A stretch of DNA of 64,000 bases. It comes from a virus. Below the pieces are notes generated by a model. It was not told where the DNA came from. It did not search any database and saw only the letters and a list, made by a program, of their open reading frames with translations. Position 1 is the stretch's first letter; each line of letters opens with the position of its first letter. Both the position numbers and the translations under genes were made by a program. The DNA is taken from the IMG/VR virus record IMGVR_UViG_3300018079_000001, positions 1-64,000 of that record. One strand, given 5' to 3'. Shown one piece after another: positions 1 to 64,000 of this stretch.

Positions 1-228
1 ATCACGCCGAATCGCTCGAAGCGAACGGTTGTGGTATCGGCGACTGACGAAACGGCTCTGGCCCGAGTCGAGATTACTGTCAACGGAACCACGACAGTGT
101 ATCTCATGAACAGCATGACATGGAGCACGACGGTGCTGCTTCCAAACTCGAAGAATGTGACGCTGACTGTGCGCGCGGTCGATACCTCCGGCAACACAGG
201 TACCGCATCACAGACGTGGAGGAAGTAA
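1..228 (+). CDS. C-terminal part of an Ig-like (Big-type) domain protein, probably truncated by the window edge
   Basis: Beta-rich VSATD...VEITVNG...TLTVRAVDTSGN pattern typical of bacterial Ig-like domains. Confidence 0.55.
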   Translation: MTPNRSKRTVVVSATDETALARVEITVNGTTTVYLMNSMTWSTTVLLPNSKNVTLTVRAVDTSGNTGTASQTWRK

Positions 229-229
229 T

Positions 230-829
230 ATGACGACTCCAATGCTCGACGCGGTGATTGTGCTTGGTCTCGTGTTCGGCGGACTTGGCGGGCTCCTGGC
301 TCTGTTCAAGGCTGTCAACAACGCCTGGAGAAACCGAGTGTATGAGCGACGCTTCAGGTTGTTCCGTGAGCGCATCATGGCGGACGCCAAAGCGCGCCGT
401 TCGATGCCTGACGGAAACCGAGATGATGGCCCGCCGACGCTAGTCCTATCACCGCTCGACTCGGTGGTGTTTGTCGAGGCTGTACTGAAAGCACAGCGTG
501 AGCGAGACGAAGTGAAGTTGGCGTTTATCGAGTCTGTGTTGGAAGAGAAGTTCGAAGGGAAAGGTGGCGCGAGCGGTGGTGCCGGGGCGAGTGGCGAGTG
601 GGAGTCCCCTGCGAGGGAGCCCCGTGAGCCAGTCGTCGAAGCCGGGACAATCGACACCGCTCGCGCCGCTGTAGTGGACGAGTGGCGTAGTCTAGCCGAG
701 GCACGTGAGATGACGGAGATCGACTTCCCACCAGCCTCTGTGGTCGAATATACGCCGACTCCGGAGATGTCAGACCCGGTACGGGAAGAGGCGACACCCG
801 CGCCCGAGACAACGACGAACGAGCCATGA
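230..829 (+). CDS. Hypothetical protein with N-terminal transmembrane helix
   Basis: RBS GGAGG upstream; hydrophobic AVIVLGLVFGGLGGLLALF; acidic tail. Confidence 0.6.
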   Translation: MTTPMLDAVIVLGLVFGGLGGLLALFKAVNNAWRNRVYERRFRLFRERIMADAKARRSMPDGNRDDGPPTLVLSPLDSVVFVEAVLKAQRERDEVKLAFIESVLEEKFEGKGGASGGAGASGEWESPAREPREPVVEAGTIDTARAAVVDEWRSLAEAREMTEIDFPPASVVEYTPTPEMSDPVREEATPAPETTTNEP

Positions 830-999
830 ACTACCAGGCACTCGTGGGGTATGGGCGCGCGGTGGTCAAACGCGACAAGGTCACGGTACACATGGCGTGG
901 TGCAGCGAGGGCGACAAGTGCAAGAGCGAATGGCATCGAAGGGAGCCGAAAGATGAAGTTCATAGCAAAGTCCGAGACGATGTACCGCCGAGGGCCTGA
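826..999 (+). CDS. Small hypothetical protein (MNYQALVGYG..., 57 aa)
   Basis: ATGA overlap with the previous stop; fills the gap to the HD gene. Confidence 0.45.
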   Translation: MNYQALVGYGRAVVKRDKVTVHMAWCSEGDKCKSEWHRREPKDEVHSKVRDDVPPRA

Positions 1000-1000
1000 G

Positions 1001-1438
1001 ATGGAGCGCACAATGGAAGAGCGCGCGATTGCGCTTGCCGTCAAGGCGCACACCGGCCAGACGCGCAAGGATGGCTCGTCCTACATCCTGCACCCGCTGC
1101 GTGTCATGCACGCGTTTGCTCGGGTGGTCGGGCACGAGGGTCAGGTGCTTCGCACTGCTGCCGTGCTGCACGACGTGTGCGAAGATTGCGGCGTGAGCAA
1201 CGACTCTATCGTTGCTGCGTTCGGCTCCGACGTGGGTAAGGTCGTGGACCGTCTCACTCGGCGTCCAGGGGAACTGTATGCCGACTATGTGGTACGTGCT
1301 GCGGCCGACAACAGTGCTCGTCTGATCAAGATTGCGGACGTGGAAGACAACCTGTACGACGTGGACGCGATACCGTTTCCGAGTGAAGCGAAGGGTCTGC
1401 GCCGAAGGTACGAGTGGACGCTAAGTGTGATTCGGTGA
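1001..1438 (+). CDS. HD-domain (p)ppGpp hydrolase-like protein (RelA/SpoT HD, Mesh1/SAH type)
   Basis: AH.GQ.RKDG..YI.HP.RV, AAVLHDVCED, IKIAD.EDNL motifs; start taken at ATG 1001 (ORF track starts 851). Confidence 0.85.
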   Translation: MERTMEERAIALAVKAHTGQTRKDGSSYILHPLRVMHAFARVVGHEGQVLRTAAVLHDVCEDCGVSNDSIVAAFGSDVGKVVDRLTRRPGELYADYVVRAAADNSARLIKIADVEDNLYDVDAIPFPSEAKGLRRRYEWTLSVIR

Positions 1439-1606
1439 AGAAACGGAAGGCTGCCAAGCCTGCACCGAAGCCAAGAAAGAAGCGTCCACGCGGTCCTGAC
1501 ATCGTTCTGACACCGCGAAATCGCGGTAACGTGGCTCGTATCCTCGAAGATCACGCGCTGCACGTGGACTCAGTGGCGGCCGAGTTTCGGAGAAAGAGCT
1601 ATCACG

Positions 1607-1629
1607 GTTGATCCTACTAAGTAGGAGGG
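1607..1629 (+). promoter_or_regulatory. Palindromic regulatory motif B copy 1 (GTTGATCCTACTAAGTAGGAGGG) overlapping the RBS
   Basis: Same motif at 5634, 49096, 56220; TCCTACT-A-AGTAGGA inverted repeat. Confidence 0.75.
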
Positions 1630-1636
1630 ACACTCT

Positions 1637-1879
1637 ATGGAGACAGAATGCAAAGGCGACAAGCACGTGATCCTGAAGGACGGGACCTGTGCGTGTGAGA
1701 GTGCGTGGGCCAAGAGTCCAGCAGGTAAGGCTGCGGTAGAGGCGGCCGAGTATGTTCTGGTACAGGACAAGGGAGACAGCATCGGGGATGCTGTGGACTA
1801 TTTCAATCGACCTGTCGGTGCGCGTCTCGCCGATCTAGCGGCCGATCTAGCGGAAGACAGCACGGAAGGACAGCCATGA
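1637..1879 (+). CDS. Hypothetical protein
   Basis: Strong RBS; ATGA overlap with the next gene. Confidence 0.6.
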   Translation: METECKGDKHVILKDGTCACESAWAKSPAGKAAVEAAEYVLVQDKGDSIGDAVDYFNRPVGARLADLAADLAEDSTEGQP

Positions 1880-2169
1880 GCCGACAAGACGTTCCGCCCG
1901 AGATGGAGTTCGACGGGGAAGAGGGCCTGTTCGACGTAGATATCACCGAGCAAGGTCCGCGTTCTCGTCCGCGCCGACCCGAGTCGGCCTGGGAGAAACA
2001 GGCTGCGACCTGGCACGGCACCACGCACTTCTTCGAGTGCTGCGGTACCACGTTTGGTGCCATGAACGCTGACACCTTGGCGGCCATGAGGCGGCTCCAC
2101 GAGGCGAGTCAGTATCACCGCAACCAAAAGCCTACCGGCGCCGTGTTGGCACTCGGTCAGGACGTGTAG
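1876..2169 (+). CDS. Hypothetical protein
   Basis: Operon-like packing. Confidence 0.5.
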   Translation: MSRQDVPPEMEFDGEEGLFDVDITEQGPRSRPRRPESAWEKQAATWHGTTHFFECCGTTFGAMNADTLAAMRRLHEASQYHRNQKPTGAVLALGQDV

Positions 2170-2170
2170 A

Positions 2171-2485
2171 GTGGCTGACGAGCGGTCGGACAGTTCGTCA
2201 GCGGTTCTCGCCCCTTACTTTGTTGTCGAGACGCCGACCGAAGGTGGGCCTGGCGTCTACACGGACGACAAGCACAACCGCACCGCTGTGCGCACGATGT
2301 TCGCGGTCATTGAGCTACAGAATGTCGAGAAGGCGACGCAGCAGTGGAAAACGCTCGGGTCACGTGGGCAGATGGTCCAGCTACTCGCCATCGCCATGAT
2401 GAACAACCCGGGCCTGTTCGAGGCAATCGGAGCCATGATGAACCTGCTTCAGAACGACATCGAACGAACACAGAGAGGAGGCTAA
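2171..2485 (+). CDS. Hypothetical protein
   Basis: Operon-like packing, GTG start. Confidence 0.55.
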   Translation: MADERSDSSSAVLAPYFVVETPTEGGPGVYTDDKHNRTAVRTMFAVIELQNVEKATQQWKTLGSRGQMVQLLAIAMMNNPGLFEAIGAMMNLLQNDIERTQRGG

Positions 2486-2487
2486 CC

Positions 2488-2766
2488 ATGCCAAACCCTG
2501 AAGAGAAGTTCGGAGAGCAGCGGCCACAGAGGCGCGACGCGGACGGCAACAACTTTTTCCAGCTTGAGCTACACCCGATGAAGTTCGAGGTGTGTGAGTG
2601 CCGCAAGCAAAGCGACGGCCATATCACACTGTCGGGCTCGATCGAGCAGGACATGCCGAGCGTGTCGAACCCGATGGAACTGATGCAACTGATGATGACC
2701 GGGCAACCGATACCGACTGAGAAGAAATGGGTGCCGATCATGCGGGTGCTGTCCAGCTACAATTGA
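2488..2766 (+). CDS. Hypothetical protein (MPNPEEKF...)
   Basis: RBS GAGGAGG before ATG 2488. Confidence 0.55.
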   Translation: MPNPEEKFGEQRPQRRDADGNNFFQLELHPMKFEVCECRKQSDGHITLSGSIEQDMPSVSNPMELMQLMMTGQPIPTEKKWVPIMRVLSSYN

Positions 2767-2777
2767 AACCTCCAACC

Positions 2778-2795
2778 GTGGTAAAATGAAAGAGT
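2778..2795 (+). promoter_or_regulatory. Promoter motif A copy 1 (GTGGTAAAATGAAAGAGT), upstream of portal
   Basis: Extended -10 TGnTAAAAT within an 18-bp motif repeated six times. Confidence 0.75.
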
Positions 2796-2809
2796 GGGGG
2801 GACACGGGC

Positions 2810-4927
2810 ATGAGCAGGCGTGCTGGAGGGCGGGATACGTGGCTGTACTCGAACACTCGCAGCGGTAAGAAGGTCCAGAAGCAAGCGGCCGAAGCCGAAG
2901 GTCGTCTCGAACCGGGAGCAAGCGAGTATATGACTCGCATGCTCACCGCGCCCGTCCCGAAGATCATCCACCTGGGCAACGAAGTCAGCAAGAGCGAAGG
3001 CGGCCAGGTGTCCGTCATCCGCAAGTTCGTCCCCGACTACCCCGCGTCGCATCAGATCAAGGACCCGTTCGAGGGCCTGTACTCTCAAGGCATTGCGCTC
3101 GAACCCCCGCTCCCGCCTGAACGACTCCTGAACCTCACCGAAGAGAACACACTGCACTCTGGCTGTCTCATGGCGAAAGCCTATGACGCGTGCGGACGTG
3201 GTTGGGATTTCGAGCCGGTCGAGGGTCAGAAGGGCGACAAGGCTCTCATGGAGTCGGAGATGCCCGACAAGTTCCGCAAGGGCATGGAACTGATGACGCC
3301 GGACCTGACGTTCGGTGAGCTACTGTACCAGGCAGCGTGGGAGCAACAGGCAATCGGTTGGGCTGTATGGGAAGTTGTGCGCATGGCTGAAGCCTGGGCT
3401 CCGCGCGCTTACGCGCCAATCGGTGCCATCTATCCGATCCCATCGTTCACCATGCGCGCCACGATTGACCCGCGTCGGTGGGTGCAGATTCGCGCCGGCC
3501 GTATCCGCTTCTTCAAGAAGTTCGGTGCGAAATGCGAAGTGGACGCTGAGACGGGGCAGGTGTACAACTGGCAGGACTCGAAGCAGATGGCTGCGATCAC
3601 CGACCCGGAACGCCTGGCATCCGAAGTGATCATCTTCAAGGAATACAGCCCGCGCTCGCTGTGGTACGGCATCCCGAAATGGATCAGTGCTGTGCCGACG
3701 ATCGCCGAGTTGACGGCCATTCGAGAGTTCAACGTGTCGTGGTTCGCCAGTGGCGGTCAGACGGACTACATCATTCACTTCAAGGGTGAGTCACTGGAAG
3801 TCGCTGAGGCGATGAAGGACGGCGTGCTTGAGCAGATGCGCGAGAATCAGGGGCGCGGGCACACGAACCTTATCGTTGCAGGCTCGGCTGAGACGGAGAT
3901 GAACGTCGAGAAGTTGGGCGAGCTACTTCGCGAAGGGCACTTTCGGTTCCGGCGTTCCGACCTGGCGAAGGAAGTTCTGATCGCGCACAACGTGCCGCCT
4001 TACCGCATCGGTTGGGCTGAGACGGGGGCGGGCTCCGGGCTCGCTGGCAACCCCGCGACCGAGATGCTTGGCGCGTACAAGTACGGTGCTATCGAGCCGA
4101 TCCAAACCATCATCGAGGATCGACTGCGCGCTACGTTGTTCGATCCTGACATGGGCATCAATACTGGCATGTTCCGTTTGCGCTTGAAAGACCTGGAACT
4201 GGACGACATGACGCAGGAGTTGGAGCGCGTGACAAAGCTGGTTGACTCCGCGATCATGACGCCGAATCAGGCGCGAGAGGAGTTGGGCCTGGACCCGGTC
4301 GAGACGGTTAAGAAGAAGACGCCGATGCCGGGCGCGAAACCGGGCGACAAGCAGCCTGTGAACGCGCCACAAGTTGATCCGACGACTGGTGAGCCTGTGG
4401 AGGGGCAGCCGCAGTACGAAACGAAGGCGTTCGACAAGGACGGCAACCCGGTCCCGCCTGCGCCGCCCGCTGAAGGTGAGGAGCCGGCCGAGGATACGCG
4501 TCCAGGTGGCGACAGCGAAGGTGGCAACCTGAATGGGCCTCCAGGCTCAGAGGGGGAAGACGTGGGCCAAGTCGAAGCGATGAACACGTACTACTATCAG
4601 GGTGTGCCGCTTTCGGCGAAGCCGCCTGCGCCTGCCCCGCAGATCGGTCCAGATGGTAAGCCTATGCCCCCGTTCGGTGGGAAGAAGCCGCCGTTCGGTG
4701 GTCCTCCCGAGAGTCCGGACGGTGCGCCGTTGCCGGACGAGTCACAGAAGTCTGTGGACAAAGCATTCGAGTTTGTGAATGAGTTTGGAAGAACACTTCG
4801 CGAGTCGCTGAAGGGTGATTCGCAAAAGTCTGTCGTCGGGGACGAATCCGGTGCGAAGGAGAAGACTCCCTCCGAGCACCGGCCCTCCCGTCGTCCTCGG
4901 CGACAGTTCAAATCAGAGGAGAAGTGA
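2810..4927 (+). CDS. Phage portal protein with long Pro/Gly-rich C-terminal extension
   Basis: PBSX/HK97-type portal motifs: EVIIFKEYSPRSLWYGIP, FN.SWFASGG, EVLIAHNVPPYRIG, IEPIQ, IMTPNQAREELGLDP. Confidence 0.9.
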   Translation: MSRRAGGRDTWLYSNTRSGKKVQKQAAEAEGRLEPGASEYMTRMLTAPVPKIIHLGNEVSKSEGGQVSVIRKFVPDYPASHQIKDPFEGLYSQGIALEPPLPPERLLNLTEENTLHSGCLMAKAYDACGRGWDFEPVEGQKGDKALMESEMPDKFRKGMELMTPDLTFGELLYQAAWEQQAIGWAVWEVVRMAEAWAPRAYAPIGAIYPIPSFTMRATIDPRRWVQIRAGRIRFFKKFGAKCEVDAETGQVYNWQDSKQMAAITDPERLASEVIIFKEYSPRSLWYGIPKWISAVPTIAELTAIREFNVSWFASGGQTDYIIHFKGESLEVAEAMKDGVLEQMRENQGRGHTNLIVAGSAETEMNVEKLGELLREGHFRFRRSDLAKEVLIAHNVPPYRIGWAETGAGSGLAGNPATEMLGAYKYGAIEPIQTIIEDRLRATLFDPDMGINTGMFRLRLKDLELDDMTQELERVTKLVDSAIMTPNQAREELGLDPVETVKKKTPMPGAKPGDKQPVNAPQVDPTTGEPVEGQPQYETKAFDKDGNPVPPAPPAEGEEPAEDTRPGGDSEGGNLNGPPGSEGEDVGQVEAMNTYYYQGVPLSAKPPAPAPQIGPDGKPMPPFGGKKPPFGGPPESPDGAPLPDESQKSVDKAFEFVNEFGRTLRESLKGDSQKSVVGDESGAKEKTPSEHRPSRRPRRQFKSEEK

Positions 4928-4928
4928 A

Positions 4929-5309
4929 ATGGATAGTCAACGCGGCCCAAGATGGATGATCGTGGAAAAACATCACGTGATCGCGGCGCTCGCGCTCGTG
5001 TTCGCACTCGCTGGCGGTGGTTACGCAGGAGAGCCGTTGCCTGTCATCCCCGAATCGAAGCCGTCACGTGACGAGATCGTCACAGGCTGCGATGACGGGC
5101 GTCACGTGTACGCGCACGCGTGGCACAAGCAGAAGGTACTGATCTTCGGCACTGTCTATGAAGACGGCAAACATGACCCGCCCGATGTTGTGCTCACGTG
5201 GACGGGCAAGAACACGATTGACAAGCTGTGGCATCGCGGCATTCAGGTGCCCGATGCGACCGAGTGGCTTCGAGCCACAGACCTGTGCGATGGAACGGCA
5301 AAGCCATGA
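4929..5309 (+). CDS. Hypothetical exported protein (signal-peptide-like N-terminus)
   Basis: VIAALALVFALAGGGYA segment; RBS GAGGAG. Confidence 0.55.
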   Translation: MDSQRGPRWMIVEKHHVIAALALVFALAGGGYAGEPLPVIPESKPSRDEIVTGCDDGRHVYAHAWHKQKVLIFGTVYEDGKHDPPDVVLTWTGKNTIDKLWHRGIQVPDATEWLRATDLCDGTAKP

Positions 5310-5605
5310 GCGCTCTGGAAATTGACCTGGTCCTGAAGTGGTTCCCACTACTCGGCGTGCCGATCCTTGCTATGATCGGCTGGCTTATACGCCGAGCTAT
5401 CATTCGGTGGGATAAGTCGCAGGACAAAACCGCTACTGCAATTGAGAAACTGGCTGAGCAAATTGCGACCTTGGCTTCGACCTTGGCGACTACAGCCACC
5501 GAAGTCCGACTCCGCGCGCAGATGGGTGACGAACGCTCACAAGTGACCGTCGATCGTTTCGTGGCACTTGAGCTACGCGTGAGTCATCTCGAACACCCGC
5601 TCTAA
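5306..5605 (+). CDS. Single-TM coiled-coil membrane protein (holin-like)
   Basis: WFPLLGVPILAMIGWLI followed by a heptad-like region. Confidence 0.5.
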   Translation: MSALEIDLVLKWFPLLGVPILAMIGWLIRRAIIRWDKSQDKTATAIEKLAEQIATLASTLATTATEVRLRAQMGDERSQVTVDRFVALELRVSHLEHPL

Positions 5606-5633
5606 AGCGCACCCGATAAATTCACTCGCTTCA

Positions 5634-5654
5634 TTGATCCTACTAAGTAGGAGG
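5634..5654 (+). promoter_or_regulatory. Palindromic regulatory motif B copy 2
   Basis: TTGATCCTACTAAGTAGGAGG just before ATG 5660. Confidence 0.75.
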
Positions 5655-5659
5655 AACGC

Positions 5660-6937
5660 ATGCCCAAAGTCACGGCAACGGCGGAACTACCACGCAATTC
5701 CGAAGGCAAAGTCCTGTGGTCGAGGGTGCCCGGCTTCCCTCGGTGGTTCAAGCAGATGGCCCCGAAGTGCACACAGTCTGAACTGGCCCTGGCGATACGT
5801 GGCAAGTACAGCACGGACATCAGTACCCCCGCGCTCGAATCCCTGCGCCGCACCTATCGAGCGAATCAGAACGCGGACACCTTGGCACGTGGCAAGGCAG
5901 CCTTGCAACCTCCGAAACCAGAGGCACTGCCCGAGACGCCGACCGAGAAGTACGACCGTGAGGCTGCGCAGGCGACCATCCGCAAGCTGAGTGCTCGGCA
6001 GACCGCGTGGGAAGTCATTGGTGAGAAGTTGCTCGTCGGTGCTCGCGCTCTGGACCGACAACTACCCGCAATCAAACCGCCCGTTATCAAGCTGCCCGGC
6101 AAGATGCACGAGGAGGAAGCCGTCCTCGTGATCAGTGACGTGCAGGCTGGCCTGACCACGAGTTCCCGTGAGACGGGCGGGCTCGGCGACTTCAACACCG
6201 CGATTCTGGCACAGCAGATCGACTACCTTGGCGACGCTGTCGAAAGTGTCATGAAGTACCACGTCAACGTCAAGAACCTGAACGTGTGGTTCAACGGTGA
6301 CATCGTCGAGGGTGAGACGATTTTTCGTGGACAGCAGCGCGAGATCGACATGAACCTGATCGAGCAAATCCTGTTCTGCGTGGACAAATTCGAGGGCCTA
6401 CTCACGCGCATGTCGGCGCGCTTCGAGAACGTGCGGGCGACCGGCACAGTTGGGAACCACGGTCGGCTTGGCATGAAGGGCGAACACTCGCCGATGTCCA
6501 ACTTCGACTACCTCACGTACAAGTGGCTTCAGGAGCGCACGCGCCCACTGAACAATGTCACGTGGACCATTCCTGAGACATGGTGGTTGATCAACGACGT
6601 GATGGGTTGGCGTTTCCTTCAGGTGCACGGCGATGACACCGGGTCGAGTACGTGGGGAATCCCTTTCTACGGCATGGGTAGACATTCGTCGCGCTACCAG
6701 GAGATGCTACGACAGGCACGAGTTCCTCCGTTCGACTACATGGTCCTCGGGCACCACAGCGTCGAAGCACAGTTCCAGAACATAATCGCGGCTGGCTCAT
6801 GGCCGGGCGGAACCGAGTTCAGCATCAAGGGAATGCAAGCGGCGGGTACGCCGACTGCTCCGTTCTTCGCAGTGGACAAGCGGTTTGGCAAGACGTGGCG
6901 GCGAGACATTCAGCTTCGCCCCCCGGTGGCGCGATGA
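5660..6937 (+). CDS. Calcineurin-like metallophosphoesterase
   Basis: ISD.Q.G, GDIVEG, GNHGR, HGD, GHH metal-binding motifs. Confidence 0.85.
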   Translation: MPKVTATAELPRNSEGKVLWSRVPGFPRWFKQMAPKCTQSELALAIRGKYSTDISTPALESLRRTYRANQNADTLARGKAALQPPKPEALPETPTEKYDREAAQATIRKLSARQTAWEVIGEKLLVGARALDRQLPAIKPPVIKLPGKMHEEEAVLVISDVQAGLTTSSRETGGLGDFNTAILAQQIDYLGDAVESVMKYHVNVKNLNVWFNGDIVEGETIFRGQQREIDMNLIEQILFCVDKFEGLLTRMSARFENVRATGTVGNHGRLGMKGEHSPMSNFDYLTYKWLQERTRPLNNVTWTIPETWWLINDVMGWRFLQVHGDDTGSSTWGIPFYGMGRHSSRYQEMLRQARVPPFDYMVLGHHSVEAQFQNIIAAGSWPGGTEFSIKGMQAAGTPTAPFFAVDKRFGKTWRRDIQLRPPVAR

Positions 6938-7073
6938 ACTGCCCATACTGCAAGGAAGTCACGGTGCCGACACCGCTCGGGATGCTGTGCGTGGCGAAGA
7001 CGAACGAGAAGGGCCGCATGTGCGGCACGACCCTTGGCGACTCAGAGCAGGTGCGAAAGGAAGTGAAGGTGTG

Positions 7074-7289
7074 ATGGCAAAGATTGACATGAAGTTGTCA
7101 CAGGCACTTGGGTACGTGCGGCTTGGACTTATCTCAGCACGCGAGTATCCAGAGAAGCTGGAAGTGGCACTCGGTCTGCTCGACGAGATCATCCCTCAAG
7201 TGCTGGCAATCGAAGTGCCGGGTGGGATACTCGGCGATAAAGTAGAAGAAGGTGCCGTGAGTCCAGCGCAAGGGGAAGCTGCATCATGA
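7074..7289 (+). CDS. Hypothetical protein (MAKIDMK...)
   Basis: Overlapping start/stop packing. Confidence 0.5.
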   Translation: MAKIDMKLSQALGYVRLGLISAREYPEKLEVALGLLDEIIPQVLAIEVPGGILGDKVEEGAVSPAQGEAAS

Positions 7290-7477
7290 AGATGACAAGC
7301 GGGAAGCGTAAGCAGGAGCGGCAAGGTCGCTCGCTGGATCGGCTGCTTGTGATGGCCCCGCCGAATCGTATCGGCGAGATCGAAGACGACAAGGCGCGAC
7401 ACACGGCACTCGCTCAGTGGGAAGAGCGCGCGAAGGTCGAAATCGAAACCCTCAAGAAGCGAACAGGGAGGTTCTGA
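7286..7477 (+). CDS. Hypothetical protein
   Basis: ATGA / TGATG overlaps. Confidence 0.5.
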   Translation: MKMTSGKRKQERQGRSLDRLLVMAPPNRIGEIEDDKARHTALAQWEERAKVEIETLKKRTGRF

Positions 7478-7974
7478 TGCGCGTATATCTCTGTGGCCCT
7501 ATTAACGGCTGCACCGACACCGAGGCGAAGGACTGGCGCGAGGCAGCGAAGAAGGACCATCCAGAGCACACGTACATCGACCCCATGCGTAACGACTACC
7601 GTGGGCGCGAGAACGAGCCTGGTATCGACGCTCTGATCGTCGAGGCTGATAAGCAGGACATCATCGACTCCGAAGTCGTGCTTGTGAACTACGACAAGCC
7701 GAGCGTCGGCACGAGCATGGAAGTGCTCTTCGCATGGGAACAAGCCCGCGACATAGTTGTCGTTGCCAAGGAAGGCACTATCATTTCCCCGTGGCTCAAG
7801 TACCACGCGGACACCATCGTCCCGACGTTTGCCCGCGCGTTCGCGTACATCAACGAGCTATCAAAAGAAGAAAGCGCGATACTGGACCCGTTCGAGCGTC
7901 TCGATATTCTGTTCGACGAGATGGACAAATCCTGGGAGCGCATTTTCGGACGAGGGAGAAAGTTTGATTCATGA
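7477..7974 (+). CDS. Nucleoside 2-deoxyribosyltransferase / nucleotide N-hydrolase family protein
   Basis: VYLCGPI..., D...I..S.VVLV, SVGTSMEV.FAW motifs. Confidence 0.85.
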   Translation: MRVYLCGPINGCTDTEAKDWREAAKKDHPEHTYIDPMRNDYRGRENEPGIDALIVEADKQDIIDSEVVLVNYDKPSVGTSMEVLFAWEQARDIVVVAKEGTIISPWLKYHADTIVPTFARAFAYINELSKEESAILDPFERLDILFDEMDKSWERIFGRGRKFDS

Positions 7975-8192
7975 TCAAGCACACACTGCCCGCAACACTG
8001 TTCGTTCGTATGGACAACGATACCGGCGAGGAAAGCGTTTTACTCGCCGAGGAGAGCATGGCAAAGGTTCTGCCAGACGACGACATGGTCACAGTTGTCG
8101 GCGTATACGGGCTGATCAAGGTGATGCGTGTTCAGCGAGAAGCCAAGGTGCTCGCGGAGGAGTCTGTTCGAGTACCAGGCGAGCGCACATGA
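7971..8192 (+). CDS. Hypothetical protein
   Basis: ATGA overlaps on both sides. Confidence 0.55.
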   Translation: MIKHTLPATLFVRMDNDTGEESVLLAEESMAKVLPDDDMVTVVGVYGLIKVMRVQREAKVLAEESVRVPGERT

Positions 8193-8737
8193 AGGTACGC
8201 CGGCTAACGGCCCAACAGGCTGTCAAGCTGCTTTCCGAATTCTACAACACCTGCCCCGATGAAATGGAGAAAGCCTTCGGCTGGTCGCACGAGCCGGAGA
8301 CACTCGGGCGTAACGAGACGGTCTACGAAGTCAGCGATGACATAGACGGTGCCGACGCTGACGGCAAGGTCGAGCGTCGCCGTGTGGTTGTGGGCTTCGG
8401 CATCATCGAAATGAACCTCAAAGACGCCCGCGACACCGAGGCGTTCCTGAGTGCGGGTGTGTTCCCTATGTACCGGCGCATGGGGTACTGGCATAAAATC
8501 ACAGCCTGGACAGTGGCGAAGTCGAAAGAGTTGGGAGCCGACTTCGCGTCTCGTATCGTCAACAAGGACAACGAAGAGCACTACAATCGGTCTATGCGCG
8601 AGGCGCACACTGAGGGCTCAGGTTGGGTGTACGCTGGTGATAATTGGTGGCCAGGAAAAGGACACGGCTATTTCGTGTGGCCGTTCGACGAGAAAGAGCA
8701 CGCTGAAGCCAAGAAGAACGGGCACCATGAGAGTTGA
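8189..8737 (+). CDS. GNAT-family acetyltransferase-like protein
   Basis: VVGFG...[11 protein letters not shown] acetyl-CoA motif A, V.KDN. Confidence 0.65.
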
Positions 8738-9689
8738 CGCTGAGAGGAAGCTGGACTTCGACGACGTGCTGATTCGCCCCAAGCGCTCGAAGTTGAAGTC
8801 TCGGGCGCAGATCGACCTTGAGCGAACCTTCAGAATGCTGCACTCCGACAGGACAATCAGAGGGGTGCCGATCATCGCAGCCAACATGGACACGGTTGGC
8901 ACGCCCCGCATGGCGCAAGCACTGGCGAAGCACCGGATGTTCACGGCGTTGCACAAATTTGTTACGATCGACGAATGCAAGAACGTCCCGAATGCGTTTG
9001 CCTTCGTCACGCTCGGGCTCGGGGAGTGTGAGGTAGACGAGTCAATGGACAAAATCTGCCTCGACGTGGCGAACGGGTACATCGAAGACTTCGTGGACTT
9101 CATCGACACCATTCGTGGCATTTACCCCGGCAAGGTCATCATGGCTGGCAACGTGGCGACCCCCGACATGACCGAGGCACTGATTCTCGCGGGCGCGGAC
9201 ATCGTAAAGGTCGGCATCGGGCCAGGATCGGCCTGCACCACGCGACAGGTCACAGGTGTCGGCTACCCGCAACTATCCGCCGTCATCGAGTGCGCCGACG
9301 CCGCGCACGGGCTCGGGGGCCTTATCTGCTCTGACGGTGGCTGTCGAACCCCTGGCGACGTGACGAAAGCCTTCGCTGCCGGCGCCGACTTCGTTATGCT
9401 CGGTGGTATGCTCGCTGGTCACGCTGAGTGCTTTCCTGATGGCACGCCCGTGGTGCCGCCCTTAGTCAGGTACTACGGCATGGCGTCTAAGGTCGCGATG
9501 GACAAGCACGCTGGCGGCGTGGCTCCCTACAGGGCGGCTGAGGGTCGAGTCGTCGAGATCGACTACCGAGGCAGCGTGGACGACACCGTGCAGGAAATCC
9601 TCGGCGGGCTCAGGTCAGCGTGCACATACGTGGGAGCCTCGAAGCTGAAAGAGTTGTCGAAACGCACGACGTTTGTGATTGTGCGATGA
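8727..9689 (+). CDS. guaC: GMP reductase
   Basis: [80 protein letters not shown]. Confidence 0.93.
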
Positions 9690-9842
9690 TGGTACAGTGC
9701 GCTTTGGTATGGTTCACCCTGTCCGACAACTTGTACGTTCTGTTCGGGCTCGTCTTTGCGTTCGGTATCCTGGCTGGCCTGGGCACCGCCCCGTACCTCT
9801 CCAATAGGTTGCGCAGGTTCCTGGGCTTCTGATCTACCAGTC

Positions 9843-9860
9843 GTGGTAAAATAAAAGAGT
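9843..9860 (+). promoter_or_regulatory. Promoter motif A copy 2 (GTGGTAAAATAAAAGAGT)
   Basis: Exact motif at the head of a structural operon. Confidence 0.8.
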
Positions 9861-9916
9861 GGGGGTGTGCACACCCCGAAGAATTCCTGTTCGACAACTT
9901 TTCAGGGGGAAACCAA

Positions 9917-10351
9917 ATGAGCAAGGGCAATACGTTCGAGTCAGACATCCTCAAGCTGTTCTTCAATGCCACCGCTATCGCGGACTTGGCTCAGGACGAC
10001 ACGACGGGTCCAGCAACCACGATCACCGTCGCGTTGCACACGGCGGACCCGGGTGAGGCGGGCGACCAGACGACGAACGAGACGGCCTACACCGGCTATA
10101 CGCGAATCGCTGTCGCGCGGACAACGGGTGGTTGGTCGGTGACAGGTACCGCTCCTACGGTCGTGAGCCCGGTTGCGAACATCGACTTCCCCGAGTGCAC
10201 GGCGGCGCCAGGTGGAGCAATCACGCACTTTAGCGTCGGTTCGGGCGTCGCGAACAAGCTGATGTACAAAGGTACGGTGACCCCCAACATCACAATGGCG
10301 GTCGGCGTCATCCCAAGGCTCAAGACCACGAGCACCATTTCCGAGGACTAA
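9917..10351 (+). CDS. Putative virion structural protein
   Basis: VALHTADPGEAG.QTTNE.AY.GY.R.AV pattern common in small phage fibre-associated proteins. Confidence 0.65.
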   Translation: MSKGNTFESDILKLFFNATAIADLAQDDTTGPATTITVALHTADPGEAGDQTTNETAYTGYTRIAVARTTGGWSVTGTAPTVVSPVANIDFPECTAAPGGAITHFSVGSGVANKLMYKGTVTPNITMAVGVIPRLKTTSTISED

Positions 10352-10387
10352 TCCCACTAGCATTTCCAAAGTGGAGGCTGTGTTGCA

Positions 10388-12655
10388 GTGCCGCGAAAAC
10401 CCGCGAAGGCTCAGAGTAGCGGTACTGCAACAGTCATCGGGCACGGTGGAAATGCAAAGGACTCTATGGCCCTCGAACACGCGCACGGTACGATCCGATG
10501 GCTAGCCGCTGACGCTGTTAGCACGGTCTACACTGTTAGCGGTCTATCCTTTCAGCCCAAGGCTCTAAGGTTCTACTGGCAGGGTTTAGGTAACGCCACC
10601 GACCAAGCCTCTCAGACAATCCATTCTCGACGCGGAGTTGGATTTTGCACAAGCACTTCCTTGCGCCGCGCAGTTGGGTCTCAAGATCAAGACGCCGCTG
10701 GCACGATGGTGTGTACGTCTGGTCTGCGAAACGATTGTGTAGCTTTTAGTCTCACAAGCACTCCCGCCGCTGACGGCCTTCTAGACATCAATGCAATCAA
10801 CAGCGATGGATTCAGTCTGATAGTTGACGACCAAGGTGTCGTTGACCTTGCGATCCATTGGGAAGCATGGGGCGGTACTGACATCACAGTCGCCACTGTT
10901 ATCGACATCGCTGAGCCCGCCGCCACGGGTGATGTCGATTACACGGTCACGGGGTTTACTTCAGGCGCGACGAATCAGGTTGTCATGTTCGCTGGAGTAC
11001 AATCTACCGCTGCCGCGAATACAGCCACACGCGCGGATAGCGGCCTCTGCGTAGGCTTCGCGGCTGGAATCAACGCTGCTGACAACGTCCACGTTGAAGG
11101 TAATAACGACGATGCCTCGACGACAGCCGATACGGACGGATACTGCAAGACCGGCGAATGTCTCGGCATGATCGCGGTGGCGGGAGGCAATCCGACTGCG
11201 CGAGCGCAGCTTACTCTATTCGGGACCGACAACTTCAGGTTGAACTGGATCGCCCGCGCTACGACGAGTCGCCGCTATATTGCTCTGGCAATCAAAGGTG
11301 GCGGCTGGAAATCGGGGGCGTTGACAATCGACGGCAGCACATTGAACGCCACGGCAACAGTTAGCAGTTTGCCTTTCGCACCCAAGGGTCTATCGCTCAT
11401 GGGCCGCATGTCGATAGAACAAACAGCCGCGACATCGGTGATCGAAGATCGTATGTCTCTTGGCTCGGGCTCGTCAATATCCTCGCGGCGTTGTCAGGGC
11501 ACGTGGTCGGAAGATAACAGCATCACGGGCTCGTCGGTTTGCGAAATTGACTTAGTGCTTGAATACGATCAGGTTCTCGCTTATCCTACAAACGCTGGAG
11601 CGGTGACCGCTGCTAAAGACATTGACTTGATGAACGGAAGCAGTTTCCGTTTGATCGTCGATGCGACCGGCGGTGTGGCAAGCGAGTGGATTGGTTATCT
11701 CACGTTTGGAGACGAGCCCGCAGATATTCAGGAAGGAGACGGGAATTCGGCTGGTGCCGCAGCTTCATCTGTTGTCGGTGCGGCTCTCACTCTAGCAGAC
11801 GGCGACTCTGATGGTGTAGCAATACCGAGCGGCGCGGGTGTTACATTAACTCAAACCACCGCCTCGTCAAGTGGTGCAGCGACCGCGTCAGCCAATAGTG
11901 CTATAGTTATAGCTGGAGACGCTTCTTCTACTGGAACGTCCACAGCCAACGCCCCCGCTAACTCTGTAGCAACAAGCAGCGCAAGTGCAGCGGGTATTGC
12001 GGTAGCGGATGCACCCTCAAGTGCCATCGCTCAGGTTGTGGTGTCAAGTGACGGTGTAGCAACAGGATCGGGTGTCGGCGTGTCGTTCGCTCAGACTACG
12101 GCCGCATCGGCTGGTGTAGCAGTGGGCAACGGCTCGGCGGCTGCTATCGTCACGACAAACGGTAGTTCGGCTGGTGTAGCGGTCGGTGCTGATGTAGGAG
12201 CAGCGATTGCCACCACTGTGTATTCGAGTACAGGTGTGGCGACAGTCCTCGGTGAAGGTGCTAATGGTGCCGAGACCGGGTCTGACTTTGACGCTGACGG
12301 TGTTGCGATCGTGTTGGGTGTTGGGGCCAGCATGACTCAAGCTAACGGGTCGAGCACTGGAACCTCGACAGTAGATGGCCTAACGTCGAGTGTCTTCAAC
12401 GGTGTCGCGAACAGCGCAGGCGTTGCGACTGTTCTTGGTGAGGGTGCTAACGCCGCCGCTGGTGGGATTGTCGAGGCGGTTGCGAACGCGAGCGGAGTCG
12501 CGACTGTCAACGGCATTAGCGACGCTGAGCCAAGCGAGCCGATCGGTCCGACGATCGGTGTGTTCGAGCAGCGAAGCACTTTGGTTGTTCGACCGAGCAC
12601 CAGATTCACAGTGAAATTCAATACTGGTCGGCGTCAAACAGTGAAGCTAGGATAA
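10388..12655 (+). CDS. Fibre-like virion protein (FQPK beta repeats + Ala/Ser/Gly repeat stalk); alternative start 10466
   Basis: GLSFQPKAL and LPFAPKGL repeats; SAGVATV-like repeats. Confidence 0.6.
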   Translation: MPRKPAKAQSSGTATVIGHGGNAKDSMALEHAHGTIRWLAADAVSTVYTVSGLSFQPKALRFYWQGLGNATDQASQTIHSRRGVGFCTSTSLRRAVGSQDQDAAGTMVCTSGLRNDCVAFSLTSTPAADGLLDINAINSDGFSLIVDDQGVVDLAIHWEAWGGTDITVATVIDIAEPAATGDVDYTVTGFTSGATNQVVMFAGVQSTAAANTATRADSGLCVGFAAGINAADNVHVEGNNDDASTTADTDGYCKTGECLGMIAVAGGNPTARAQLTLFGTDNFRLNWIARATTSRRYIALAIKGGGWKSGALTIDGSTLNATATVSSLPFAPKGLSLMGRMSIEQTAATSVIEDRMSLGSGSSISSRRCQGTWSEDNSITGSSVCEIDLVLEYDQVLAYPTNAGAVTAAKDIDLMNGSSFRLIVDATGGVASEWIGYLTFGDEPADIQEGDGNSAGAAASSVVGAALTLADGDSDGVAIPSGAGVTLTQTTASSSGAATASANSAIVIAGDASSTGTSTANAPANSVATSSASAAGIAVADAPSSAIAQVVVSSDGVATGSGVGVSFAQTTAASAGVAVGNGSAAAIVTTNGSSAGVAVGADVGAAIATTVYSSTGVATVLGEGANGAETGSDFDADGVAIVLGVGASMTQANGSSTGTSTVDGLTSSVFNGVANSAGVATVLGEGANAAAGGIVEAVANASGVATVNGISDAEPSEPIGPTIGVFEQRSTLVVRPSTRFTVKFNTGRRQTVKLG

Positions 12656-12666
12656 GGGGAAGATCA

Positions 12667-12993
12667 ATGATACAGTTCTACGCGGCTGAAGTTGGAATCG
12701 ACCTGGTCTTCCTTCTGACAGACTCGAATGGTAAGCCTATTCTCGATATGCCAACCGCCAATTGGCCAAAGCTATTCGTGGAGGGACTTGCTGCGAGTCC
12801 GATCACACTGCTCGCGACCACGACACCGGGAGAGTATCATCACCTTATCCCCGCTGCGCAGTGGCCTGTGTCGGTCGGCGAAGTCATTCACTACTACGAA
12901 GCCTACATTGAATTCAAGAGTTCGGGAAAGACCATCCTGGCCGACGAATTCAAAATCGCAGTCATCAAGGCTCCGACTGTCAGTCTAGCCTAA
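12667..12993 (+). CDS. Hypothetical Ig/BppU-like structural protein
   Basis: Beta-rich; RBS AGGGGA; structural context. Confidence 0.45.
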   Translation: MIQFYAAEVGIDLVFLLTDSNGKPILDMPTANWPKLFVEGLAASPITLLATTTPGEYHHLIPAAQWPVSVGEVIHYYEAYIEFKSSGKTILADEFKIAVIKAPTVSLA

Positions 12994-13005
12994 AGGAGAC
13001 TTATC

Positions 13006-13704
13006 ATGGGTTTTCCGATCATTCAAAGTGTCACTCCGTACTCGTTTCCTGAAAGGTCGAAGTCCCACCCCGTCACGCTGCCTCCTGTGGACGCGGGAGA
13101 CTTACTCGTTGCGTTCTTCGTCAACCACGGCGACACGGAACTAACCAATCCGTTCGGTGGCGGTCCATGGGTGGTCCTGTCGATCAACAACGGGCGGAAC
13201 GTAAGATTCGGTGCGTACTGGAAGAAGGCACTCGCCGAGGACGCGGGAGCAGTGGTTGACTTCTCGACGTACGCCGCTGCCAAGGCTGCGGCACAGGTAT
13301 ACCGCGTGAAGGGGTGGCGCGATAGCGGGGTCATCTTCAAGGATGTCAACATCACGCACAATCAGTCAATTCCGACTGTCACGCCTGACCCCGGCCCGCT
13401 GTATCTGTGGAGTTGGGGTTTGGAGGATACACTCTGGATCGCGGCGTACGGAGCAGACGGAGACGAGGAAGTTATGGAGTACCCTGTCGATGACGACGGA
13501 GTCGCTTACGAGGATGGCCTCTACGTGGAGAGCGATCACTCGCAAACGTCGTGTTCGATGGCAACGGCTCACAGGAATCGTGTGGTGCTTGTGGAAGACC
13601 CGGGCGGGACTTTTCCGGTGGTTCCTCCAGTTCACCCCTTCAAGACGACGGGCGCGCAGGCGTGGGTCGCGTTTACTATGGGAATCCGACCGACAATCAT
13701 CTAA
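13006..13704 (+). CDS. Putative virion fibre/adhesin-like protein
   Basis: VTLP.V.AGDLLV, YWKKA beta-sandwich pattern; RBS AGGAG. Confidence 0.55.
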   Translation: MGFPIIQSVTPYSFPERSKSHPVTLPPVDAGDLLVAFFVNHGDTELTNPFGGGPWVVLSINNGRNVRFGAYWKKALAEDAGAVVDFSTYAAAKAAAQVYRVKGWRDSGVIFKDVNITHNQSIPTVTPDPGPLYLWSWGLEDTLWIAAYGADGDEEVMEYPVDDDGVAYEDGLYVESDHSQTSCSMATAHRNRVVLVEDPGGTFPVVPPVHPFKTTGAQAWVAFTMGIRPTII

Positions 13705-15045
13705 ATGCAAACAGCAGTCGGCAGTTTTGCGATTGGGGTAGGAGGCGTTGGCACAACCGTCACGGTTAGTGGTCTGCCATTTCAACCCAAGGCTGTCATC
13801 TTCTCGTGGTCTGGCCGCACGGCGGTAGGCCAGGCCGAGGCGGATCACAAGATGGGCGCGGGCTTCATGGTGAACGCCACCGAGCGAGGCGGCTCGGCGA
13901 CGGCCAGCATCAACGGGTTCGACATCACAGGCGCCAAGAATCGCTCGTTCTCCGACGCGTGTATCAAGATCATCGAGGCGTTCACTAACACAGTCGAAGG
14001 CGCAGCCGATTTCGACGCGTTCCTGTCTGATGGTTTCCGCGTCATAATCGACGATCAGTTCCCCGTGAGTTTCCTGATTAACTACATCGCGATCGGCGGC
14101 GCCGACCTGACGAACGTCAAGGCAATCACGATAACGCCTCCGGACGTTGACGGCGATCAGGACACGACGACCGTTGGATTCAAGCCCGACTGCGCGATGT
14201 TTTTCGGAGGGGCGGAAGTGACGACCAGTGGAAGCGGCTTGGGTTTTGGCGTGGCTGCACAGGACCCACCCGTGAACGCCGTCTTGGTGGGCAACGCGCG
14301 TGACGGTTTCACGACGACGGAGACGAAGTCTTACTGCCGGTTGGGCGACGAGTGCACAGCGGGGCGCCCAAACCCGGCAACGTTTGACATGCTGCGTCGG
14401 GGCAAGGTGACGAGTTGGCTGAGCAACGGCTTCCGCATGGCCTGGCTGGACACGTCTGTTCTTCAGCCAAATATTCAAGTTCTCTGCCTGAAGGGCGGCA
14501 CGTACGCGGTCGGCGACCTGCTGACGCGGACGGACGGGACGCCGTTCAGCGAGATGGGCCTGCCGTTCGAGCCGCGAGGGCTGATCTTCGCGTCGCACAA
14601 CAAGGCGCAGAGCGCGGCTGATACCGCTCAGGCTCTCGACGAGCGGTCCATTGGATTCGTTGCAAGTGCCACGCAGAGAAACTACGTCGGCGTACTTGAC
14701 AAGGATGCGATTCAGGTTGACCCAGGCCCCGGGGTGACCGAGGTTGGTGTAGCACATAATACAAACGAGTGTTATGTCAATCAGAGCACCGCCGCGACCA
14801 TCATCATCGAAGGATTGATGGATCTAACGTCGATGAACGCCGATGGTTTCACAGTCGTTATGAACGATCCGGACCCGGTGTCGTCCTTTGTGTGGTATCT
14901 TGCGATGGGTGACGGAGTTGTGGACGTAGGGGGGGGGGTTTCATCCAAACCAAAACAAAAACCGTCATCAGGTGCTTTGTGGGCTGCTATTCGTGAGCAA
15001 CTTCGCAGTGAACCAAAGAAGTATAAAAGACCTATGATTTTATGA
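13705..15045 (+). CDS. Fibre-like virion protein, paralog of the 10388 N-terminal region
   Basis: TVSGLPFQPKA, GFKPD, LPFEPRGL, DGF repeats. Confidence 0.6.
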   Translation: MQTAVGSFAIGVGGVGTTVTVSGLPFQPKAVIFSWSGRTAVGQAEADHKMGAGFMVNATERGGSATASINGFDITGAKNRSFSDACIKIIEAFTNTVEGAADFDAFLSDGFRVIIDDQFPVSFLINYIAIGGADLTNVKAITITPPDVDGDQDTTTVGFKPDCAMFFGGAEVTTSGSGLGFGVAAQDPPVNAVLVGNARDGFTTTETKSYCRLGDECTAGRPNPATFDMLRRGKVTSWLSNGFRMAWLDTSVLQPNIQVLCLKGGTYAVGDLLTRTDGTPFSEMGLPFEPRGLIFASHNKAQSAADTAQALDERSIGFVASATQRNYVGVLDKDAIQVDPGPGVTEVGVAHNTNECYVNQSTAATIIIEGLMDLTSMNADGFTVVMNDPDPVSSFVWYLAMGDGVVDVGGGVSSKPKQKPSSGALWAAIREQLRSEPKKYKRPMIL

Positions 15046-15869
15046 TTCCAAGCACCTACTGCGTAAGTAAACGCCACAAAGTGCTTTGGGCGACCATGAA
15101 CTTCCTGGCCGAGCGGGACAGGTGCGGCATCCGCACAAAGAAGTGGGATCGCCCTGTGATCAAGGAAACGGTGGACCGCCGCAAGCTGATCCTTGAACAC
15201 AACGCAGCCGACGTGTTCGCGGACGTATTCGATCGCCAGCGGAACGCCGTGCTTGACGTGTACCCATCGAAGCGGCGCATGAGCGAGGCCCTGCAAGAGA
15301 CGCGCGAAGCCTTAGAGCAGGCGTACTGGAAAGTGTACCTCGACACCGCGTCAAGCTACGGTCCGTGGGCGGCTCGGCACCTGGACGCGACGATGAAGGC
15401 TCCCGATCCGTTCCGTGATCCGATGGTGAACTGGCTTCGTGGCAACGCAGCGAGTCGCGTGGCAGACATCAACAAGACGACACGTGATCGGTTGCAGGTT
15501 ATCCTGGCCGAGGCGACCGAAGAGGGCGATAGCCTGCAAGAGACTGCGAGCCGGATCGACGATCTGTTCCTCGACGAGATCATTCCCAACCGAAGCATGG
15601 TGATCGCGCGGACCGAAGTCGGTAATGCGGCTAACTTCGCGGCGCACGAAGCGGCACAGGCGACGGGCGTGCCGATGGAAAAGACCTGGAACACACTCGG
15701 CGATCCGTTCGTGCGCGATATTCACGCGGACGCAGACGGGCAGACAGTCGAGATCAATCAGGACTTCACCGTGGGTGGCGAGTTCCTGGGCTGGCCAGGA
15801 GACATCAGTAAGGGAGCGAGTGCTGGCAACGTCATAAACTGCCGGTGCTTCTTGACGTACGACGTATGA
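15042..15869 (+). CDS. Phage head morphogenesis protein (MuF / SPP1 gp7 family)
   Basis: IN.TTR, RSMVIARTE...A.N, KTW...D..VR..H...DGQ, VINCRC. Confidence 0.92.
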   Translation: MIPSTYCVSKRHKVLWATMNFLAERDRCGIRTKKWDRPVIKETVDRRKLILEHNAADVFADVFDRQRNAVLDVYPSKRRMSEALQETREALEQAYWKVYLDTASSYGPWAARHLDATMKAPDPFRDPMVNWLRGNAASRVADINKTTRDRLQVILAEATEEGDSLQETASRIDDLFLDEIIPNRSMVIARTEVGNAANFAAHEAAQATGVPMEKTWNTLGDPFVRDIHADADGQTVEINQDFTVGGEFLGWPGDISKGASAGNVINCRCFLTYDV

Positions 15870-18800
15870 TCTACAATCGTACCCCGGACTACGTGATCAA
15901 GACCGCGCTCGACAAGAGCGACGGAATCATGGTGGCACTCAAGGTGCCCACCGACGCTGCCCGTCTGCTCGCGCTCGAAGGTGGACAGCCGCCAGAGGAC
16001 TTGCACCTGACACTCGCTTACCTTGGCAAGCGTGACGAGTTCACGCCTGAGCAATTGGGTACGCTACACGACATTGTCGGAGCCATAGCGCGCACAAGTC
16101 AGCCTGTCGAGACGCAAGTTCGCGGGTATGACGTGTTCCCCGACACCGACGACGGTCCGTGCCTATACGCGACGGTGGACACGACGCAATCGCTCCTGGA
16201 CCTGCAAGAGACGGTCGTCGAGGCTGTGTCGTCCTATGGCATGCCGCCACAGGGCAAAGGACAAAGCAACGGGCGGTGGATTCCCCATATCACTCTGGCG
16301 TACCGGGAGAGTGCTTCCCCGCCTGACGTGCCGCCTGTATCTGACCTGACTTTCGATTGGCTTCGCGTCGCGCTAGGCAGCACCGAGGCACTGATGCGTC
16401 TGAAGAAGTTCGAGGGCGCCATTGCGGCGCAGCCGGAACTGAAGCGGCCAGAGGACACGAAGGAAGAGAACTTCCTGAAGGGCGCAACGACCACGAGCAC
16501 CATGGACAGCGGCGGGCGCATCGCACCGGGCCAGGGCAGGTTCCGCCGCATCAAGGACAGCGGCGGGCTCACGGCACCCACGGACGGTGGTGAAGTTAAC
16601 CCGTTACACTTGGTGCCGCGCCGGCCGAAGCGCACGGGTGAGGGCACCGAGGCGTACACGGCATCGAACGAGATATACACACCGACGCCCGGCCTCATGA
16701 AAACCATCACGAAGGTAGGCAAGGCGGTCGCGATCGACTTCGATGGTACGATAACGCTCGACGAGAAGGGCACCGAGAATCCGAAGATGCGGCGGCTGGT
16801 AGACATGCTCCTAAGCAACGGGGTCCGTGTGGTGATCTTCACCGCGCGCCCCGGCGCCGAAGTTCACGCGTGGCTGCGCGAGCATGCCTGGCCGTCGCTC
16901 GAAGTGACAGATCGCAAGTCACCTGATTTCGCTGTGTACCTGGACGATCGAGCCGTGGGTTTCTCCCCGGACAAGGTTGGACAAGGGCTTGCGCAGGAGT
17001 TGGCCGAATTCAAGACATGGTGGGAAAAGAGTGCGAGCGACATGGGTGCACAGCCAGAGACGCGCGATCGTCTGGCGAAGCTGCCGGCCGTGGCGATCAC
17101 GAACGCCGAAAATAACACCGCTGAATGGAACGAAGCCATGCACCCGCGTACGGCTGCGGGTACCGCTGAGGGCGGTCAGTTTGCGGCTGCGGGCGGTGGC
17201 AATGCTGCTACACCGGCTGATGCGCCGAAGGGCGATGCCGACCAGGAACACCGCGCACAGCGGGCGCGTGAGTGGAACAAGCAACATCCTGACGATCAGG
17301 TGCCGATACCTGGCGACAAGCCGAAGACTCCTACTGAAGATCAGGCAAGACAAGCGGCGCAGCATCAGTGGCGCGAGGGTAACCCCGAGCGAGCAGCCGC
17401 CGCTGATCGGTGGAACGCTGAGCATCCGGGTGAAGAGCCCGCGAAGCCGGGCGGCACGGCCAGGACTGACCGTACCGACGAAGCTGCGGCGTGGGTCTTG
17501 GCACATCAAGGAGTACCGGGAGCATTTGCTGACGATTGGGCGAAGCCCGCACAGGTAGGCGACACGTTGCCGGGCGGTGGACGTGTGCAGCCGGGCGACT
17601 TGGGCACAGAAGAGAACAAGCCACTGGCCCCTGGTTTGCCAACCGATCAGTTGGGCAAGGAACCGCGCGTGGGGATGCCGGGCGGCGGTACGACGCCGAC
17701 ACCGGAGTCTGTGCCTGGCACCCCGCCGACGCCTGAGTCGTGGGGTGATCTGAACGCCGATCAGCAGGACAAAGCGCTCGTCGCCTGGAAGAATGCAGCG
17801 CGTGATGACTTCATGCAGATGGAACGAGAGGGTTGGGAGGAAGACGAATCCAACTTCGAGCACGTGCCGAAGGACTTGCAGGGCAATCCGGAGTGGAACG
17901 AACAAGCGCTCAAGGACATCAACAACGGGTTCTATCCGGGCGATCCTGTCGAGGGTCTTGACGACCAGGGCGGCGGAACACCGGCCGCACATGCTGAGCA
18001 AGAGCGACGCATTGCTGAGTGGCGTGATAGCTTCGCGATTGACGACTCGATCAAGGCAGGCGCGTTCTCTGTGGATACTGGTGCGGTGGGCGCACTCGAA
18101 GTCAATACCGACTTGCTTGTGTTCAAGGACAATCCGTACACCGAAGACTCGGGACAGCAGATGCTCCCCGGCATCGACCGTGAGATGATGTACAAAGAGT
18201 TCAACAAGCAGAAGTGGGCCACAGTCAAGTCTGATTTCGAGGAGAGGTATAAGGAAGCGTTCGACACGGAAGTCGAGAAGCGCGTTGACATGATCAAGGA
18301 GAATCCGCCCACGTTTGACGTGAACGAGCGGATGGGTGACTATTGGGACGAGATGGACGACAAAGAGAAGTTCAAGCAGGCGCAGGAGCATCTGCCTAGT
18401 AGCGATCTGCGTGGTGGTGGTACAAGCAGTGAAGGTAGTCAGGGCGAGGGCGAAAAGGGAACAGTTGGACCAGACAAAGAATACGACACGAAAGAACAGA
18501 AAACAATTCAGAGTAAGAAACCAACAACTAAGAAAAATCTCGGTGGTGGTGTCAGCGAATCAAAGGTAGTCACAATGGCTGACGGTTCAAAGTACGTGTG
18601 GAAACCTTCTACTGGAGAGGCCAATGTCCGTGACGGTATCAATGCTGGTGTACAGTACCAGCGAGAAGTTGCGGCTTACGATATCGGACGCATCGTCGGG
18701 ATGAAAAACTTTATGCCAGTTGCGTCCATCTTCAAGTATGAAGGCAATTACGGTACAATGATGGAGATGATTCCGGACGCCGACAACGACGGTAAGAGCG

Positions 18801-19183
18801 GGGATGATGACTTCGCTGATAGTGCTTTGCGAGGTACATTCTTTGATTTCATTATCGGCAACACTGACCGCCACGGTGGAAACTGGATGTCCGACGACGA
18901 TGGCAAATTGTGGTTGATTGATAACGGGTTGTCTTTCTCTGAAGACAAAGCCGAAACAGCACGTTTCGGTATGTGGAGTAAAGTCGATCACGGTGCAGGC
19001 GAAGATGATGAAATTCCCGAATCAATAAAGAAGCCGTGGAAGGGGAAATGGTCGAAGATCAAGGAAGCAATGGAGCGGCGCAAGATCAGTACAAAAGCAA
19101 TGAGGTACGTCGAAGAGCGTTATAAAAAAGCCATAGAAGATGGCGTGACGTGGAAAGACTTGGGCGTGGAGGGGGCATTTTGA
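15866..19183 (+). CDS. Head-associated polyprotein 1: 2H phosphoesterase + HAD-like phosphatase + HPR motif + shared helical domain + C-terminal PI3/4-kinase/HipA-like kinase
   Basis: LHLTLAY/PHITLAY; AIDFDGT..IFTAR..YLDDRA; WNEAMHPR..GGQF; KYVWKP..REVAAY..FDFIIGNTDRHGGN..LIDNGLSF. Confidence 0.85.
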   Translation: MIYNRTPDYVIKTALDKSDGIMVALKVPTDAARLLALEGGQPPEDLHLTLAYLGKRDEFTPEQLGTLHDIVGAIARTSQPVETQVRGYDVFPDTDDGPCLYATVDTTQSLLDLQETVVEAVSSYGMPPQGKGQSNGRWIPHITLAYRESASPPDVPPVSDLTFDWLRVALGSTEALMRLKKFEGAIAAQPELKRPEDTKEENFLKGATTTSTMDSGGRIAPGQGRFRRIKDSGGLTAPTDGGEVNPLHLVPRRPKRTGEGTEAYTASNEIYTPTPGLMKTITKVGKAVAIDFDGTITLDEKGTENPKMRRLVDMLLSNGVRVVIFTARPGAEVHAWLREHAWPSLEVTDRKSPDFAVYLDDRAVGFSPDKVGQGLAQELAEFKTWWEKSASDMGAQPETRDRLAKLPAVAITNAENNTAEWNEAMHPRTAAGTAEGGQFAAAGGGNAATPADAPKGDADQEHRAQRAREWNKQHPDDQVPIPGDKPKTPTEDQARQAAQHQWREGNPERAAAADRWNAEHPGEEPAKPGGTARTDRTDEAAAWVLAHQGVPGAFADDWAKPAQVGDTLPGGGRVQPGDLGTEENKPLAPGLPTDQLGKEPRVGMPGGGTTPTPESVPGTPPTPESWGDLNADQQDKALVAWKNAARDDFMQMEREGWEEDESNFEHVPKDLQGNPEWNEQALKDINNGFYPGDPVEGLDDQGGGTPAAHAEQERRIAEWRDSFAIDDSIKAGAFSVDTGAVGALEVNTDLLVFKDNPYTEDSGQQMLPGIDREMMYKEFNKQKWATVKSDFEERYKEAFDTEVEKRVDMIKENPPTFDVNERMGDYWDEMDDKEKFKQAQEHLPSSDLRGGGTSSEGSQGEGEKGTVGPDKEYDTKEQKTIQSKKPTTKKNLGGGVSESKVVTMADGSKYVWKPSTGEANVRDGINAGVQYQREVAAYDIGRIVGMKNFMPVASIFKYEGNYGTMMEMIPDADNDGKSGDDDFADSALRGTFFDFIIGNTDRHGGNWMSDDDGKLWLIDNGLSFSEDKAETARFGMWSKVDHGAGEDDEIPESIKKPWKGKWSKIKEAMERRKISTKAMRYVEERYKKAIEDGVTWKDLGVEGAF

Positions 19184-21666
19184 AAGTTACCGTAATCGGC
19201 TACTCGGGCAACGATCACATTGTTATTGGTGAGCTACGTGTACTCGGTGGCAAAATTGTCGTCGCGCCGAATCCTCACTACCGAAATCAAGATCGCGCCC
19301 GTAAAATACTAGAGTCGATTGCAACTGACCCTGTACGGTGGGCTGGACAAAAAATCGGTCCGGACAAAGTACAGGTGTTTATGAATCTGTTGCATACGCA
19401 GTATAGTGGCTCGTACTTGCGTGTTACTAAGCCGGAGATTGACAGCCTGAAGAAGTGGGATGAAGCTGACCATCCGCGCGTGGGCTCTGGCGAACACGGT
19501 GGCGAGTTCACGTCTGGTGGTGGCGGTGGAGCGGGAGCGGCTGACGACACGAAATCCTGGACGAAGGACAAGGCCCCGGCAGACCAGGAGCGCGCTGCGA
19601 AGTTGGAAACGGAGCGACAGACGGCGGTCGGCAACGTCGAGAAGCTGGTGTCAGGCGTAACCGGCTCCGACGAGAGTGGTCAGGCGTTGACGAGTCCGTC
19701 CCAAGTCAAGACGTGGGCGAACATGCCGCAAGAGTGGCAGGGGCACGCGGCGAACGGATTCATCAGTGACTACGTCAATGGCAACATGCCCGCCAGTGAA
19801 GAGTGGCAATCCAAACCCCACACGTGGGACCAGGTGCCGCAAGATTGGAAGGACAAGGGCAAAGCGGACTATCTGACCGGGTACGCTGTTGGTGATAGCC
19901 CTACGCCCGCTGCTCTTGCCGAGGGCGTGGCGAATTGGGAGAAGATGCCCGATCAGGAAAAGCTGGAATACTCACAGCAGATGTACAACCAAAATGCTGC
20001 AAAGGAACGGCAGAGACTCACTGACGAGGCGGGCAGCCTGTGGGGTGACATGGGCGACGAGGGTAAGCTAAACTTCGCGCAAACCGAGGCGAAGGACTTC
20101 CCTGAGTTAGCGGTCGAGGAAGATGACCCTGACTCCGACGAGCCGCCGAGTGAAATGTCTGTTGATGATTTCGGTGATTGGGACGGGCTTCCGAGCGACT
20201 GGCAGGAGAAGACAAAAGAGAAGTGGATGGAGGACTCCTACGCCGAGTTCGAGCAGAGCGAGAAGGAATCATTCGAGCCCGACCGCGACTACCACGAAGA
20301 GCGCGTCTCCGAGGACGAGGATGCGGTGCACGCCCTGATCAAGGAAATTCCCGAGGAAAACTACATCTACCCTGGCATGGGCGAGTACGAGACACCGGAG
20401 GATGCGGAGGAAGGTGGAGCCGAGGACAAACGCCGCGAGAAAGAGTGGCAGGAAAACTTCGACCTGAAGGCGTCGGTCGATGACGGCGCGTTCACCTGGG
20501 ACAAAAATGGCGAACTGACTGTGGATACTGACAGGTTGGTCTTCCACAAAAATCCTCACGAGGATGACGCGCAGCAGATGATCCCTGGCGTTGATCGCGC
20601 GGAGTTGTCGAACGCGTACAAGAAAAGCCAGTGGGAAGGCGTTGCTCGGGACTACGAAAAAGAGTTCAAGGCGAAGTTCGAGAAGGCCGTCGAGAAGAGC
20701 ATGGAGGAAGAGTCCGAGAACTACGAACCGGACAAATCCTCTGTCGAAGAGTACATGGAGCAGCAGTGGGATGACGGCTTTAGCGACAAGCAGAAGTTCA
20801 AGCACGCGCAGAACTACCTGTCTGACGAGACGGTCGAGAGTGATCAAGAATCGACAGCAGGCAGTGGTGGACCAATCCGCATACCGAAAGCCTTCGAGTT
20901 GTTCAGCGGCGAAGACGAAAAGAACCCTGGCGACTACAAGATGACCGGGCGCCTGGGTCGTGCGCTCACCATCGCCCGTGCCGAGCAGATTGCGAAAGAA
21001 CGCGGCATCGAGGATTTTGGTGGTGTCAGTTCGATGGAGAGTTTGGGCAACACGCTGTGGGAGGGCTGGAAAGGTTCGTCCACAAACAGCCACGGTAAGT
21101 TGCTTCAGGTTGCGTCGGCGGACGAGTTGGGCGGCAATTTGCAACCGTGGCTCGCTGAGGAAGCAGACGCGATTCGCAAGAACAGAGGATACCCGGCCGC
21201 AAAGGCATACGTGCGCGGGCTGTGGGAAACTTCACAGTACCTCATGCACAAGGCGGGCATGAAGGAACTGGACATATACCGGGGCATCATGGTGGACGGC
21301 GACAAGTTGGCAGCAGAAAAAACCGAGCGCGTCGTGGTACACGGCAACGATATGGAGCGTATTGCAGAAAAGCACTTCGACCAGAACGGAGCCGCGTCGT
21401 TCACAATGAAGCGCGACGTGGCAAACGGCTGGAACGGCATCGGGCACAACATGCCGCCGAACCCGAAGCGGGTCGTGCTTCGCGCTCGTGTCCCTTTAAC
21501 GGCTGTGCTTGCGCTGCCCGCGTATGGCAAGAACTACCACGAGGAAAAGGAAGTCGTCGTGGTTGGCACCCCGTGGAAGAAGTGGGACGCCTGGAAGCAC
21601 AAGGCCCCGACGATTGGGGAGACGGAATCAGACGTAGCGCTCAAATGGAGGACGGCTCGTGCTTGA
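19180..21666 (+). CDS. Head-associated polyprotein 2: small N-terminal domain + HPR motif + shared helical domain + C-terminal ADP-ribosyltransferase-like domain
   Basis: TTG start with RBS GGAGG; WDEADHPR..GGEF; IYRG, ASFT, HEEKEVVV (R-S-ExE). Confidence 0.75.
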   Translation: MKVTVIGYSGNDHIVIGELRVLGGKIVVAPNPHYRNQDRARKILESIATDPVRWAGQKIGPDKVQVFMNLLHTQYSGSYLRVTKPEIDSLKKWDEADHPRVGSGEHGGEFTSGGGGGAGAADDTKSWTKDKAPADQERAAKLETERQTAVGNVEKLVSGVTGSDESGQALTSPSQVKTWANMPQEWQGHAANGFISDYVNGNMPASEEWQSKPHTWDQVPQDWKDKGKADYLTGYAVGDSPTPAALAEGVANWEKMPDQEKLEYSQQMYNQNAAKERQRLTDEAGSLWGDMGDEGKLNFAQTEAKDFPELAVEEDDPDSDEPPSEMSVDDFGDWDGLPSDWQEKTKEKWMEDSYAEFEQSEKESFEPDRDYHEERVSEDEDAVHALIKEIPEENYIYPGMGEYETPEDAEEGGAEDKRREKEWQENFDLKASVDDGAFTWDKNGELTVDTDRLVFHKNPHEDDAQQMIPGVDRAELSNAYKKSQWEGVARDYEKEFKAKFEKAVEKSMEEESENYEPDKSSVEEYMEQQWDDGFSDKQKFKHAQNYLSDETVESDQESTAGSGGPIRIPKAFELFSGEDEKNPGDYKMTGRLGRALTIARAEQIAKERGIEDFGGVSSMESLGNTLWEGWKGSSTNSHGKLLQVASADELGGNLQPWLAEEADAIRKNRGYPAAKAYVRGLWETSQYLMHKAGMKELDIYRGIMVDGDKLAAEKTERVVVHGNDMERIAEKHFDQNGAASFTMKRDVANGWNGIGHNMPPNPKRVVLRARVPLTAVLALPAYGKNYHEEKEVVVVGTPWKKWDAWKHKAPTIGETESDVALKWRTARA

Positions 21667-24088
21667 GATAGAACTGGACAAACCTGGCGACCCTCACTGG
21701 CTGTCCAAGCCGAAGAAGCTGCGCAAGTTCGACCCGAGTCAGCAGCGTGACGAGGACGGCAAATGGTCGGAGACGGGTGCGGGAGGTGGCGCGACCACCG
21801 AACCGAAGGGCAGCGCAGGTCACGGATACGAGGCCCCGAAGGGGCAGGCTAGCTTACCGGCCGAAGCCAAGGACATCGCGGACGAATACGATTCCGCCCC
21901 CGAGATCGGACCAGGCGCAAAGGAAGCGTGGGCGAAGCTGTCGGCTGACATTGACCGGGACTTCGCCGAGATCACCAAGACGGTTGCAGTCGAGAAGGTC
22001 ACAGGTCAGCCGTACTCGTCGATCGACGAGATGTTCGCCGACATCGACGCTGGCCGCTTCAAGGTGACGACCGACTACTCGCAGCATCCGCTGTGGTCGG
22101 AGGATCAGAACTGGAAGTTTCGTGTGGTGCATGACTACTACGGACACTACAAGACGGGCGACAAGAGCGTGGACTTCTCGCTGGAAGGCGAACGTAGCGC
22201 GTTCTTGAGCCAGGCGCAACGGTCAAGCGACCTGGACGCGCGTCGGGCGTTGCAGACCGAAGTATACGGGCAAGCATCCGCGTTCTACAAGAACGGTGCA
22301 TTTGGCAAGCAGAAGGTGTATCTGCCGGGAGCGGACGTTGCGGAGCGGTGGACCGCGCCGGCAGCGCAGGACTTCATCACGGCGCGTGACCGGAACCCTC
22401 GGGGGGACTTCTTCTCGCACCTGGAGCCGGGCGACCTGAAAGGCTACAAGCTGATCATGAATGAGTCGCACTCGGCGGGAGCGGCCGTTGCGCCCGATGG
22501 CGACATTCAGAACGTGTTCCGCAACCCCAACTCGCCGAAGGGTGCCGGGACAGCCGCATTGCACGAGGCTGTACGGCAGGGCGGGCTGATGCTCGACGCG
22601 TACGAATACGAGACTCCGGGTCAGCCGGGCCTGCCAGACGTGTACCGCAAGGCGGGGTTCGTCGAGACGGGCCGCATGAAGTTCAACCCGGCGTACCGTC
22701 CAGCCTGGGGACCAGAGCGGCGGCCAGATGTTGTGTTCATGGCTTACGTGGGTGGCGATCAATCGAAGTCGCCGAAGTCAGACCACTACTACCAGCCGCA
22801 CGAATGGGATCGTGCTAAGAAGGAATCCCTGGCCTCGGCCGATGCGCCAGGCGAGAGCGAAATAGCACGGCAACTGCGTGAGCAGCGCTCCCGTCGCGCA
22901 TATCAGGATGTGAACAGGCCGAAGCTGCCGCCAGAGGTAGATCAGGCACTGAGAGGGCTCGGCAAGTCAGTGCTCTCGTCCAAGGACCGTGAGGACCTGA
23001 AAATCAAAACGAACAAAAAGAAGTGGGGTGGTCGGCCACATGTCTTCACTGCCGCCGAGTGGACGCACCCGAACGGACATCCGCGCTGCGTTCGTTGCGG
23101 CGACGAGGAACCGAGTGACGGGCTGTGTATGCCGGAGTTGCTGAAGTGGGCAACCATGCTCGATGTTGCCATGTCTGGCACTCATCAGGTGGATAGTGGT
23201 AAAATAAAAGAGAAGGGAACCTTCATGTCGAAGAGTTGGATCGCAGAGTTTCATGCCGATTGCATCACAAAGGGAGCCGCCTGCTCCGTGAAGTGGCCAG
23301 TGTGCCCCGAGAAGAAAGCTGCCGTCGAGAAGTACATCCGCGAAGAGGGTGGGAAGTTCAACGTCTACTCCGAGGACGGCAAGAAACTCGGCACGCATTC
23401 GACCCGAGCCGAGGCCGCCGCGCAGCTTCGCGCAATCGAGGCGAACAAGGACGCGACGCGCGGATATCCCGAGTTGGGTGTACCTCCGGCTCCAGTCGCG
23501 ATGAAGGCATTGCAGGGTGCATGGAACGCGTACGCGAAGTCGGTCGGGATCGTGTTCAAATCTGAGGAAGTTCAAGCTGAGCCGGTCGAAAAGGGCGTGT
23601 ACCGAGTCGCGGCTCCGGGCGGGAAGTGGGTATACTTCGCGGTCGAGGGTGACCAAGCGGGGCGGGTCGAGTATCAGCGGAAGAACGGTATGCTGGCCCC
23701 GGTGGTGAAGGCCGAGAAGCAGCGCTATACCCTCGGCGCCGTGTACGCGCCGGGTGAGACGGATTTTCATGGCGACACCATGACCGAAGTCGAATTGGAA
23801 AAGGCGGCGTGGGCGTTCGCACAGAAGGACGGGCTCACGGGCCGCGTCGGGCTCATGCACCAATCAGGCACGGAAAAAGCGGGCAAGGTAGTCGAGTCAT
23901 ACGTCTACCGTGGTCCGGTGTGGAAGTTCAAGGACACCTCGGGTGTGACTCAGACGATCACACCGGGCACGTGGATGCTCGGTGTCGTGTGGGAACCGGA
24001 GGGCTGGAATCAAATCGAACGTGGCAGCGTGCGGGGTTATTCACTCCAAGGGGTTGCCCGCAAGTTCGCCAATGGGGAGGAAGTATAA
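21659..24088 (+). CDS. Head-associated polyprotein 3: HDxxGH domain + GNAT-like domain + Zn finger + C-terminal XkdF-type prohead serine protease
   Basis: FRVVHDYYGH; GDIQNVF..KGAG..GG.MLDAY..YRKAGF; protease GAVYAPG..D.HGD, MH, VVESY, GTWMLG, GYSLQG. Confidence 0.8.
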   Translation: MLEIELDKPGDPHWLSKPKKLRKFDPSQQRDEDGKWSETGAGGGATTEPKGSAGHGYEAPKGQASLPAEAKDIADEYDSAPEIGPGAKEAWAKLSADIDRDFAEITKTVAVEKVTGQPYSSIDEMFADIDAGRFKVTTDYSQHPLWSEDQNWKFRVVHDYYGHYKTGDKSVDFSLEGERSAFLSQAQRSSDLDARRALQTEVYGQASAFYKNGAFGKQKVYLPGADVAERWTAPAAQDFITARDRNPRGDFFSHLEPGDLKGYKLIMNESHSAGAAVAPDGDIQNVFRNPNSPKGAGTAALHEAVRQGGLMLDAYEYETPGQPGLPDVYRKAGFVETGRMKFNPAYRPAWGPERRPDVVFMAYVGGDQSKSPKSDHYYQPHEWDRAKKESLASADAPGESEIARQLREQRSRRAYQDVNRPKLPPEVDQALRGLGKSVLSSKDREDLKIKTNKKKWGGRPHVFTAAEWTHPNGHPRCVRCGDEEPSDGLCMPELLKWATMLDVAMSGTHQVDSGKIKEKGTFMSKSWIAEFHADCITKGAACSVKWPVCPEKKAAVEKYIREEGGKFNVYSEDGKKLGTHSTRAEAAAQLRAIEANKDATRGYPELGVPPAPVAMKALQGAWNAYAKSVGIVFKSEEVQAEPVEKGVYRVAAPGGKWVYFAVEGDQAGRVEYQRKNGMLAPVVKAEKQRYTLGAVYAPGETDFHGDTMTEVELEKAAWAFAQKDGLTGRVGLMHQSGTEKAGKVVESYVYRGPVWKFKDTSGVTQTITPGTWMLGVVWEPEGWNQIERGSVRGYSLQGVARKFANGEEV
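23196..23213 (+). promoter_or_regulatory. Promoter motif A copy 3, internal to polyprotein 3, before in-frame ATG 23225
   Basis: GTGGTAAAATAAAAGAGA followed by AGGGA and an in-frame ATG. Confidence 0.65.
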
Positions 24089-24459
24089 TGGCACACACAT
24101 GGTACAGAGAAGACGCATTCCTGAACACGAAGAAGCCGGCCAGTTTCGACCCTGTCCAGCCGGGCAACATCGGCGGCATCGAGCCGAAGCCGAAGACGAT
24201 GGCCGGTCCGCCCGAACCGTACGTGTGTGAGATCGCGAACACGGACGAGACAGCGAAGGTTCGCACCGAGACGGCGAAGGTTGGTGACGCAGTGAATCCG
24301 GTGGCGACCGACGCGGCGATGGGCAAGGACACGTCTTTCAGTCCTGGTCGTCAGGAAGACGGCAAGTACGAGGGCTCACCCGAGTTGTACCAGCCCGGCG
24401 ACGAAGACGCGAACCTGTACAGTCCTCGGGACTGGACCGCGACGAACGAGAGGAACTGA
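24088..24459 (+). CDS. Hypothetical head-module protein
   Basis: TAATG overlap; RBS GGAGG. Confidence 0.55.
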   Translation: MAHTWYREDAFLNTKKPASFDPVQPGNIGGIEPKPKTMAGPPEPYVCEIANTDETAKVRTETAKVGDAVNPVATDAAMGKDTSFSPGRQEDGKYEGSPELYQPGDEDANLYSPRDWTATNERN

Positions 24460-24460
24460 C

Positions 24461-24976
24461 ATGTTCAAGCACGACGCGTTCTTGGGAAAGGTCGAGAAGC
24501 AGGCCGATACACCAGACCCGCTTTGCAATACTTCGGTAGTCGAGAAGTCCGGGTTCGCTGGCAGTGATCCGTTCCTTCGCGATCATGGTTTCGAGACGGT
24601 CGAAAAGTGTGGTGAGTGTTCCGCGTGCAAGGGCTTGAAGAAAGGCAGTGGAGACTTCACCGATTGCATGACCCGGATCGTTCCGGCTGCGAAGCCCGAC
24701 GATCCAGAGGCGTTCTGCGCTGACTACGAACATCGGCAGACCGGCCACTGGCCGGGCGAGAAGCGCGCGTCGGAGTCGTTGCAGAAGGTGTGGAGTGACG
24801 AGGCGCGAGCGGCTGCTGCTGAGGCACGGGAAAACAATGCTAGGGCGCGGTCAAGAGACGAGGGCGGTCCACCTGATGTTCTTCCAGAGAAGCCGAAAGG
24901 TAGACGGCCACCGCCTGTAGGTTCGCCGGGACGTAGAGATTGGGCGCAAAGCGCTACGATTCGTCCTGGATCATAA
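24461..24976 (+). CDS. Hypothetical Cys-rich head-module protein
   Basis: CxxCxxC; FTDCM..DDPEAFCA..H..TG.WPGE; KVWSDEARAAA. Confidence 0.55.
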   Translation: MFKHDAFLGKVEKQADTPDPLCNTSVVEKSGFAGSDPFLRDHGFETVEKCGECSACKGLKKGSGDFTDCMTRIVPAAKPDDPEAFCADYEHRQTGHWPGEKRASESLQKVWSDEARAAAAEARENNARARSRDEGGPPDVLPEKPKGRRPPPVGSPGRRDWAQSATIRPGS

Positions 24977-24978
24977 AA

Positions 24979-25212
24979 ATGGGCGAATGCGCTCCGATCT
25001 TGTACAACTGTACGGGCATCAACGAACACGGCACACGCTGTGGCAAGTTGCTGTTTGTGTTTCAATCCCCGAGCACCATGCCGATTGCAGGCGGCGGTAT
25101 GAAGCAGCCTGACCTGGGCATGATCGAGATGAAGTGCCGACGCTGCAAGACGCTGAACAAGTTCCGGTTGGCCGACTTCGACACCGCGATCCAGACCCTA
25201 CAGGTGGGCTAA
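24979..25212 (+). CDS. Mu Com-like zinc-ribbon protein
   Basis: C...RCGKLLF...IEMKCRRCKTLN. Confidence 0.65.
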   Translation: MGECAPILYNCTGINEHGTRCGKLLFVFQSPSTMPIAGGGMKQPDLGMIEMKCRRCKTLNKFRLADFDTAIQTLQVG

Positions 25213-25252
25213 ACACATGGGTGCCCTTCAAGTGGGGGTCGAGAATTAAGGC

Positions 25253-25289
25253 TTGCACTATATCTTGTAGAACGGTAAAATAAAAGAGT
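25253..25289 (+). promoter_or_regulatory. Promoter: TTGCAC-17 bp-TAAAAT including motif A copy 4, upstream of scaffold/capsid
   Basis: -35 at 25253-25258, -10 at 25276-25281, followed by AAAAGAGT. Confidence 0.8.
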
Positions 25290-25367
25290 AGAGTTGTAGA
25301 CAGGAACCGCCCCCTACCAGAAGTGCCATCGAGCACCAGTGCTGAGGGCCAACAACGGGAAAGGCAC

Positions 25368-26162
25368 ATGGCGCGCAAAAGCGAATTGGCAACCGAGTTG
25401 AAAGACCTGGACGTGGATCGAGTGGACGGAGTAGACCGTCCTGCCACGGGTCGAGCCTTTGCACTGTTCAAATCCGAAACCCTCACCAAGCAGGAGACGA
25501 CTACAATGGCGACGGAAATCACGAAGGCGCAACTGGACGAAATCCTCAAGAACTATGCGTCCGTCGCGACTGCGGCCGACATGCTCCTGAAGGCTCTCCG
25601 CAAGGATGCGGCCGGCAAGGTGAGCAAGAACACCGCCGTTGCAGTCAACGGACTGGCGCAGATCATGGGCGCCGAGCCTGTGTTCGTCGCGAAAGCCGTT
25701 CCCACGCAGCCGTACGAGATCAGCGAGAACGTGGACGGTGACAAGCGCGGCCCGGCCGACGAGAACATCGGTCCCAACTTCACTCCTCGCAGCATGCCCG
25801 GTTCGATGGTCGGCAAGGTTCAGTTCTCGGTGAAGGCTGCCGATGCTTCCTTGACCAAGGCCGGCGCACCGATGGTGGCTCCGGACGAAGAGAAGCCAGT
25901 CGAGCCCGAGAAGCCGAAGATGCCGTGGGACGACATGAAGATGGCGAAATCCATCGAAGATGCTGTCGCCAAGGGTATCGCCGAGGGGCTGAAGAAAGCC
26001 GCTCCGGTCGCGAAGGCTGAGAATGTCGAGAAAGCCGAGGGCAAAGCTGCCCCCGAGAGCAAGCAGGTTCAGACCGACGAGCAGCGCGCGGTTCGCAAGA
26101 GCGCGGGCTACCGTTTCGGCGAGTCGTTCGAGAACGTGGTTTTCGCGCGGCAAAGCGCGTAA
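25368..26162 (+). CDS. Capsid scaffold-like protein with XkdF N-terminal-like motif
   Basis: ELKDLDVDRVDGVDRPA..F..FKS; many V/L-x-K-A repeats; directly before the capsid gene. Confidence 0.7.
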   Translation: MARKSELATELKDLDVDRVDGVDRPATGRAFALFKSETLTKQETTTMATEITKAQLDEILKNYASVATAADMLLKALRKDAAGKVSKNTAVAVNGLAQIMGAEPVFVAKAVPTQPYEISENVDGDKRGPADENIGPNFTPRSMPGSMVGKVQFSVKAADASLTKAGAPMVAPDEEKPVEPEKPKMPWDDMKMAKSIEDAVAKGIAEGLKKAAPVAKAENVEKAEGKAAPESKQVQTDEQRAVRKSAGYRFGESFENVVFARQSA

Positions 26163-26194
26163 CGGACATCTGAAAGGACAAGAGGACAACGACA

Positions 26195-27187
26195 ATGCAG
26201 ATTCAACGGTGGCTCGAAAAGGCAACCTGGACGACTCCCGACATCACGTCTCCGGCTGGTGGCGGGTTGCTCTCCCCGCAACAGGCGCGTGAGTTCCTTC
26301 GCGTCCTGATCGACGAGAGTGTACTGCTTCGAGAGGCGAATAACCAGACTTCGCTCTCGCCGAAGTTCGAGGTTCCCCGGATCAGCTTCGGAGCCCGCAT
26401 CCTCCATGCCGGTGTCGAGGCGACTCGTTCGACTTCCGCTCAGCGTGTGAAGCCGGCAACGGGGCTCGTGACGCTTTCGACCAACCTCTTCAAGGGTGAA
26501 ATCGAAGTGTCGGACGAGATGTTCGAGGACAACATCGAGCGCGACGCGCTCGCGGACACGATCATGGTCATGCTGGCCGAGGCTGTCGGGCGTGACATCG
26601 AGGAGTACGTGATCAAGTCGGACACGGCCCGTACGGCTGCGGACGGCGCGGACTTCCCGGTCCTGGACCAGTTCGATGGGATGGTCAAACAGCTTCAGAC
26701 CAACCTGCCGGCTGCTCAGAAGGTGGACGCTGCTGCGATCGGTTCGTACGACGAGTTGTACCGGAAGATGATCAATCGTCTGCCAGCGCGGTATCGCCGC
26801 GACATGACGGCTCTTCGCCTGTACGTTCCCGTGAAGCACGGTGACGGCTACCAGACGGAGTTGGCTGGACGCGGCACTCCGCTAGGTGACACGAACGTCA
26901 TCGAGAACCTTCGGCTCAAGCTGGCTTTCCGAGGCGTGCCGGTCGTTCCGGTTCCGCTGATGACGGGTCAGTCCACGGTCGCTGGTGCTGCGATCGACTA
27001 CGACAACTTCGCGATCCTGACGCACCCGCTGAACCTGTACATCGGTTGGCATCGGCGCATTCGGGTCGAGCGGTGGCGCGATCCTCGGGACGGCGCGACC
27101 AGTTTCCTTCCGAGCATGCGCGTGGACGCGAAGTACGCGGACCCCGACTTCGGCGTGCTCGCGTTCAACATCGGCTTGGGTGTCTAA
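26195..27187 (+). CDS. Major capsid protein (HK97 fold, XkdG-like)
   Basis: GGLLSPQQA..F, EVSDEMFEDNIE, DIEE..I..DT, ILTHP.NL..G. Confidence 0.92.
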   Translation: MQIQRWLEKATWTTPDITSPAGGGLLSPQQAREFLRVLIDESVLLREANNQTSLSPKFEVPRISFGARILHAGVEATRSTSAQRVKPATGLVTLSTNLFKGEIEVSDEMFEDNIERDALADTIMVMLAEAVGRDIEEYVIKSDTARTAADGADFPVLDQFDGMVKQLQTNLPAAQKVDAAAIGSYDELYRKMINRLPARYRRDMTALRLYVPVKHGDGYQTELAGRGTPLGDTNVIENLRLKLAFRGVPVVPVPLMTGQSTVAGAAIDYDNFAILTHPLNLYIGWHRRIRVERWRDPRDGATSFLPSMRVDAKYADPDFGVLAFNIGLGV

Positions 27188-27214
27188 TCCAAGCTGATCC
27201 AGAGTGACTGAACA

Positions 27215-27240
27215 CCCCCGGGGCTTCACGGCCTCGGGGG
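27215..27240 (+). terminator. GC-rich hairpin after the capsid gene (terminator/attenuator-like, no U tract)
   Basis: CCCCCGGGGC-TTCACG-GCCTCGGGGG. Confidence 0.45.
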
Positions 27241-27281
27241 TCGAAACCAAAACGATCGAAACGTAGGCCGAGGAGACGACA

Positions 27282-28292
27282 ATGGCTCTGAACAAGAATC
27301 GGGCGTACACGCAAGGCATCGGGCGCAGCACGGTCATCATTCCGACCGGAGCGGGTGTGGACAACGACCCGGATGTCGGGACTCGAACTCCTGTTGCCGG
27401 GCTTCGCGAAGACGACATCATCACGAACGTGACACACGTCACGGCTGCCGGTGTCGAGTCCGACAAAACGTCTCTGCTCCGCACCTTCCGTGGCGCGAAG
27501 ACGGCCATCAGCAACATGGGCGGCGCGAACACGTCGCTCGACTATAGTGCGAAGACTCCGCAGGTGACCACGATCCAGTACGTTGTGACGGCCGGCACCG
27601 TGGGTGTTGTGGTGACCGCTAGCGGAGCCGCCATCACGGCGACCTTCGCCTCTGGTGCTCTGACCCGCGACATCGCGTCAGCGATTCGGAATCACTTCAG
27701 CGCTGGCCGAATCGTGTCGGTCAACAACACAACGGGCCACGACGGTTCGGCTGCTGCGATCGCGCTCGGTCCGTACACGCTCGGTCTGGACCCGGACGGC
27801 AATACGGCAGCGGCCGTGTTGGGCTACAATAACAACCAGGGTGGCACGCGGCCTTTCCACGTGATCGCTCAGGGCGTTCCGGACTCGGACATGATCATCG
27901 AACACACCGAAGTAGGTGTGACTGCATCGTACACAACGACGTTCGCGGACACCGACCAGGCAGTCACGACAGTCGCGTACGCTGCCCCGGCCATCACGGT
28001 GGACCTGCGGACGGTTGCGACTGTTCCAGTGGCAACCTTCGCCGAGATTGTCGCGGCCATCAACGCGAAGCACACGGCTGAGGGTTCGGCCTTCCCGTTC
28101 ACGGCGAAATTGCTTCCGAATCCCCGAGGCAACGACGGGACCGGCGTGGCGGTGGCTGCTGTCTCGGCAGCGTTCACCGATGTTGGGTTGGCGGCTGGTG
28201 TCATTCTCTTCGCTGACCTTGACGAAGTTGCTTCGCAGACGATCTTCACGGTCGATCGGCGCGACAACACGCCGACCGAGTCGAACGCGTAA
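27282..28292 (+). CDS. Putative capsid decoration / head fibre protein
   Basis: Directly after MCP; Ala/Thr/Gly-rich; carries the shared sheath-like domain. Confidence 0.55.
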   Translation: MALNKNRAYTQGIGRSTVIIPTGAGVDNDPDVGTRTPVAGLREDDIITNVTHVTAAGVESDKTSLLRTFRGAKTAISNMGGANTSLDYSAKTPQVTTIQYVVTAGTVGVVVTASGAAITATFASGALTRDIASAIRNHFSAGRIVSVNNTTGHDGSAAAIALGPYTLGLDPDGNTAAAVLGYNNNQGGTRPFHVIAQGVPDSDMIIEHTEVGVTASYTTTFADTDQAVTTVAYAAPAITVDLRTVATVPVATFAEIVAAINAKHTAEGSAFPFTAKLLPNPRGNDGTGVAVAAVSAAFTDVGLAAGVILFADLDEVASQTIFTVDRRDNTPTESNA

Positions 28293-28303
28293 CGAGTGAC
28301 TTT

Positions 28304-28340
28304 CGCCCCGGGGGTCAGCTAATCTCCTGACCCCCGGGTG
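28304..28340 (+). terminator. Hairpin, terminator-like
   Basis: CCCGGGGGTCAG...CTGACCCCCGGG inverted repeat. Confidence 0.5.
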
Positions 28341-28374
28341 TTGCAGTACCCAGGCGAGTCCCGAGGAGGACCAC

Positions 28375-28707
28375 ATGACACGAACGTACCTGTTGCTCGA
28401 AGCGGAAGTGAACATCAGCGGCGTGAAGTTCCCCGCTGGCCCGCGAGAGTGCACGGACGATAGTTGGACGAAAATGCTCCGGGAAGCCGGGGCGACTGTC
28501 CTGACCGAGACGCAGTACAACGAAATGGTCGCGGCTGCCGCCGCAACGGCGGGCGAACCTGACGCCGCGACGGCCTCAGCCGGTGACGGAGAGGCGAATG
28601 GCACGCACGACACTAACGACGGTCGAGGAGATCAAGGAACGGCTCTCGATTCCATCCGATCAAACCGACCGCGACGCAATCATCGACGTATATCGCGAAG
28701 CCGTTGA
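28375..28707 (+). CDS. Small head-module hypothetical protein
   Basis: RBS GAGGAGG; 3' end overlaps the adaptor gene. Confidence 0.5.
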   Translation: MTRTYLLLEAEVNISGVKFPAGPRECTDDSWTKMLREAGATVLTETQYNEMVAAAAATAGEPDAATASAGDGEANGTHDTNDGRGDQGTALDSIRSNRPRRNHRRISRSR

Positions 28708-29281
28708 AGAGTCCATTCTTGCCCTGACGGGTTTTACGTTCGTCGGTGGGCAGAAGATAGACACTCTCAATGACTGGCAGCGTGGCACAGTGCGGTTTTC
28801 CAAATACCGCCCGGTCCTAACGCTCGACAACGTCGAGGGGCGTGTGCTCGGCACGACGGCCACGTTCAATCAACTGCTCGGAGACGTGAAGGACTCCTTC
28901 AAGGGGCGTGTTCTCCTGGTAGGCTACTTGAATGCGTTCTATGATCCTCGCGCCGGCTATGGTGCGGCGTACGGTGGCGGCACCTGGGAGAATTGGTTCA
29001 AGTGGCGTGAGTACACCTGGCCGTTCATCCGGATAACCTACACCGTTGACCCTCTTGGCTCGGACACGAACCCTATCCCGAGGGCACTGATCGTAGCGGC
29101 TCTTGAGTCCGTGGCAGCTATCATGATCCGTCCGGCTGGCTCGGGTTCTCTCACGAGCGTATCCATCGAGAGTGTGTCGGAGAGTTACGGCCAGGGCATA
29201 AAGCCCGGGGCTTTGCTTGCACCCGCTGCGCACGCGCTGCTCGCGCGATACTTGCGCGGCTCAGTCATCATGCAGACGTAA
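28598..29281 (+). CDS. Head-tail adaptor (gp6/gp15-like)
   Basis: LTTVEEIKERL, IRITYT, IPRAL..AALE, SVSIESVSESY, LLARY. Confidence 0.75.
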   Translation: MARTTLTTVEEIKERLSIPSDQTDRDAIIDVYREAVEESILALTGFTFVGGQKIDTLNDWQRGTVRFSKYRPVLTLDNVEGRVLGTTATFNQLLGDVKDSFKGRVLLVGYLNAFYDPRAGYGAAYGGGTWENWFKWREYTWPFIRITYTVDPLGSDTNPIPRALIVAALESVAAIMIRPAGSGSLTSVSIESVSESYGQGIKPGALLAPAAHALLARYLRGSVIMQT

Positions 29282-29295
29282 TAGGAGAGACGACG

Positions 29296-30045
29296 ATGAT
29301 TCTGTACCAAAAGACAAAACTGGTTCCGGCTGCGGGCAACGTGGACTTCATCGTGGCCGTTGACGGTAAGGCCCCGCTCACGTTGATGTTGGCGAACGTG
29401 GACATGAAGGCCGCGCTCGTGATGCGGGAGGGCGGCACGGACGTGGGCGACAACACTGTCGCTACGCGAGCCGTGTCGTACGTCACGCAACGTGCTGGCA
29501 AGAATGCGTGCTTGCTGTTCGAGAACGTGCCGGGTGGCGCGGCGGCTGCTGTAAAGACGCTCGCGATTACCTTGGCGGCGAACCAGGCGTTCAGCATCGT
29601 GGACCTGACAAGCGATGACTGGAAAATCAACCTGGCGTGTGGTGCGGACGGTCAAACGACACAGACGGCCTCGCAAGTTCTGAAGGCGATCGAGAACGAT
29701 GTGACCGTGGATGGCCTGGCGTTCAAAGCGGCGATCAACACGACGCTGGCTCCTGGCTCAGATGGTTCGGCTCAGATGCTCTCACTCGACGGCTCGACGA
29801 CTCGGGTCATTGCGGATGCTACGGCCCTTCTCGGCGGGTCTGACTCGACGACGACTGGCACTACGACTATCTCGGTTGGCCCCGGCACGGACGGACCGTG
29901 GGTTGCGATCACCAACACGGACCTGAACGCGGTGGCAAACGATACGATGAAGACAACCACGCTGACGACTCCTAATCCGGCGATCAAGGTGAACGCCGCC
30001 ATCGCGGCCACGGGCACCTGGGTGACGCTGACTGTCGCAGGGTAA
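29296..30045 (+). CDS. Virion structural protein with sheath-like inserted domain
   Basis: INLA.GADG....TASQV..AI...GSDGS...LLGGSD. Confidence 0.5.
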   Translation: MILYQKTKLVPAAGNVDFIVAVDGKAPLTLMLANVDMKAALVMREGGTDVGDNTVATRAVSYVTQRAGKNACLLFENVPGGAAAAVKTLAITLAANQAFSIVDLTSDDWKINLACGADGQTTQTASQVLKAIENDVTVDGLAFKAAINTTLAPGSDGSAQMLSLDGSTTRVIADATALLGGSDSTTTGTTTISVGPGTDGPWVAITNTDLNAVANDTMKTTTLTTPNPAIKVNAAIAATGTWVTLTVAG

Positions 30046-30046
30046 C

Positions 30047-30337
30047 ATGGCTCCGATCGTTGAGAACATGGTAAACCGCCCGACTCGGGCGGTGGCAAGT
30101 GCGTTCAAGACGACATGGATCGACCACGACACGGGACAGTTCTCGCTCCTGCGGTTCATTCCTGTCGTGACGTGTGCGTTCCTGTCGTATGCGTTCGCGA
30201 AGAACAGTCTGAAGTTCGATCTGGCGTGGGACGACTACATGGGCTACGCGCTGTCGATGGCGTCAGCGTCGAGCCCGGCACTTATGGGCAAGTGGCTGGC
30301 ACTGAAGTTTGGGAAACCGGCCGAAGAGGCGAAGTAA
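30047..30337 (+). CDS. Holin-like membrane protein
   Basis: D..TGQFSLLR plus two hydrophobic segments; upstream of the spanins. Confidence 0.5.
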   Translation: MAPIVENMVNRPTRAVASAFKTTWIDHDTGQFSLLRFIPVVTCAFLSYAFAKNSLKFDLAWDDYMGYALSMASASSPALMGKWLALKFGKPAEEAK

Positions 30338-30358
30338 GCCAGAAAAAGGAGAATGACA

Positions 30359-30502
30359 ATGAGTTACGCGTGGGCTGTGTGGGCTTGGGTTCTTTCCGGT
30401 GGTCTGCATCTCTTCGTTGGCGGCTACCTCGGATATCGGTTCGGACCGACCATCGAGCCGTACATCATGAAAGCACTCGGCTGGCTGAAGGCACGGGCGT
30501 GA
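30359..30502 (+). CDS. Small membrane protein (47 aa)
   Basis: RBS AAGGAG; MSYAWAVWAWVLSGGLHLFVGGYLGY; GTGA overlap with the next gene. Confidence 0.5.
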   Translation: MSYAWAVWAWVLSGGLHLFVGGYLGYRFGPTIEPYIMKALGWLKARA

Positions 30503-30942
30503 GCCTTCGCCGTATCCTGGGCGACGAGCGGGGCTTCTTCCCGCTCGTCATGCCTGCTGTAAGCCTGCTCTCGAAGCCGATTGTGTGGGTGTCGATTGCC
30601 CTCGTCGTCTCCGTGGGGGCAAACTACATTCTGTACAAGTCTTGGCAGGGTGAGGTTCGCCGCTCGGGCGCCTACGTCGAGCAGAGGGACCAAGCCATCG
30701 AAGCAGGGAAGCTGTGCTCGGAGGGAGTCGAGAGGTTGCGCAAAGCGGGGGATGCTCGTGCCAAAGAGGCCGCACGAGAGCTAGCGCGGGCGCGCGATGC
30801 TGCTCGACGCGCCGAGGCACGAGCCCTCGAAACGCTCGGGACCGCGCCTACGGTTCCGGGCGACCTTTGCGCCAGTGCTGCTGTGCTAAATCAGCGCAAG
30901 CTGAAAGAGCGCGCGGCAGTACGGGAAGGGGTGCCTCGGTGA
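30499..30942 (+). CDS. Inner-membrane spanin (Rz-like)
   Basis: N-terminal TM, Ala/Arg coiled coil, Cys residues; adjacent lipoprotein. Confidence 0.7.
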   Translation: MSLRRILGDERGFFPLVMPAVSLLSKPIVWVSIALVVSVGANYILYKSWQGEVRRSGAYVEQRDQAIEAGKLCSEGVERLRKAGDARAKEAARELARARDAARRAEARALETLGTAPTVPGDLCASAAVLNQRKLKERAAVREGVPR

Positions 30943-31202
30943 TCTCGAAGCCTCTCGTGTGGTTGTATGTGTTCGTGCTGCTCAGCCTATCGGGCTGTGC
31001 GATGTTTGCTCGCACGAACATCGTTGAAGTTCCGGTGCCGGTGCCGTGCATCGTGCCAGACATACCACGCCCGGCATTCGCCATTGACGGCGTATCGCCA
31101 GAGGCGGACTTGTTCGTAGTGGCGCGGGCGTTGTGGGCAACGGTCGAGCAATGGGAAGCGTACGAGATTCAACTACAGGCGGCCATCGCTGCCTGCAAGT
31201 GA
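30939..31202 (+). CDS. Outer-membrane lipoprotein spanin (Rz1-like)
   Basis: Lipobox LSGC, VEVPVPVPC, C-terminal AACK. Confidence 0.8.
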   Translation: MISKPLVWLYVFVLLSLSGCAMFARTNIVEVPVPVPCIVPDIPRPAFAIDGVSPEADLFVVARALWATVEQWEAYEIQLQAAIAACK

Positions 31203-31208
31203 GGCGGC

Positions 31209-31577
31209 ATGATCGGCGAGGCGTATCGGCGGTTTCTCTGGCATCGAGTCACGGTCAAGCGCAACACGACCGTGCAGTCTGACACTGGCGTCTCGAAGTA
31301 CGTCTACTCCGATCTGTACACGAATGTCCCTTGCAATGTCCAAGACGGCGGTGGACGCCTGAAGGTGGACGAGCAGGGCAATACGACGGGCAAGAAGGTG
31401 TCGGTCCTCTTCGCCCGCGAGTGGTCGAGCAAGCTGCAACACAACGATCTTCTTGTGATCAACGGCGAAACCTACCGAATCACGCACGCACACGACAGTT
31501 GGTACTATGGACAGCACCATGTCGAAGTGCTCGTCGAAGTCTACACGCCAGCCGGAGACATGGGGAGCGCAGCCTGA
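31209..31577 (+). CDS. Head closure (stopper) protein
   Basis: VTVKR, NVPCNVQ, D.LVING.TYRI, HHVEV. Confidence 0.75.
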   Translation: MIGEAYRRFLWHRVTVKRNTTVQSDTGVSKYVYSDLYTNVPCNVQDGGGRLKVDEQGNTTGKKVSVLFAREWSSKLQHNDLLVINGETYRITHAHDSWYYGQHHVEVLVEVYTPAGDMGSAA

Positions 31578-32059
31578 TGGCAACCGAGGGCATGAAGGTC
31601 GTGTGGAACGGCCAGCTAGTGAAGCAGATCGTCGAGAAGAAGATGCCCCGTTTCATGACGGCGATCGGCACGACGTACACGAACATGGTCAAGCAGGATA
31701 TACGAAATTCTCCACGTGGCGGTCAGAATGAGAACGTGCGGGGACAGAAGCGATCCGCACCAGGCGAACCACCAGCCCCCGAATTCGGTGACTTGATCAA
31801 GAGTGTGCGCTTCCAGGTGCGCCACACAACTAGCGGTTGGATTGTCGAGTGCGGCTCGACACTGCGCAAGGCGGTGTATCTTGAGTTTGGTGCCGCCCGT
31901 GGGCGTGTCATGCAAGCACGCGATGTATCCGGGAAGTTCATCAAGGCGAAGACGATGTCCTGGATTCTATACCCGCGTCCGGTGTGGGGGCCGGCAATGA
32001 TGCGGCTTCGCTCGAAGATGCCCGAGATCGTCAAGCGGTACATCGGTGGGAGGAACTGA
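31577..32059 (+). CDS. HK97 gp10-like tail completion protein
   Basis: RSAPGEPPA..GDL.KS, YLEFG, PRP...PA. Confidence 0.75.
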   Translation: MATEGMKVVWNGQLVKQIVEKKMPRFMTAIGTTYTNMVKQDIRNSPRGGQNENVRGQKRSAPGEPPAPEFGDLIKSVRFQVRHTTSGWIVECGSTLRKAVYLEFGAARGRVMQARDVSGKFIKAKTMSWILYPRPVWGPAMMRLRSKMPEIVKRYIGGRN

Positions 32060-32490
32060 TGGCGGACCTTAGATCGGCACTGCGCAAAGCGATCATGACG
32101 AAGCTGACGGCGGATGCTACACTGAAGGCATTCTTCCCGTCAGGGACAGTGAACATCAGCTATCGGCCGACCCGCATGCCGCTCACGCTGCCTCGGATCA
32201 CGATGTTTGACTTTGGCGACCGAGGCGACGAAACCACTCCTCTGTGGGACCGAAATCATCAACTGGACGTGTGGGATGCGGACCTGGACAAGTGCGAAGC
32301 GATGGGGCAACGGATTGTGGAGTTGCTCGATCATCAGGGCTTGACCTTGGCCGAGGACGAGGGGCTGGCGGCCCGTGTGCATGTGATCAGCGATCTGGAC
32401 GCCACACAAGAGGACGCCGACCTGGCGCGCAAGACGCTTCGGGTGCGCATCCTTGCGTACGACTACGTGACCCCGTATGCGAACAACTGA
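32059..32490 (+). CDS. Tail terminator protein
   Basis: L.ADATL, QLDVW; position before the tail tube. Confidence 0.7.
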   Translation: MADLRSALRKAIMTKLTADATLKAFFPSGTVNISYRPTRMPLTLPRITMFDFGDRGDETTPLWDRNHQLDVWDADLDKCEAMGQRIVELLDHQGLTLAEDEGLAARVHVISDLDATQEDADLARKTLRVRILAYDYVTPYANN

Positions 32491-32535
32491 CCCCTACAGT
32501 GCGCCGCTCAAGGGGCTAGTGTAAGTGCTGGTCTA

Positions 32536-32553
32536 GTGGTAAAATAAAAGAGT
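32536..32553 (+). promoter_or_regulatory. Promoter motif A copy 5, upstream of the tail tube
   Basis: Exact GTGGTAAAATAAAAGAGT. Confidence 0.8.
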
Positions 32554-32631
32554 AGCGAACTGAACGTAACCTGCCCGGACAAGTAGTGCCGCGCGAGCAC
32601 CAGTGCCAGGCCAACAGGGAGAAACAAGGCA

Positions 32632-33531
32632 ATGGCGAAGAACGCGAGACTCTTGGAACTTGGGCCGGCGAACATCTACCTCTACCTCCGGCCGCGAGCC
32701 TTCCTTCTGATCCGCAATGCGGCTCCCGCTGCGAACAGCGACGTATACGTGCAGGCGTACAAGGGCGGCAACCTCTTGCCTGATCGGCCAGGCAACAGCA
32801 TCCGCGTTGCGTTCACGAATGACGGTGTGAACATCCCACTCTCTGTCAGCGTGGCGACGTTCGACATCACTGTTCACCTGGCGACGAATGGCGGCGGTAC
32901 GATCACTTCGACGGCCGACAATGTCATCGCGGCTCTGACCAATTCCGGACAAGCGCGTGGCCTAATTACGGCGGCACGAGGTGTTGGCGGCTCCGGCTCG
33001 GCGGTGGTCGAGGCGCATGCTCTCACCAATCTCGCAGGCGGTAGTGAGACTGGCGTGGCGACGGACGTAGGTTTCCTCGGTGACGCCGTGGCCTACCAAG
33101 TGACAACGGAAGCTGCGAACCTCACGGGTGCTCAGGCAGGCAACGTGCCACTGAACAAGGTCATCATCGGTGGTATGTGCAAGGTAGTCATCCCGTTCAA
33201 GGAAATCTCCCTCGACAACCTTCGGCTCGGTGTGCCGAGTGCACGAGTCGTCGAGAATGCGGACAAGTCCCTCCGGCGTGTTGATTTCGTAGTCGCGGTC
33301 GGTGCTGACTTGCGGTCGCTTGCTTTGAAGATGGAGATTCGGAAGATCAAGGGAGGCTTCGAGTCGTCCGAGCCGAAGGACATCATCATCATTCCCGAGA
33401 TCAGCGCAGCCGAGGGTGAAGTCAACTTCCCCTTCGCCCCGACGACTCAGCGGGAGATTCTGACCAATTGGTACGCCTGGCCGGACGACGTTACAGGTCG
33501 GTGGGCCTTCCTTGGCGACGAGCAACCATAA
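32632..33531 (+). CDS. Major tail tube protein with inserted sheath-like domain
   Basis: LELGPANIY ... DVGFLG, PFKEISLDNL, YAWPD tube pattern, interrupted by a TNLAGGS-type domain. Confidence 0.7.
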   Translation: MAKNARLLELGPANIYLYLRPRAFLLIRNAAPAANSDVYVQAYKGGNLLPDRPGNSIRVAFTNDGVNIPLSVSVATFDITVHLATNGGGTITSTADNVIAALTNSGQARGLITAARGVGGSGSAVVEAHALTNLAGGSETGVATDVGFLGDAVAYQVTTEAANLTGAQAGNVPLNKVIIGGMCKVVIPFKEISLDNLRLGVPSARVVENADKSLRRVDFVVAVGADLRSLALKMEIRKIKGGFESSEPKDIIIIPEISAAEGEVNFPFAPTTQREILTNWYAWPDDVTGRWAFLGDEQP

Positions 33532-33544
33532 GAGGGAATGACCA

Positions 33545-34066
33545 ATGAATCGGACAATCGTGGTAACTTCGGCTCGTAACATCGTCGGTACACTCGTCGC
33601 ACCCGGCACTTATGTGGTGGACCGGAAGTGGGGCGAGATTCTGTTGCAGCACGGTGGTGTCGAGGTTGTCGCGGCGGTCGCGGCCACCAAGACATCGTCT
33701 GAGGCGGCCGGCGTGAATGCGCGGGTTACATACACCGCTGACGCTGCGGGTAAGGCTGGCGACTCCATCTTCATCAAGGTGGTAGATGGCGTTGCGCTGT
33801 CGATTTTGGTGATCGGAAAATCCATTCAGGTTACTGTCAACGCTGGCGTGAGCACGGCGGCTCAAGTCGTCACCGCTGTGAACGCTGACGGCGGTGCGGC
33901 GGCTCTCGTCACGGCTGTGGCGGCAGGTGATGGTACGGGCTTCCCAACTGCTGCGGGACAGCCAGGGTTTCTGGCGGGTGGTTCGGATGCAACAGATGGA
34001 CACCCTCCGGTTGAATACGTGGCCGGTTATGGTTGGCGTTTCACTGGCGATCCACTGGTTCCCTAA
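33545..34066 (+). CDS. Structural protein with sheath-like domain
   Basis: VTYTADAAG.AG.SI...STAAQVVTAVNAD...FLAGGSD. Confidence 0.5.
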   Translation: MNRTIVVTSARNIVGTLVAPGTYVVDRKWGEILLQHGGVEVVAAVAATKTSSEAAGVNARVTYTADAAGKAGDSIFIKVVDGVALSILVIGKSIQVTVNAGVSTAAQVVTAVNADGGAAALVTAVAAGDGTGFPTAAGQPGFLAGGSDATDGHPPVEYVAGYGWRFTGDPLVP

Positions 34067-34106
34067 TCCCATAAACCCCTAGCGAATTAGGGGAAAGGAA
34101 AAGACA

Positions 34107-34481
34107 ATGGCTGAGACACAGGCAGGTTTCGGATATGCGGCGTCGCCAGCGGTGTACGAAGAGACGGCTCTTCTGAACGCGAAGCAGCAGGCGAAGAGCG
34201 GCGCATTCAAGCAGTACAACATCGACATCGACAACCAGTCGAACGCGATCGTGTACGTGAAAGCGTACTTCAAGTCGGCGGGCGATGTGATCGTGGGCAC
34301 CACGGCTCCGGACGAGATTTACGCGGTGCCGACACTCACACGGATCAACGAAGTGTGCGTGGCGGCGGTTGACGTGGAATTGCCGACAGGGCTCACGCTC
34401 GCGGCGGTCACGACACCCGGCACGGCGGGCGTAACTTCACCTGCGGCCGGCAACGTGGCCGTTCGCGTGACCTTCGAGTAA
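34107..34481 (+). CDS. Small beta-sandwich structural protein (paralog of 34494)
   Basis: YVKAYF...V.VGTTAPD. Confidence 0.55.
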   Translation: MAETQAGFGYAASPAVYEETALLNAKQQAKSGAFKQYNIDIDNQSNAIVYVKAYFKSAGDVIVGTTAPDEIYAVPTLTRINEVCVAAVDVELPTGLTLAAVTTPGTAGVTSPAAGNVAVRVTFE

Positions 34482-34493
34482 AGGGGAAAAATC

Positions 34494-34862
34494 ATGGCTC
34501 AGTCACTCATCAATCTTGCATTCAGTGCGTCGAAGGTGTGGGGCGAAACCGCTCTTGGCTCGACGGTCAAAGAAGTGAAGGCGACTTCCCCCACGGTGAA
34601 GGCGATCGAGGTTGTCAACACGGGAAACCAAGGCGTGTACGTGAAAGGATGGTTCGCTTTGGCGGTGAACGTCACCCTCGGGACGACGGCTCCCGACATC
34701 TCCAGGTTTGTGCCAGCGCTTAAGACGCGTCGCTTCCTGATCCCTGGTGCGGGTCTTGTGTGTCCTACGGCTCTTTCGGTCGCGTGCGTAACGGATGGCG
34801 GTGGTACGGCAGGTACCACGGTTCCGACCACGCCGCCTGCGGTGAAGGTCGTCTACTCGTAA
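34494..34862 (+). CDS. Small beta-sandwich structural protein (paralog of 34107)
   Basis: YVKGWF...VTLGTTAPD. Confidence 0.55.
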   Translation: MAQSLINLAFSASKVWGETALGSTVKEVKATSPTVKAIEVVNTGNQGVYVKGWFALAVNVTLGTTAPDISRFVPALKTRRFLIPGAGLVCPTALSVACVTDGGGTAGTTVPTTPPAVKVVYS

Positions 34863-34989
34863 TCACAAGGTTCGGGCGGACCTACGAACCGCCCTCGGCT
34901 GTCAGCGGAGAAACCCTCCGCATCCGACAACACGACAGCCCCGAGACAGCGGGGCTGTAACCACCCAAGCGAGGCACAGGAGGCCCAAC

Positions 34990-35442
34990 ATGGCAAGCGA
35001 CAAAAACGGCATCAGCAAACGAAACGACGGCGCGTGGGAGATGGACACGGCGGCGTTTATCCCCGAGCCACAAGGCTACATCAAGATCAGAAGCGAGGAG
35101 TACCCCATTTTCTCGTTTCTCGACATTCCTGTCGAGGACAGCCTGCGCGTAGTCAAACTGAGCGAGGAAGTCGAAGACGCACCCAACTACGACGCCCGAA
35201 TGAAACGCTCAATCGAGCACCTGATCGCGTTGAATGCTGGACCGGACGTGGGCCGCGATAAGCGCAAGCTGCTCAAGACTGAAGACCTAAAGGGGCTCAC
35301 GGCGCGGCAGATCATCGGACTGGTGGTTATGGCGAGCACCATCGCGGCGGTCCCTCAGAAGGCCGACGAGAGCGGGAGCGAGACAGCGTCTCCCTCCTCT
35401 GTGCCCGCGTCGGCCGTTTCTACGGTTGGGACCCCCGTGTAA
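34990..35442 (+). CDS. Tail assembly chaperone (gpG-like)
   Basis: Position before the tape measure; Ser/Ala tail overlapping an open -1 frame. Confidence 0.75.
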   Translation: MASDKNGISKRNDGAWEMDTAAFIPEPQGYIKIRSEEYPIFSFLDIPVEDSLRVVKLSEEVEDAPNYDARMKRSIEHLIALNAGPDVGRDKRKLLKTEDLKGLTARQIIGLVVMASTIAAVPQKADESGSETASPSSVPASAVSTVGTPV

Positions 35443-35681
35443 TACTGCGGATGACGCTCAGACAACTTAGCGTGTGGTTGAATCACATTCCCGTGATCAT
35501 GGCGAGGGAGGCTATTTCGGCGTCGTTGGTCGCGTCCATGCCGTACATGGACGAAGATATGCGTGGTGAAGTGATGCGCTCGTGGCAGGGCACTGCCGGG
35601 CAGGACGTGACGGCGGGTGTACCGGAGCGGCAGTCGTTCGAGGATTTCGTGCGAAGTGACATGAGAGAAAGGATCGTGTAA
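35352..35681 (+). CDS. gpT-like -1 frameshift extension of the tail assembly chaperone
   Basis: -1 frame reads GRRERERDSVSLLCARVGRFYGWDPRVILRMTLRQLSVW, a typical gpT motif. Confidence 0.7.
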   Translation, partial: PSEGRRERERDSVSLLCARVGRFYGWDPRVILRMTLRQLSVWLNHIPVIMAREAISASLVASMPYMDEDMRGEVMRSWQGTAGQDVTAGVPERQSFEDFVRSDMRERIV

Positions 35682-37934
35682 GTGGCCGGCGAAAACGACG
35701 TGTTCACAGTCCTTGGAAAAGTAGGAGTCGATCAGAAAGCGCTCGACGCTGAACTGGCGACGACTGAAGCCAAGGTCCGTGCGTCTGCCAATCGGCAAGG
35801 GGCGACCTGGAAGCAGGCGAGCGAGCAAGCTGTCAAGATATTCACGAAGCCTGGTAGTGTGCAAGGACTCGCCAGTTCCAAGGAAGGTCAATGGTGGTCT
35901 GATCCCAACATGGCAGGCTTCGCCGACAAGGCGGCGGGGAGCCTCGACAAGCTGAGCAAGGCGTCGGGGGGGAGTCTTCAGAGTCTACGTTTGATGGGGA
36001 ACGTCGTCAGTGCCCTAATTCCAGGCATGGGCGGCGTAGCTGTTCAGGCGACGCAGATGGCACTGCGATTCGGCGTCATGGCGGCGGCGGGATTCGCAGC
36101 CATTCAAGTGTTCCAAATGATCACGGAATCTGCCGAGAAGCTGGCCGAGGAACAGGCCGAGCTAAACAGGATGATCGAATCGGCCGACCTGGAAGGACTC
36201 AGTGCGAAGTTCGTGCAAGCGTCGGCTGCTGCGGACAGAGCGAAAACCAGTTGGAGTGGCGCGTTCATCAATTTGATCGGCGGCATCGACTCCGCGACGG
36301 TCAAGGCAAACATCCTGGCTGAGGAGATGCGCAAAGCGTTTGAAGGTCCGATTCCTGCGATGAACCGGCAGCAAGATATTTTCAAGATCACGAACGCTGC
36401 CGCGCAGGATGCTGCTCGTTACAATCTGTCGCTCGCACAATCGGTGAGGGAGGTTGACAAGGCTCAGCAAGACCTGAACAAGGCGCGGCGGGATGGCTTG
36501 GCTCAGGACATTGCAATCGAAAAGGTGAACCTGATCGCAAGTAAACAGTACCAGTTCAATGCAGCTTCCGTTGCTGGTCGTATAGTGAACGAGAGACTGC
36601 TACAGCAGGTCGAGGCGAAAGGGGCAGCACAACGGAAGGTTCTGGCTGAACAGGAAAATCGTGATGATGCGGCGAACGATCAGAAAAAGGCGCAGATGCG
36701 GGCTCGGCGGCTCGACGCGGAAATCGCCCGCATCGGGTTCGAGAAGGCCGCCATTACCGCATCGAACGCAACGGCAACGGCAGAGATCGAAAGCAAACGC
36801 GCTCTGGCCGTAGCCGAAGCGAGATTCAACGGTGAAAGGATTCAGGGCACCGAAGAGTATCTGAAGGCGAAGAAGGAATCGGCGGACAAGGAAGTCGATC
36901 TTGAGAAACGTGCGGCCGAGCAGTCCTTCGCCATCAAGAAACAAAAGCTGCAAACGCTGATCGCAGGCGGGGTCAATGTCGCGCAGTATCGGGAGGAACT
37001 GGACACTCTGGCGAAAGAAGAGGAGTCGGTCTACGCGGGGCTCGCTGAGAAAAAGAAGCAAATCACCATTCGCTCGAATCAGGAGGAGATCGAAGCAGCG
37101 AGGGCCGCTACCGCTGAGAAGATCGCGCTCGCGGACAAGGCGTTCAACTTCAGTGTTGCGTTGGGGCAGAAGTCGTTCAACGCTGAAATTGCGCAGGCGC
37201 AGGATGCGGCAAGGGACATCGGACGCAGTGTTGACGATCGAAATGCTGCTGAACTTCGTGGCATCAGCCTAGCCAAAGAAGCAACCACTGCGTACTTCGG
37301 TTTGCGAAAGGCGATGGGGCAGGAGACGATTTACGGTGAAATAACCGCACAGAAAGAGCTAAACAAGACGTACGCAGAAGGTTCGCGTGTTTTGATCGAG
37401 GGGCAAACAAAAGTTCTGAACCTGCAAAAACAAGCACGCCAAGAAGCACAGTCGGCGTATCTTGGCATCGCAGGCGAGGCGGCTGCGGAACTGCAAAAGA
37501 AGAGTCCAGGCAAAAAGGAATTCACACAATCCGAGATTGAAAAACAGGCAGACGCGATCCGTGAACGACGTGAGAAAGCCCTCAGTAAGTTTCAAGCTGG
37601 CGGAAGTGCTGTATTTGAAGACGTGGCTGCTGGTCTCAGTCAGCGAGAGACATACAGGAACCTAGACCGAAAAGGCGGACTAAGTGGCGCGTTTGATAAA
37701 GCGACATTTGAGGGTTTCAAAGAAAGCACGGATCAGTTTGGTGATTCTGTAAGTGCGTTTCGCGAAGCGGCGGAGATGGCAGCCGGGGCGATTAGAGCGA
37801 GAGCGGCATCGGACTCGGCAAAGGAATCGCCGTATCTCAAGGACCCGGCGACGCACCAGGCGAGCGAGACAACTGGACGCATGTACGACCGTGAAAGCAA
37901 ACGCGGTCCGCAATCTGGACAGTCAGTAGAATGA
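35682..37934 (+). CDS. Tape measure protein
   Basis: Ala/Glu/Lys helical composition, hydrophobic patch, follows the chaperone. Confidence 0.8.
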   Translation: MAGENDVFTVLGKVGVDQKALDAELATTEAKVRASANRQGATWKQASEQAVKIFTKPGSVQGLASSKEGQWWSDPNMAGFADKAAGSLDKLSKASGGSLQSLRLMGNVVSALIPGMGGVAVQATQMALRFGVMAAAGFAAIQVFQMITESAEKLAEEQAELNRMIESADLEGLSAKFVQASAAADRAKTSWSGAFINLIGGIDSATVKANILAEEMRKAFEGPIPAMNRQQDIFKITNAAAQDAARYNLSLAQSVREVDKAQQDLNKARRDGLAQDIAIEKVNLIASKQYQFNAASVAGRIVNERLLQQVEAKGAAQRKVLAEQENRDDAANDQKKAQMRARRLDAEIARIGFEKAAITASNATATAEIESKRALAVAEARFNGERIQGTEEYLKAKKESADKEVDLEKRAAEQSFAIKKQKLQTLIAGGVNVAQYREELDTLAKEEESVYAGLAEKKKQITIRSNQEEIEAARAATAEKIALADKAFNFSVALGQKSFNAEIAQAQDAARDIGRSVDDRNAAELRGISLAKEATTAYFGLRKAMGQETIYGEITAQKELNKTYAEGSRVLIEGQTKVLNLQKQARQEAQSAYLGIAGEAAAELQKKSPGKKEFTQSEIEKQADAIRERREKALSKFQAGGSAVFEDVAAGLSQRETYRNLDRKGGLSGAFDKATFEGFKESTDQFGDSVSAFREAAEMAAGAIRARAASDSAKESPYLKDPATHQASETTGRMYDRESKRGPQSGQSVE

Positions 37935-38338
37935 TCAAGACAATCGGCCGTGTGTTCATTGGTGGCAAGCAATTCACGACCGATCCGCATATTCAGCGGA
38001 GTTGGCCGTCGCGGCAGACTGTTCTTACTGGCATTAGTGGTGCAAGCACCGTGCAAGACTTTAACCGCTACGCGAAGGACATGCGGCTCGCCCTCACGAG
38101 TAACGGACAGTTCATCAATCAGGCATTCAAGGCTGTGCTTGAGGGGCTGTGTGCGGTACGTGGCGCGGTGTACGTTTACGTGGATTACCAAGGCATTGAA
38201 GGAACAGTGAAGATTCTTAGCTTCGATGCACAACCGACGTTCATCCGTGACGGGGACGGTGTGTTGTTCGAGTACCAAATGGAATTGAAAATCATGACAC
38301 TGACGAAGCTGGACTTCGCTTCATACTCGGGGAGTTGA
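37931..38338 (+). CDS. Distal tail / tail tip protein (putative)
   Basis: Directly after TMP; beta-rich. Confidence 0.55.
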   Translation: MIKTIGRVFIGGKQFTTDPHIQRSWPSRQTVLTGISGASTVQDFNRYAKDMRLALTSNGQFINQAFKAVLEGLCAVRGAVYVYVDYQGIEGTVKILSFDAQPTFIRDGDGVLFEYQMELKIMTLTKLDFASYSGS

Positions 38339-38341
38339 ACA

Positions 38342-39133
38342 ATGGCAGAGATTCGACACCTTAATGCGAACGGCTTCACGACGCAAGCGCAGCAGACCTG
38401 GGGGCCGTTTGTCTCCGGTACGATTGAGGTTCGTTCAGGTAAGGTGAAGTTCGGTATCGAAAACACAGGTACCCGCGTACTCGGTGCAACGCCGTTTGCA
38501 GCAATTGCTCTTGAGATTCAGCAGACGGGTACGAACGATGGTTATACGTTCTACTACACGGCCGAAGATTCGGCCGGCACGCTTAGTCGTCCGTGGGGCA
38601 ACACTGTGGATGGTGCGCCCACGTCTCTGTTGCTTGGTTCTGGCGGTGTGTTCGGCGCGATAGGCACATATGGCTACAAGGTGACGGCGACAAACGCGAC
38701 GGGTGAGACCATCGGTTCCGTCGAGGCAATCGCAGTCGTTACGGTCACGACGCAACGGGTTCAACTCACGTGGGTGCAAACACCAGGTGCGACGGGTTAC
38801 AAGGTATATCGGACAGCAACCGCTGGCACGTATGGGGCAACAACACTGCGGGCTACCATTGTGGGCGGTGCGACAGTATCGTACATTGACGATGGTTCGG
38901 CGACCGCAGCCGGAACACCGCCGAGCGAGAACACGACCGCTGGCGTTGGTCCGACATACGGTACGGCGCCTGTTGATGGCAGTTTCAATCAGACGGATAA
39001 GGTGATCGCCGTTACTCCGGCCGGATTGGCGATTGGGCAACAGTGGTTCTATTGGGCGCAGATTCGTGTGCCCGCTGCGACGAGTGAAATCGGCAATCGG
39101 CGGACGTTGAACGTCACGCCCGTGGAGTCGTAA
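38342..39133 (+). CDS. Tail protein with FN3-like domain
   Basis: YGYKVTATNATGET, LTW...GATGYKVYR, YIDDG. Confidence 0.6.
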   Translation: MAEIRHLNANGFTTQAQQTWGPFVSGTIEVRSGKVKFGIENTGTRVLGATPFAAIALEIQQTGTNDGYTFYYTAEDSAGTLSRPWGNTVDGAPTSLLLGSGGVFGAIGTYGYKVTATNATGETIGSVEAIAVVTVTTQRVQLTWVQTPGATGYKVYRTATAGTYGATTLRATIVGGATVSYIDDGSATAAGTPPSENTTAGVGPTYGTAPVDGSFNQTDKVIAVTPAGLAIGQQWFYWAQIRVPAATSEIGNRRTLNVTPVES

Positions 39134-39156
39134 AATGGAAAGGCTGAGGTAACATC

Positions 39157-39564
39157 ATGGCACTGCTAGTTCCGGACGTTGGCGAAGTTCAACTGCTCAG
39201 CTATGCGCTGAACAAGTTGACGCCTGAAAATCAAATCATGCGTCTGTTCAAGAACGATTACACACCAGTCGAGGGCTCGGTGCTCGGCGACTTCACTGAA
39301 GCGACATGGACCGGATACGCGCAGAAGTCATTGACTGGCTCAAGCTGGACAGTTGCCACAGTAGCGGGAGTGACGACAGGGACGTTCGCGGTGCAGACGT
39401 TTACGTCCACGGCGAATCAAGCGGCAGAGTTGTCCTACGGATATTATGTCCTGGGCGCGACGAGCGGTATTTTGCTGTGGGCCGAACGGTTCACGGACGG
39501 ACCGTACGCTATCGCTGTGCTCGGCGACAACATCGCAATCACTCCAAAGATTACAGGAGCGTAA
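39157..39564 (+). CDS. Minor tail protein
   Basis: LFKNDYTP...DFTEATWTGY, YGYYV...LLWAERF. Confidence 0.65.
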   Translation: MALLVPDVGEVQLLSYALNKLTPENQIMRLFKNDYTPVEGSVLGDFTEATWTGYAQKSLTGSSWTVATVAGVTTGTFAVQTFTSTANQAAELSYGYYVLGATSGILLWAERFTDGPYAIAVLGDNIAITPKITGA

Positions 39565-39565
39565 G

Positions 39566-40063
39566 ATGGCCAGGATCAAGGCCGAGTACGATTCAGAAGC
39601 CCAAGCGATCACGTGCACCCTCGCGTCGCTGGCGAACAACGCGGCGCGGGAGTCCACGGCGATCCTCAATACATCCGTGCTGCATCTCGATGATTTGGTA
39701 CAGGTGCGAATCGACCTAGCAGACGGTGGTACGATCGCTTCAGACAAGAAGGTGTACGTGTACGCGTACGGTACCGTGGATTTGACTACCCCGATCTACC
39801 CGGACCGTGTGACCGGCACGGACGCGGCAATCGTGCTCGACGCCCCGACGCAGTTGAAACTGATCGGCGTCATTGAGTGCGCCGCATATGTCACCGTCAC
39901 GAAGACGATTTTTACGTCTGAGCCGCTATCGGTGGCAAAGGCGTTCGATGGTATCATGCCGCAGAAGTGGGGCATTGTCGTCGAGAACAAGACGAGCATT
40001 GCGTTTCGGGCTTCTGAAACGAACCAGAAAAAAATCTTTCAGGGCGTGTGGGCGCAGTCATAA
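39566..40063 (+). CDS. Minor virion protein
   Basis: ITCTLASLAN..ARES, P.KWGIVVEN; tail context. Confidence 0.55.
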   Translation: MARIKAEYDSEAQAITCTLASLANNAARESTAILNTSVLHLDDLVQVRIDLADGGTIASDKKVYVYAYGTVDLTTPIYPDRVTGTDAAIVLDAPTQLKLIGVIECAAYVTVTKTIFTSEPLSVAKAFDGIMPQKWGIVVENKTSIAFRASETNQKKIFQGVWAQS

Positions 40064-40064
40064 A

Positions 40065-40772
40065 ATGGCGATTAACGTTTGGCCGAAACATTGGGGTAGT
40101 AGTCCGGTATTGGGGATTCCCATGCAGGGGCATCCTCTGACACCGCGCTACGGCTTCATCATGGACGGCTCCGTGGCAGATATCGTACGAAACGTTCGTG
40201 GCATTTTAATTGCAGGAACGTGGGCGCCGAATAGTGCTCGTGGTTACTCGGGGACGGCGCGGAAGCACACAGCGACGACGGACCGTGTAGACATTGGGCT
40301 CGATTCTGAACTTCTGACGACAGGGCCGTGTTCTATCGTCCTGGGATATCAGAAAACAGACGCGGTTGCACGAGGCTCGGTGGCGTTTGGAACCACAACA
40401 GGCACCACGAGCACATGCGACGCATATGTTCCGTTTTCGGACAACGTGGTCTATTGGGACTATGGTGGAACTGCCGGCGGTAGCACCAGACTTACTGCTA
40501 GCGGACTCACGTTCGGGGATGATATTTGGGCGTTCACGCAAGGTCTGCGTGGCGCGGAGATTTGGCAAAACGGCATTCTGCGTGCAGCGAACGGTAGTAA
40601 CAATGTAAGAGTCAATGCCGGCACCCAATTCATGCTAGGGAAAAACAACGCGGGGAGTGGACAGCTTTCTGACCTGGCATTGTGGAAATTCTTTTATATC
40701 TACCATCGTCAGATTCTTCGAAGTGAGATCAGTGATCTGGTACGGACGCCGTATTCGTGGGTTGAACGATGA
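40065..40772 (+). CDS. LamG/concanavalin-like tail protein
   Basis: IWQNG, IY.R.L..SEI..L...PY ending. Confidence 0.55.
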   Translation: MAINVWPKHWGSSPVLGIPMQGHPLTPRYGFIMDGSVADIVRNVRGILIAGTWAPNSARGYSGTARKHTATTDRVDIGLDSELLTTGPCSIVLGYQKTDAVARGSVAFGTTTGTTSTCDAYVPFSDNVVYWDYGGTAGGSTRLTASGLTFGDDIWAFTQGLRGAEIWQNGILRAANGSNNVRVNAGTQFMLGKNNAGSGQLSDLALWKFFYIYHRQILRSEISDLVRTPYSWVER

Positions 40773-41230
40773 GACCACTGAGGATTTTTTTCACTCCTAG
40801 CAGCAGTTTTACTTATGTGGCGTCGGGCGGTGTTGTCTTCGGTGGTGCCGCTGACACAGAGAATAACCGTGATCCGATTACCTACTCGTACACACCTACA
40901 GGCGGGCTCGCCTTTGGTGGCTCTGCGCAGGTCCAAATCTCGAAGAACTACAACGCATCGGGCGGGTTCGTTTTCGGCGGCACAGCCGATATTGTGGCCG
41001 ATGTCACGCAGATTGCCTTCGACATCTTTCAAGCGTTGAATTCACCACGAACAATATTCTTTGACATCATCTCGTCGTTGGAACCGTTGAATGGGATCGA
41101 GGCGTCGTTCGACATATACGAAGGTGTTGCGGGTGCGATGATTTCGTTTGACATCTATTCCGAGCGTCTGCGGACGGCTCGATTCTCAGAGGACGTTCAA
41201 ATGCCTGTGGCCGAAGTGGAGATTTCATAA
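40769..41230 (+). CDS. Minor tail protein with Y.ASGG..FGG.A repeats
   Basis: Three GG.VFGG.A repeats; FDI repeats. Confidence 0.5.
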   Translation: MRPLRIFFTPSSSFTYVASGGVVFGGAADTENNRDPITYSYTPTGGLAFGGSAQVQISKNYNASGGFVFGGTADIVADVTQIAFDIFQALNSPRTIFFDIISSLEPLNGIEASFDIYEGVAGAMISFDIYSERLRTARFSEDVQMPVAEVEIS

Positions 41231-43905
41231 TGGCTGAAGTTCTCATAAATCACGTCTTCAACAATCCGCAGCCGGACGATGTGGGGCCGCACACGTATGT
41301 GAAACCGACTGATTGGAATGCCTCTGAAGTGTTCGGTGGCGGCGGTACAGACGGTGACCTTGTCACGTGGAACCCGGCGTCTTCGACGAAAGCATCATTC
41401 CGTACAATCGTCGCGGGCACGGGTATTTCGGTCAGCATCACGGCTGGACAGATTCAAATTTCGACGACGGTCTCTGGGGTTGGTGGGACAGGTACGGCCG
41501 GGAAGTTGTCGAAGTGGACGGGTGTATCCTCACTCGGTGACTCTATGGTCATCGAAAGTGCAACCGGTCTCACGATCGGGGGTGTCGGACCGCACGCTTG
41601 GGGCGCAAGTACGAATGCTAACGTACAGTTCTTGATTGCAGGGACATTCTCGCCTGCTGGCACAGGCAGAGCCTTCGAGGTTGGTTCGACTCTCAGCGGC
41701 GCCTCGGGGCAGGACGAATATCTCGTCAACATCAACGGATCGGTTGTGGCTTTTGGCTCGCCCTCTCTCCTGGCGGGTTTGCGGGTCGCTCCGACCTTTA
41801 GTGGCGGTACCCCTGTCGATACGGTCGGTATTCGAGTCGCATCCTTTACGGCGATCGGCACGGTGGCTTCGGGCATCAAACTAGACGCTCCGACTGGTGC
41901 TACTACTAACTACGCTCTGTGGGCGCCCACAGGAAACGTGCAGTTCGATGGTTCGATCGTTGCGGCCGGGAACGCGGCGAAGACTGTACGGACTGACTTC
42001 CAGATAGAGTCAAACTCCGGGCGCGGGAACTTCTTTGTTCAGGGTTCGGCGGACGGCGGCACCCACGCAGGCATTGGTCGAGCAGTGAAATTCATTGCGG
42101 CTGCTACGACCGCGTTCCCGTTTGTCATCTCTCACAGCGCGGCGCAGCCGGTCGTGTTCGGGACAAGCGACACAGAGAGAATGCGGATTGACAGCGCAGG
42201 GTCTTGGACCCTCAGCATTGCCGGGCCGCACGCCATCGGTGGCACTGTCGTTACTGGCACGCAGCTAACCTTGAAGGGTACATTTAGCCCGGGTGTCTTC
42301 GAGGTACGCGGACTAGAAGTAGCAATGTCACTCCAAGCAGCGTCAAATCTTGACGTATACGGATTGGTGCTGAGTCCTACCCTGATCGAATCGGGAGCAG
42401 GTACACACCCCAACCTTGCGGCTCTTAAAGTCGCTCCTTCTGTAACTGGCAATATTGCAAACGTCACCGATCTTTCTGGTATTTTGGTCAACACTTTCGT
42501 CGCCGGTTCAATCGGCACCACCACCAACGCGTCTGGCATCAAGATCAACGCTGCTCCTACAGGCGCGACAAACAACCGCTCATTGTGGGTAGCGGCAGGT
42601 AGTGTTGAAATCACTTCAGCCGGATCGCACGCTATTGGTGGTGTGATTAACGATGGGGTTGGATTCTATATCAGAGGCACATTCGCGTCGGCGCAGTCCT
42701 TCGCGCGGGCTTTGCAAGTAGATCAAACCCTAACCGCTACCGGGGACAACGGCAGCCTGGTTGGCCTCTATATAAATCCAGTGCTGACAGAACGAGCAGC
42801 CGGTACGCACCCAATTCTGGCGGGTATCTTCGTTCAACCGACCGTTATAGCCGGTGCCGCAGCAACAACTCTATTCGCGGGCATTCATGTCGCCGCCCTG
42901 GTAGCTCAAAGCGGGACGAGTGCCGCAGCCTCTCTGAATATCGACAGTGAACCGACCGGAGCTACTACCAACTATGCATTACGTGTCCAGTCCGGTAAGA
43001 CTCTCCTAGTAGGTCAGACCGCCGTAGGGTCTCTTGGTGGTGGCGACGCGCAGTTTACACTCGCTGGTGCGTGGACCGGAACAACCCAAACAGAAATGAT
43101 GCGAGCGTCTACAACGCTGACTGCTGTAGTGGGGGCGGGGGCTTTCGGACTTATCTTCGTCCCAACATTCGTCGAGGCAGGCTCAGGCACACACAGTCAG
43201 CTTACCGGCATCTATGTGGCCCCGACGTTCACGAACGGTGCCGGAGCGACCACGAATATTTTCGGTATCAATATCGACATGGGCGCAGTCGGAGCGATTG
43301 CCCCGACTACCGCCGCTGCGCTGCGCATTGCGGCCCCGACCGGCGCGACGAACAACTATGCGATCCTGGTAGCATCGGGCCTCACCTTGCTTGGCGGCGA
43401 CCTGACTATCACTAAGACTGCCCCGGTCCTGACGATCGAGGGCTCGGGCGTCACTTCGGCCTTCGAAGTTTGGCGGACGAACGGCACCGACCGCTGGTCT
43501 GTAGGAGTGGCTTCGGGAGCCACCGACTTGTTATTTCAAGCGGGCAGCCCTGGCGCGACCGCCTTTCTGACATTGACGAATGCCGGTAACATCGCACTCT
43601 TCGCGGCCGGTTCGTTCGGTAGCGGCACCCTGGTGCTGTTTGTCGGCAACGCGACGACTGCACCGACGACAAATCCGACTAGCGGCGGCATCCTATACTC
43701 GGAGGCGGGCGCAGGGAAGTGGCGCGGTAGCGGCGGCACAGTGACAACCTTCGGCCCTGCCGAACCGCATTGTCCGACGTGCGGTAACGACTTTATGCAT
43801 GAGTGGGAGAATGAGCGGACCGGCTACTTGGCGGTCTGCATGTCATGCTTGACTGACGAGATTGGCGCGCGGTCGTGGATCATCAAGCGCGCGGGAAGGG
43901 CATAA
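41230..43905 (+). CDS. Tail fibre protein with internal repeats and C-terminal Zn-finger-like motif
   Basis: Gly/Thr/Ala-rich; PTGAT.NY repeats; ERMRIDSAG; HCPTC..VCMSC. Confidence 0.75.
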   Translation: MAEVLINHVFNNPQPDDVGPHTYVKPTDWNASEVFGGGGTDGDLVTWNPASSTKASFRTIVAGTGISVSITAGQIQISTTVSGVGGTGTAGKLSKWTGVSSLGDSMVIESATGLTIGGVGPHAWGASTNANVQFLIAGTFSPAGTGRAFEVGSTLSGASGQDEYLVNINGSVVAFGSPSLLAGLRVAPTFSGGTPVDTVGIRVASFTAIGTVASGIKLDAPTGATTNYALWAPTGNVQFDGSIVAAGNAAKTVRTDFQIESNSGRGNFFVQGSADGGTHAGIGRAVKFIAAATTAFPFVISHSAAQPVVFGTSDTERMRIDSAGSWTLSIAGPHAIGGTVVTGTQLTLKGTFSPGVFEVRGLEVAMSLQAASNLDVYGLVLSPTLIESGAGTHPNLAALKVAPSVTGNIANVTDLSGILVNTFVAGSIGTTTNASGIKINAAPTGATNNRSLWVAAGSVEITSAGSHAIGGVINDGVGFYIRGTFASAQSFARALQVDQTLTATGDNGSLVGLYINPVLTERAAGTHPILAGIFVQPTVIAGAAATTLFAGIHVAALVAQSGTSAAASLNIDSEPTGATTNYALRVQSGKTLLVGQTAVGSLGGGDAQFTLAGAWTGTTQTEMMRASTTLTAVVGAGAFGLIFVPTFVEAGSGTHSQLTGIYVAPTFTNGAGATTNIFGINIDMGAVGAIAPTTAAALRIAAPTGATNNYAILVASGLTLLGGDLTITKTAPVLTIEGSGVTSAFEVWRTNGTDRWSVGVASGATDLLFQAGSPGATAFLTLTNAGNIALFAAGSFGSGTLVLFVGNATTAPTTNPTSGGILYSEAGAGKWRGSGGTVTTFGPAEPHCPTCGNDFMHEWENERTGYLAVCMSCLTDEIGARSWIIKRAGRA

Positions 43906-43911
43906 AAAGCC

Positions 43912-44277
43912 ATGGCTTCTCTGGATAGGAAAGTTGCAGCGCTTCAAACGACCGATGCCGTGCAGGTGAGTGCGTTCACGTTCGCGGTGGCTGATGACAC
44001 TGTCGTTTCGATCACGGCCAAGGTGACAGCCCTGCAATCGGGACAGGGAACCGGAAAGTCCTTCTGGCTATTCGGCTCAGCCAGGAAGGCGGGGGCGGCG
44101 GCAGCGGTCTTGCTAGGAGCCGCCTTGGCTATCGTCACTGCGCAGGGAGACGCAGGGGCGGTGTTGTGGGATGCAGTCATCGACCTGAGTTCTCCTAACC
44201 TTAGGATTAGAGTCACAGGCGTAGCCGCGACCACGATCAATTGGTTGGTCAGCGTTGACATTCACGTCGCACCCTAA
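43912..44277 (+). CDS. Fibre-associated small protein
   Basis: TTDA...IRVTGVAATTINW. Confidence 0.5.
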   Translation: MASLDRKVAALQTTDAVQVSAFTFAVADDTVVSITAKVTALQSGQGTGKSFWLFGSARKAGAAAAVLLGAALAIVTAQGDAGAVLWDAVIDLSSPNLRIRVTGVAATTINWLVSVDIHVAP

Positions 44278-44299
44278 AAAGTGAGGCCCTAGAGGCTCC

Positions 44300-46102
44300 A
44301 TGGCGACCGCATTTCAGTTAAACGCATTCCAGAACCCGGAGACGTACGACCACTTTGGGTTTCAGGTTTCAGTCACGCCCATTGTAGGGCCTGATGGAAT
44401 CGCCAGCGCGTTCACTATTGACCAATCAGTACAGATGGCGTCTGACCAGTGGGAGTTGGCACTCACTTCTTCGGAGCAGTGGCGTGCCCGTTCACGAACG
44501 AATTCGGTTGATTTGTCCACCGGTCTGATCAACGCACTCGGCGACCCTGATCTAGTCAAGCACGTCAAGGAGGGCAAGACGGACGAGTGGGAGTTAGAGT
44601 TCTTGCCGGACAAGCTGATTGGTCGCATGCGTGGGCGCGATGCGATGGCGTTTGCACTCGACACCGCACTCTTCATCTCATACGTGAGCGGCGGTGTGGC
44701 TCCTCCGGCTATCGACCCTGCGCTTCTGCCGCCCGGTCTACAGCCTATATTGGGAGTGACAGAGCGGCTCTACCTGCCGGGTCATTGGCTTGCATCCACC
44801 ATCTGCCGTGACCTGGCAACGCGAGTCGGACTCGACATAAGCTATCAGGCGCCGGAGTATGTGTTGCGGGAAGACGTGGAAGTCAACGGACCAGCCCTTG
44901 GGGCGATTCAGCAAATCATTGAGCCCTTTACCCACTTCGAGCCGTTCAAGGTTGACGTGTGGGTTGAAGGTAAGACGCTGATGATTCGTCAGCGGCAGGG
45001 ACTCGTCGAGAGTCCTGGGCCGCTCGGTCCGCTGCCGGGCACGTTGAACACGGTTTCCATCGGTGATTTGCGGGCGAACAGTCTAACGATTCGTGCACAC
45101 TTTCTCGACTACATCCGTATCTTTCGGGCACTTGGTGCCGTGTTGGATTGTAGTGCGAGTAGCGCGAACAGGACGATAGGCATAAGAGATCAATTCACGG
45201 CTGGTGACTTCCGCACTACCATCGCCAAGGAAGTTCGTGTTCTTGACAAAGCGGACATGGGCTCGCAGACCGATGTTGTAGACCTGCGAAACGCCCACAT
45301 GGTGTCCCGTGAAACTGTAGTGCATCTTCAGGACCCTTTGATTCTCGACGCGAATTGCCGCATCATAAACAGTCCACTAGACCGGGGCTCCCAAACACTG
45401 CTCGAAGAGGAAATCCAAGAGACGTTTGAAGGGCTGACTACTACTGCCTTTCGACAGACGAAACGCATTACGGTGACTAACGTGTACGACAACAACAACT
45501 TCATGACCGGGCAGGACACCGTCACTGAGGAACGAGATGCGACCGATCCCGCGTCGCAGCTTCAGGTAACTAAGCGCGAAAGCCAAGTCTTCAGCGACAA
45601 CGGTCCTAAAATGTGGGGGGCGCGTGCGACGAAATGGTCAATCGACAGCGACGGTACATCATCTGTTGATTCTGTGCAGTCGGCTCCTGGTAGCGGTGTT
45701 CGTCCTGGTGGTCCCGGTCGTGCACCCGTAGAGACAGCGACAGATTCACAGCGAGCGTTCAAGGCGGCGATCATTGACAATTTACCAGGGGCTAAGGATT
45801 TTTCCCTGAAGAACGACAACCTGAAGCAGGACCAAATCGACATGATCTATAATCAGGCGGTCGCGTCATCGGGGGCGCAGGAGTACGAAGTCCAGTTCGT
45901 CGCCGCGCAGATTCCCTGGATCAAGAAAGGGCAGATGCTCAAGATCACCGGCCTGGTGTACGAAGACGGAGTGACGCCTGTGGATTTGCCTAACATGCTC
46001 GTTCTCGACACCAGAATTGTCCACACAGAAGAGTCGTCGAATCCGACTTCGCTTGTGCAAATAAAAGCGGTCTTTTGGTCGAAGACGTGGGGGCAGGGAT
46101 AA
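44300..46102 (+). CDS. Baseplate hub / central tail tip protein (putative)
   Basis: MRGRDAMAFALD, ICRDLA..VGL hub-like pattern. Confidence 0.55.
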   Translation: MATAFQLNAFQNPETYDHFGFQVSVTPIVGPDGIASAFTIDQSVQMASDQWELALTSSEQWRARSRTNSVDLSTGLINALGDPDLVKHVKEGKTDEWELEFLPDKLIGRMRGRDAMAFALDTALFISYVSGGVAPPAIDPALLPPGLQPILGVTERLYLPGHWLASTICRDLATRVGLDISYQAPEYVLREDVEVNGPALGAIQQIIEPFTHFEPFKVDVWVEGKTLMIRQRQGLVESPGPLGPLPGTLNTVSIGDLRANSLTIRAHFLDYIRIFRALGAVLDCSASSANRTIGIRDQFTAGDFRTTIAKEVRVLDKADMGSQTDVVDLRNAHMVSRETVVHLQDPLILDANCRIINSPLDRGSQTLLEEEIQETFEGLTTTAFRQTKRITVTNVYDNNNFMTGQDTVTEERDATDPASQLQVTKRESQVFSDNGPKMWGARATKWSIDSDGTSSVDSVQSAPGSGVRPGGPGRAPVETATDSQRAFKAAIIDNLPGAKDFSLKNDNLKQDQIDMIYNQAVASSGAQEYEVQFVAAQIPWIKKGQMLKITGLVYEDGVTPVDLPNMLVLDTRIVHTEESSNPTSLVQIKAVFWSKTWGQG

Positions 46103-46368
46103 TGCCAGTCCCACGAGCTACGACAGCAGTTACGAAAGCCGGGGCAATAGGGACCACCACGTTTTCCTCCGGTGGAGCGGGCTGGATACTGAAGGCTGTG
46201 ATCGTGGGCAAAGTCAGCGACCAGAACAACACGTACTATCTAAATCTGAACGGGTCCATCGTGCGCGCGGAAGCCTCGATCGACGCCCCCCTTGATGTCG
46301 GGCACACAGTATGGGTAGGACCAGGACCTACCAAAGGCACGTATGTGATTCAAGGAACGGGTGCGTAA
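46102..46368 (+). CDS. Small OB-fold-like tail protein
   Basis: G.V......Y.L.L.G....A.....L.VG..VWV. Confidence 0.5.
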   Translation: MPVPRATTAVTKAGAIGTTTFSSGGAGWILKAVIVGKVSDQNNTYYLNLNGSIVRAEASIDAPLDVGHTVWVGPGPTKGTYVIQGTGA

Positions 46369-48602
46369 TGCCCGCGCCGAGAGCGATCACTCAGATACAG
46401 GAAGCCAGAGTTGGCACAAAGATCACGAAGGAAGTGGTCGAAGGAGTGCAGGGCAACCGCTACCGCATACACGGTGTGTGGGTGCCTGGCGCAGATACGC
46501 AGGCAAAAGTAGGGGATGTTGTGCACGTGCAGTGGTTGACTCATACGCGTGAGCTGGATACCCCACTCAGGATCGTCAGCTACAATGTCAGACGCGGCAG
46601 TGTGTTCTTACCTTCGGAGGAGGGACTAGCACTCGTCGAAGAGTTGTTCGTGGACGTACCTACTGGAGAGGTTTACTTCAGGAACAGCAAACAAATCACA
46701 AAACTCAAAGTTCGTGAGTTGCTCCCGCGCGATCCCGACTACGTGCAGTTCGGAATTGACGGCGTGTATTTTGTTGTCAGAACTTCAACACCGTTTACGC
46801 CCGGCAGCTACACAATCGGGCAGACGCCTCTCTATCATATCTTCAAACTGAACCGAACAAGCGGTACAAAACACCTGTCTGCCACGGCCGTCGCGACGTT
46901 CGTGCGCACGGAGAGTCCCGTCGCGAGTAATCTGGCCTTAGTTGACGTACGTCTCGTCGGGGCAATGACCGGGTCGTCGAAATGGGCTCAGGGAACCACA
47001 GTCCATCCAGGCGGAATCGGGGATTCAACAGGGACCAGCATCAGCGATATATCCGCTTCGGCTTCGCAGGACATCACTCGAACCATCCATTTGAATGTAG
47101 CCAATCACGACGGAACCAGTCCGTTCTTCTTCAAAAGTCAAACTATTGACGAAGTGCATGTAAACGAGGCGGGGGATCTGCTCATTGTCTTGAGTGTTCA
47201 AGTAGACCTCTGCATGAACAAAGAACACGGCATTGGTATCATCAACCCGCTGACCGGCCTCGTCGGCACCCAAAAACTTTATGTAGAAGGCGCAGAGTGC
47301 GTCTTCACCCCAACACTAGAAGACTTCGGTGTCGCTGATTCTGATTTCTCGTACCCGATCGCCAGGTCTCATGTCTTCGTAATCAATAACACGCTTGGGG
47401 TCATTCTCTTCCGTTCCTGTCCGCCGATAATCACGAAAACCGTCACCTCAGAATACCACCAGTTTCGCGGAGCACAAACCCACCTTTTTGATTCACTAGG
47501 CGCGGAGTTGTGCGGAATAGCTCGTTTCGATCCGGAAGTTTGGACTGGAAGTGATGCAGGAGCACCCACAGTCGCTTTTGGAAACATTGGGGTTCACGGT
47601 CATCTTGGCAAGTCTATTGATGGTTGGGATACGCGCTTAACCTTCATCGGAAACCCGGCGACCTTTTTCACCACGGTAGACATTGCTGACAGTAAATCTT
47701 TAGAAATGGCATACGGGCCAAGTGGCGCATTTCCTCAGGGAGGACTCAAAGTCACTTACAACCGCACTCTTCGACAAATCAATCACATTATCCAGTGGGA
47801 GATCGCCGGGAGGTTTATCCCTCGGCTCGTCAAGGACAAGGCGGGTGTCGGAACTGTCTTTCTCCGCGCGAGAAAGGTGATACAAGGGGTTGGAATCGCC
47901 TATGAGGTGGGCGCCTTTATGTTGGACCTAGAGACCAGTGTGCTCACCACCATCCACCCGATGACCGCCAGCCCGGTCGGAGGCCAGTTCATCGGCAGCG
48001 ACATCAAAGTCGGGTTCGATGACATAACATTCCCTTGGCTGGACTATGTTTCAGCACAGAACGCGACGGCGCACGAAATCCTGATGCGTGTACGGTACGC
48101 GCCGGACGCGACAAATGTGACAGACGCGATCGAAGTATACAATCGCGACACAGAAGTTCTTCGAGTGTTGGACACGGTCACAACAGTGCAAGGAGACGAG
48201 ACGCATCTACCACCAGACCCCGCGCTCGCTCCGATTCTGGCGTGGACCAAACGACAATTCGCGCTTCTACGTCCTGACTTTACGTTTTGGGCCGCTGACG
48301 CGGATATGGACCCGACTGAACAAATCTTTCCTGCACCAGCCATAGATGCGGAGAAAGACGCGGACATTTTCCTGGACATCAAAAAAGCAAACGTACCAGG
48401 CTCGACTCTTACGATGGGAGTACGACCGAAAGAGTTTCGTGATGGTTCAGTTCCTAGAACCGCTGGAAAGAGAAAAAAGCTACCGACGACAACGCCGCCT
48501 CCTCTTCTCGTACCGAAGAGGCAGAACGTCGTCAGAGACTCTAACGAGCAGCAGGAAATTTATCCTGGGCCGTCGTTCAGAACAACCAAAGCAGGGAGCT
48601 AA
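46368..48602 (+). CDS. Large tail tip / receptor-binding protein (putative)
   Basis: Beta-rich; N-terminal OB-like segment; end of the tail module. Confidence 0.5.
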   Translation: MPAPRAITQIQEARVGTKITKEVVEGVQGNRYRIHGVWVPGADTQAKVGDVVHVQWLTHTRELDTPLRIVSYNVRRGSVFLPSEEGLALVEELFVDVPTGEVYFRNSKQITKLKVRELLPRDPDYVQFGIDGVYFVVRTSTPFTPGSYTIGQTPLYHIFKLNRTSGTKHLSATAVATFVRTESPVASNLALVDVRLVGAMTGSSKWAQGTTVHPGGIGDSTGTSISDISASASQDITRTIHLNVANHDGTSPFFFKSQTIDEVHVNEAGDLLIVLSVQVDLCMNKEHGIGIINPLTGLVGTQKLYVEGAECVFTPTLEDFGVADSDFSYPIARSHVFVINNTLGVILFRSCPPIITKTVTSEYHQFRGAQTHLFDSLGAELCGIARFDPEVWTGSDAGAPTVAFGNIGVHGHLGKSIDGWDTRLTFIGNPATFFTTVDIADSKSLEMAYGPSGAFPQGGLKVTYNRTLRQINHIIQWEIAGRFIPRLVKDKAGVGTVFLRARKVIQGVGIAYEVGAFMLDLETSVLTTIHPMTASPVGGQFIGSDIKVGFDDITFPWLDYVSAQNATAHEILMRVRYAPDATNVTDAIEVYNRDTEVLRVLDTVTTVQGDETHLPPDPALAPILAWTKRQFALLRPDFTFWAADADMDPTEQIFPAPAIDAEKDADIFLDIKKANVPGSTLTMGVRPKEFRDGSVPRTAGKRKKLPTTTPPPLLVPKRQNVVRDSNEQQEIYPGPSFRTTKAGS

Positions 48603-48604
48603 AT

Positions 48605-49075
48605 ATGGTCATCACAGCGCAAATTCCAAAGGACCGCATCGGACACGGCACGATCACCTGGGAAGGTGGCTTCGGCCGCTGTCGCGGCAAGGCCGACAAT
48701 CAGAAAGCCTCCGAGCACGGCAACCCAACCCGTGACCCCCGACGCCCGTGGGGCGATCACCCTGCCGGCCACTATGTCGTGACTGGTGTTCGCACAGTCA
48801 TCGTCGGACAGGATCACAGTTACGGCCCGGTGAAGATCGACATTCAGCCTGCCGATCTGTCGAGTGACGACGAGTGCGCGACGCGCGAGAATGCCGAGGG
48901 CGGCGACGATGGTATTTTGATTCACGGGGGCGACCCACAAGCTGATGGGGTTTCTCTCCGAGCGACCTACGGCTGCTTGCGTGTCTCGAATGAGACAGCC
49001 CGCGCGCTTGCTCTGGTGATCAAGGCCGCGATGGCAGCCGGCGAGCACGTCGAGTACAACTGCGAGGCAGCCTGA
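48605..49075 (+). CDS. L,D-transpeptidase (YkuD/Tlde1-like) protein, candidate endolysin
   Basis: GDHPAGHY, GILIHGG...LRATYGCLRVSN (His...Cys catalytic motif). Confidence 0.75.
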   Translation: MVITAQIPKDRIGHGTITWEGGFGRCRGKADNQKASEHGNPTRDPRRPWGDHPAGHYVVTGVRTVIVGQDHSYGPVKIDIQPADLSSDDECATRENAEGGDDGILIHGGDPQADGVSLRATYGCLRVSNETARALALVIKAAMAAGEHVEYNCEAA

Positions 49076-49095
49076 CCACAAAAGCGAAGCAGCCC

Positions 49096-49118
49096 GTTGA
49101 TCCTACTAAGTAGGAGGG
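49096..49118 (+). promoter_or_regulatory. Palindromic regulatory motif B copy 3
   Basis: GTTGATCCTACTAAGTAGGAGGG, identical to the 1607 copy. Confidence 0.75.
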
Positions 49119-49125
49119 CACTACC

Positions 49126-50607
49126 CTGGACTCTTCTACTATTGAAGTCGGACCTGTGTGGGCTCGGTTGCGTGGACCTGTCGGACAGGTGAACTACGTC
49201 CGCGAGTCTCTGACGCTCGACACGCCCGGTGTCGAGTACATGCGATGGAAGGTCGGTGACGGCAAGACGCGCTTCCTGCGTCGCGGTGATGTTTTTCTGT
49301 CTGGCCTCACGTGGCGCGTGGCGCAGATTCTTGTCGGGGGCGGCTACCCGATGCCCACCGTGAAGTGGCCGCTTGTCATGGAGCGCAAACCGTGGACGCC
49401 AACACCGCTCGACACGCGCGGGTACCAGGAGCCCGCTGTCGTGAAGATGGTGCGAGCGCGTCGTATGGGTGTGCAATCACCAACTGGTTCGGGCAAGACG
49501 ATGATTGGCGTCGAGGCTGCGCGTCGCATCGGGCACCGCACGCTGTGGCTCACACACCGAAAGGAACTGTTGGCGCAGACAGCCGACGTATTCCGTGACA
49601 GCCTCGGCATCGTGCCAGGTATAGTTGGGGCGGGCAAGGATTTCGAAGGCGACGGCCGTCTCGTGATCGCATCGGTGCAGACGCTCGCGCGCATGCTCGA
49701 TAAGAAGCGTGGGGCTCCTGACACAGTAAAGCCGTGGCTCGCTGACTTCGGCTGCGTCATCGGAGACGAAGGGCACCACGCATCGGCGCCGACGTGGCAG
49801 GACATCTTCGAAGCATGCACGAACGCCAACTACCGTTTCGTTCTCTCCGCGACACTCGACACCGGCAATGAAGTGAGCAACTGGAAGATCGAGGGTGCGA
49901 CCGGACCGACATACATCGTCGCCGAGACAGCGGACCTGGCAAGGCAAGGCTTCCTCGCCATGCCCCACGTGATCGTTCTTCGAGTGCCCACTGACACTTA
50001 CCCGTCATACGAAGAGATCAGGGATGTTGTCTGCCCTGGCTGGCAAGCCAACCCTCGCGCCTTGCGCTCCCTTGGGGCCAGGCTATTCACCGAGACGTAC
50101 GAACGTGGCATCATGAACAATGGAGCCCGCAACAGCATGGTCGTTCTAACGGCTGTTCAGCACGCGACTAGACAGGAAAAAGTTCTCGTGCTATGCTCAA
50201 GGGTTCCCCATGCGGCGGCTCTCATGGACGATGCACGACGCCTGAACCCCTGCCCCGTGTATGTACTCGACGGCGGGTGTAACGACCTGACACGACAGGC
50301 GACCCTGAACCTGTTCAAGCGTGGAGCCGGCGCAATCCTGTTCGCCACACCGTTTTTCCGAGAGGGAGTTGACATACCACAGATCGACGTGGGGGTACTG
50401 GCAGGTGGTGGGCTCTCCGACGTGGCCGTGACTCAGGGGCTCGGGCGGGTGCTTCGACCACGACCCGACAAGGCTGAGGTTCTCTGGTACGACTTCATGG
50501 ACGGCGGGGCTCTGACCGACCGCCCCGAGAAGGACTACCTTCGGGTACACTCCGAGTCGCGCCTGGCACTCTACACAACTTCAGGCTTCAAGGTGGAGAC
50601 TCGCTAA
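49126..50607 (+). CDS. Superfamily 2 DNA helicase (probable CTG start at 49126; GTG 49156 alternative)
   Basis: SPTGSGKT, DEGHH, LSAT, REGVDIP, QGLGRVLR. Confidence 0.9.
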   Translation: MDSSTIEVGPVWARLRGPVGQVNYVRESLTLDTPGVEYMRWKVGDGKTRFLRRGDVFLSGLTWRVAQILVGGGYPMPTVKWPLVMERKPWTPTPLDTRGYQEPAVVKMVRARRMGVQSPTGSGKTMIGVEAARRIGHRTLWLTHRKELLAQTADVFRDSLGIVPGIVGAGKDFEGDGRLVIASVQTLARMLDKKRGAPDTVKPWLADFGCVIGDEGHHASAPTWQDIFEACTNANYRFVLSATLDTGNEVSNWKIEGATGPTYIVAETADLARQGFLAMPHVIVLRVPTDTYPSYEEIRDVVCPGWQANPRALRSLGARLFTETYERGIMNNGARNSMVVLTAVQHATRQEKVLVLCSRVPHAAALMDDARRLNPCPVYVLDGGCNDLTRQATLNLFKRGAGAILFATPFFREGVDIPQIDVGVLAGGGLSDVAVTQGLGRVLRPRPDKAEVLWYDFMDGGALTDRPEKDYLRVHSESRLALYTTSGFKVETR

Positions 50608-50620
50608 TGATCGGAAGAGC

Positions 50621-51493
50621 ATGACCCGCTACTTCTGCAAGGACTGCGGTGCACGTCAGGGAAGCAAGCGCGAGTTGAATGAGCACGTGTGTCGAAAGCG
50701 GGTCAGGAATGAGATACCCGAGGGTCAGGAACTACCGCCAGTTGGGGTCAGGAATTTGACCCAACCACTACAGGAGGGGGTCAGGAACCTGACCCTTGGT
50801 GGGTCAGGAATCGGGTCAGGAAATGAAATCCTGACCCGAGAATTATCTAATGAAGACGATACGTTGTCTAATGGCGCGGGGGTCAGGAATGATGAAAGTC
50901 GTTGTCCTCCTCTTCTTGATCTCTCTAAAGAGAGAGGAACGCACACGGGTCAGGAGTGGTGTGCGATCTCTGATCCTGAGCCGATCAAAAGTGCCCACGC
51001 CCGAGAGCAGGAAGCCATCGCATACGTCTCGTCTCGGACGGAGTACCTGACAGCGTGGGAGAGATCATTCTTTATTGGGGTTCAATTCACAAACCAGACT
51101 CTATCGAGCAAGCAGAAGTTGACCCTGTTCGAGATCGAAGCCAAGATCAAGAGTCATGAGCATGGACTCGAAGAGTGGCGTGAGGCTGACGCACGGGCTC
51201 AGCACCCTCTGAAGAAGCTACAGCCCGATCACCCGAAGGCTGACTGCAAGTATTGCCAGGCCGAGGCTGAATCAGCCGTTCAGGCCAAAGCCGATTTCGA
51301 GGAAGACATGGCCGAGTTGCTTGTGCTCGGGGAAGAGATCAAGGTCCGTCGTGCCCGTGAGGCCCTACAAGCCTCTAGGACGCGTCCAGGACACCGACCC
51401 GCTGGTAGGACCCTCCTGGACTCCTCAAAGCGGCGCATTACCCCCAATCCGCCCCGATTTGCCCCCAAGGAAGAGGGACCCGCCAATGCCTGA
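50621..51493 (+). CDS. Hypothetical replication-associated protein containing iteron array
   Basis: N-terminal C2HC-type finger (CKDC..H.C); lies between two helicases. Confidence 0.55.
   Translation: MTRYFCKDCGARQGSKRELNEHVCRKRVRNEIPEGQELPPVGVRNLTQPLQEGVRNLTLGGSGIGSGNEILTRELSNEDDTLSNGAGVRNDESRCPPLLDLSKERGTHTGQEWCAISDPEPIKSAHAREQEAIAYVSSRTEYLTAWERSFFIGVQFTNQTLSSKQKLTLFEIEAKIKSHEHGLEEWREADARAQHPLKKLQPDHPKADCKYCQAEAESAVQAKADFEEDMAELLVLGEEIKVRRAREALQASRTRPGHRPAGRTLLDSSKRRITPNPPRFAPKEEGPANA
50700..50955. repeat. Iteron-like array: 8 direct GGGTCAGGA copies plus inverted copies; putative replication origin
   Basis: Copies at 50700, 50722, 50745, 50778, 50801, 50813, 50880, 50947; inverted CCTGACCC at 50788 and 50830. 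Confidence 0.75.
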
Positions 51494-52865
51494 TCGACAG
51501 TTCACGGACGGAATCGCCCGGCTGGTCCTGGTCGCAGCGGTCTATGGCGACCTGTTGACTGCCCTGCCAGGAGCCTTCGCCCCGGACCTGTTCGGGGAGT
51601 CGAGTGCCCGCCAGAGGATCGCGGAAGCCGTCGCGCGGTACGCTGAGCAGTACCCTGGCACCCGGCCGGCGCCGGAGTTCATCGACGACCTGATCAGTAA
51701 GGATATGGCGAACCGGAGCGAAGCCGAGCAGGATGCCGTCGCTGACGAGTGGGGCTTTGTCCAGGCGGCAGACCTGCCCGAAGACACGGGCTACCTGTAT
51801 CAGCAAGTCAGGGAGTGGATCGAGTTTAGGCGGACCCGAGACGCTCTTATAGCCGCCCGGGAAGTGATGGACAAGGACGGTGGGCTCGAAGAAGCCCGGG
51901 AGATTCTAGCGAAGGTCGAGCCGCTGAAGCCGCGTATCGAGATCAAGCAGGAGATTTTCTGGCTCCGCGACGCCGAGGAACGGCTGACCCTGTGGCGCGA
52001 GGGTATCACGATGGGGGAGCGCATCCCGACCCGAATGTCAGCGTTCGATGCAGCGGTGAGCGGTGGACCGACGAAGAAAGAGGCGTGGTATTTCCTGGCC
52101 CCGCCGAAGGGGGGCAAGACGACGTTCCTGCTGAACGTCGCACGCGGTGCTGCGCGTGGTGGTTACGGGGTGTACTACAACACGTTCGAGATGCAGGGCA
52201 TGCGCACCGCGCTCCGCTTCGATCAGATGATGGCGAAGTCAAGACGCGAAGAATTGGCAGGCAAGGATGGTGAGATTGGGAACATCGCCCCCCTCGAAGC
52301 GGCGATCAAGGGCATGACGGCAATCGGGAGCGGAGAGATCGTGTTCACTCGCCGCGCAACGCAGGCGAAGAGCAGCGTGCGGCAGACGGCGCAGGACATC
52401 AAGCGGCTACGGAACGATGGCGTGCAAATCGACGTGGTCGTCTTCGACTATCTGAACATCATGGGTGGCTCGAAGAACGAGTCGGAGCTACGACGCGAGT
52501 TGTTCGGCATCTCGTATGAGATCGCGGACCTGGCGCAAGAACTGGACGTGCTTGTGTGGTCGGCGGCCCTCGTGACCCGGCAAGCCGTGGACAAGTATCC
52601 TATCCGCAAGACAGACATCGCCGAGGCGTTCGGTGTGATCGCAGCACTCGATGGTGCCGTCGCCATTTGCTCCCCGCCTATCCTCGTGGCGAACAACTTC
52701 CGCCGACTGTACATCGCAGCAGCGCGTGAAGAGCGTGACGAAGTGATGGCGGGTGACTATCTGGTCGAGTTCGATCGAATGCGTATTCGACCCGCCGACT
52801 CGCAGCGCGTGGATCAGCTACTCGAATCGACACGCAAGCGGAAGAACGGGGAGGAAACGGAATGA
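51486..52865 (+). CDS. DnaB-like (SF4) replicative helicase
   Basis: APPKGGKTTFLLNVA, TFEM, VVVFDYLNIM, LA.ELDVLVWSA, DIAEAF. Confidence 0.88.
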   Translation: MPDRQFTDGIARLVLVAAVYGDLLTALPGAFAPDLFGESSARQRIAEAVARYAEQYPGTRPAPEFIDDLISKDMANRSEAEQDAVADEWGFVQAADLPEDTGYLYQQVREWIEFRRTRDALIAAREVMDKDGGLEEAREILAKVEPLKPRIEIKQEIFWLRDAEERLTLWREGITMGERIPTRMSAFDAAVSGGPTKKEAWYFLAPPKGGKTTFLLNVARGAARGGYGVYYNTFEMQGMRTALRFDQMMAKSRREELAGKDGEIGNIAPLEAAIKGMTAIGSGEIVFTRRATQAKSSVRQTAQDIKRLRNDGVQIDVVVFDYLNIMGGSKNESELRRELFGISYEIADLAQELDVLVWSAALVTRQAVDKYPIRKTDIAEAFGVIAALDGAVAICSPPILVANNFRRLYIAAAREERDEVMAGDYLVEFDRMRIRPADSQRVDQLLESTRKRKNGEETE

Positions 52866-53881
52866 CCGACGACCGCCGACGTATCGACCTGGATAAGTGG
52901 CTTCGCACTCGCGTCAAGATTTTGAATGATTCTGGTGGGCGCGGCTTCGACACAGGAGTGCGCACGTACAATTGCCCGCTGTGCCGTGACACGAAAGGAC
53001 GCGGCTGGTCGAACGTCGCGTACTGGACGACGGGCTGTTTCAACATCGGATGCGTGGCGTGCGAGCGGCTGGAGGGTGGCGCCCTGGAATTGGCGCGACG
53101 GCTCGAAGGCATCCGTATGCGCGCCGACACGTTCATCTTGCTCAAGAACAAATTCGGTGTCGCGCGCCCGATCGAGTACAAGCCGCTCCCGCGACAGGGT
53201 GACGATTTCGTGCGCTGGCCCGAAGGCATGAAGCCGCTGGCCGGCCCTGCTGATCCGTGGCGACGAACCTATCTGAAGTTTATCGAGAAGCAGTGGGGTA
53301 TCAGTGAGGCTGACGCGGAGACGTGGGGCCTGGGCTACTGCCTGACGGGTTACTACGCGAACCGCGTCATCATCCCGATTGTGATGGACGGCGAGCCCGT
53401 CGCATTTCAGGCGCGGGCAATTGTGGACGTGAAGCCAAAGCCAAAGTACCTCACGAGCCGGCACGGCGCACAGGACGACCCGAAAGCTGAGTGCTTCAGG
53501 AGCGCGAGCGCAATCCTGTTCAACTACGATCGCGTGAACGAAGGCGATGAAGTCCTGCTAGTCGAGGGGGTGGGCGACGTGATGGGCTGGCATCGGGGCA
53601 AGCCTGATCGTAAGCCCGTGGCCGTCGCGATGCTCGGTATCAGCCTGACTCCCGAGAAGCTGAGCCTGCTCGCGGCGAAAAGCCCGAGCCGCATCATTCT
53701 CGCGGTGGACGCCGAGCCTGCCGCGCAGAAGCAAGCTGACGAGATGTTCTCGACGCTTCTCGATAATGACTTGCCCGTGGTGCTCGCGACCTGGCAGGGC
53801 GGGAAAGACGCGGGCTCAGGTGCCCTGCCAGTCGAGCGCGCGGCAACACTTCGAGACGCGGACTTGAACCGACTGCGGTAG
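52862..53881 (+). CDS. DNA primase (Zn finger + TOPRIM)
   Basis: CPLC..C..C, RVIIPI, FQAR, LFNYD, LVEGVGD, AVDAE.A, KDAG. Confidence 0.88.
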   Translation: MTDDRRRIDLDKWLRTRVKILNDSGGRGFDTGVRTYNCPLCRDTKGRGWSNVAYWTTGCFNIGCVACERLEGGALELARRLEGIRMRADTFILLKNKFGVARPIEYKPLPRQGDDFVRWPEGMKPLAGPADPWRRTYLKFIEKQWGISEADAETWGLGYCLTGYYANRVIIPIVMDGEPVAFQARAIVDVKPKPKYLTSRHGAQDDPKAECFRSASAILFNYDRVNEGDEVLLVEGVGDVMGWHRGKPDRKPVAVAMLGISLTPEKLSLLAAKSPSRIILAVDAEPAAQKQADEMFSTLLDNDLPVVLATWQGGKDAGSGALPVERAATLRDADLNRLR

Positions 53882-53933
53882 AAGTGCCTGTTAAATAAGC
53901 GAAATCCCCTTCCGGAAACCCTAAAGATTTTTC

Positions 53934-53961
53934 TTGTTCCCCGCCCCCACTATGCTATTAT
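53934..53961 (+). promoter_or_regulatory. Sigma70-type early promoter (TTGTTC-16 bp-TATTAT, extended -10 TG)
   Basis: AT-richer intergenic region at the start of the early small-gene region. Confidence 0.55.
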
Positions 53962-54235
53962 GAGTGTGTAGTCAGAGCAGCAAGACGCCAAGTAGGTGGC
54001 AGAGGCGATCGAAAGTACGAAGCAAGCCACCGAGTAGCGTAGAGCGCAGAGGGCGCGGCACAGATCCCCTCAGACGCGGCTCTGGCTAAAGTCACGCGGC
54101 CAACCTCTAGGGCACCGGGCGTGACAGCGCATGCCGCCACGAGATGCGCAACCGGGGGCGATAACAGGGACCCAAACCCTGCTAACCGCGAGGGGTCTTA
54201 ACCCGGACGATCTAACAAAATTGAAATTAAGGGGG
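53962..54235 (+). ncRNA. Putative structured leader/ncRNA
   Basis: About 280 nt without a credible ORF; GATCCCCTC/GAGGGGTC long-range pair, GGTGGC/GCCACC, GTCACGC/GCGTGAC, GCGCAT/ATGCGC, CAGGG/CCCTG. Confidence 0.45.
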
Positions 54236-54243
54236 AGCAACCC

Positions 54244-54489
54244 ATGAGATGCGACGATGGCAAAGCAACGGCGATCAAAGACACGTTCGTGGTCGAAGGC
54301 AAGCGGGACGAGCGCGGCGAGAGTTTCATCTCTATCGCAATCGACCCGGCTGATCCTTACGGTTCGTTCAAGCGTCTGCCTGCGGGCGTAGAGTTTGAGG
54401 GCAAGACGTACGGCAAGACAGGCTACGACAGCGACAAGAACCTGGCCTACTACGCGACGAGCGCCCCAATAGCGCGCGGGAGAAAGTAA
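54244..54489 (+). CDS. Hypothetical early protein
   Basis: RBS GGGGGAG; FEGKTYGKTGYDSD. Confidence 0.6.
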   Translation: MRCDDGKATAIKDTFVVEGKRDERGESFISIAIDPADPYGSFKRLPAGVEFEGKTYGKTGYDSDKNLAYYATSAPIARGRK

Positions 54490-54716
54490 TGCTGATCAAC
54501 GGGAACGACCTGAACCAAACGCAGCGAGCGCAGGTGCTTGCCGTATTCATCTATCGGCACCACGCAATCGGCGCGGGCCTGTACTACGCCACTGAGCGGG
54601 CGTGGCTGACCGACCATGCGTTTCACTTCATTAAGAGTGGTGCGCGCCTGGCGTTGAATAAGCGGTATGCCGAGTGCCCGACGACAACCGCCGCATCGCG
54701 GCGAAAGGGGAACTGA
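54489..54716 (+). CDS. Hypothetical early protein
   Basis: TAATG overlap. Confidence 0.55.
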   Translation: MLINGNDLNQTQRAQVLAVFIYRHHAIGAGLYYATERAWLTDHAFHFIKSGARLALNKRYAECPTTTAASRRKGN

Positions 54717-54765
54717 CATGGACAACATGCACCCGGTGGTGATGATCAAAACAAGGGGAAATGAC

Positions 54766-54972
54766 ATGGACAATATGCTCACGGTCGAAGAGGTTGGTCT
54801 GATCATGCAGGGTAAGCCGATCCTGGCGATCAAGTCTGTGCGCACCAGGCTCGCCCTGGACCTTCGTGACGCGAAATACCTGGTCGATTCGTACGCAATC
54901 GCGATGGGCAAGCGGGTCGAAGACGTTTGCCACTATTGCGGCGGCGCAGGCAAGGTCGGTCGTTACATCTGA
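54766..54972 (+). CDS. Ribosomal L7/L12 CTD-like protein with CxxCxGxG tail (alternative start 54718)
   Basis: GKPILAIKSVRTRLALDLRDAKYLVD matches the K..AIK..R....L.EAK..VD pattern. Confidence 0.6.
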   Translation: MDNMLTVEEVGLIMQGKPILAIKSVRTRLALDLRDAKYLVDSYAIAMGKRVEDVCHYCGGAGKVGRYI

Positions 54973-55136
54973 TGCGAGTGAACATCAAGGCGATCCTGGC
55001 CGACCCGGCGAAGCGGCGTGAGTTGATGGTCAGAGCGATCATCTCGACGCAGGCGGTAGAGGGCATCGTCACAACGCGAGAGCAAGCCGAGCACGCGTAC
55101 GATACGGTGCAGGCTGAGAGAAAGGCAAAACGATGA
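54972..55136 (+). CDS. Hypothetical early protein
   Basis: TGATG and ATGA overlaps. Confidence 0.55.
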   Translation: MRVNIKAILADPAKRRELMVRAIISTQAVEGIVTTREQAEHAYDTVQAERKAKR

Positions 55137-55390
55137 ACTGCCCAACAGTCGGTTGTCCTAAAACGCTTCCTTATGGGGAGCCCGGTCACACGATATGCTG
55201 GACTCCAGTGCTCGACGTAGAGGCAACCTACGCGGTTGTGCCGTGCCCTGACTACGGCAGACCGTTTGCGGTAGTGGACCTGAATCGCGACCTGGTCATC
55301 AGCAAGCACAGTGATCAGTTGACCGCGATTCGAGCAGCGAACATCCTTAACAGGAAGGGGAACCTACTCTTCCCCGAGAGAGGAATCTAA
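55133..55390 (+). CDS. Hypothetical early protein
   Basis: ATGA overlap. Confidence 0.5.
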   Translation: MNCPTVGCPKTLPYGEPGHTICWTPVLDVEATYAVVPCPDYGRPFAVVDLNRDLVISKHSDQLTAIRAANILNRKGNLLFPERGI

Positions 55391-55393
55391 CCC

Positions 55394-55687
55394 ATGCACT
55401 CACTCGAAACGATCATTGCCCGCAACGCCAAAGCGGCTGGACGCGAGGGCGCCCACGCTGACAGCGACGGCGACGACAGGTTAGCGTCGGCGATTCATGC
55501 CGCCGCGACCGAGCACGGCGCGTCCGCGTTCTGCGGCGTGTGCGTGTATCCTATGATTGACCACGCGGGAGCCGACCACGATTTTGTGGTTGTCGCCCAC
55601 GACCCAACAGTAGACAAGCCGGACCTGAATGACGAGAGCTACCCTTGGTTCGCCACTGGCTACCTCGACGGTCGCAAAGACGGCTGA
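55394..55687 (+). CDS. Hypothetical early protein
   Basis: RBS GAGG; CxxC..H..H. Confidence 0.5.
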   Translation: MHSLETIIARNAKAAGREGAHADSDGDDRLASAIHAAATEHGASAFCGVCVYPMIDHAGADHDFVVVAHDPTVDKPDLNDESYPWFATGYLDGRKDG

Positions 55688-55770
55688 GCCGAGCGAGCAG
55701 TGAACCTTAAACGAGCGGACGGTCAAAGGCGAGTAAGTGCTGGCTCGCCCCGCTCACAAAGGAAACAACA

Positions 55771-55935
55771 ATGCCACGTATCGCGTACGCGAACATTCTC
55801 AGAGAGTGCCAGTGCGGTGCCCCCGCCACGGCGGGTCGCTACTGCCACGAGTGCAGAGACAACGTGAGAGAGCAGGACACCTACAACGGCCGCGTGGTTG
55901 CCACGCTGGTCGAGCAAGGTGGAGGGCAAGCGTGA
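55771..55935 (+). CDS. Small Cys-rich protein (MPRIAYANILRECQCG...)
   Basis: RBS AAGGA; CxC...CxxC. Confidence 0.45.
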   Translation: MPRIAYANILRECQCGAPATAGRYCHECRDNVREQDTYNGRVVATLVEQGGGQA

Positions 55936-56207
55936 GCAAACATGTTCAGGATGTGATGGACGCATTGAAGCTAGCGCTCGAAGCCAAGCCGTTTCCAGAC
56001 AGCGCGGCGTTGTCTGCTGAGCGGACGTTAGAAGCCAGGTGGTGTGGTCGCTGGCGGCTGGTGCAGGCGGGCATCACGTTCAAGGTTACAGCGGTGCGCA
56101 CTGGCAATGTGCACTGTCACTCGCGTGTCGGTGGACCGGCGACGATCAAGGTTGCTGACATGGAGTTTCTGACAGCGAGCGGCGAGTTGCAGTTCATCGG
56201 GAAATAA
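55932..56207 (+). CDS. Hypothetical early protein (MSKHVQ...)
   Basis: GTGA overlap, RBS GGAGG. Confidence 0.45.
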   Translation: MSKHVQDVMDALKLALEAKPFPDSAALSAERTLEARWCGRWRLVQAGITFKVTAVRTGNVHCHSRVGGPATIKVADMEFLTASGELQFIGK

Positions 56208-56219
56208 CCCTAGTAGGCT

Positions 56220-56245
56220 GTTGATCCTACTAAGTAGCGGGAGGG
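56220..56245 (+). promoter_or_regulatory. Palindromic regulatory motif B copy 4 (variant)
   Basis: GTTGATCCTACTAAGTAGCGGGAGGG before ATG 56249. Confidence 0.7.
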
Positions 56246-56248
56246 ACT

Positions 56249-56455
56249 ATGGCTGAACTGAAGCATTGCGAGAAGTGCCGCATGAGCACCGCGCACGTTG
56301 ACGGTGCCTGTCAGCGTTGTGTCTTCCAAAAGACAAAGGGCAAGAAAAAGCCGATGTCGGCTGAGGCAAAGTCGAAGCTGAAAGCATTGCGGGAGTGGCG
56401 CGCGGGGAAGCGTGACACGGACCCGAGACTTGAACCCAACAACGGAGGGAGCTAG
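56249..56455 (+). CDS. Small Zn-finger protein
   Basis: CEKC...T.H..G.CQRC. Confidence 0.55.
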   Translation: MAELKHCEKCRMSTAHVDGACQRCVFQKTKGKKKPMSAEAKSKLKALREWRAGKRDTDPRLEPNNGGS

Positions 56456-56458
56456 ACC

Positions 56459-58093
56459 ATGGAACTGCTGAAAGCATTCAAGGCCGCCCGCGTGGCGGCG
56501 GTGCCGATTGTCGCCGTGTCGTGCTTCGACCCGGCCGACGTGATCAAGAAGATTCGCGCGTCGAACGAAGAGGGCGCGAAGACGCCGATCCCGCTTGTGC
56601 AGTGGGATGCAATGGACGGAATGAAGGGCCTGAACACGGCGGGCAAGGCGGCGGTAGCTGCCGTGCTGAAGGGTGACGAGAAAGACTGGCCGGGCATGAC
56701 GAGCAACCCAGGTGCCGCGCTCGGGTTCATGAGCGAGCTACCCGGCGAGCAACGCGAGGGCGGTCGGCCGGACGGTGCCATTCAAATGCGCGGTACGATC
56801 GTGTTCGCCCTGAACCTGCACAACTACTTCGAGGATCGGCCGAGCAAGGAAAACGCGCCGATCGTGCAGGGCGTGTGGAATCTGCGGGACCGGTTCAAGG
56901 CCAACCGGCGCACGCTCGTGGTGCTCGGGCCTGGCTTCAAATTTCCGGCTGAGATCGCGAATGACGTGATCAGCCTGGACGTGCCGATGCCGACCGACGA
57001 GGAACTGACCGCGATCATCGCCAAGGAAGTTTCGGGTGTCGCGGGCCTCGCTGCGCTGGACGAGAAGACGATGCAGTCCGCCGTTGATGCGGTGCGCGGG
57101 CTGCCGAGCGCGTTCACGGTCGAGCAGGTATCGCGGATGTCCATGACGAAAGAGGGCATCGCGATCGACGAGTTGTGGGAGCGGAAGATCAGTACGATGG
57201 AGATGACTTCGGGCCTGAGCGTGGACCGGGGAACCGAGACGTTCGATGATGCAGGCGGGCTGGACCAGTTTAAGACGTTCGGTCTGCGGCTGGTCAAGAG
57301 CGAGAAGTCGCCGCTTCTGTACGTGCGCATTGACGAGATCGAGAAGTTTCTCGGTGGACTCGGTGGTGGCGGTAACGCGGGCGACAACACGGGCGTGTCT
57401 CAGGATGCGCTCGGGGTGTTCCTGCGCGAGATGGAAGACAACGGCTGGAATGGCCTGATCGCACTCGGCCATGCCGGCGCGGGAAAGTCGCTGATCACGA
57501 AGGGCCTCGCGAATACCGCCTCGAAGCTGACCGGGCGGCGGGTCCTGAGTGTGGCTCTGGACCTGGGTGCGACGAAGAACAGCCTGCTCGGTAAGAGTGA
57601 AGAGAGGTTGCGCACTCTATTCAAGGTGCTCAAGGCGGTCGGGGGTAAGCGCGTGTGCTTCATCGCCACGTGTAACGACCTGGACGTGATGCCGCCTGCT
57701 CTGCGTCGGCGGTTCAAACTCGGTATGTGGATGTTCGACTTGCCGACCCGCCCGCAGAAAGACGCAATCTGGAAGATCAACCTGACGAAGTTTGGTCTGA
57801 AGAAGCCGGCACGGCTGCCGGACGATACGGACTGGACTGGCGCAGACATTCGTAACGTGTGTGAGCAGGCCGATCTGCTTGGTTGCTCGCTGGACGAGGC
57901 GTGCAACTACGTCGTATTCGTCGCGAAGAACGACCCGGACAGCATCTCGCGTCTTCGGGCCAAGGCGGACGGGAAGTACCTGGACGCCAACCGGCCTGGT
58001 GTGTATCGGGCCGCGCGACAGGAAGAGCTAGTGCCGAGCCTGGACGCTCCAACGCAGGGGCGAGCCAAGGTGAGCACGGACGAGGAAGTCTAA
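56459..58093 (+). CDS. Ycf46-like AAA+ ATPase with rearranged Walker motifs; ends RAKVSTDEEV
   Basis: TFDDAGGL, VRIDEIEK, GHAGAGKS, LDLG..SLLGKSE, IATCN..PPALRRRF, WTGADIRNVC. Confidence 0.85.
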   Translation: MELLKAFKAARVAAVPIVAVSCFDPADVIKKIRASNEEGAKTPIPLVQWDAMDGMKGLNTAGKAAVAAVLKGDEKDWPGMTSNPGAALGFMSELPGEQREGGRPDGAIQMRGTIVFALNLHNYFEDRPSKENAPIVQGVWNLRDRFKANRRTLVVLGPGFKFPAEIANDVISLDVPMPTDEELTAIIAKEVSGVAGLAALDEKTMQSAVDAVRGLPSAFTVEQVSRMSMTKEGIAIDELWERKISTMEMTSGLSVDRGTETFDDAGGLDQFKTFGLRLVKSEKSPLLYVRIDEIEKFLGGLGGGGNAGDNTGVSQDALGVFLREMEDNGWNGLIALGHAGAGKSLITKGLANTASKLTGRRVLSVALDLGATKNSLLGKSEERLRTLFKVLKAVGGKRVCFIATCNDLDVMPPALRRRFKLGMWMFDLPTRPQKDAIWKINLTKFGLKKPARLPDDTDWTGADIRNVCEQADLLGCSLDEACNYVVFVAKNDPDSISRLRAKADGKYLDANRPGVYRAARQEELVPSLDAPTQGRAKVSTDEEV

Positions 58094-58200
58094 CCGAGTG
58101 GAGGGTGCCCGGGCGCAAGGCAGGTAACGCGGACACCGCTGAAGGCCGAAAGCCTGAAGGCGACTAGGTGCCGCCCCGTAAACTCACAACGGAGGGAAAC

Positions 58201-58407
58201 ATGGCAGACAGTTTCGAGATTCAGATTCTCGATGACGGCACGATCAAGAGCACGACGGGTAAGGTTGGCGCGCAGAACCACCAGAGTGCCGAGGGCTTCT
58301 TCGGGATGCTGGCCCGCGTGATGGGCGGCAAGACGACCCGTAACCGTCGCGGCGAACACGCTCACGTGCACTCGCACGGTGAGGGCGAGCAACACGAGCA
58401 CGCGTAA
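58201..58407 (+). CDS. DUF2997-like small protein (His-rich tail)
   Basis: FEIQILDDGTIK...LARVMGG; adjacent to the Ycf46-like ATPase; RBS GGAGGG. Confidence 0.55.
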   Translation: MADSFEIQILDDGTIKSTTGKVGAQNHQSAEGFFGMLARVMGGKTTRNRRGEHAHVHSHGEGEQHEHA

Positions 58408-58444
58408 CCTTTAACCGGGCGAGAGCCTGAGACAGGAGCCACAT

Positions 58445-59389
58445 ATGAGCACGATCCCAACAACGGCAACGGTCATGGAGCAGAGCGTCGCGTTTGTCCT
58501 GGCCTTCTCACGCCCCGGCGTCAAGCGGGTCGTGCGGAAGTCGCAGGTGTCCGAGAAGAGCGAGGGCACCGACAACGCGGTTGTCGTGGATGCCGACAAG
58601 AGCATGATCAACGTCGGCAAGGAAATCATTGACTCCCCGCAACTGCGGGCGATCATCTCGCGCGATGGCGCGGTCCGCCAGTGGGTGAAGGCGCGCAGTC
58701 TGCCGAGTCCGCTGTTCAAGTCGGGTACGACGATCGTGCCGACTGTGCTCGTCGAGGCGGTGTACGAGTACCTCGAAAAGTCGAAGGCTGATCGGGACGC
58801 CGACATCGCGACGTTCCTTGAAGCCTACCCTGGCCTGGTCGAGGAAGCGAAGACGAAACTAGGGCCGCTGTTCGACGCTCGTCAATACCCCGCCGCGACG
58901 GCACTCAAAGGCGCGTTCGAGATGCGGTGGAACATCATCGAATTCGGGACGCCCGGCAAGCTGAAGACTATCAGCAAGGCTCTGTACGATAAAGAGCGCG
59001 CCAAGGCCGAGGCCGAGTGGGCGGACGCCACGTCGCAGATTCGCAACGCGCTTCGCGTGGCGATGGCGGAACTGGTCGAGCACATGATCGAGAAGCTGTC
59101 GTCGGACAACGACGGCAAGGCGAAGACGTTCCGCGATAGCATGGTCAAGAACCTGACCGAGTTTTCCGATTTGTTCAACGCACGCAACCTGACGGGCGAC
59201 TCGGAGTTGGCAGCACTCGTCGAGAAGGCGCAGAAGGTCATGAGCGGCGTGGACGCGAAGTCACTGCGGACTGACGCCGACATCAAGCAGCGTGTGGCTG
59301 ATGGTTTCGCGGAGATCAAGGCGAACCTCGACACGATGGTGATTGACCGCCCGACGCGGGCGTTGACGATCGCTGACGAGGAAGTCTAA
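58445..59389 (+). CDS. DUF3150-like helical protein; ends RALTIADEEV
   Basis: F...YP.LVEEAK..LG.LFD..QYP, FRDSMV.NL.EF..LF..RNLT.D.EL. Confidence 0.6.
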   Translation: MSTIPTTATVMEQSVAFVLAFSRPGVKRVVRKSQVSEKSEGTDNAVVVDADKSMINVGKEIIDSPQLRAIISRDGAVRQWVKARSLPSPLFKSGTTIVPTVLVEAVYEYLEKSKADRDADIATFLEAYPGLVEEAKTKLGPLFDARQYPAATALKGAFEMRWNIIEFGTPGKLKTISKALYDKERAKAEAEWADATSQIRNALRVAMAELVEHMIEKLSSDNDGKAKTFRDSMVKNLTEFSDLFNARNLTGDSELAALVEKAQKVMSGVDAKSLRTDADIKQRVADGFAEIKANLDTMVIDRPTRALTIADEEV

Positions 59390-59472
59390 CAGCGGGACGG
59401 GCGGGGGTTCCTGGGCACCAGGTTCAGAGACGGGCACCGTCTCGCCCCCGCCCGGTACTCATGGAGGGAACA

Positions 59473-59658
59473 ATGGCAGCGAAAGATCGGACGCGAGCAG
59501 GCGCGTACATGATCGCAACACCTTCGGTGCGAATTGCGCATCGACACTACACGCATCTGTGTCCTGCAACGGGGAGGCCGTTGACGTTGTCGTGGTTTGA
59601 TTCGCCGTGGTTTGAGATGATGCGGCGCATGGTGAAGGGTCTGAGACGATCTAACTGA
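59473..59658 (+). CDS. Small hypothetical protein
   Basis: RBS GGAGGG before ATG. Confidence 0.4.
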   Translation: MAAKDRTRAGAYMIATPSVRIAHRHYTHLCPATGRPLTLSWFDSPWFEMMRRMVKGLRRSN

Positions 59659-59886
59659 GAACGAAAACGAGACGGGCAGCATGGCGTTGCCCGTTCACAA
59701 ATGGAGATGACCTATGGCAGTGAGTGACAAGACAGTCCGGGGCGCGTACGAGATACCGGCCGCGCAGGTTGCGCTACAGCATTACGCGCCGTGGTTCGAG
59801 TTGCTGCGAGCGGGCGAGGCTTTGGTTCAAGGGGGTAAACATTTACTCCGGGCGTTGCGCGCCTGGCGAAAGAGGGAGGGTGTCTG

Positions 59887-60207
59887 ATGCCGTGTGATAG
59901 CGTCGTCCTGAACACAGTCGAATTGGACAAGGTCGGTGACCACGATCTACTCGAAAAGGCTCTGGCTGGAGAATTCGGCACCGTGCGCCGCAACGGTACG
60001 ACGATGACGTTCACGTACCAGGGACGCACAGTCACGATCCGCAACGGCCGCGCCGAGTCGAGCCTGAGCGAGAGCACGCTGCAACAATTGGTCGGCCAGG
60101 TGAAGCAGGCGTACAGCCGCGAGGCCGTGCACATGGCGGCGAAGCGGTTCGGGTGGATGATCAAACCCGGCAGGGACAAGAACAACTTCACGGTTGTGAA
60201 GAACTAG
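59887..60207 (+). CDS. DUF1257/Ycf35-like protein
   Basis: MPC...D.DLLEKAL...VKQAYS.EAV...AKRFGW. Confidence 0.6.
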   Translation: MPCDSVVLNTVELDKVGDHDLLEKALAGEFGTVRRNGTTMTFTYQGRTVTIRNGRAESSLSESTLQQLVGQVKQAYSREAVHMAAKRFGWMIKPGRDKNNFTVVKN

Positions 60208-60208
60208 C

Positions 60209-60703
60209 ATGTGGCCGGGCGAGTTTCCTGACGATGCGGGTAGTGCCAGTGGTGACTGGACTGTCCGCCTGGTTGGCCGTGCGCTGATTGAAGCCACGGC
60301 GGCGAGCACGGGTAAACCGTTCATGGCGCGGATTGTAGGACGTGACAATACGTACACGTGGCAGCGTCAGTGGCTCAAGCCGAAGTGGGAGTTTCCCGCG
60401 CGCAACGCGAACCCCGCCGCGATCGTGCGGCTGGTCCTGCCTGTGTCTGCTGTCGGCAAGTTGCCGGCTGCTCTGGACATACGGTGGGGGCCAGCGACGG
60501 GCGGCACGGGTATCGACGTGAAGAACGGACAGGCGTTTCGCTACTGCGGGTATCGTAGTCTGTTTATCCTGGACGCGGCTGGCTTGCGGCAGGCGACTGA
60601 GCAGCACGTGACGTGGCTGCTCGACGAGGGCATCGTGGTTTCCGGACCACCACGTCGTGAGCCGGGCTCGCGCCCGGTGCTGAGGTTCGATGAAGAAGTT
60701 TGA
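60209..60703 (+). CDS. Hypothetical protein; ends RPVLRFDEEV
   Basis: KPFMARIVGRD..Y.WQRQWL. Confidence 0.6.
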   Translation: MWPGEFPDDAGSASGDWTVRLVGRALIEATAASTGKPFMARIVGRDNTYTWQRQWLKPKWEFPARNANPAAIVRLVLPVSAVGKLPAALDIRWGPATGGTGIDVKNGQAFRYCGYRSLFILDAAGLRQATEQHVTWLLDEGIVVSGPPRREPGSRPVLRFDEEV

Positions 60704-60732
60704 CGGGCCAGCGGCCTGAGAAAGGGACGGCA

Positions 60733-61299
60733 ATGGCGACAACGGTAGAAAAACGACAATTCAAAAGCAGCCGCCCCGGATCGGCGGCACTGTATACCGC
60801 CGTCGTGTACGACGACGGCACCGCGTCCTGCGACTGCCCTGGCTGGCGGTTCCAGCGTTCAGGCCAGCCGCGAGGCTGCAAGCACACCGCCACCATGTTG
60901 ACCGGCACAACGGTCAAGGTGGTGACGAACGCCGAGATGGCGCGCATGGCGTTGCGTGGTGAGCAGTTCAACGTGATCAAGCGGTGGACGATTGCGCAGA
61001 GCGGCGCACAGATGGTGAGCCTGCGTATGGGGGAGAGCGCGTCTGCCGAGCAGACGGTGCGTCGGATCATGAAAGAGGATAACGCACCGCAGTCTTACCC
61101 GGCGCGACGGGATCGCTGGTCGCAGGCTGAGGGGAAGTGGGTGTCGGTGCCGAAGAAGATGACGCCCGAGATGCGCACGCCTGATCCACTGGCGGCGCGG
61201 GACTTCTTTCCGTCGAAACCGAAGCCGCAGACGACGCGGCGTGCAGAGCAGATCGAACAACCAACACGAGCACGCCTAGCGTTCGATGAAGAGGTATAG
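60733..61299 (+). CDS. SWIM zinc-finger protein; ends RARLAFDEEV
   Basis: SS....YT......SCDCPGWRF.....CKH. Confidence 0.75.
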   Translation: MATTVEKRQFKSSRPGSAALYTAVVYDDGTASCDCPGWRFQRSGQPRGCKHTATMLTGTTVKVVTNAEMARMALRGEQFNVIKRWTIAQSGAQMVSLRMGESASAEQTVRRIMKEDNAPQSYPARRDRWSQAEGKWVSVPKKMTPEMRTPDPLAARDFFPSKPKPQTTRRAEQIEQPTRARLAFDEEV

Positions 61300-61301
61300 T
61301 C

Positions 61302-61685
61302 ATGATAGTTCTGAAAGAGATGGACCCGTTCAAGCTGAAAGAGTACGTGCACGCTATTCAGCGGTGCGGTGATCACCCGTTGCCGGGTCTGACCGACAGT
61401 GACGTGCTCGACAAGGTTGTTGAAATTCTCGACTGCTACATCGAATCGGCCGAGACGTACGAAGACACGTCGTCGAAGATCATCTTCCTGCTCGACGATG
61501 GGCGGGTCGGTGTGTTCGAAGAGTGGTCCGACTCGTCGGGTCACGGCTGACAGTGCGGCGCATCGTGGGGGCTGTATGCTTCCAAAGACGCAGCATGCAC
61601 TGAGGGCAAGCTGGTATGGGATGAAACCGCGACGCTAATCGAGCGGCTGCAACGGGCGCCGATTGCGTTCGATGAAGAGGTATGA
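61302..61685 (+). CDS. Hypothetical protein with in-frame UGA at 61548-61550 (candidate selenocysteine); extended product ends RAPIAFDEEV
   Basis: Frame stays open for 44 codons after TGA (QCGASWGLY...) and ends with the shared DEEV tag. Confidence 0.65.
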
Positions 61686-61766
61686 TACAGCGGGAGCCGT
61701 GGGTGTACGGCTTGGCGGGAGCCTGGCTGTCAGGCAAACCTTAACCCTGCCCGCACCGCTGGTTTT

Positions 61767-61843
61767 CGGGGAATCGTCTAGCGGCCAAGGATGCCGGTCC
61801 TTCAAACCGGAAGACGCGGGTTCGAATCCCGCTTCCCCGACCA
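61767..61843 (+). tRNA. tRNA-Glu(TTC) with atypical C33
   Basis: CGGGGAA/TTCCCCG acceptor, CCGGT-CCTTCAA-ACCGG anticodon arm, GCGGG-TTCGAAT-CCCGC T arm, encoded CCA. Confidence 0.8.
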
Positions 61844-61844
61844 C

Positions 61845-61934
61845 GTAAGCGATGGGCGAATTGGCTGAGCCCGCCTGTCTGTAAAACAGGCGCAGTGACC
61901 CTGCATGGAGGTTCGATTCCTCCCGCTTGCACCA
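61845..61934 (+). tRNA. tRNA-Tyr(GTA), long variable arm
   Basis: GTAAGCG/CGCTTGC acceptor, CCTGT-CTGTAAA-ACAGG anticodon arm, GCAG/CTGC variable arm, T arm, encoded CCA. Confidence 0.88.
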
Positions 61935-62124
61935 TTCGGACGGGCGTCGTGTGAACGTCGGCTAGCAGGAGTACAGGCCGAGCAGCCGCGATGAAAAGAT
62001 CGTGAGGCAGTAGGGAGCAGCGTTGCCGATAACGACCCGTTAGACACTCGTTCGTCGGTCGGCGAGTGGTTGTACAACATAGTACGGCGTGCAAGGCCGA
62101 CTCCAAAAAAAGGGAGGATCAACA

Positions 62125-62403
62125 ATGGACATTGAACTGGACAAACCTGGCGACCCTCACTGGCTCTCAAAGCCAAAACCACCCGTGTGCTCGTGCGAGT
62201 TGGACCGCGCACCGACGTGGCGTGACGGCAAGCGGCTGGACCGTACACCGATCGCGAAGTTGTGCCCGATGCACGCGGCGGCACCGCGAGCGCTCAAGCT
62301 GCTCGCTGAGGTTCCAGCACTGGAGTCTGATTTGTCAGGGTGCGATGTTGCCTGGCAGAAGAAGGTGCGGGACCTGTGGCGCGACTTGGGGGTGACACAA
62401 TGA
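62125..62403 (+). CDS. Hypothetical protein starting with the IELDKPGDPHWLSKPK peptide shared with polyprotein 3
   Basis: RBS GGGAGG; CSC...LCPMHAAAP..L..L. Confidence 0.6.
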   Translation: MDIELDKPGDPHWLSKPKPPVCSCELDRAPTWRDGKRLDRTPIAKLCPMHAAAPRALKLLAEVPALESDLSGCDVAWQKKVRDLWRDLGVTQ

Positions 62404-62867
62404 AAATCCTCAAGGGGTCGATCACGACGCTGATGTCCGAGGGTTACATGACGTTGCAGGTGCCAACTATCGCGCTGTCGCTCGACGGCATCAAGGCAGA
62501 GATGGCTGAGGCACCGGACGATTGGTTCATGTTCGTGACGCGCGAGCGACTGGCCGTGGGCAGAGAGCAGGGCTTCCTGCATCTGTCGCCGAAGGGTTAC
62601 CGCGCCAATCTCGACGCCATCAAGGCGGCGTGGGAAGCCTGCCCACTGGATCGGCGCCGCTCTGGTCGCTACACGTCGGGCCGGGAGTGGGATGGTAACG
62701 CGAAGGGCTGGCAAGTCGTGTCGTGGGCTGCGTTCCAAGCCGAAGCTGAGATGTTCTTCGCCGTTATCCAGAAGGGCACCGAGGCCGAAGAGATCAAGAC
62801 GCGCGTGCGGACGCAAAAGCTGTATACGGCCGTCGCGACGATCCGCGATCAACGGAGAGGAAAATGA
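62400..62867 (+). CDS. Hypothetical protein
   Basis: ATGA overlap. Confidence 0.55.
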   Translation: MKILKGSITTLMSEGYMTLQVPTIALSLDGIKAEMAEAPDDWFMFVTRERLAVGREQGFLHLSPKGYRANLDAIKAAWEACPLDRRRSGRYTSGREWDGNAKGWQVVSWAAFQAEAEMFFAVIQKGTEAEEIKTRVRTQKLYTAVATIRDQRRGK

Positions 62868-63049
62868 CACGAACAATTCCGACGCACGTTCAGGTCAGTC
62901 AGTGTGACCACCGGACTCTTGGGGTGTGCTGCTCCGCGTGTCGTGCAGGCTACGTTCAGTACATGGACACAGCCTTGTGGGACCCGGAGCTAATCGAGCG
63001 GTACATCATCTGGCCCGCGCTCTATGACGAGCGCGGAGGGGAGGCTTAA
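62864..63049 (+). CDS. Small Cys-rich hypothetical protein
   Basis: ATGA overlap. Confidence 0.45.
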   Translation: MTRTIPTHVQVSQCDHRTLGVCCSACRAGYVQYMDTALWDPELIERYIIWPALYDERGGEA

Positions 63050-63187
63050 TACATGGAACTAGGAAAGCGTCAAGCCTGGGAGATCGTGATTCTCATTCTG
63101 CTCGGTATCGTGTGGGCCTCGCTCTGAGGGAGGAAACCTTAACCGGGGCGGGATCGCCAACCCTCCGTTTTATCAGGAGAGAGAGCC

Positions 63188-63367
63188 ATGAACAACATAG
63201 ACCTGATTTTCGTGGATGATTTCGAGATTGTGGAACGGCGGGAGGTAATCGAGGCTCTGGACTTCAACGGTGATGACGACAGTGAGGGTGCTTTGCGTGA
63301 GGTAGCGGAGAGGATCAAAAATCCTGGTAGGGGGCTAGTCGGGGGTCGTGCGCGGGTGGTAAAATAA
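63188..63367 (+). CDS. Small acidic hypothetical protein
   Basis: RBS AGGAG; 59 codons. Confidence 0.4.
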   Translation: MNNIDLIFVDDFEIVERREVIEALDFNGDDDSEGALREVAERIKNPGRGLVGGRARVVK

Positions 63368-63373
63368 AAGAGT
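63356..63373 (+). promoter_or_regulatory. Promoter motif A copy 6, upstream of the sigma-like gene
   Basis: Exact GTGGTAAAATAAAAGAGT. Confidence 0.8.
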
Positions 63374-63433
63374 AGACAATCAACCTTTAACAGGCCGCTA
63401 GGCGCAAGCCGTATAGGCCAGGGAGAATGAATA

Positions 63434-64000
63434 ATGGCTCAGCTATCCCCCGAGCAAGAAGTCCGTTTCGAGCAGTTTCTCATGTCTTACGAGTTGCAGA
63501 TGCGACTGCGCCGCATCGTCAAGGCGCGGACTTACCGTCACGGTCAGGGACCACGCCGCAATCGGCACGTCTACCTGGACCCCGATGATCTTCAGGCTGT
63601 TGCGCACGCCGCCGCGTACGAGATTTTCTCGAAGTATGATGGTCAGGTTCCCGAGGCTGAGTTGCTGCCGCTCACGGTCACCGCTGTAGTTCGTCGTCTA
63701 ACTAACGAGTCAATTCGGGCGCAACGTCACGGTGACGCGGATGGCATTGTGTATGCGTTCATCGACGCCTTGTACGGTGGTGCGGGTACCTATACCGGGG
63801 ATGAAATGTCGATCAGCGGGCGGGTGAACGCCGGACGCGATGACGAGCAGGACACGGAAACGCTAGCCGGTGACATTGCTCAAGCTGTTGGCGAGCCTGA
63901 CGCGTTGACTAGACTTGTCGTGCGAGAGCGCATTGACGCGGCTGTCGCCGCGATGACGCCGTCAGAGCAGACCTTCTTCAAGAAGGCGGTTAAGGCGGGC
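63434..64000 (+). CDS. Sigma70/ECF-like phage sigma factor (partial, runs off the window)
   Basis: My translation: LDPDDLQAVAHAAAYEIFSKYD (region 2-like), RERIDAAVAAMTPSEQ (region 4-like); absent from the ORF track. Confidence 0.6.
   Translation, partial: MAQLSPEQEVRFEQFLMSYELQMRLRRIVKARTYRHGQGPRRNRHVYLDPDDLQAVAHAAAYEIFSKYDGQVPEAELLPLTVTAVVRRLTNESIRAQRHGDADGIVYAFIDALYGGAGTYTGDEMSISGRVNAGRDDEQDTETLAGDIAQAVGEPDALTRLVVRERIDAAVAAMTPSEQTFFKKAVKAG

Follow-up and report, generated by a model that had tools for sequence, protein, structure and literature searches.

A duplicated acidic domain preceding kinase and ADP-ribosyltransferase tips in a head-gene operon of a soil phage

A chain of three large proteins encoded among the head genes of an uncultured soil phage was analyzed in a window of 64,000 nucleotides (positions 1 to 64,000 of IMG/VR record IMGVR_UViG_3300018079_000001), which belongs to a complete viral record of 102 kb with terminal repeats (101.8-kb genome). 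The MuF gene is followed on the same strand by the genes for polyproteins 1, 2 and 3, and the overlap found at every junction indicates translational coupling (Table 1). The ATG of polyprotein 1 overlaps the MuF stop as ATGA and is also the start of the database copy P0006 (1105 aa). Polyprotein 2 starts at a TTG that forms TTGA with the stop of polyprotein 1, has GGAGGGGG as its Shine-Dalgarno sequence and shares this start with the database copy P0005 (828 aa), and polyprotein 3 uses a GTG start with a GGAGGA Shine-Dalgarno sequence in overlap with the end of polyprotein 2. The MuF protein, which additionally matched head-morphogenesis and portal PHROG families (best E 7e-42), carries no tag and terminates before the effectors, which are thus separate reading frames. 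Pfam and PHROG matches place the array between head genes, namely those of MuF, the XkdF-type protease and the capsid protein, as the original prediction of an array behind MuF had it, and the last protein of the array itself ends in the protease domain, which lies two genes 5' of the capsid gene and whose family phrog_3017 is annotated as a head maturation protease. The 446-aa reading frame just 5' of MuF gave no match in Pfam, PHROG or PDB sequence searches, and the portal gene of this phage was not recognized by any sequence search run.

Table 1. Positions of the genes, domains and motifs of the array and its head-gene surroundings in the window.
Feature	Position	Strand	Evidence
446-aa reading frame just 5' of MuF, portal candidate by position only	13705..15045	+	stop/MuF-start overlap ATGA
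MuF-type minor head protein, 275 aa	15042..15869	+	PF04233 E 3.2e-13, 50.8 bits vs 29.6-bit cut-off
Polyprotein 1: 2H, HAD, tag, Pro-rich linker, shared domain, kinase	15866..19183	+	Pfam, PHROG
2H (LigT-type) phosphoesterase module	15911..16405	+	PF13563 E 6.9e-12, PF02834 E 9e-08, both above cut-off
HAD-like phosphatase module (likely)	16679..17032	+	phrog_1238 E 4.5e-12; D-x-D-G-T motif
Tag 1, W-N-E-x-x-H-P-R ... G-G-Q-F, then Gly run	17126..17182	+	regex
Shared acidic helical domain, copy 1	17741..18394	+	BLASTP; pI 4.3
PI3K/PI4K-like kinase tip	18482..19180	+	PF00454, 36.3 bits vs 27.1-bit cut-off
Polyprotein 2: kinase-partner domain, tag, Trp-rich acidic linker, shared domain, ART	19180..21666	+	
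Small ~90-aa domain (p3N), predicted cognate kinase partner	19180..19455	+	linkage, predicted complex
Tag 2, W-D-E-x-x-H-P-R ... G-G-E-F, then Gly run	19456..19509	+	regex
Shared acidic helical domain, copy 2	20179..20820	+	BLASTP; AlphaFold2 mean pLDDT 88, pTM 0.76
R-S-ExE ADP-ribosyltransferase (ART) tip	20872..21663	+	invariant motifs, predicted fold
Polyprotein 3: tag, unknown domain, GNAT-like, Cys-rich region, XkdF-type prohead protease	21659..24088	+	Pfam, PHROG
Tag 3, variant F-D-P-S-Q-x-R-D-x-x-G-K-W, then Gly run	21728..21766	+	regex
Domain of unknown function	21857..22321	+	phrog_3170 E 1.9e-18
GNAT-like module, putative	22355..22792	+	phrog_2563 E 5e-7
XkdF-type prohead serine protease domain	23708..24067	+	PF14550 E 1.1e-20, 74.3 bits vs 24; phrog_3017 E 1e-22
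Major capsid protein (context)	26195..27187	+	PF05065 E 5e-7; phrog_1623 E 2.6e-66

Additional cargo had been predicted to include 2H phosphoesterase, HAD and GNAT-like modules. The first is confirmed by the PF13563 match together with both H-x-T motifs visible in the translation; no Acb1-family match was obtained in the source phage, and the relative L038 does carry Acb1. The HAD assignment is likely, resting on phrog_1238 and the D-x-D-G-T motif, with a score of 19.2 bits against PF08282 that falls just below the 20.9-bit cut-off, and the same module recurs in P0007, P0009 and P0010. The GNAT-like identity is weakly hinted at: the module is present in 12 loci, none of whose members matched Pfam, and its profile met the GNATs of the PDB at E 0.2-0.7.

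The short tag with its H-P-R core was matched only three times in six frames of the entire genome, once in each polyprotein, and the variant found in polyprotein 3 is common among the relatives. In all of these relatives the tag stands at module joints, and in nearly all it lies 5' of the shared domain. A motif had been expected before each cargo block; this fails in polyprotein 1 for the 2H and HAD modules and in polyprotein 2 for the N-terminal 92 residues, all of which lie 5' of the first motif of their protein.

BLASTP of polyprotein 1 against polyprotein 2 returned a single strong alignment, of residues 633-867 with residues 344-574 (243 columns, 35% identical, E 6e-28), and the paralogous domain was recovered at exactly the predicted positions, the segments quoted in the prediction lying within the alignment. 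This domain of about 215 aa stands directly before the kinase in polyprotein 1 and directly before the ART in polyprotein 2, again as foreseen, and no copy was found in polyprotein 3. An exhaustive profile search combined with contig scans placed it in over 60 loci from phages and metagenomes as well as in Bradyrhizobium prophages. It is widespread in soil phages and in these prophages; five other phage records hold one copy each (four of them 98-100% complete according to CheckV, one 70%). All 29 of 29 members have a pI of about 4.1 and a net charge of about -32 over some 200 residues. The adaptor role considered below does not account for this extreme acidity. The AlphaFold2 model is largely helical, and Trp, Pro and a Q-x-x-L-P-G loop are conserved, as is an exposed loop. 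The claim that the domain is undescribed stands: neither it nor the tag matched any Pfam family across 29 members, including the families built from the study of Iyer et al., and the domain is without a counterpart in the PDB and BFVD and matches no known fold clearly. Its best VIA match is an HMG box (Z 7.3, rmsd 1.3 A), an alignment that covers only 53 residues and lies within the noise for helical models.

The usual layout in the relatives consists of the tag, a short helix, an acidic linker, the shared domain and an R-S-E ART, and the domain ends 20-30 residues before the tip in every case. Among the tips listed across the relatives, about 46 non-redundant cases are ARTs of this same family, and about 16 are tails of some 55 aa without an enzyme; a kinase is found in 2 cases plus three kinase-bearing database representatives, all restricted to the lineage of the source phage, and the others are a DRAT-like ART and two unknown tips. 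The C-terminus following the domain is therefore not always the same, as had been anticipated. The notion of a freely swapping carrier was nevertheless not sustained, given that the domain is normally single-copy and is followed by the same ART family in most phages. On the domain tree, a quick search in which many forks are weakly supported, tip classes are clustered, with 13 changes of class against 28.5 expected with shuffled labels, and a single clade of 8 (SH-aLRT 98), in which kinase bearers and ART bearers are intermingled, contains both copies of the source phage. Tip swaps are thus real but rare, and the two copies arose by a lineage-specific duplication.

The tail-only forms occur in genomes without this ART family, from which it follows that the domain probably has a role of its own. 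A function of its own explains such forms no less well than a carrier role does. This distribution, together with the single-copy state, the helical make-up and the uniform negative charge, is what would be expected if the domain were itself the effector, an acidic decoy or DNA mimic of the Ocr/ArdA type directed on entry against host DNA-binding defence or nucleoid proteins, with enzymes merely fused to it. We regard this as unlikely, because fold searches of the PDB and BFVD matched it to no DNA mimic and to no other protein, the conserved Trp, Pro and Q-x-x-L-P-G loop suggest specific contacts beyond a charge pattern, and the fixed place between tag and tip suggests a structural role.

The kinase tip had been described as PI3K/HipA-like, and it is the PI3K/PI4K side of that description that was substantiated. 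The PF00454 cut-off is passed, the kinase relatives score 33-44 bits against the same family, and the family profile finds Vps34, PI3K and PI4K in the PDB (E 2e-6), that is, lipid-kinase-type cores and not HipA, with HipA_C appearing as a faint match in one kinase relative only. The Lys for ATP, a Glu, D-R-H-x-x-N and the I-D-x-G motif with its metal-binding Asp are invariant among 6 sequences whose identity falls to as little as 26%. Behind the kinase gene, every kinase locus has the partner domain, which is found in four different fusion states. GC content is 0.476 in the kinase and 0.493 in the partner versus about 0.60 in the flanks, and the drop (0.46-0.50) is confined to these two. A complex of the two was predicted with a score of 0.83, which expresses model confidence on author-built shallow alignments of 6 rows, the best of three controls scoring 0.00; 58 of 80 solved complexes attain the mark applied, as do 2 of 110 mismatched pairs. 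The runs share at least 96% of contacts with a partner pLDDT of at least 85, and since the partner has no detectable sequence relative among PDB chains, a pass from model memory is less likely. In the predicted complex a conserved loop of the partner sits in the active site, and the contacts involve the Gly loop, the lysine for ATP, D-R-H-x-x-N and I-D, so that the partner is predicted to plug the nucleotide-binding and catalytic cleft of the kinase.

PF00454 PI3K/PI4K-like kinases and HipA belong to the same superfamily, and HipA/HipB and HipT/HipS are kinase toxins with a small protein antidote. The present locus resembles them in pairing a kinase of this superfamily with an adjacent small protein, here predicted to occupy the active site, and the idea of a cassette of kinase plus immunity has gained support from the linkage and the modelled complex. 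It differs in that the partner lies on the downstream side, frequently forms part of another protein and has no detectable sequence similarity to any solved chain. This separate predicted inhibitor also bears on whether the shared domain could be a cis-acting pro-domain or chaperone, by which, in the cell that makes it, the toxic tip would be held folded yet inactive up to the cleavage step. The constant distance of 20-30 residues to the tip and the conserved exposed loop, which could be a cut site, are compatible with such a role; yet the domain also precedes unrelated enzymes (ART and kinase) and a non-enzymatic tail of 55 aa, and the kinase would already be held by its own plug, which makes the role quite improbable.

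The tip of polyprotein 2 is the R-S-ExE ART that had been proposed, as judged from invariant motifs and the predicted fold. Its catalytic residues occur in the expected order (R711, S750-x-T752 and E799-x-E801) and were invariant first in 5 relatives and subsequently in 23, in the latter as Y-R, N-G-A-A-S-x-T and E-x-E. The model (pLDDT 86.8) found the Vis toxin as its best Foldseek match (E 1e-3, probability 0.99), and R-S-E ARTs filled all of the top 25 rows of the VIA comparison (Z 4.8-6.3, rmsd 3.9-5.1 A over 141-177 residues); as these Z values are modest, it is the agreement among the rows, along with the motifs, that carries the modelled R-S-E ART fold. No match to PF18760 was obtained in Pfam, and on the 3' side of the ART no partner domain like that of the kinase was seen.

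The relatives connect the array with the virion. In three phages the unit of tag, domain and ART is fused to the portal protein (L007, L024 and L003, Phage_portal_3 E 1e-94, 2e-65 and 2e-38, respectively), and these fusions argue for a location inside the capsid. The tag is retained in the portal-fused forms, where a pure targeting signal would be redundant. In other relatives the gene with the shared domain lies among genes for terminase, a protease-capsid fusion and portal; ART-PolyVal, NUDIX and Acb1 modules are carried as well, and some relatives are prophages. That the polyproteins are never packaged, acting instead as late cytoplasmic enzymes or as scaffold-like helpers that are degraded by the protease and do not reach the next host, is very unlikely. 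Acidic helical proteins beside protease and capsid genes are indeed typical of scaffolds, and the portal of the source phage escaped recognition; against this stand the covalent portal fusions and an enzyme set (2H, Acb1, ART, kinase, NUDIX) that is known as injected anti-host cargo (PMC5512222).

Among known systems, the array fits the class of polyvalent proteins (Iyer, Burroughs, Anand, de Souza and Aravind 2017, PMC5512222), in which, as here, several effector enzymes (2H, ART, kinase, GNAT-like, peptidase) are borne by one polypeptide. The class calls for at least two unrelated domains per polypeptide, and here 2H, HAD-like and kinase domains are found in polyprotein 1, ART in polyprotein 2, and the protease plus further modules in polyprotein 3. 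The likeness extends to a phage-encoded location among virion genes, to the portal-fused relatives and to the ART-PolyVal, NUDIX and Acb1 modules of the relatives. The class is known, whereas the shared domain, the tag and the predicted kinase plug appear to be new: the acidic domain and the tag lack a Pfam family, the ART lacks PF18760, and the PI3K/PI4K-like kinase belongs neither to the truncated Ser/Thr/Tyr-kinase clade nor to the zeta-like kinase described by those authors (PMC5512222).

MuF-linked polymorphic toxins (Jamet et al. 2017, PMC5576092), which had been named beside polyvalent proteins as the likely class, share with the array a MuF gene at its head, variable C-terminal toxin-type domains including ART, a candidate protective partner after one tip, and an occurrence of some relatives as prophages. 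In the strict sense they do not apply: an N-terminal MuF joined to a C-terminal toxin in one protein was not found, MuF being here a separate 275-aa protein without a fused toxin; the tips sit on a different conserved domain and are rarely swapped, and the candidate partner is fused to the next cargo protein in place of forming a free gene. T4 Alt and internal proteins (PMC3012670) and the Dar proteins of phage P1 (PMC12810830) are head-packaged, protease-processed and injected. They resemble the array in that an ART and further anti-host proteins are encoded with head genes, a short conserved peptide precedes the cargo and a prohead protease belongs to the same operon, and no sequence or fold relation between the array and these proteins was found. 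The tag, whose role is putative, differs from the T4 capsid targeting sequence and is internal as well as N-terminal.

Taken together, we favor, with a probability of roughly 0.6, a head-assembly operon with polyvalent cargo in which the duplicated domain serves as an adaptor. MuF and three polyvalent cargo proteins, the last ending in the prohead protease, would be produced by translational coupling, and the shared domain, comparable to the pre-toxin domain of polymorphic toxins, would link an element that anchors the protein in the head or targets it there (portal or short tag) with a C-terminal effector that can be exchanged. After duplication, one copy would have kept the ancestral ART and the other would have acquired the PI3K/PI4K-like kinase, which may have arrived in an AT-richer cassette that included the predicted plug. 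The polyproteins would then be loaded into the procapsid and cut by the XkdF-type protease at or near the tags, whereupon the kinase may lose its plug, the cargo would be ejected with the DNA, and host targets would be phosphorylated and ADP-ribosylated.

A more elaborate scheme, possible albeit doubtful, is that delivery is armed by maturation. The HPR tag would be a peptide that loads cargo into HK97-fold phage capsids in general, as the cargo peptides of encapsulins do, the acidic domain would be an ejectable stalk bearing interchangeable enzymes, and the kinase would travel with a pseudosubstrate-like plug that the protease would cut at the tag inside the capsid, so that kinase activity would not set in before the next host is reached.

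Proteins that a phage injects along with its DNA act ahead of any phage gene expression and are prime candidates for counter-defence and host takeover. The locus offers three apparently undescribed parts, namely a widespread acidic domain that holds effectors, a short tag confined to cargo, and a kinase with a built-in predicted plug, which forms with its partner a candidate new pair resembling toxin and antidote. If the tag or the domain directs capsid loading, this could explain how cargo is packed in phages without MuF or portal fusions, and would provide a possible handle for putting chosen proteins into phage heads.

The 15042-24088 region is a real, well-preserved locus of phage polyvalent (predicted cargo) proteins situated within a MuF-protease head operon. 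The source record, IMGVR_UViG_3300018079_000001 from an uncultured soil phage, comprises 101,821 bp with direct terminal repeats and a completeness rating of 100%, and its first 64 kb constitute the window. The region holds four + strand genes, each junction of which is overlapping, namely the MuF gene and the genes of three long multi-domain proteins termed polyproteins 1, 2 and 3. The ORF just upstream of MuF is regarded as a portal candidate purely by position, and neither this ORF nor the large one in the expected terminase/portal area had a sequence match in Pfam, PHROG or PDB. Among cultured phages (50,697 phage records), zero matches were returned by megablast with the region and by tblastn with polyprotein 2.

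Genes of the head operon and neighbouring ORFs in the window
Feature	Coordinates (nt)	Strand	Remarks
ORF, 755 aa	10388-12655	+	large ORF in the expected terminase/portal area
ORF, 446 aa	13705-15045	+	just before MuF, where a portal is expected
MuF gene	15042-15869	+	PF04233, E 3e-13
Polyprotein 1	15866-19183	+	ATG start at 15866, ATGA overlap
Polyprotein 2	19180-21666	+	TTG start at 19180, TTGA overlap, ribosome site GGAGGGGG
Polyprotein 3	21659-24088	+	GTG start at 21659; XkdF-type prohead protease at its end (PF14550, E 1e-20)
Major capsid gene	start 26195		downstream of polyprotein 3

The array and its relatives share their domain repertoire and gene context with the polyvalent proteins described by Iyer et al. 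(PMC5512222). The original prediction had spoken of MuF-linked polymorphic toxins and polyvalent proteins; the polyvalent type is upheld by domains and context, but the locus is not, strictly speaking, a polymorphic toxin fused to MuF, since MuF is a separate gene here. In addition, an identical 16-residue peptide, reported at 21668-21715 and 62131-62178, was present in both translations when checked; the first site is close to the polyprotein 3 start, and the second, 40 kb away, close to that of a small, unrelated + strand ORF.

Polyprotein 1 contains a 2H module (PF13563, E 7e-12) with two H-x-T motifs and a HAD-like module, which matched a PHROG at E 4.5e-12 and carries a D-x-D-G-T motif, its Pfam score being slightly below the cut-off. 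The kinase tip that ends polyprotein 1 exceeded the gathering score of PF00454, and a six-row kinase profile retrieved the cores of Vps34, PI3K and PI4K from PDB at E 2e-6; even where identity falls to 26%, the ATP lysine, the helix glutamate, D-R-H-x-x-N and I-D-x-G are all unchanged. Assignment of the tip of polyprotein 2 as an ADP-ribosyltransferase (ART) is based on motifs and predicted fold instead of a sequence match, because the sequence search of Pfam and the sequence profile against PDB gave nothing. Its Y-R, N-G-A-A-S-x-T and E-x-E motifs are invariant in 23 relatives, and its model (pLDDT 86.8) had the Vis toxin as the top Foldseek match (E 1e-3, probability 0.99). In the VIA comparison, rows 1-25 were all R-S-E ARTs (Z 4.8-6.3, rmsd 3.9-5.1 A over 141-177 residues), including iota Ia, Vis, C2-I, CDTa, C3, VIP2, ExoS/T and ART2.2. 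The assignment of a module of polyprotein 3 as GNAT-like is tentative. A sub-family of the ARTs (loci L040-L046 and database proteins P0018-P0027) was seen to bear insertions of ~100-300 residues within the catalytic domain, which split the profile match into three to five pieces.

A paralogous domain common to polyproteins 1 and 2 had been claimed at 17741-18394 and 20179-20820, and BLASTP of the two proteins gave one strong match exactly there (residues 633-867 and 344-574, 35% identity, E 6e-28), while no copy was found in polyprotein 3. The yield of searches for this shared domain varied with the query. A word-based protein search with a single copy recovered only the source protein itself, and the two-row alignment gave zero matches when viral contigs were scanned with it; full HMMER with the two-row profile against 1.84 billion representatives yielded 13 proteins, and the word-based search with a 29-row profile at longer lengths found at least 11, which were ART-bearing. 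In pattern scans, the ART-bearing alignment detected 47 viral loci and the kinase-bearing one 12, and patterns of the shared domain only gave 49 viral plus 11 metagenome loci. Three genome loci came from Bradyrhizobium elkanii, Bradyrhizobium sp. and a Xanthobacteraceae MAG, the carriers in Bradyrhizobium being prophages, and one further match, partial and weak, from a haloarchaeon. Exactly one copy was present in each of five other phage records (72-96 kb; CheckV completeness 98-100% for four and 70% for one), and two copies per genome are therefore the exception.

The module that follows the shared domain, here called the tip, was ART in 46, kinase in 2 and other in 18 of the non-redundant ORFs from all loci, 3 more being cut by the contig end; among database representatives, kinase was found in three and ART in four. 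Sixteen of the 18 other ORFs finish in a common conserved tail of ~55 residues that is no enzyme, and one runs on for 640 residues, via a further copy of the tag motif, into unknown sequence. A database protein of 3141 aa carries two shared domains, whose tips are a DRAT-like ART (PF07357, E 3.6e-7) and an unknown 330-residue module. The C-termini thus differ from protein to protein, as the notion of swappable tips had implied. An ART of this family was absent from two complete tail-class genomes searched in full. In the tail class (L083, L068, L098, L099, L097 and L112), a conserved domain of ~130 residues was seen immediately before the shared domain; by eye it looks GNAT-like, with a G-x-G-x-G-K motif and an end rich in aromatic residues, and the Pfam search of this domain in L097 was empty. 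The enzyme position in this class may perhaps be N-terminal rather than C-terminal to the shared domain. A role of the shared domain as a cis pro-domain is considered unlikely.

Swapping is nevertheless rare rather than free. In a maximum-likelihood tree built by a quick search from 85 shared-domain sequences, in which many forks are weak, the tip class requires 13 changes, against 28.5 with shuffled labels. The tail class forms a single loose group, and both copies of this phage fall in one clade of eight (SH-aLRT 98), made up of three ART bearers and the full set of five kinase bearers. In L050, L051 and L053, which are close relatives, the single copy is kinase-bearing. On our reading, ART is the usual partner of the shared domain and probably the older one, and the domain itself is probably a conserved structural adaptor that rarely changes partner.

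The shared domain is strongly acidic in all 29 aligned members, with a mean pI of 4.14 and a mean net charge of -32. Its AlphaFold2 model is mostly helical (pLDDT 88, pTM 0.76), and a conserved inter-helix loop, Q-x-x-L-P-G-I/V-E/D, was modelled with moderate confidence. Pfam gave no consistent family for the 29 members, Foldseek against PDB and BFVD returned nothing under E 1, and the ESM Atlas offered no usable match, in keeping with the earlier description of the domain as undescribed. The best matches of the VIA wide search were HMG boxes (Z 7.3, rmsd 1.3 A over 53 residues), which falls inside the noise range stated for helical models. A DNA-mimic-like effector, which the acidity would suit but which these structure searches do not bear out, is considered unlikely, and the structural adaptor is preferred.

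The context in relatives bears on where these proteins act. In L007, L024 and L003, a single ORF comprises Phage_portal_3 (E 1e-94, 2e-65 and 2e-38), the tag, the shared domain and ART in order, and such fusions are evidence for a capsid location. In L078 and L096 the order is terminase, this gene, a protease-capsid fusion and then the portal, and in L101 it comes after the portal, ahead of GNAT and NUDIX-DUF2213 proteins. A non-packaged helper protein, against which these portal fusions speak, seems improbable. Modules upstream of the shared domain in relatives include Acb1 (E 5.5e-44), an anti-CBASS nuclease, together with ART-PolyVal, FAD oxidoreductase, histidine phosphatase and NUDIX. A single 1921-aa ORF (L038:624-6386) was observed to combine a FAD/NAD oxidoreductase, the tag, this Acb1, the shared domain and an insertion-bearing ART. 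Separately, a C-R-C motif seen by eye had raised the suspicion of a MuF fusion in L023 and L031, which neither Pfam nor a BLASTP comparison with this phage's own MuF supported.

The tag is a short motif of the form [W/F]-[D/N]-E-x-x-H-P-R, followed after a few residues by G-x-F and a Gly run, or of the variant form F-D-P-x-x-x-R-D-x-x-G-K-W. It occurs at module joints in all relatives, with up to five copies per protein, and almost every complete ORF has one form or the other ahead of its shared domain. When all six frames of the 101.8-kb genome were searched, it was located at three sites only, one in each of the three polyproteins. The motifs expected at 17126, 19456 and 21728 are indeed there; the claim that each cargo block is preceded by one fails for the 2H and HAD modules and for residues 1-92 of polyprotein 2, which precede the first motif. 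The carriers include protease-bearing polyprotein 3, and a prohead protease must enter the procapsid. The tag is still present in portal-fused forms, which argues that it is more than a pure targeting signal, and a role as a processing site would be equally possible. Pfam assigned no family to five 50-residue tag fragments, and the literature search found no description of it. Between the tag with its Gly run and the shared domain, a helix (V-G-G-D-E-W-N-K ... R-L-E-R-E-Y-Q) was noticed in most ART-class proteins, such as L009, L012 and L014; its conservation after the tag implies that tag, helix, acidic linker and domain are conserved as one unit. In polyprotein 3, a short module at 23306-23455 (phrog_3684, E 1.8e-8) follows a Cys-rich stretch and shows a tag-like R-E-E-G-G-K-F segment, then a small conserved region.

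As had been noticed, AT is enriched in the kinase tip and at the beginning of the gene that follows: the GC content is 0.476 for the tip and 0.493 for the partner region, with flanks of ~0.60 on either side and recovery at the second tag. At every kinase locus this partner, a domain of ~90 aa, comes next after the kinase gene. Its fusion states are four: in this phage it opens polyprotein 2, the ART protein; in L050-L053 it is joined to the protease protein; in L054 it opens a 380-aa protein, with a kinase that is only 26% identical and lacks the shared domain (E 3e-6); and in L055 and L056 it is a free 89-aa ORF. The predicted kinase-partner complex scored 0.83, 0.85 and 0.83 in three runs, made with shallow input alignments, against 0.00 for the best control; of 80 solved complexes 58 reach this level, and of 110 mismatched pairs 2 do. 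Contacts agreed between the runs to at least 96%, and partner pLDDT was at least 85. The partner has no sequence relative in PDB, which makes it less likely that the score stems from model memory, and the prediction supports kinase-partner binding. In the partner loop Y-S-G-S-Y, both Tyr and the Gly are invariant, and position 4 is S, T, S, S, A and A in six sequences; in the models this loop contacts the Gly-rich loop, the ATP lysine, D-R-H-x-x-N and the I-D aspartate of the kinase. Our reading of these models is that the partner may plug the active site, as an antidote or a pseudosubstrate would, and it might be cleaved off at the tag that follows it.

The new elements of this locus are the acidic shared domain, which appears undescribed as far as the searched sequence and structure libraries show, the tag, which is in no searched paper or library, and the predicted kinase plug. 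In this lineage, the ART behind the shared domain would have been replaced by a kinase, and the duplication of the shared domain in this phage would preserve ART and kinase alike.

Follow-up and report, generated by a model that had tools for sequence, protein, structure and literature searches.

A PI4-kinase-like tip and a small domain of apparently HipS-like fold move as one cassette in the head-gene block of an uncultivated phage

Why a single stretch of low GC should run across the boundary between two genes of a phage head-gene block, and what the small domain that opens the second gene does beside the kinase that ends the first, are the questions raised by this locus. The phage genome is complete (101.8 kb) and uncultivated, and the window, i.e., the whole 64-kb stretch of DNA analysed here, is its head-morphogenesis block. 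The genes of interest, all on the plus strand, begin with MuF and continue with ORF1, ORF2 and ORF3, three 'polyvalent' cargo proteins whose translation is coupled; a prohead protease forms the C-terminus of ORF3. The SPP1 gp7-type MuF head protein gene (15042-15869; Pfam Phage_Mu_F, 3.2e-13) lies upstream of the cargo genes as a separate ORF in a different frame, so that the MuF domain is not fused to ORF1 in the window; no slippery site was seen at the MuF/ORF1 overlap. Its stop TGA (15867-15869) overlaps ATG 15866 (ATGA coupling), which is likely the true start of ORF1 (15845-19183). From this likelier start ORF1 has 1105 amino acids, and from GTG 15845 it has 1112.

Pfam matches and translation show that ORF1 comprises, in order, a 2H/LigT phosphoesterase (2_5_RNA_ligase2, 6.9e-12; LigT_PEase), a HAD-like domain (Hydrolase_3, weak), a junction motif, a linker, a pre-tip module and a kinase tip (PI3_PI4_kinase). 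The junction motif, WNEAMHPR...GGQF followed by a Gly-rich run (17126-17185), was found by regex scan and aligns with the other junctions. The pre-tip 'carrier' module (17741-18445) is paralogous to 20179-20871 of ORF2 (ORF1 residues 633-867; 35% identity, BLASTP E 6e-28); it is rich in Lys, Glu and Asp. The cargo genes are chained through overlapping stops and starts. Translation and BLASTP delimit, in the 828-residue ORF2, a body (19456-21666) made of a linker, the pre-tip module and a C-terminal tip that looks, by motif only, ADP-ribosyltransferase-like; Pfam and PDB sequence searches with this tip gave no match. ORF3 (21659-24088) has a junction motif close to the N-terminus, then middle domains, and ends in an XkdF-type prohead serine protease (23708-24067; Pfam Peptidase_S78_2, 1.1e-20; PHROG head maturation protease).

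A sequence-only reading of this DNA had noticed an AT-richer stretch at 18410-19455, which it took for a toxin-immunity cassette made of the kinase and a domain of about 90 residues, and had called for sliding GC and codon-usage plots. We show that base composition indeed breaks here. GC in this interval is 0.482, against a mean of 0.589 (SD 0.028) for all 1046-nt windows in the 64 kb (z = -3.8), making it the lowest-GC stretch of that size, with none other so low. GC3 drops from 0.70-0.80 to 0.40-0.60 across the same stretch and, since these are synonymous sites, the GC drop is more than an amino-acid effect. A two-change-point likelihood scan over the third codon positions of ORF1 and ORF2 placed the maximum-likelihood limits of the low-GC3 cassette (18391-19545, +) at 18391 (support 18376-18415) and 19545 (support 19356-19569), and the limits first read by eye fall on or inside these support intervals. 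Cassette GC3 is 0.505 (384 codons) versus 0.722 outside (2dLL = 63), and 0 of 2000 permutations were as extreme. Plain GC sags already from about 18100, in the pre-tip module, but GC3 there is still 0.78-0.80 with a GC2 of 0.24, placing the codon-usage boundary at about 18390. The cassette thus delimited contains the kinase tip of ORF1 and the first ~88 residues of ORF2, hereafter N-dom. In four relatives (L004, L002, L012 and L001) the homologous kinase and N-dom stretches have GC3 equal to their flanks, with no dip, so the foreign codon signature is specific to the window phage, and the unit was probably swapped into it recently.

The kinase tip (18479-19183, including the stop codon) has a PI3/PI4-kinase fold nearest to PI4K type II, as indicated by Pfam, an AF2 model (pLDDT 83.6) and structure comparison. 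It scores 39.4 bits against PF00454 (PI3/PI4-kinase; cut-off 27.1), a family matched by 13 of 13 relatives. The active site is intact, with the catalytic Lys (VWKP), the DRHxxN loop and the IDNG metal site, and K65, D153, R154, N158 and D171 are invariant in the kinase alignment (A5). The model aligns with PI4KII at Z 20-21 over 225-236 residues, whereas the comparison with HipT gives Z 11.6-14 (HipT and HipA together, Z 11-14). The tip does not reach the HipA_C cut-off (PF07804; 13.7 bits vs 30.5), and HipA_C matches among the 13 relatives are five and weak (best E 0.0014). Judged from its model, the kinase is a structurally complete PI4KII-like enzyme and no clear HipT orthologue. The eukaryotic PI4K type II alpha/beta enzymes are the best structural match and share DRxxxN and IDNG, although identity is ~17% and the phage kinase, encoded by a bacterial virus, has none of their inserts for membrane binding.

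ORF2 starts at a TTG (19180-19182) overlapping the kinase stop TGA (19181-19183), and a GGAGG Shine-Dalgarno sequence (19168-19172) lies 7 nt before it; the TTGA overlap reported earlier is present, and the peptide strings then quoted match the translation. N-dom occupies the first 92 codons of ORF2 (19180-19455), with an alpha/beta fold covering residues 1-85. It is followed by the junction motif WDEADHPRVGSGEHGGEF and a Gly run (19456-19509), a candidate processing or hinge site. No annotated family was found for N-dom; among 1.8e9 representative proteins it has, besides itself, six real relatives, every one N-terminal. Its AF2 model (pLDDT 94, pTM 0.84) describes a confident autonomous domain with the element order b-b-b-a-b-b-a-b. 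HipS and HipA N-subdomain 1 are built from an antiparallel beta-sheet at the N-terminus, a small helical portion and a last strand that rejoins the sheet.

Compared with 48,161 PDB representatives, the N-dom model has as its top four matches two HipS chains (7ab3_B and 7vkb_B, both Z 5.1 with 75 residues aligned) and two HipA N-subdomain chains (5k98_A, Z 3.9; 4pu3_A, Z 3.8). A second structural comparison gave 5.1 for 7ab3_B and 5.0 for the HipA N-domain 7czo, the next unrelated chain scoring 3.3; a best Z of ~5 is modest and low in absolute terms. A Foldseek search with N-dom returned no match. Pfam Couple_hipA (PF13657) had no match at E ≤ 10 in 11 N-dom members and none in the whole phage genome, and hhalign of the N-dom alignment A4 against the E. 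coli HipA N-terminus gave a probability of 0.3%. N-dom thus appears modestly HipS-like by structure, with no sequence link to HipS.

We show that N-dom and the kinase co-occur strictly. All nine phage loci that carry a kinase of this type (the window, L001, L002, L004, L007, L009, L010, L011 and L012) have a relative of N-dom starting no more than 8 nt from the kinase stop, a count that leaves out the gene contexts of the homologues P0005, P0006, P0007, P0009 and P0010. A kinase profile scan of IMG/VR yielded seven distinct contigs, five of which have an N-dom HMM match directly after the kinase stop (E 1e-15 to 1e-30, and 1e-20 to 1e-27 in a later search); the match on L009 had E 0.02, and L010 has an N-dom-like 94-residue ORF judged by eye. 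Searching from N-dom instead, the kinase was found directly upstream in L001, L012 and P0011 (the L002 protein). Downstream of five distant kinases in Bdellovibrionota MAGs, which served as a negative control, no N-dom-type ORF was present. In the window, L001, L002, L007, L011 and L012 the kinase stop and the N-dom start share an NTGA; the overlap is 1 nt in L010 and, according to which start is taken, 1 or 4 nt in L004, while a 4-nt gap separates the two in L009.

What follows N-dom varies. It stands alone (82-94 residues) in five loci (L001, L007, L010, L011 and L012) and in P0010; in L001, a 715-residue MuF-kinase fusion precedes the 89-residue ORF. It is fused to differing downstream proteins in 4 of the 9 loci, and in L004 and L002 it heads an ORF3-like protease protein, the ORF2 body being absent. 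It is therefore the kinase that N-dom accompanies, whatever body lies downstream. In seven of eight fused forms a conserved junction motif comes after N-dom, and the type found in the window recurs in L002, L004, L009, P0005, P0006 and P0009. Kinase and N-dom divergences are correlated (Mantel r 0.73, p 1e-4), although the test shares phylogeny and such a correlation is expected for any two linked genes. The rate of divergence of N-dom is roughly double that of the kinase (identity 35-38% vs 64-71%). The kinase and its cognate partner move between phages as one cassette, and the idea that the two were acquired together, with the ~90-residue domain recurring after kinase tips elsewhere, is supported by the nine loci, the co-divergence and a GC3 signature confined to the window phage. 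Nothing comparable follows the ADP-ribosyltransferase-like tip of ORF2, so that tips of this kind do not generally require a partner, which counts against the reading preferred below.

Several known systems resemble this arrangement in part. HipBST (E. coli O127:H6 and Legionella pneumophila; PDB 7AB3, 7VKB and 8EZR) likewise pairs a PI3/4-kinase-fold kinase of Ser/Thr type with a separate protein of ~100 residues, and HipS, which binds its kinase, neutralises HipT (PMC10627512); binding of N-dom to the phage kinase is predicted by analogy. HipBST differs in gene order, hipS preceding hipT whereas N-dom comes after the kinase, in its HipB regulator, which is absent from the window, and in having Couple_hipA and HipA_C sequences to which the window shows no detectable similarity. 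Moreover, HipBST is a chromosomal toxin-antitoxin operon, while the module in the window is found where a head cargo protein of a phage ends, and its kinase is nearer to PI4K type II. In hipJS, hipIN and HipL, a HipS-like domain comes after the kinase, the hipIN one being N-terminal in a protein of two domains (PMC8262856). Gene order is thus as in the window, and hipIN parallels N-dom heading ORF2. Those, however, are cellular toxin-antitoxin-like operons with putative antitoxins; they have a HIRAN domain as partner, and their similarity to HipS can be recognised in sequence. In the window and its relatives, the HipS likeness is structural only and, where N-dom is fused, it is to cargo or protease proteins of phages.

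On the phage side, MuF toxin genes precede a small ORF in 89% of cases in one survey (Jamet et al. 2017, PMC5576092). As in the loci analysed here, a head-module protein encoded behind portal and MuF has at its C-terminus an enzymatic tip that varies, and tip and partner are exchanged as a cassette; a free small ORF follows the tip in L001, L007, L010, L011 and L012. In MuF toxins, MuF is fused N-terminally to the toxin, as in L001, whereas the window MuF is a separate gene; their partner is a free ORF of <150 residues, whereas that of the window is the first 92 residues of an 828-residue protein; and the word 'kinase' occurs 0 times in that survey. For polyvalent proteins, cassette-like recombinational variability has been suggested (Iyer et al. 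2017, PMC5512222). They too combine several effector domains in the late/head region (2H phosphoesterase, HAD and kinase, as found in the single ORF1 polypeptide between MuF and ORF3, and an ADP-ribosyltransferase-like one) and close, in the last protein, with an assemblin-like protease at its C-terminus. The kinase clade of that study is of Ser/Thr/Tyr type, without a C-terminal subdomain, and comes from Verrucomicrobia-Chlamydia and Bacteroidetes, in contrast to the PI4KII-like window kinase, and no cognate partner or immunity domain was described for it.

Against this background, we hold it somewhat more probable than its opposite that N-dom is a dedicated HipS-like partner which probably controls the kinase, in a module recently replaced here. 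Its role as an immunity protein or inhibitor is a plausible and reasonable reading by analogy, with a supporting layout in which the toxin gene comes first and a small coupled gene follows. N-dom would be translated by termination-reinitiation at the kinase stop. Because its fold resembles HipS and HipA N-subdomain 1, it most likely docks on the kinase and blocks it, keeping it inactive while late proteins are made and packed, much as HipS does for HipT and immunity proteins do for MuF toxins. Binding, inhibition, cleavage and packaging are steps that we infer. In the window phage and several others, N-dom now heads the next, putatively packaged protein as a leader, which the prohead protease could cut off where the conserved junction motif and Gly-rich linker lie between the two. 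The sequence-only reading had proposed an immunity leader of this kind, clipped off at a Lys site. The module as a whole would have come into the window phage by replacement from a donor of lower GC, the breaks lying where the shared pre-tip module ends and close to the junction motif.

HipA N-subdomain 1, the other top structural match, belongs to an active kinase (PMC10627512), and a HipS-like fold alone therefore does not imply inhibition. N-dom could be a non-inhibitory obligate partner (a split-off subunit that is regulatory or resembles the N-subdomain, an adaptor for substrates, or an activator) co-delivered with the kinase, fusion serving co-packaging. Strict co-occurrence and coupling suit any tight partner, and fusion to head cargo in at least 4 of 9 loci and in most database homologues points to joint delivery. 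We nevertheless regard this as unlikely. The kinase aligns 230 of its 257 modelled residues with PI4K type II and, measured against that enzyme, requires no further subdomain, the stand-alone N-dom has no evident route into the capsid, its faster evolution is more typical of antitoxin or immunity partners, and HipBST, the one split system that has been tested, has its small protein as antitoxin. It is quite improbable that N-dom is instead a docking module that grips the preceding protein's kinase tip and chains ORF1, ORF2 and the protease protein non-covalently into the procapsid. The overlapping cargo genes and the L004 and L002 fusions, on a protease-bearing protein that must enter the procapsid, fit such a role, but the stand-alone forms have nothing to tether, the L001 kinase is already fused to a head protein, and in P0007 and P0009 N-dom is fused to a zinc ribbon or an HExxH-containing domain, not to head proteins. 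Finally, the lack of any functional link, the dip reflecting amino-acid content (as the plain-GC sag at 18100-18390 does) or expression-related codon choice and the ~88 residues a generic ORF2 leader without annotated family, is hardly credible, being contradicted by sharp and significant GC3 change-points, a dip absent from relatives, co-occurrence with the kinase, relatives free of the ORF2 body and a confidently modelled autonomous domain.

The preferred reading, that of a dedicated partner controlling the kinase, has a more specific version that we put forward tentatively and with some doubt, in which the inhibitor is a cleavable leader. The kinase would be blocked in the cytoplasm of the producer cell and armed only in the sealed procapsid, after the XkdF-type protease cuts at the junction motif and removes the ~10-kDa leader. 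Fused forms would package the supposed inhibitor beside its target unless it is cleaved off. The kinase/N-dom pair is a further variant of known phage toxin/partner modules and, if the leader version is true, it would be a switch inside the capsid, timed by the protease, that activates an injected HipT/PI4KII-like effector.

The cassette examined here, made up of the kinase tip of the cargo protein ORF1 and the first ~88 residues of the next protein, ORF2 (hereafter N-dom), spans 18410-19455 and departs strongly from the composition of the window. Its GC content is 0.482 against a window mean of 0.589 (SD 0.028, 1046-nt windows; z = -3.8), the lowest of any stretch of that size in the 64 kb, and GC3 drops from 0.70-0.80 to 0.40-0.60. 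A two-change-point likelihood scan put the left break at 18391 (support 18376-18415) and the right break at 19545 (support 19356-19569), with a GC3 of 0.505 between them (384 codons) and 0.722 outside (2dLL 63, matched by 0 of 2000 permutations). An AT-rich segment running from ~18410 through the kinase and the TTGA overlap into the first ~90 codons of ORF2, as a sequence-only reading had proposed, is therefore borne out by both GC and GC3, and the return to normal composition that it located near a WDEADHPR motif agrees with the right break, which falls at or just past the end of N-dom. On the left, plain GC already sags at 18100-18390, where GC2 is 0.24 and GC3 remains at 0.78-0.80. This stretch belongs to a Lys/Glu/Asp-rich module and the sag is an amino-acid effect of that module, so that the left break, at 18391 by GC3, corresponds to the module's end. 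Elsewhere in the window, a 755-aa ORF without a Pfam match (10388-12655) shows GC2 (0.577) above GC3 (0.537), while the GC3 of its neighbours is 0.66-0.75; this odd profile reflects either a Gly/Ala/Pro-rich protein or a wrong frame or strand.

The module at the left edge of the cassette is a ~240-aa stretch common to ORF1 and ORF2 (35% identity, E 6e-28), belonging to no Pfam or PHROG family, which directly precedes the kinase tip in ORF1 (17741-18445) and an ADP-ribosyltransferase (ART)-like tip in ORF2 (20179-20871). The ORF2 tip (20872-21663) resembles an R-S-E ADP-ribosyltransferase by motif only (YRG ... SFT ... EEKEVVV); Pfam, NCBIfam and PDB sequences gave no match, and ORF3 does not begin with a partner domain for it. 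ORF1 and ORF2 are cargo proteins of the "polyvalent" kind described by Iyer et al. 2017 (PMC5512222), who noted a C-terminal assemblin-like protease in such proteins.

The window covers bases 1-64000 of an IMG/VR virus record that is complete at 101.8 kb and bounded by direct terminal repeats; in it, a head-morphogenesis block on the + strand surrounds the cassette. It comprises MuF (15042-15869; Pfam Phage_Mu_F), ORF1 (15845-19183), ORF2 (TTG at 19180, to 21666) and ORF3 (21659-24088), the last ending in an XkdF-type prohead serine protease (Peptidase_S78_2, 1.1e-20). The true start of ORF1 is probably the ATG at 15866 instead of the GTG at 15845, overlapping the MuF stop as ATGA (15866-15869). 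All four genes are chained by stop/start overlaps, continuing with TTGA at 19180-19183 and 8 nt at 21659-21666, which suggests that the cargo proteins may be translated in a coupled and roughly equimolar fashion. The TTGA overlap was confirmed, with a GGAGG 7 nt 5' of the TTG, and a gene called independently for the protein collection (P0004) begins at the same codon. Programmed -1 frameshifting, joining either ORF1 to ORF2 or MuF to ORF1, was rejected because there is no slippery heptamer and the NTGA overlap is a conserved feature. Neither megablast of 15000-24100 nor tblastn, using the kinase tip and N-dom as queries, gave a match among GenBank phages (INPHARED).

We show that N-dom is rare and that it tracks the kinase. 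When 1.84 billion representative proteins were searched in full with HMMER for N-dom (19180-19455), only 8 matches came back: ORF2 itself, six real relatives, and a 4064-aa repeat protein (P0008) that we rejected as an artefact, its match being confined to residues 16-39. In all six relatives N-dom comes first in the protein (residues 1-~86), while total length (88, 158, 307, 546, 767 and 974 aa) and downstream domains differ. The 158-aa protein (P0007) carries a C-terminal CxxC...CxxC zinc ribbon and the 307-aa protein (P0009) an HExxH-containing domain; thus, N-dom has been joined to several unrelated modules. IMG/VR scans using these two proteins and P0006 as queries found nothing.

Scanning IMG/VR with a kinase profile recovered seven distinct contigs. 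An enlarged N-dom HMM matched directly 3' of the kinase stop in five of them (E 1e-20 to 1e-27), and the two remaining contigs, which hold the most distant kinases, are less clear-cut, carrying respectively a divergent fused N-dom with the junction motif described below behind it (L009, E 0.02) and a 94-aa ORF whose N-dom-like pattern was judged by eye (L010). The reverse search, starting from N-dom, yielded L001, L012 and P0011 (the L002 protein), each with a kinase immediately upstream. As a control, five more distant kinases on Bdellovibrionota MAG contigs have no N-dom ORF downstream. At six loci the kinase stop and N-dom start form an NTGA overlap; at the remaining three, the two are within 1-8 nt of each other. 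This classic layout would permit translational coupling; no natural in-frame fusion of kinase and N-dom exists.

N-dom stays with the kinase regardless of what comes downstream. In two relatives (L004 and L002) whose ORF1-like and ORF3-like proteins are 55-67% and 47-56% identical to those of the window phage, respectively, the body of ORF2 is absent and N-dom is fused straight onto the ORF3-like protease protein. L001 encodes its kinase as the tip of a genuine MuF fusion, with N-dom standing free as an 89-aa ORF. Pairwise identities of the two partners are correlated (Mantel r = 0.73, p = 1e-4), with N-dom diverging about twice as fast as the kinase, although this correlation is consistency and not proof, since any linked genes would show it. 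Found together from both search directions, whatever follows, the kinase and the ~90-aa domain do form one unit, as had been proposed from the sequence.

The kinase-N-dom stretches of L004, L002, L012 and L001 have a GC3 equal to that of their flanks, and the low-GC3 signature is therefore peculiar to the window genome. The simplest reading is that the whole two-part unit was recently replaced here from a lower-GC donor, much as the tip-plus-immunity cassettes of polymorphic toxin systems are replaced as units.

The kinase tip (18479-19180) passes the Pfam PI3_PI4_kinase cut-off (39.4 vs 27.1 bits), and three of its features are kept across 13 relatives: the catalytic Lys (in VWKP), the DRHxxN loop and the IDNG aspartate. 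Its AlphaFold model (pLDDT 83.6) best matches type II PI4K (Z 20-21, ~230 residues aligned), followed by Fam20 and CtkA (~15), HipT (11.6-14) and HipA (~11). For Hip kinases, the precedent for a target is aminoacyl-tRNA synthetases. The nearest cellular relatives (L013-L017, 25-32% identity) come only from Bacteriovoracaceae, Bdellovibrionaceae or Pseudobdellovibrionaceae MAGs, and in L014 and L016 the kinase-carrying open frame exceeds 500 codons.

Sequence annotation of N-dom was empty in Pfam (E<=10), PHROGs and NCBIfam; matches to PDB sequences were at chance level, and the ESM Atlas gave no usable match. The predicted structure is confident (pLDDT 94, pTM 0.84; order b-b-b-a-b-b-a-b). Foldseek found no match at E<=0.001 in PDB and BFVD, while all-against-representatives structural alignment ranked HipS of the toxin-antitoxin system HipBST first (7ab3_B and 7vkb_B; Z 5.1, 75 residues, rmsd 3.5), ahead of HipA N-subdomain 1 (5k98_A, 3.9; 4pu3_A, 3.8). 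A second structural look gave 7ab3_B at 5.1 and 7czo ("N-terminal domain of HipA toxin") at 5.0, the next score being 3.3. In the structures of HipS on HipT (7AB3, 8EZR), HipS covers the Gly-rich loop and the N-lobe. The Z values for N-dom are modest, and no sequence test placed it in the HipS family; looking for homologues of the HipA N-terminus brought up mainly near-identical fragments from E. coli, which yielded no diverse HipS profile of use. Chance is unlikely because five entries come from one family, itself the dedicated partner of a same-fold kinase, and we consider it rather probable, judging from the models, that the fold is truly HipS-like.

HipS is the counterpart of HipA N-subdomain 1 and acts as antitoxin to HipT, with one of its residues wedged next to the Gly-rich loop (PMC10627512). 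In hipJS, hipIN and HipL the HipS-like element comes after the kinase, and the hipIN element forms the first of two domains in its protein (Gerdes et al., PMC8262856), a direct precedent for N-dom heading ORF2. Small ORFs also lie behind 89% of MuF toxin genes in the study of Jamet et al. (PMC5576092), which nowhere mentions a kinase. On this basis, N-dom may well bind the kinase tip and would then keep the kinase silent during the synthesis and packing of late proteins. The chief alternative, that N-dom is a non-inhibitory obligate partner delivered together with the kinase, is the less likely account but suits the fused forms, because a fused inhibitor gets packaged beside its target unless cut off. 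A purely tethering role is improbable, being hard to reconcile with the free-standing forms of N-dom.

The sequence-only reading also proposed that the domain, translated as a leader, would be clipped off at a Lys site. The confident fold stops at residue ~85, stand-alone homologues end 2-14 residues further, and in seven of the eight fused forms a junction motif follows within 0-45 residues: [K/R]-[aromatic]-[D/N/S]-[E/P]-x-x-[H/Q/E/P]-[P/Q]-R-...-G-x-[F/W], then a Gly-rich run. This motif, which has no Pfam family, separates modules in all three cargo proteins and their relatives (L004 at 2705 and 5755, L002 at ~980, L009 at ~5040). In the window it occurs at 19456-19509 in ORF2 and also at 17126-17185 in ORF1 and ~21716-21775 near the ORF3 N-terminus, and is thus a general inter-domain junction of cargo proteins. 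Its DNA alignment shows conservation at the protein level only, with no long identical recombination substrate. The motif may serve as a hinge, as a docking peptide or as the target of a protease; its placement, the end of the fold and the prohead protease supplied by ORF3 would fit processing at this point.

Phage head cargo or MuF toxins with a coupled small partner, and Hip-type kinases with a HipS-like partner, are already known kinds. Here, what is new is 1) a PI4KII-like kinase clade whose partner is, by predicted structure only, HipS-like, 2) a partner that forms the leader of the cargo protein encoded behind it, and 3) a cleanly mapped cassette swap. The module joins three fields, namely MuF polymorphic toxins and their immunity genes, polyvalent proteins and split HipT/HipS kinase-antitoxin systems, and offers a compact pair for testing (a 234-aa kinase and an 88-aa partner) as well as a clear natural case, its breakpoints mapped, of a tip and its partner passing together from phage to phage. 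Little work has addressed what shields the producing cell, and the phage itself, from the enzymes that phage heads carry and inject along with the DNA. The fused-leader form leads to the testable idea that activation is timed by the prohead protease, and the junction motif could serve as a general processing or hinge signal in these cargo proteins.

Follow-up and report, generated by a model that had tools for sequence, protein, structure and literature searches.

At least twelve otherwise unrelated proteins of one phage share a C-terminal peptide that is ancestral to a conserved AAA+ ATPase module

Why should an AAA+ ATPase and several proteins that do not resemble it end in the same ten residues? 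The question is raised by a stretch of 64,000 nt (the window) from an uncultured phage, whose genome is complete at 101,821 bp with a 123-bp terminal repeat. A blastn search of the phage DNA against phage records gave no matches.

A common peptide ends at least twelve phage proteins

The initial annotation had reported five C-termini of the type R-x5-DEEV, and all were found where it had placed them, i.e. at the ORF ends 58093 (RAKVSTDEEV), 59389 (RALTIADEEV), 60703 (RPVLRFDEEV), 61299 (RARLAFDEEV), and 61685 (RAPIAFDEEV). The Arg is at position -10 from the C-terminus in all five. As had also been claimed, the ATPase carries the tail itself. The five genes are:

56459..58093, + strand: predicted two-tier Cdc48/p97-like AAA+ ATPase, 544 aa, tail GRAKVSTDEEV at 58058-58090
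58445..59389, + strand: DUF3150-like helical protein ("B"), 314 aa, tail TRALTIADEEV
60209..60703, + strand: 164-aa protein, family not assigned, tail SRPVLRFDEEV
60700..61299, + strand: SWIM-finger-like protein (CDC...CKH), start probably the ATG at 60733, tail TRARLAFDEEV
61302..61685, + strand: 127-codon frame with an in-frame TGA at 61548-61550, putative tail QRAPIAFDEEV

The last of these tails can be reached solely by reading through the TGA, and no in-frame ATG, GTG, or TTG follows it. A hairpin at and after the TGA has a folding energy of -31.7 kcal/mol (z -2.3), and Rfam revealed no SECIS element. The SWIM-finger-like protein contains the CDC...CKH pattern, and its PF04434 match (E 0.006, 16.6 bits) is below the cut-off of 19.6, as is that of a tailed homolog from L026 (18.4 bits).

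The description of five clustered proteins holds for the window, but it is an undercount for the genome, because seven further carriers lie 24-37 kb away. In a six-frame translation of all 101,821 bp, DEEV occurs eight times, and seven of the eight instances are immediately 5' of a stop codon, all on the + strand. The carriers outside the window, given with the genome coordinates of their stops, are:

stop 85565: GRAPRPQDGEEV
stop 86080: GRAPLALEEEV
stop 89933: VRAPLSFDGEV
stop 90170: VRARLAFDEEV
stop 90646: GRAPRPRDGEEV
stop 90965: KRAPLDFDEDV
stop 98260: GRASFNLDEEV

At least 12 otherwise unrelated proteins therefore share the peptide R-A-x-x-x-x-D-E-E-V. Counted against the about 122 + strand genes of the whole genome, the 12 firm carriers (the 61685 frame included) mean that about a tenth of the phage's proteins bear one address. 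Two degenerate candidates were found, both within the window:

21659..24088, + strand: 809-aa protein with a C-terminal XkdF-type protease domain, end ARKFANGEEV, doubtful as a carrier
51321..52865, + strand: DnaB-like helicase (PF03796, E 9e-14), end RKRKNGEETE, possibly a degenerate tail

The ortholog of the helicase in L003/L004 ends in RKRAKNDEGDV, and that of the 164-aa protein in RAKIRFDDDDV.

Pairwise BLASTP comparison of the 12 carriers without their last 12 residues gave a best E value of 0.017, i.e. no significant similarity, and the tail codons vary (GAC GAG GAA GTC; GAT GAA GAA GTT; GAT GAA GAG GTA). Because the carriers are dissimilar apart from the tail and the codons differ, the motif is selected and acts at the protein level, as the initial annotation had concluded. 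Zinc-knuckle motifs are enriched among the carriers (6 of the 11 small ones versus 7 of 82; Fisher p 7e-4). The hydrophobic residues are at -8/-6 in the DUF3150-like protein and at -7/-5 in most other carriers, an offset of one residue. The 293-aa carrier yielded no relatives when searched for, and in the relatives L100-L102, with terminase identities of 66-68%, the carrier gene located after the terminase in this phage is missing.

The tail is part of a conserved module of four genes

The module to which the tail is ancestral encodes the Cdc48/p97-like ATPase and DUF1257-like, DUF2997-like, and DUF3150-like proteins; a SWIM-finger protein that bears the tail is frequently present alongside. 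The module is present on 8 viral contigs and at about 80 bacterial loci (Acidobacteriota, Nitrospira, and Planctomycetota), with locus counts of 82 for the ATPase, 64 for the DUF3150-like protein, 65 for DUF1257, and 54 for DUF2997 (canonical and His-rich clusters together). Two core members have no tail here, nor in any other genome examined:

58201..58407, + strand: DUF2997-like small protein with a His-rich C-terminus
59887..60207, + strand: DUF1257-like protein, 106 aa

Both partners had been proposed before, and their assignment is supported by synteny, iterative HMM search, Pfam matches of syntenic homologs, and an Atlas structural match. The DUF2997-like gene keeps its position between the ATPase and DUF3150-like genes in relatives. 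The phage protein does not match PF11211, and the match of the syntenic protein of L015 (E 0.0018, 18.5 bits) is below the cut-off of 24.1. The DUF1257-like protein does not match PF06868 at E <= 5, and its syntenic L015 homolog matches with E 8e-10. Iterative HMM search ties it to canonical MSH-type DUF1257 proteins (49 loci), and its Atlas structural neighbour is labelled DUF1257 (TM 0.74). Its alignment (A3) shows an invariant N-terminal M-P-C, Y76, and G89-W90; a search for longer fused versions returned none, which is weak evidence. The DUF3150-like protein does not match PF11348, and two homologs approach the cut-off of 24.9 (P0019, E 3e-5, 23.9 bits; P0023, E 9e-5, 22.4 bits). Fold searches with its AF2 model (pLDDT 77) retrieved nothing more specific than generic helical bundles (best E 0.36 in Foldseek, Z up to 9.5 in VIA), and PDB profile searches with the three small or helical module proteins gave no matches.

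The ATPase matches PF00004 (E 2e-7, 31.9 bits, cut-off 21.2) and contains the P-loop GHAGAGKS. Its AF2 model (pLDDT 91.6) matches D1-D2 of p97/Cdc48/NVL/Rix7 in Foldseek (E 4e-12, probability 1.0), and according to this model it is a classical-clade AAA+ protein with two stacked AAA tiers. The sole hhhhDE-like stretch, VRIDEIEK (residues 289-296, with invariant E293 and K296), precedes the P-loop (337-343), so that the Walker A/B order looks permuted. The pore-loop motif is hydrophobic, S-L-[LV]-G-x-S-E. In the models of both the ATPase and the DUF3150-like protein, the tails (residues 531-544 in the ATPase) are disordered behind confident folds and do not dock in cis.

Searches with PADLOC and NCBIfam defence models gave weak partial AAA matches (IetA/IteA, TRIP13), which are far below the cut-offs. 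Literature searches on DUF3150, DUF1257, DUF2997, Ycf46, and shared C-terminal motifs retrieved nothing relevant; the literature searched contains no functional study of the module, which is widespread but unstudied.

The tail is conserved and varies jointly within genomes

The comparison of homologs that the initial annotation had suggested shows that an R-x-h-x-h tail (h = hydrophobic) is retained in the ATPase, DUF3150-like, and SWIM families, even at identities of about 30%, and that its ending varies jointly within each genome. PF00004 is present in all listed ATPase homologs, and most of the 120 listed end in G-R-[RA]-h-x-h-x-E-E-x; some Terriglobia homologs end in PLTVMPPSKSEA and lack the motif. 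Nearly all of 29 DUF3150-like homologs have an R-x-h-x-h-x-acidic C-terminus, to about 33% identity, which the two most distant (32%) lack. Among 150 representatives of the SWIM-protein family, about half carry the R-x-h-x-h tail; FDEEV or DEEV is the ending of at least 10 representatives.

The tails of ATPase and DUF3150-like protein are GRAFRxxE and RKFRFxEE in Acidobacteria, RRxVxRxPSxN and RRNILRRPR in Planctomycetes, and RAMRSLG and RAIRIRG in L006. In a permutation test that ignores shared ancestry, the two tails of matched pairs were more similar than those of permuted pairs, with 10 exceptions in 5000 permutations. Single genomes place variants of their own on additional proteins, i.e. 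SRRVRLRD, ARRVRLRD (a WGR protein), and SRRVRVRS in L017; GGRSYNLDE, GGGRGYFLDES (the large terminase), and GKRKYNFDEDL in L009; and TRAISFEED, RRAIRLED, KRPITLED, and KRAMKLEE in G001, the pattern of which matched none of the non-module ORFs among 12,477 background ORFs. Close relatives end in DEEV, DENV, DETV, or DDDDV, which shows that the ending drifts. The net charge of the module proteins versus that of the tail was not decisive and is confounded by ancestry.

The bacterial module is located in mobile islands adjoining ssb, a primase-type zinc finger gene, helicase, and even an extra dnaN. No capsid gene is among the genes examined within 10 kb of the module in bacterial islands; in Nitrospira moscoviensis, for example, it adjoins merA, RNR, and dnaN.

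A proposed docking function and its alternatives

We infer binding, a receptor, and a consequence for the carriers from these observations. In our judgement, the tail is probably a co-evolving peptide that docks all of its carriers on a single partner, which is most likely inside the module. It would be a short linear motif that ends a disordered linker, with a conserved core of Arg followed by alternating hydrophobic residues (R-x-h-x-h) and a lineage-specific ending, here D-E-E-V-COOH. All tails would plug into a single binding site, presumably by beta-strand addition. In this phage, the address has been extended to no fewer than ten additional proteins, and the zinc-knuckle carriers would fit adaptors or clients that are brought to the ATPase machine.

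The DUF1257/DUF2997 pair is our tentative first choice for the docking site. The conserved but degenerate D1 tier of the ATPase is a possible but more doubtful site, and the DUF3150 core a distinctly improbable one; the remaining weight falls on something else, a host protein included. A phylum-specific host hub would likewise produce lineage-specific tails. If the pair is the reader, this would also bear on the unexplained ycf35 and ycf46 of plastids and cyanobacteria. In practice, the peptide of 10-12 residues can be used as bait for the receptor and as a search key for the client set of each genome, and the tail offers a direct experimental handle on a module that occurs in several bacterial phyla as well as in mobile islands and many large phages.

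A wider reading of docking, which we put forward as speculative and rather unlikely in its entirety, is that the module is an address-based remodelling system of phages and mobile elements, in which a genome-specific C-terminal peptide replaces ubiquitin. The Cdc48-like motor would gather a changeable set of DNA-bound machines (helicase, terminase) and zinc-finger adaptors, and would then assemble, extract, or recycle them in genome establishment and replication, with the DUF1257/DUF2997 pair as the reader.

Alternatively, the tail could be a degron, by which the ATPase threads carriers through its pore to unfold or extract them, comparable to the way in which acidic tubulin tails are engaged by katanin and spastin. 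The ATPase's own tail would then act as a pseudo-substrate or limit its activity. The Cdc48-like fold with its hydrophobic pore-loop motif, the terminal and disordered tails, and the DNA-bound machines among carriers here and elsewhere (DnaB-like helicase, terminase) are all compatible with this. However, the charge of the tail is not mirrored in the pore loop, the sequence of which is the same in acidic-tail and basic-tail lineages, and the motor itself and its structural partner DUF3150 are tagged in nearly all genomes, which would be odd for a destruction signal. We regard a degron as unlikely.

Slightly less credible still is docking on a host hub (sliding clamp, SSB, protease adaptor, or TPR/PDZ protein) in place of a module protein. 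The tail ending varies by host phylum and the bacterial islands contain the replication-type neighbours named above, as expected for such a hub, and on paper E-E-V-COOH has the form of a class III PDZ ligand. However, the tail resembles neither the clamp motif QL[SD]LF nor the SSB tip DDDIPF. The TPR or PDZ reader that had been suggested initially is not supported, as the phage genome encodes neither, nor a clamp. The C-termini of relatives are EED, EE, or even RRPR, which means that a free acidic-Val end is not the conserved feature, and the drift among close relatives points in the same direction. Such a lack of conservation in the last residues makes it unlikely that the free end is what is read.

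A signal for loading carriers into the head for injection, akin to encapsulin cargo peptides or the HK97 protease tail, is very improbable. The end of the XkdF-type prohead protease domain protein would fit it, but most of this "tail" lies within the PF14550 domain (E 1e-20, residues 684-803); furthermore, the carriers are non-structural, and module and tails occur in bacterial islands such as that of N. moscoviensis. Finally, a nucleotide-level cause, i.e. the Shine-Dalgarno motif of the next gene (GAGGA/GAGGT in the D-E-E-V codons) or a repeated DNA element, would agree with a next start codon within 15 nt of, or overlapping, about half of the carriers, but it is largely refuted by the codon differences, the spacers of 38-108 nt after the ATPase, DUF3150-like, J, and L genes, the Arg-Ala at -10/-9 and hydrophobic positions that it leaves unexplained, and the retention of the tail in homologs with other neighbours.

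Comparison with known systems

Four known peptide ligands were considered and rejected. The HbYX proteasome-docking tail agrees neither with the E-E-V ends of this phage nor with the EED, EE, or RPR found in relatives. For the EEVD/TPR clamp, the end is DEEV and the complete phage genome contains no PF13432 match. The class III PDZ pattern is present in this phage only, relatives ending in D, E, or R, and the phage has no PDZ_2 match. For the beta-clamp-binding motif, no carrier tail contains QL[SD]LF, the invariant position is occupied by Arg, and the phage has neither PF00712 nor PF02768.

Several systems are nevertheless similar in principle. HbYX (PAN/Rpt/Cdc48) and GQYL (mycobacterial Mpa and Bpa) are likewise disordered C-terminal peptides on a Cdc48-like AAA+ ring that are shared with an unrelated second protein, both being addressed to the same site. 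Here, in contrast, there is no Hb-Y-X or GQYL, a dozen proteins are carriers, and no 20S proteasome gene was seen among the phage genes scanned, about half of the total. The p97/Cdc48 cofactor motifs (VIM, VBM, SHP box) are Arg-rich and dock unrelated adaptors on a two-tier AAA+ protein, which has its own tail read by PUB/PUL. They differ in that they bind the p97 N domain, whereas the phage ATPase begins directly at the D1-like tier; moreover, they have no sequence relationship to the motif here, which is confined to the C-terminus. In ESCRT-III, C-terminal MIM motifs on helical proteins recruit the AAA+ remodeller Vps4 via its MIT domain, but here there is no MIT domain, the carriers are not paralogs, and the ATPase itself is tailed. 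The EEVD of Hsp70 and Hsp90 is likewise an acidic tail shared by two machines with one reader, the TPR clamp, but the DEEV end is not conserved in relatives and the phage has no TPR protein.

The closest parallel in gene content is found in cyanobacteria and plastids, where the same families recur together as Ycf46 (AAA), Ycf35 (DUF1257), and DUF2997, in contrast to which the phage DUF proteins are too diverged for direct Pfam matches. To our knowledge, no mechanism is known for these genes. DUF2997 and ycf35 are neighbours in cyanobacteria (PMC4284462). If the address-based remodelling reading were true, it would provide the first mechanism for the orphan cyanobacterial and plastid ycf46, ycf35, and DUF2997.

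Twelve proteins of the phage carry a common C-terminal tail

The genome is represented by one contig of 101,821 bp with a 123-bp terminal direct repeat and is therefore complete; the window comprises its first 64 kb. The initial annotation had described five window-encoded proteins ending with Arg-x5-DEEV, and the ORF translations confirmed all five C-termini. In a six-frame translation of the whole genome, DEEV occurs eight times, and seven of these instances, all on the + strand, directly precede a stop codon. Seven further carriers are encoded outside the window, at 85-98 kb.

Features in the window
56459-58093, 544-aa ATPase, carrier
58201-58407, 68-aa DUF2997-like protein
58445-59389, 314-aa DUF3150-like protein (B), carrier
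59887-60207, 106-aa DUF1257-like protein
60700-61299, SWIM protein, carrier
61548-61550, in-frame TGA of the fifth carrier

Tails of the carriers encoded at 85-98 kb
GRAPRPQDGEEV
GRAPLALEEEV
VRAPLSFDGEV
VRARLAFDEEV
GRAPRPRDGEEV
KRAPLDFDEDV
GRASFNLDEEV

The consensus is [G/T]-R-A-[P/R]-[L/I]-x-[F/L]-[D/E]-[E/G]-E-V-COOH, and candidates for degenerate versions are the ends of a DnaB-like helicase (RKRKNGEETE) and of an XkdF-type protease domain protein (ARKFANGEEV). When the twelve carriers were compared without their tails, BLASTP revealed no pair at E < 0.01, and the codon choice within the tail varies between carriers. For about half of the tails the next start codon lies immediately downstream, so that GAGGA or GAGGT may double as a ribosome-binding site. 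An origin of the tail as a ribosome-binding site was largely rejected, because it leaves Arg-Ala at -10/-9 and the hydrophobic positions unexplained, and it also fails for four carriers that are followed by a spacer of 38-108 nt.

Two or more zinc-knuckle motifs are present in 6 of the 11 small carriers, compared with 7 of 82 non-carrier genes in a comparable size range (Fisher p 7e-4). One tailed zinc-knuckle gene (genome 97742-98260; 13742-14260 of the later stretch L002) is located directly 3' of the large terminase gene; it is absent from three relatives (L100-L102) with 66-68% identical terminases, and accessory carriers therefore turn over quickly.

The tail of the fifth carrier lies behind an in-frame TGA without a downstream start codon, and thus makes the protein a carrier only on read-through of the TGA. 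At window 61548-61625, the TGA has the context G-H-G-TGA-Q-C-G and marks the start of a hairpin (-31.7 kcal/mol, z -2.3); the 44 sense codons behind it lead to a perfect tail. Rfam detected no SECIS element, and 8 of the 12 carriers use TGA as an ordinary stop codon. Recoding, selenocysteine and a recent nonsense mutation are all possible.

Distribution of the module and conservation of the tail

The genes for the ATPase and the DUF1257-, DUF2997- and DUF3150-like proteins are grouped in all eight related viral loci, and likewise in most of about 80 bacterial loci, which belong to Acidobacteriota, Planctomycetota, Nitrospira (one of them on the N. moscoviensis chromosome) and other groups. Clustering counted 82 loci with the ATPase, 65 with DUF1257, 64 with B and 54 with DUF2997. 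The tail is part of this conserved four-gene module. A C-terminal R-x-h-x-h-x-acidic (h, hydrophobic) is retained in B homologs with identities between 100% and about 33%, and is missing from the two most distant ones (32% identity). Most ATPase homologs end with G-R-[RA]-h-x-h-x-E-E-x. In the SWIM-protein family, about half of 150 representatives have the same type of ending, which is FDEEV or DEEV in at least 10. DUF1257 and DUF2997 are core members of the module and are tailed in none of the genomes examined.

The bacterial contexts are island-like, with merA, ribonucleotide reductase, a primase-type zinc finger, an SNF2-like helicase, a DUF6094 methyltransferase, an extra dnaN and ssb as neighbours. 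The N. moscoviensis island encodes a merA-like reductase, a class II ribonucleotide reductase, a CHC2 zinc finger, an SNF2-like helicase, a DUF6094 methyltransferase and a second dnaN. In Acidobacteria, ssb (ending with DDVPF) follows the DUF3150-like gene at a distance between a few hundred bases and 2 kb.

Tails co-vary within genomes

Within one genome, the tails of the ATPase and B are alike.

Tails of ATPase and B
Acidobacteria: GRAFRxxE; RKFRFxEE
Planctomycetes: RRxVxRxPSxN; RRNILRRPR
Locus L006: RAMRSLG; RAIRIRG
Loci L005/L007: RRA...; RRA...
One contig pair (P0036, P0010): ...DETV; ...DETV

Matched pairs outscored the permuted ones except in 10 of 5000 permutations, or except in 81 of 5000 when the basic-tail group was left out, shared ancestry being uncontrolled in both cases. 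Other genomes place their own variant on additional proteins.

Tail variants of other genomes
L017: SRRVRLRD (B), ARRVRLRD (WGR-domain protein), SRRVRVRS
L009: GGRSYNLDE (B), GGGRGYFLDES (large terminase), GKRKYNFDEDL
L026: KRRITFD (B), KRKINLEED (SWIM), RPRRAISLD
G001 (a 108-kb relative): TRAISFEED (B), RRAIRLED, KRPITLED, KRAMKLEE

A genome-specific C-terminal motif shared within related phages, which had been proposed as a check, was thus found, e.g. in G001, the tail pattern of which retrieved only module proteins against 12,477 background ORFs.

Identity of the module proteins

Pfam and PHROG gave few direct matches. The 544-aa protein is an AAA+ ATPase: an AF2 model built from 94 homologs (pLDDT 91.6) has two stacked tiers, and Foldseek aligned it with p97, Cdc48, NVL and Rix7 at E 4e-12. 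Its C-terminal 14 residues are disordered. Upstream of the P-loop GHAGAGKS (window 57323-57490) lies the sole Walker-B-like stretch, VRIDEIEK, with an LREMED segment after it, and the P-loop segment is directly continuous with the sensor-1 strand CFIATCN. The 94 homologs keep this order, so that the active tier looks internally permuted.

B was modelled as a helical protein whose tail is disordered, and fold searches with the model yielded nothing informative; two B homologs score slightly below the Pfam cut-off of DUF3150. The 106-aa and 68-aa proteins match no Pfam model of their own. They are tied to DUF1257 and DUF2997 by synteny with canonical members, by iterative HMM search, by Pfam matches of syntenic homologs (E 8e-10 and 0.0018, respectively, the latter below the cut-off) and, for DUF1257, by an Atlas structural neighbour (TM 0.74). 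In place of the MSH of canonical members, an invariant M-P-C is found at the N-terminus of the DUF1257-like protein; in the DUF2997-like protein an N-H pair is invariant and the C-terminus is rich in His, with Cys in canonical members. These residues hint at a shared metal site.

Other genes of the phage

Genes for a dATP/dGTP diphosphohydrolase N-terminal domain, nucleoside 2-deoxyribosyltransferase, MazG and dCMP deaminase (genome 67425-80147; 3425-3943 and 14344-16144 of the later stretch L001) form a nucleotide-metabolism cluster that may point to DNA base modification. RtcB (E 5e-129) adjoins an RNA ligase (genome 81539-84176; L001 17539-20000), and tRNA-Glu and tRNA-Tyr genes are located at window 61767-61934; together, they look like a tRNA repair set. 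A 217-aa protein (genome 95508-96161; L002 11508-12161) contains HCDAGISRS, which fits the Cys-dependent phosphatase signature C-x5-R, and has no Pfam match at E <= 0.01.

Possible function of the tail

The simplest account is that the tail would be a docking peptide, through which the ATPase, B, the SWIM protein and a varying group of small proteins would gather at one site. The first candidates for its reader are DUF1257 and DUF2997, and the second is the D1 tier of the ATPase, which is degenerate although strongly conserved. In the AF2 models of the ATPase and B, the tails are not docked in cis. Alternatively, the tail is possibly a degron that is read by the ATPase pore; however, the pore loop is constant whatever the charge of the tail. 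Docking of the carriers on a host hub is a less likely possibility. Profile searches of the phage genome excluded a phage-encoded reader of the clamp, PDZ or TPR type. A capsid-loading signal is unlikely, because the examined neighbours of the module in bacterial islands are not capsid genes.

PADLOC and NCBIfam returned no matching system, and literature searches found no description of the module or the tail. The phage system belongs to none of the following classes, but a docking tail would work much like the HbYX and GQYL docking tails, the p97 cofactor motifs, the MIM-MIT pairs and the EEVD-TPR interaction.
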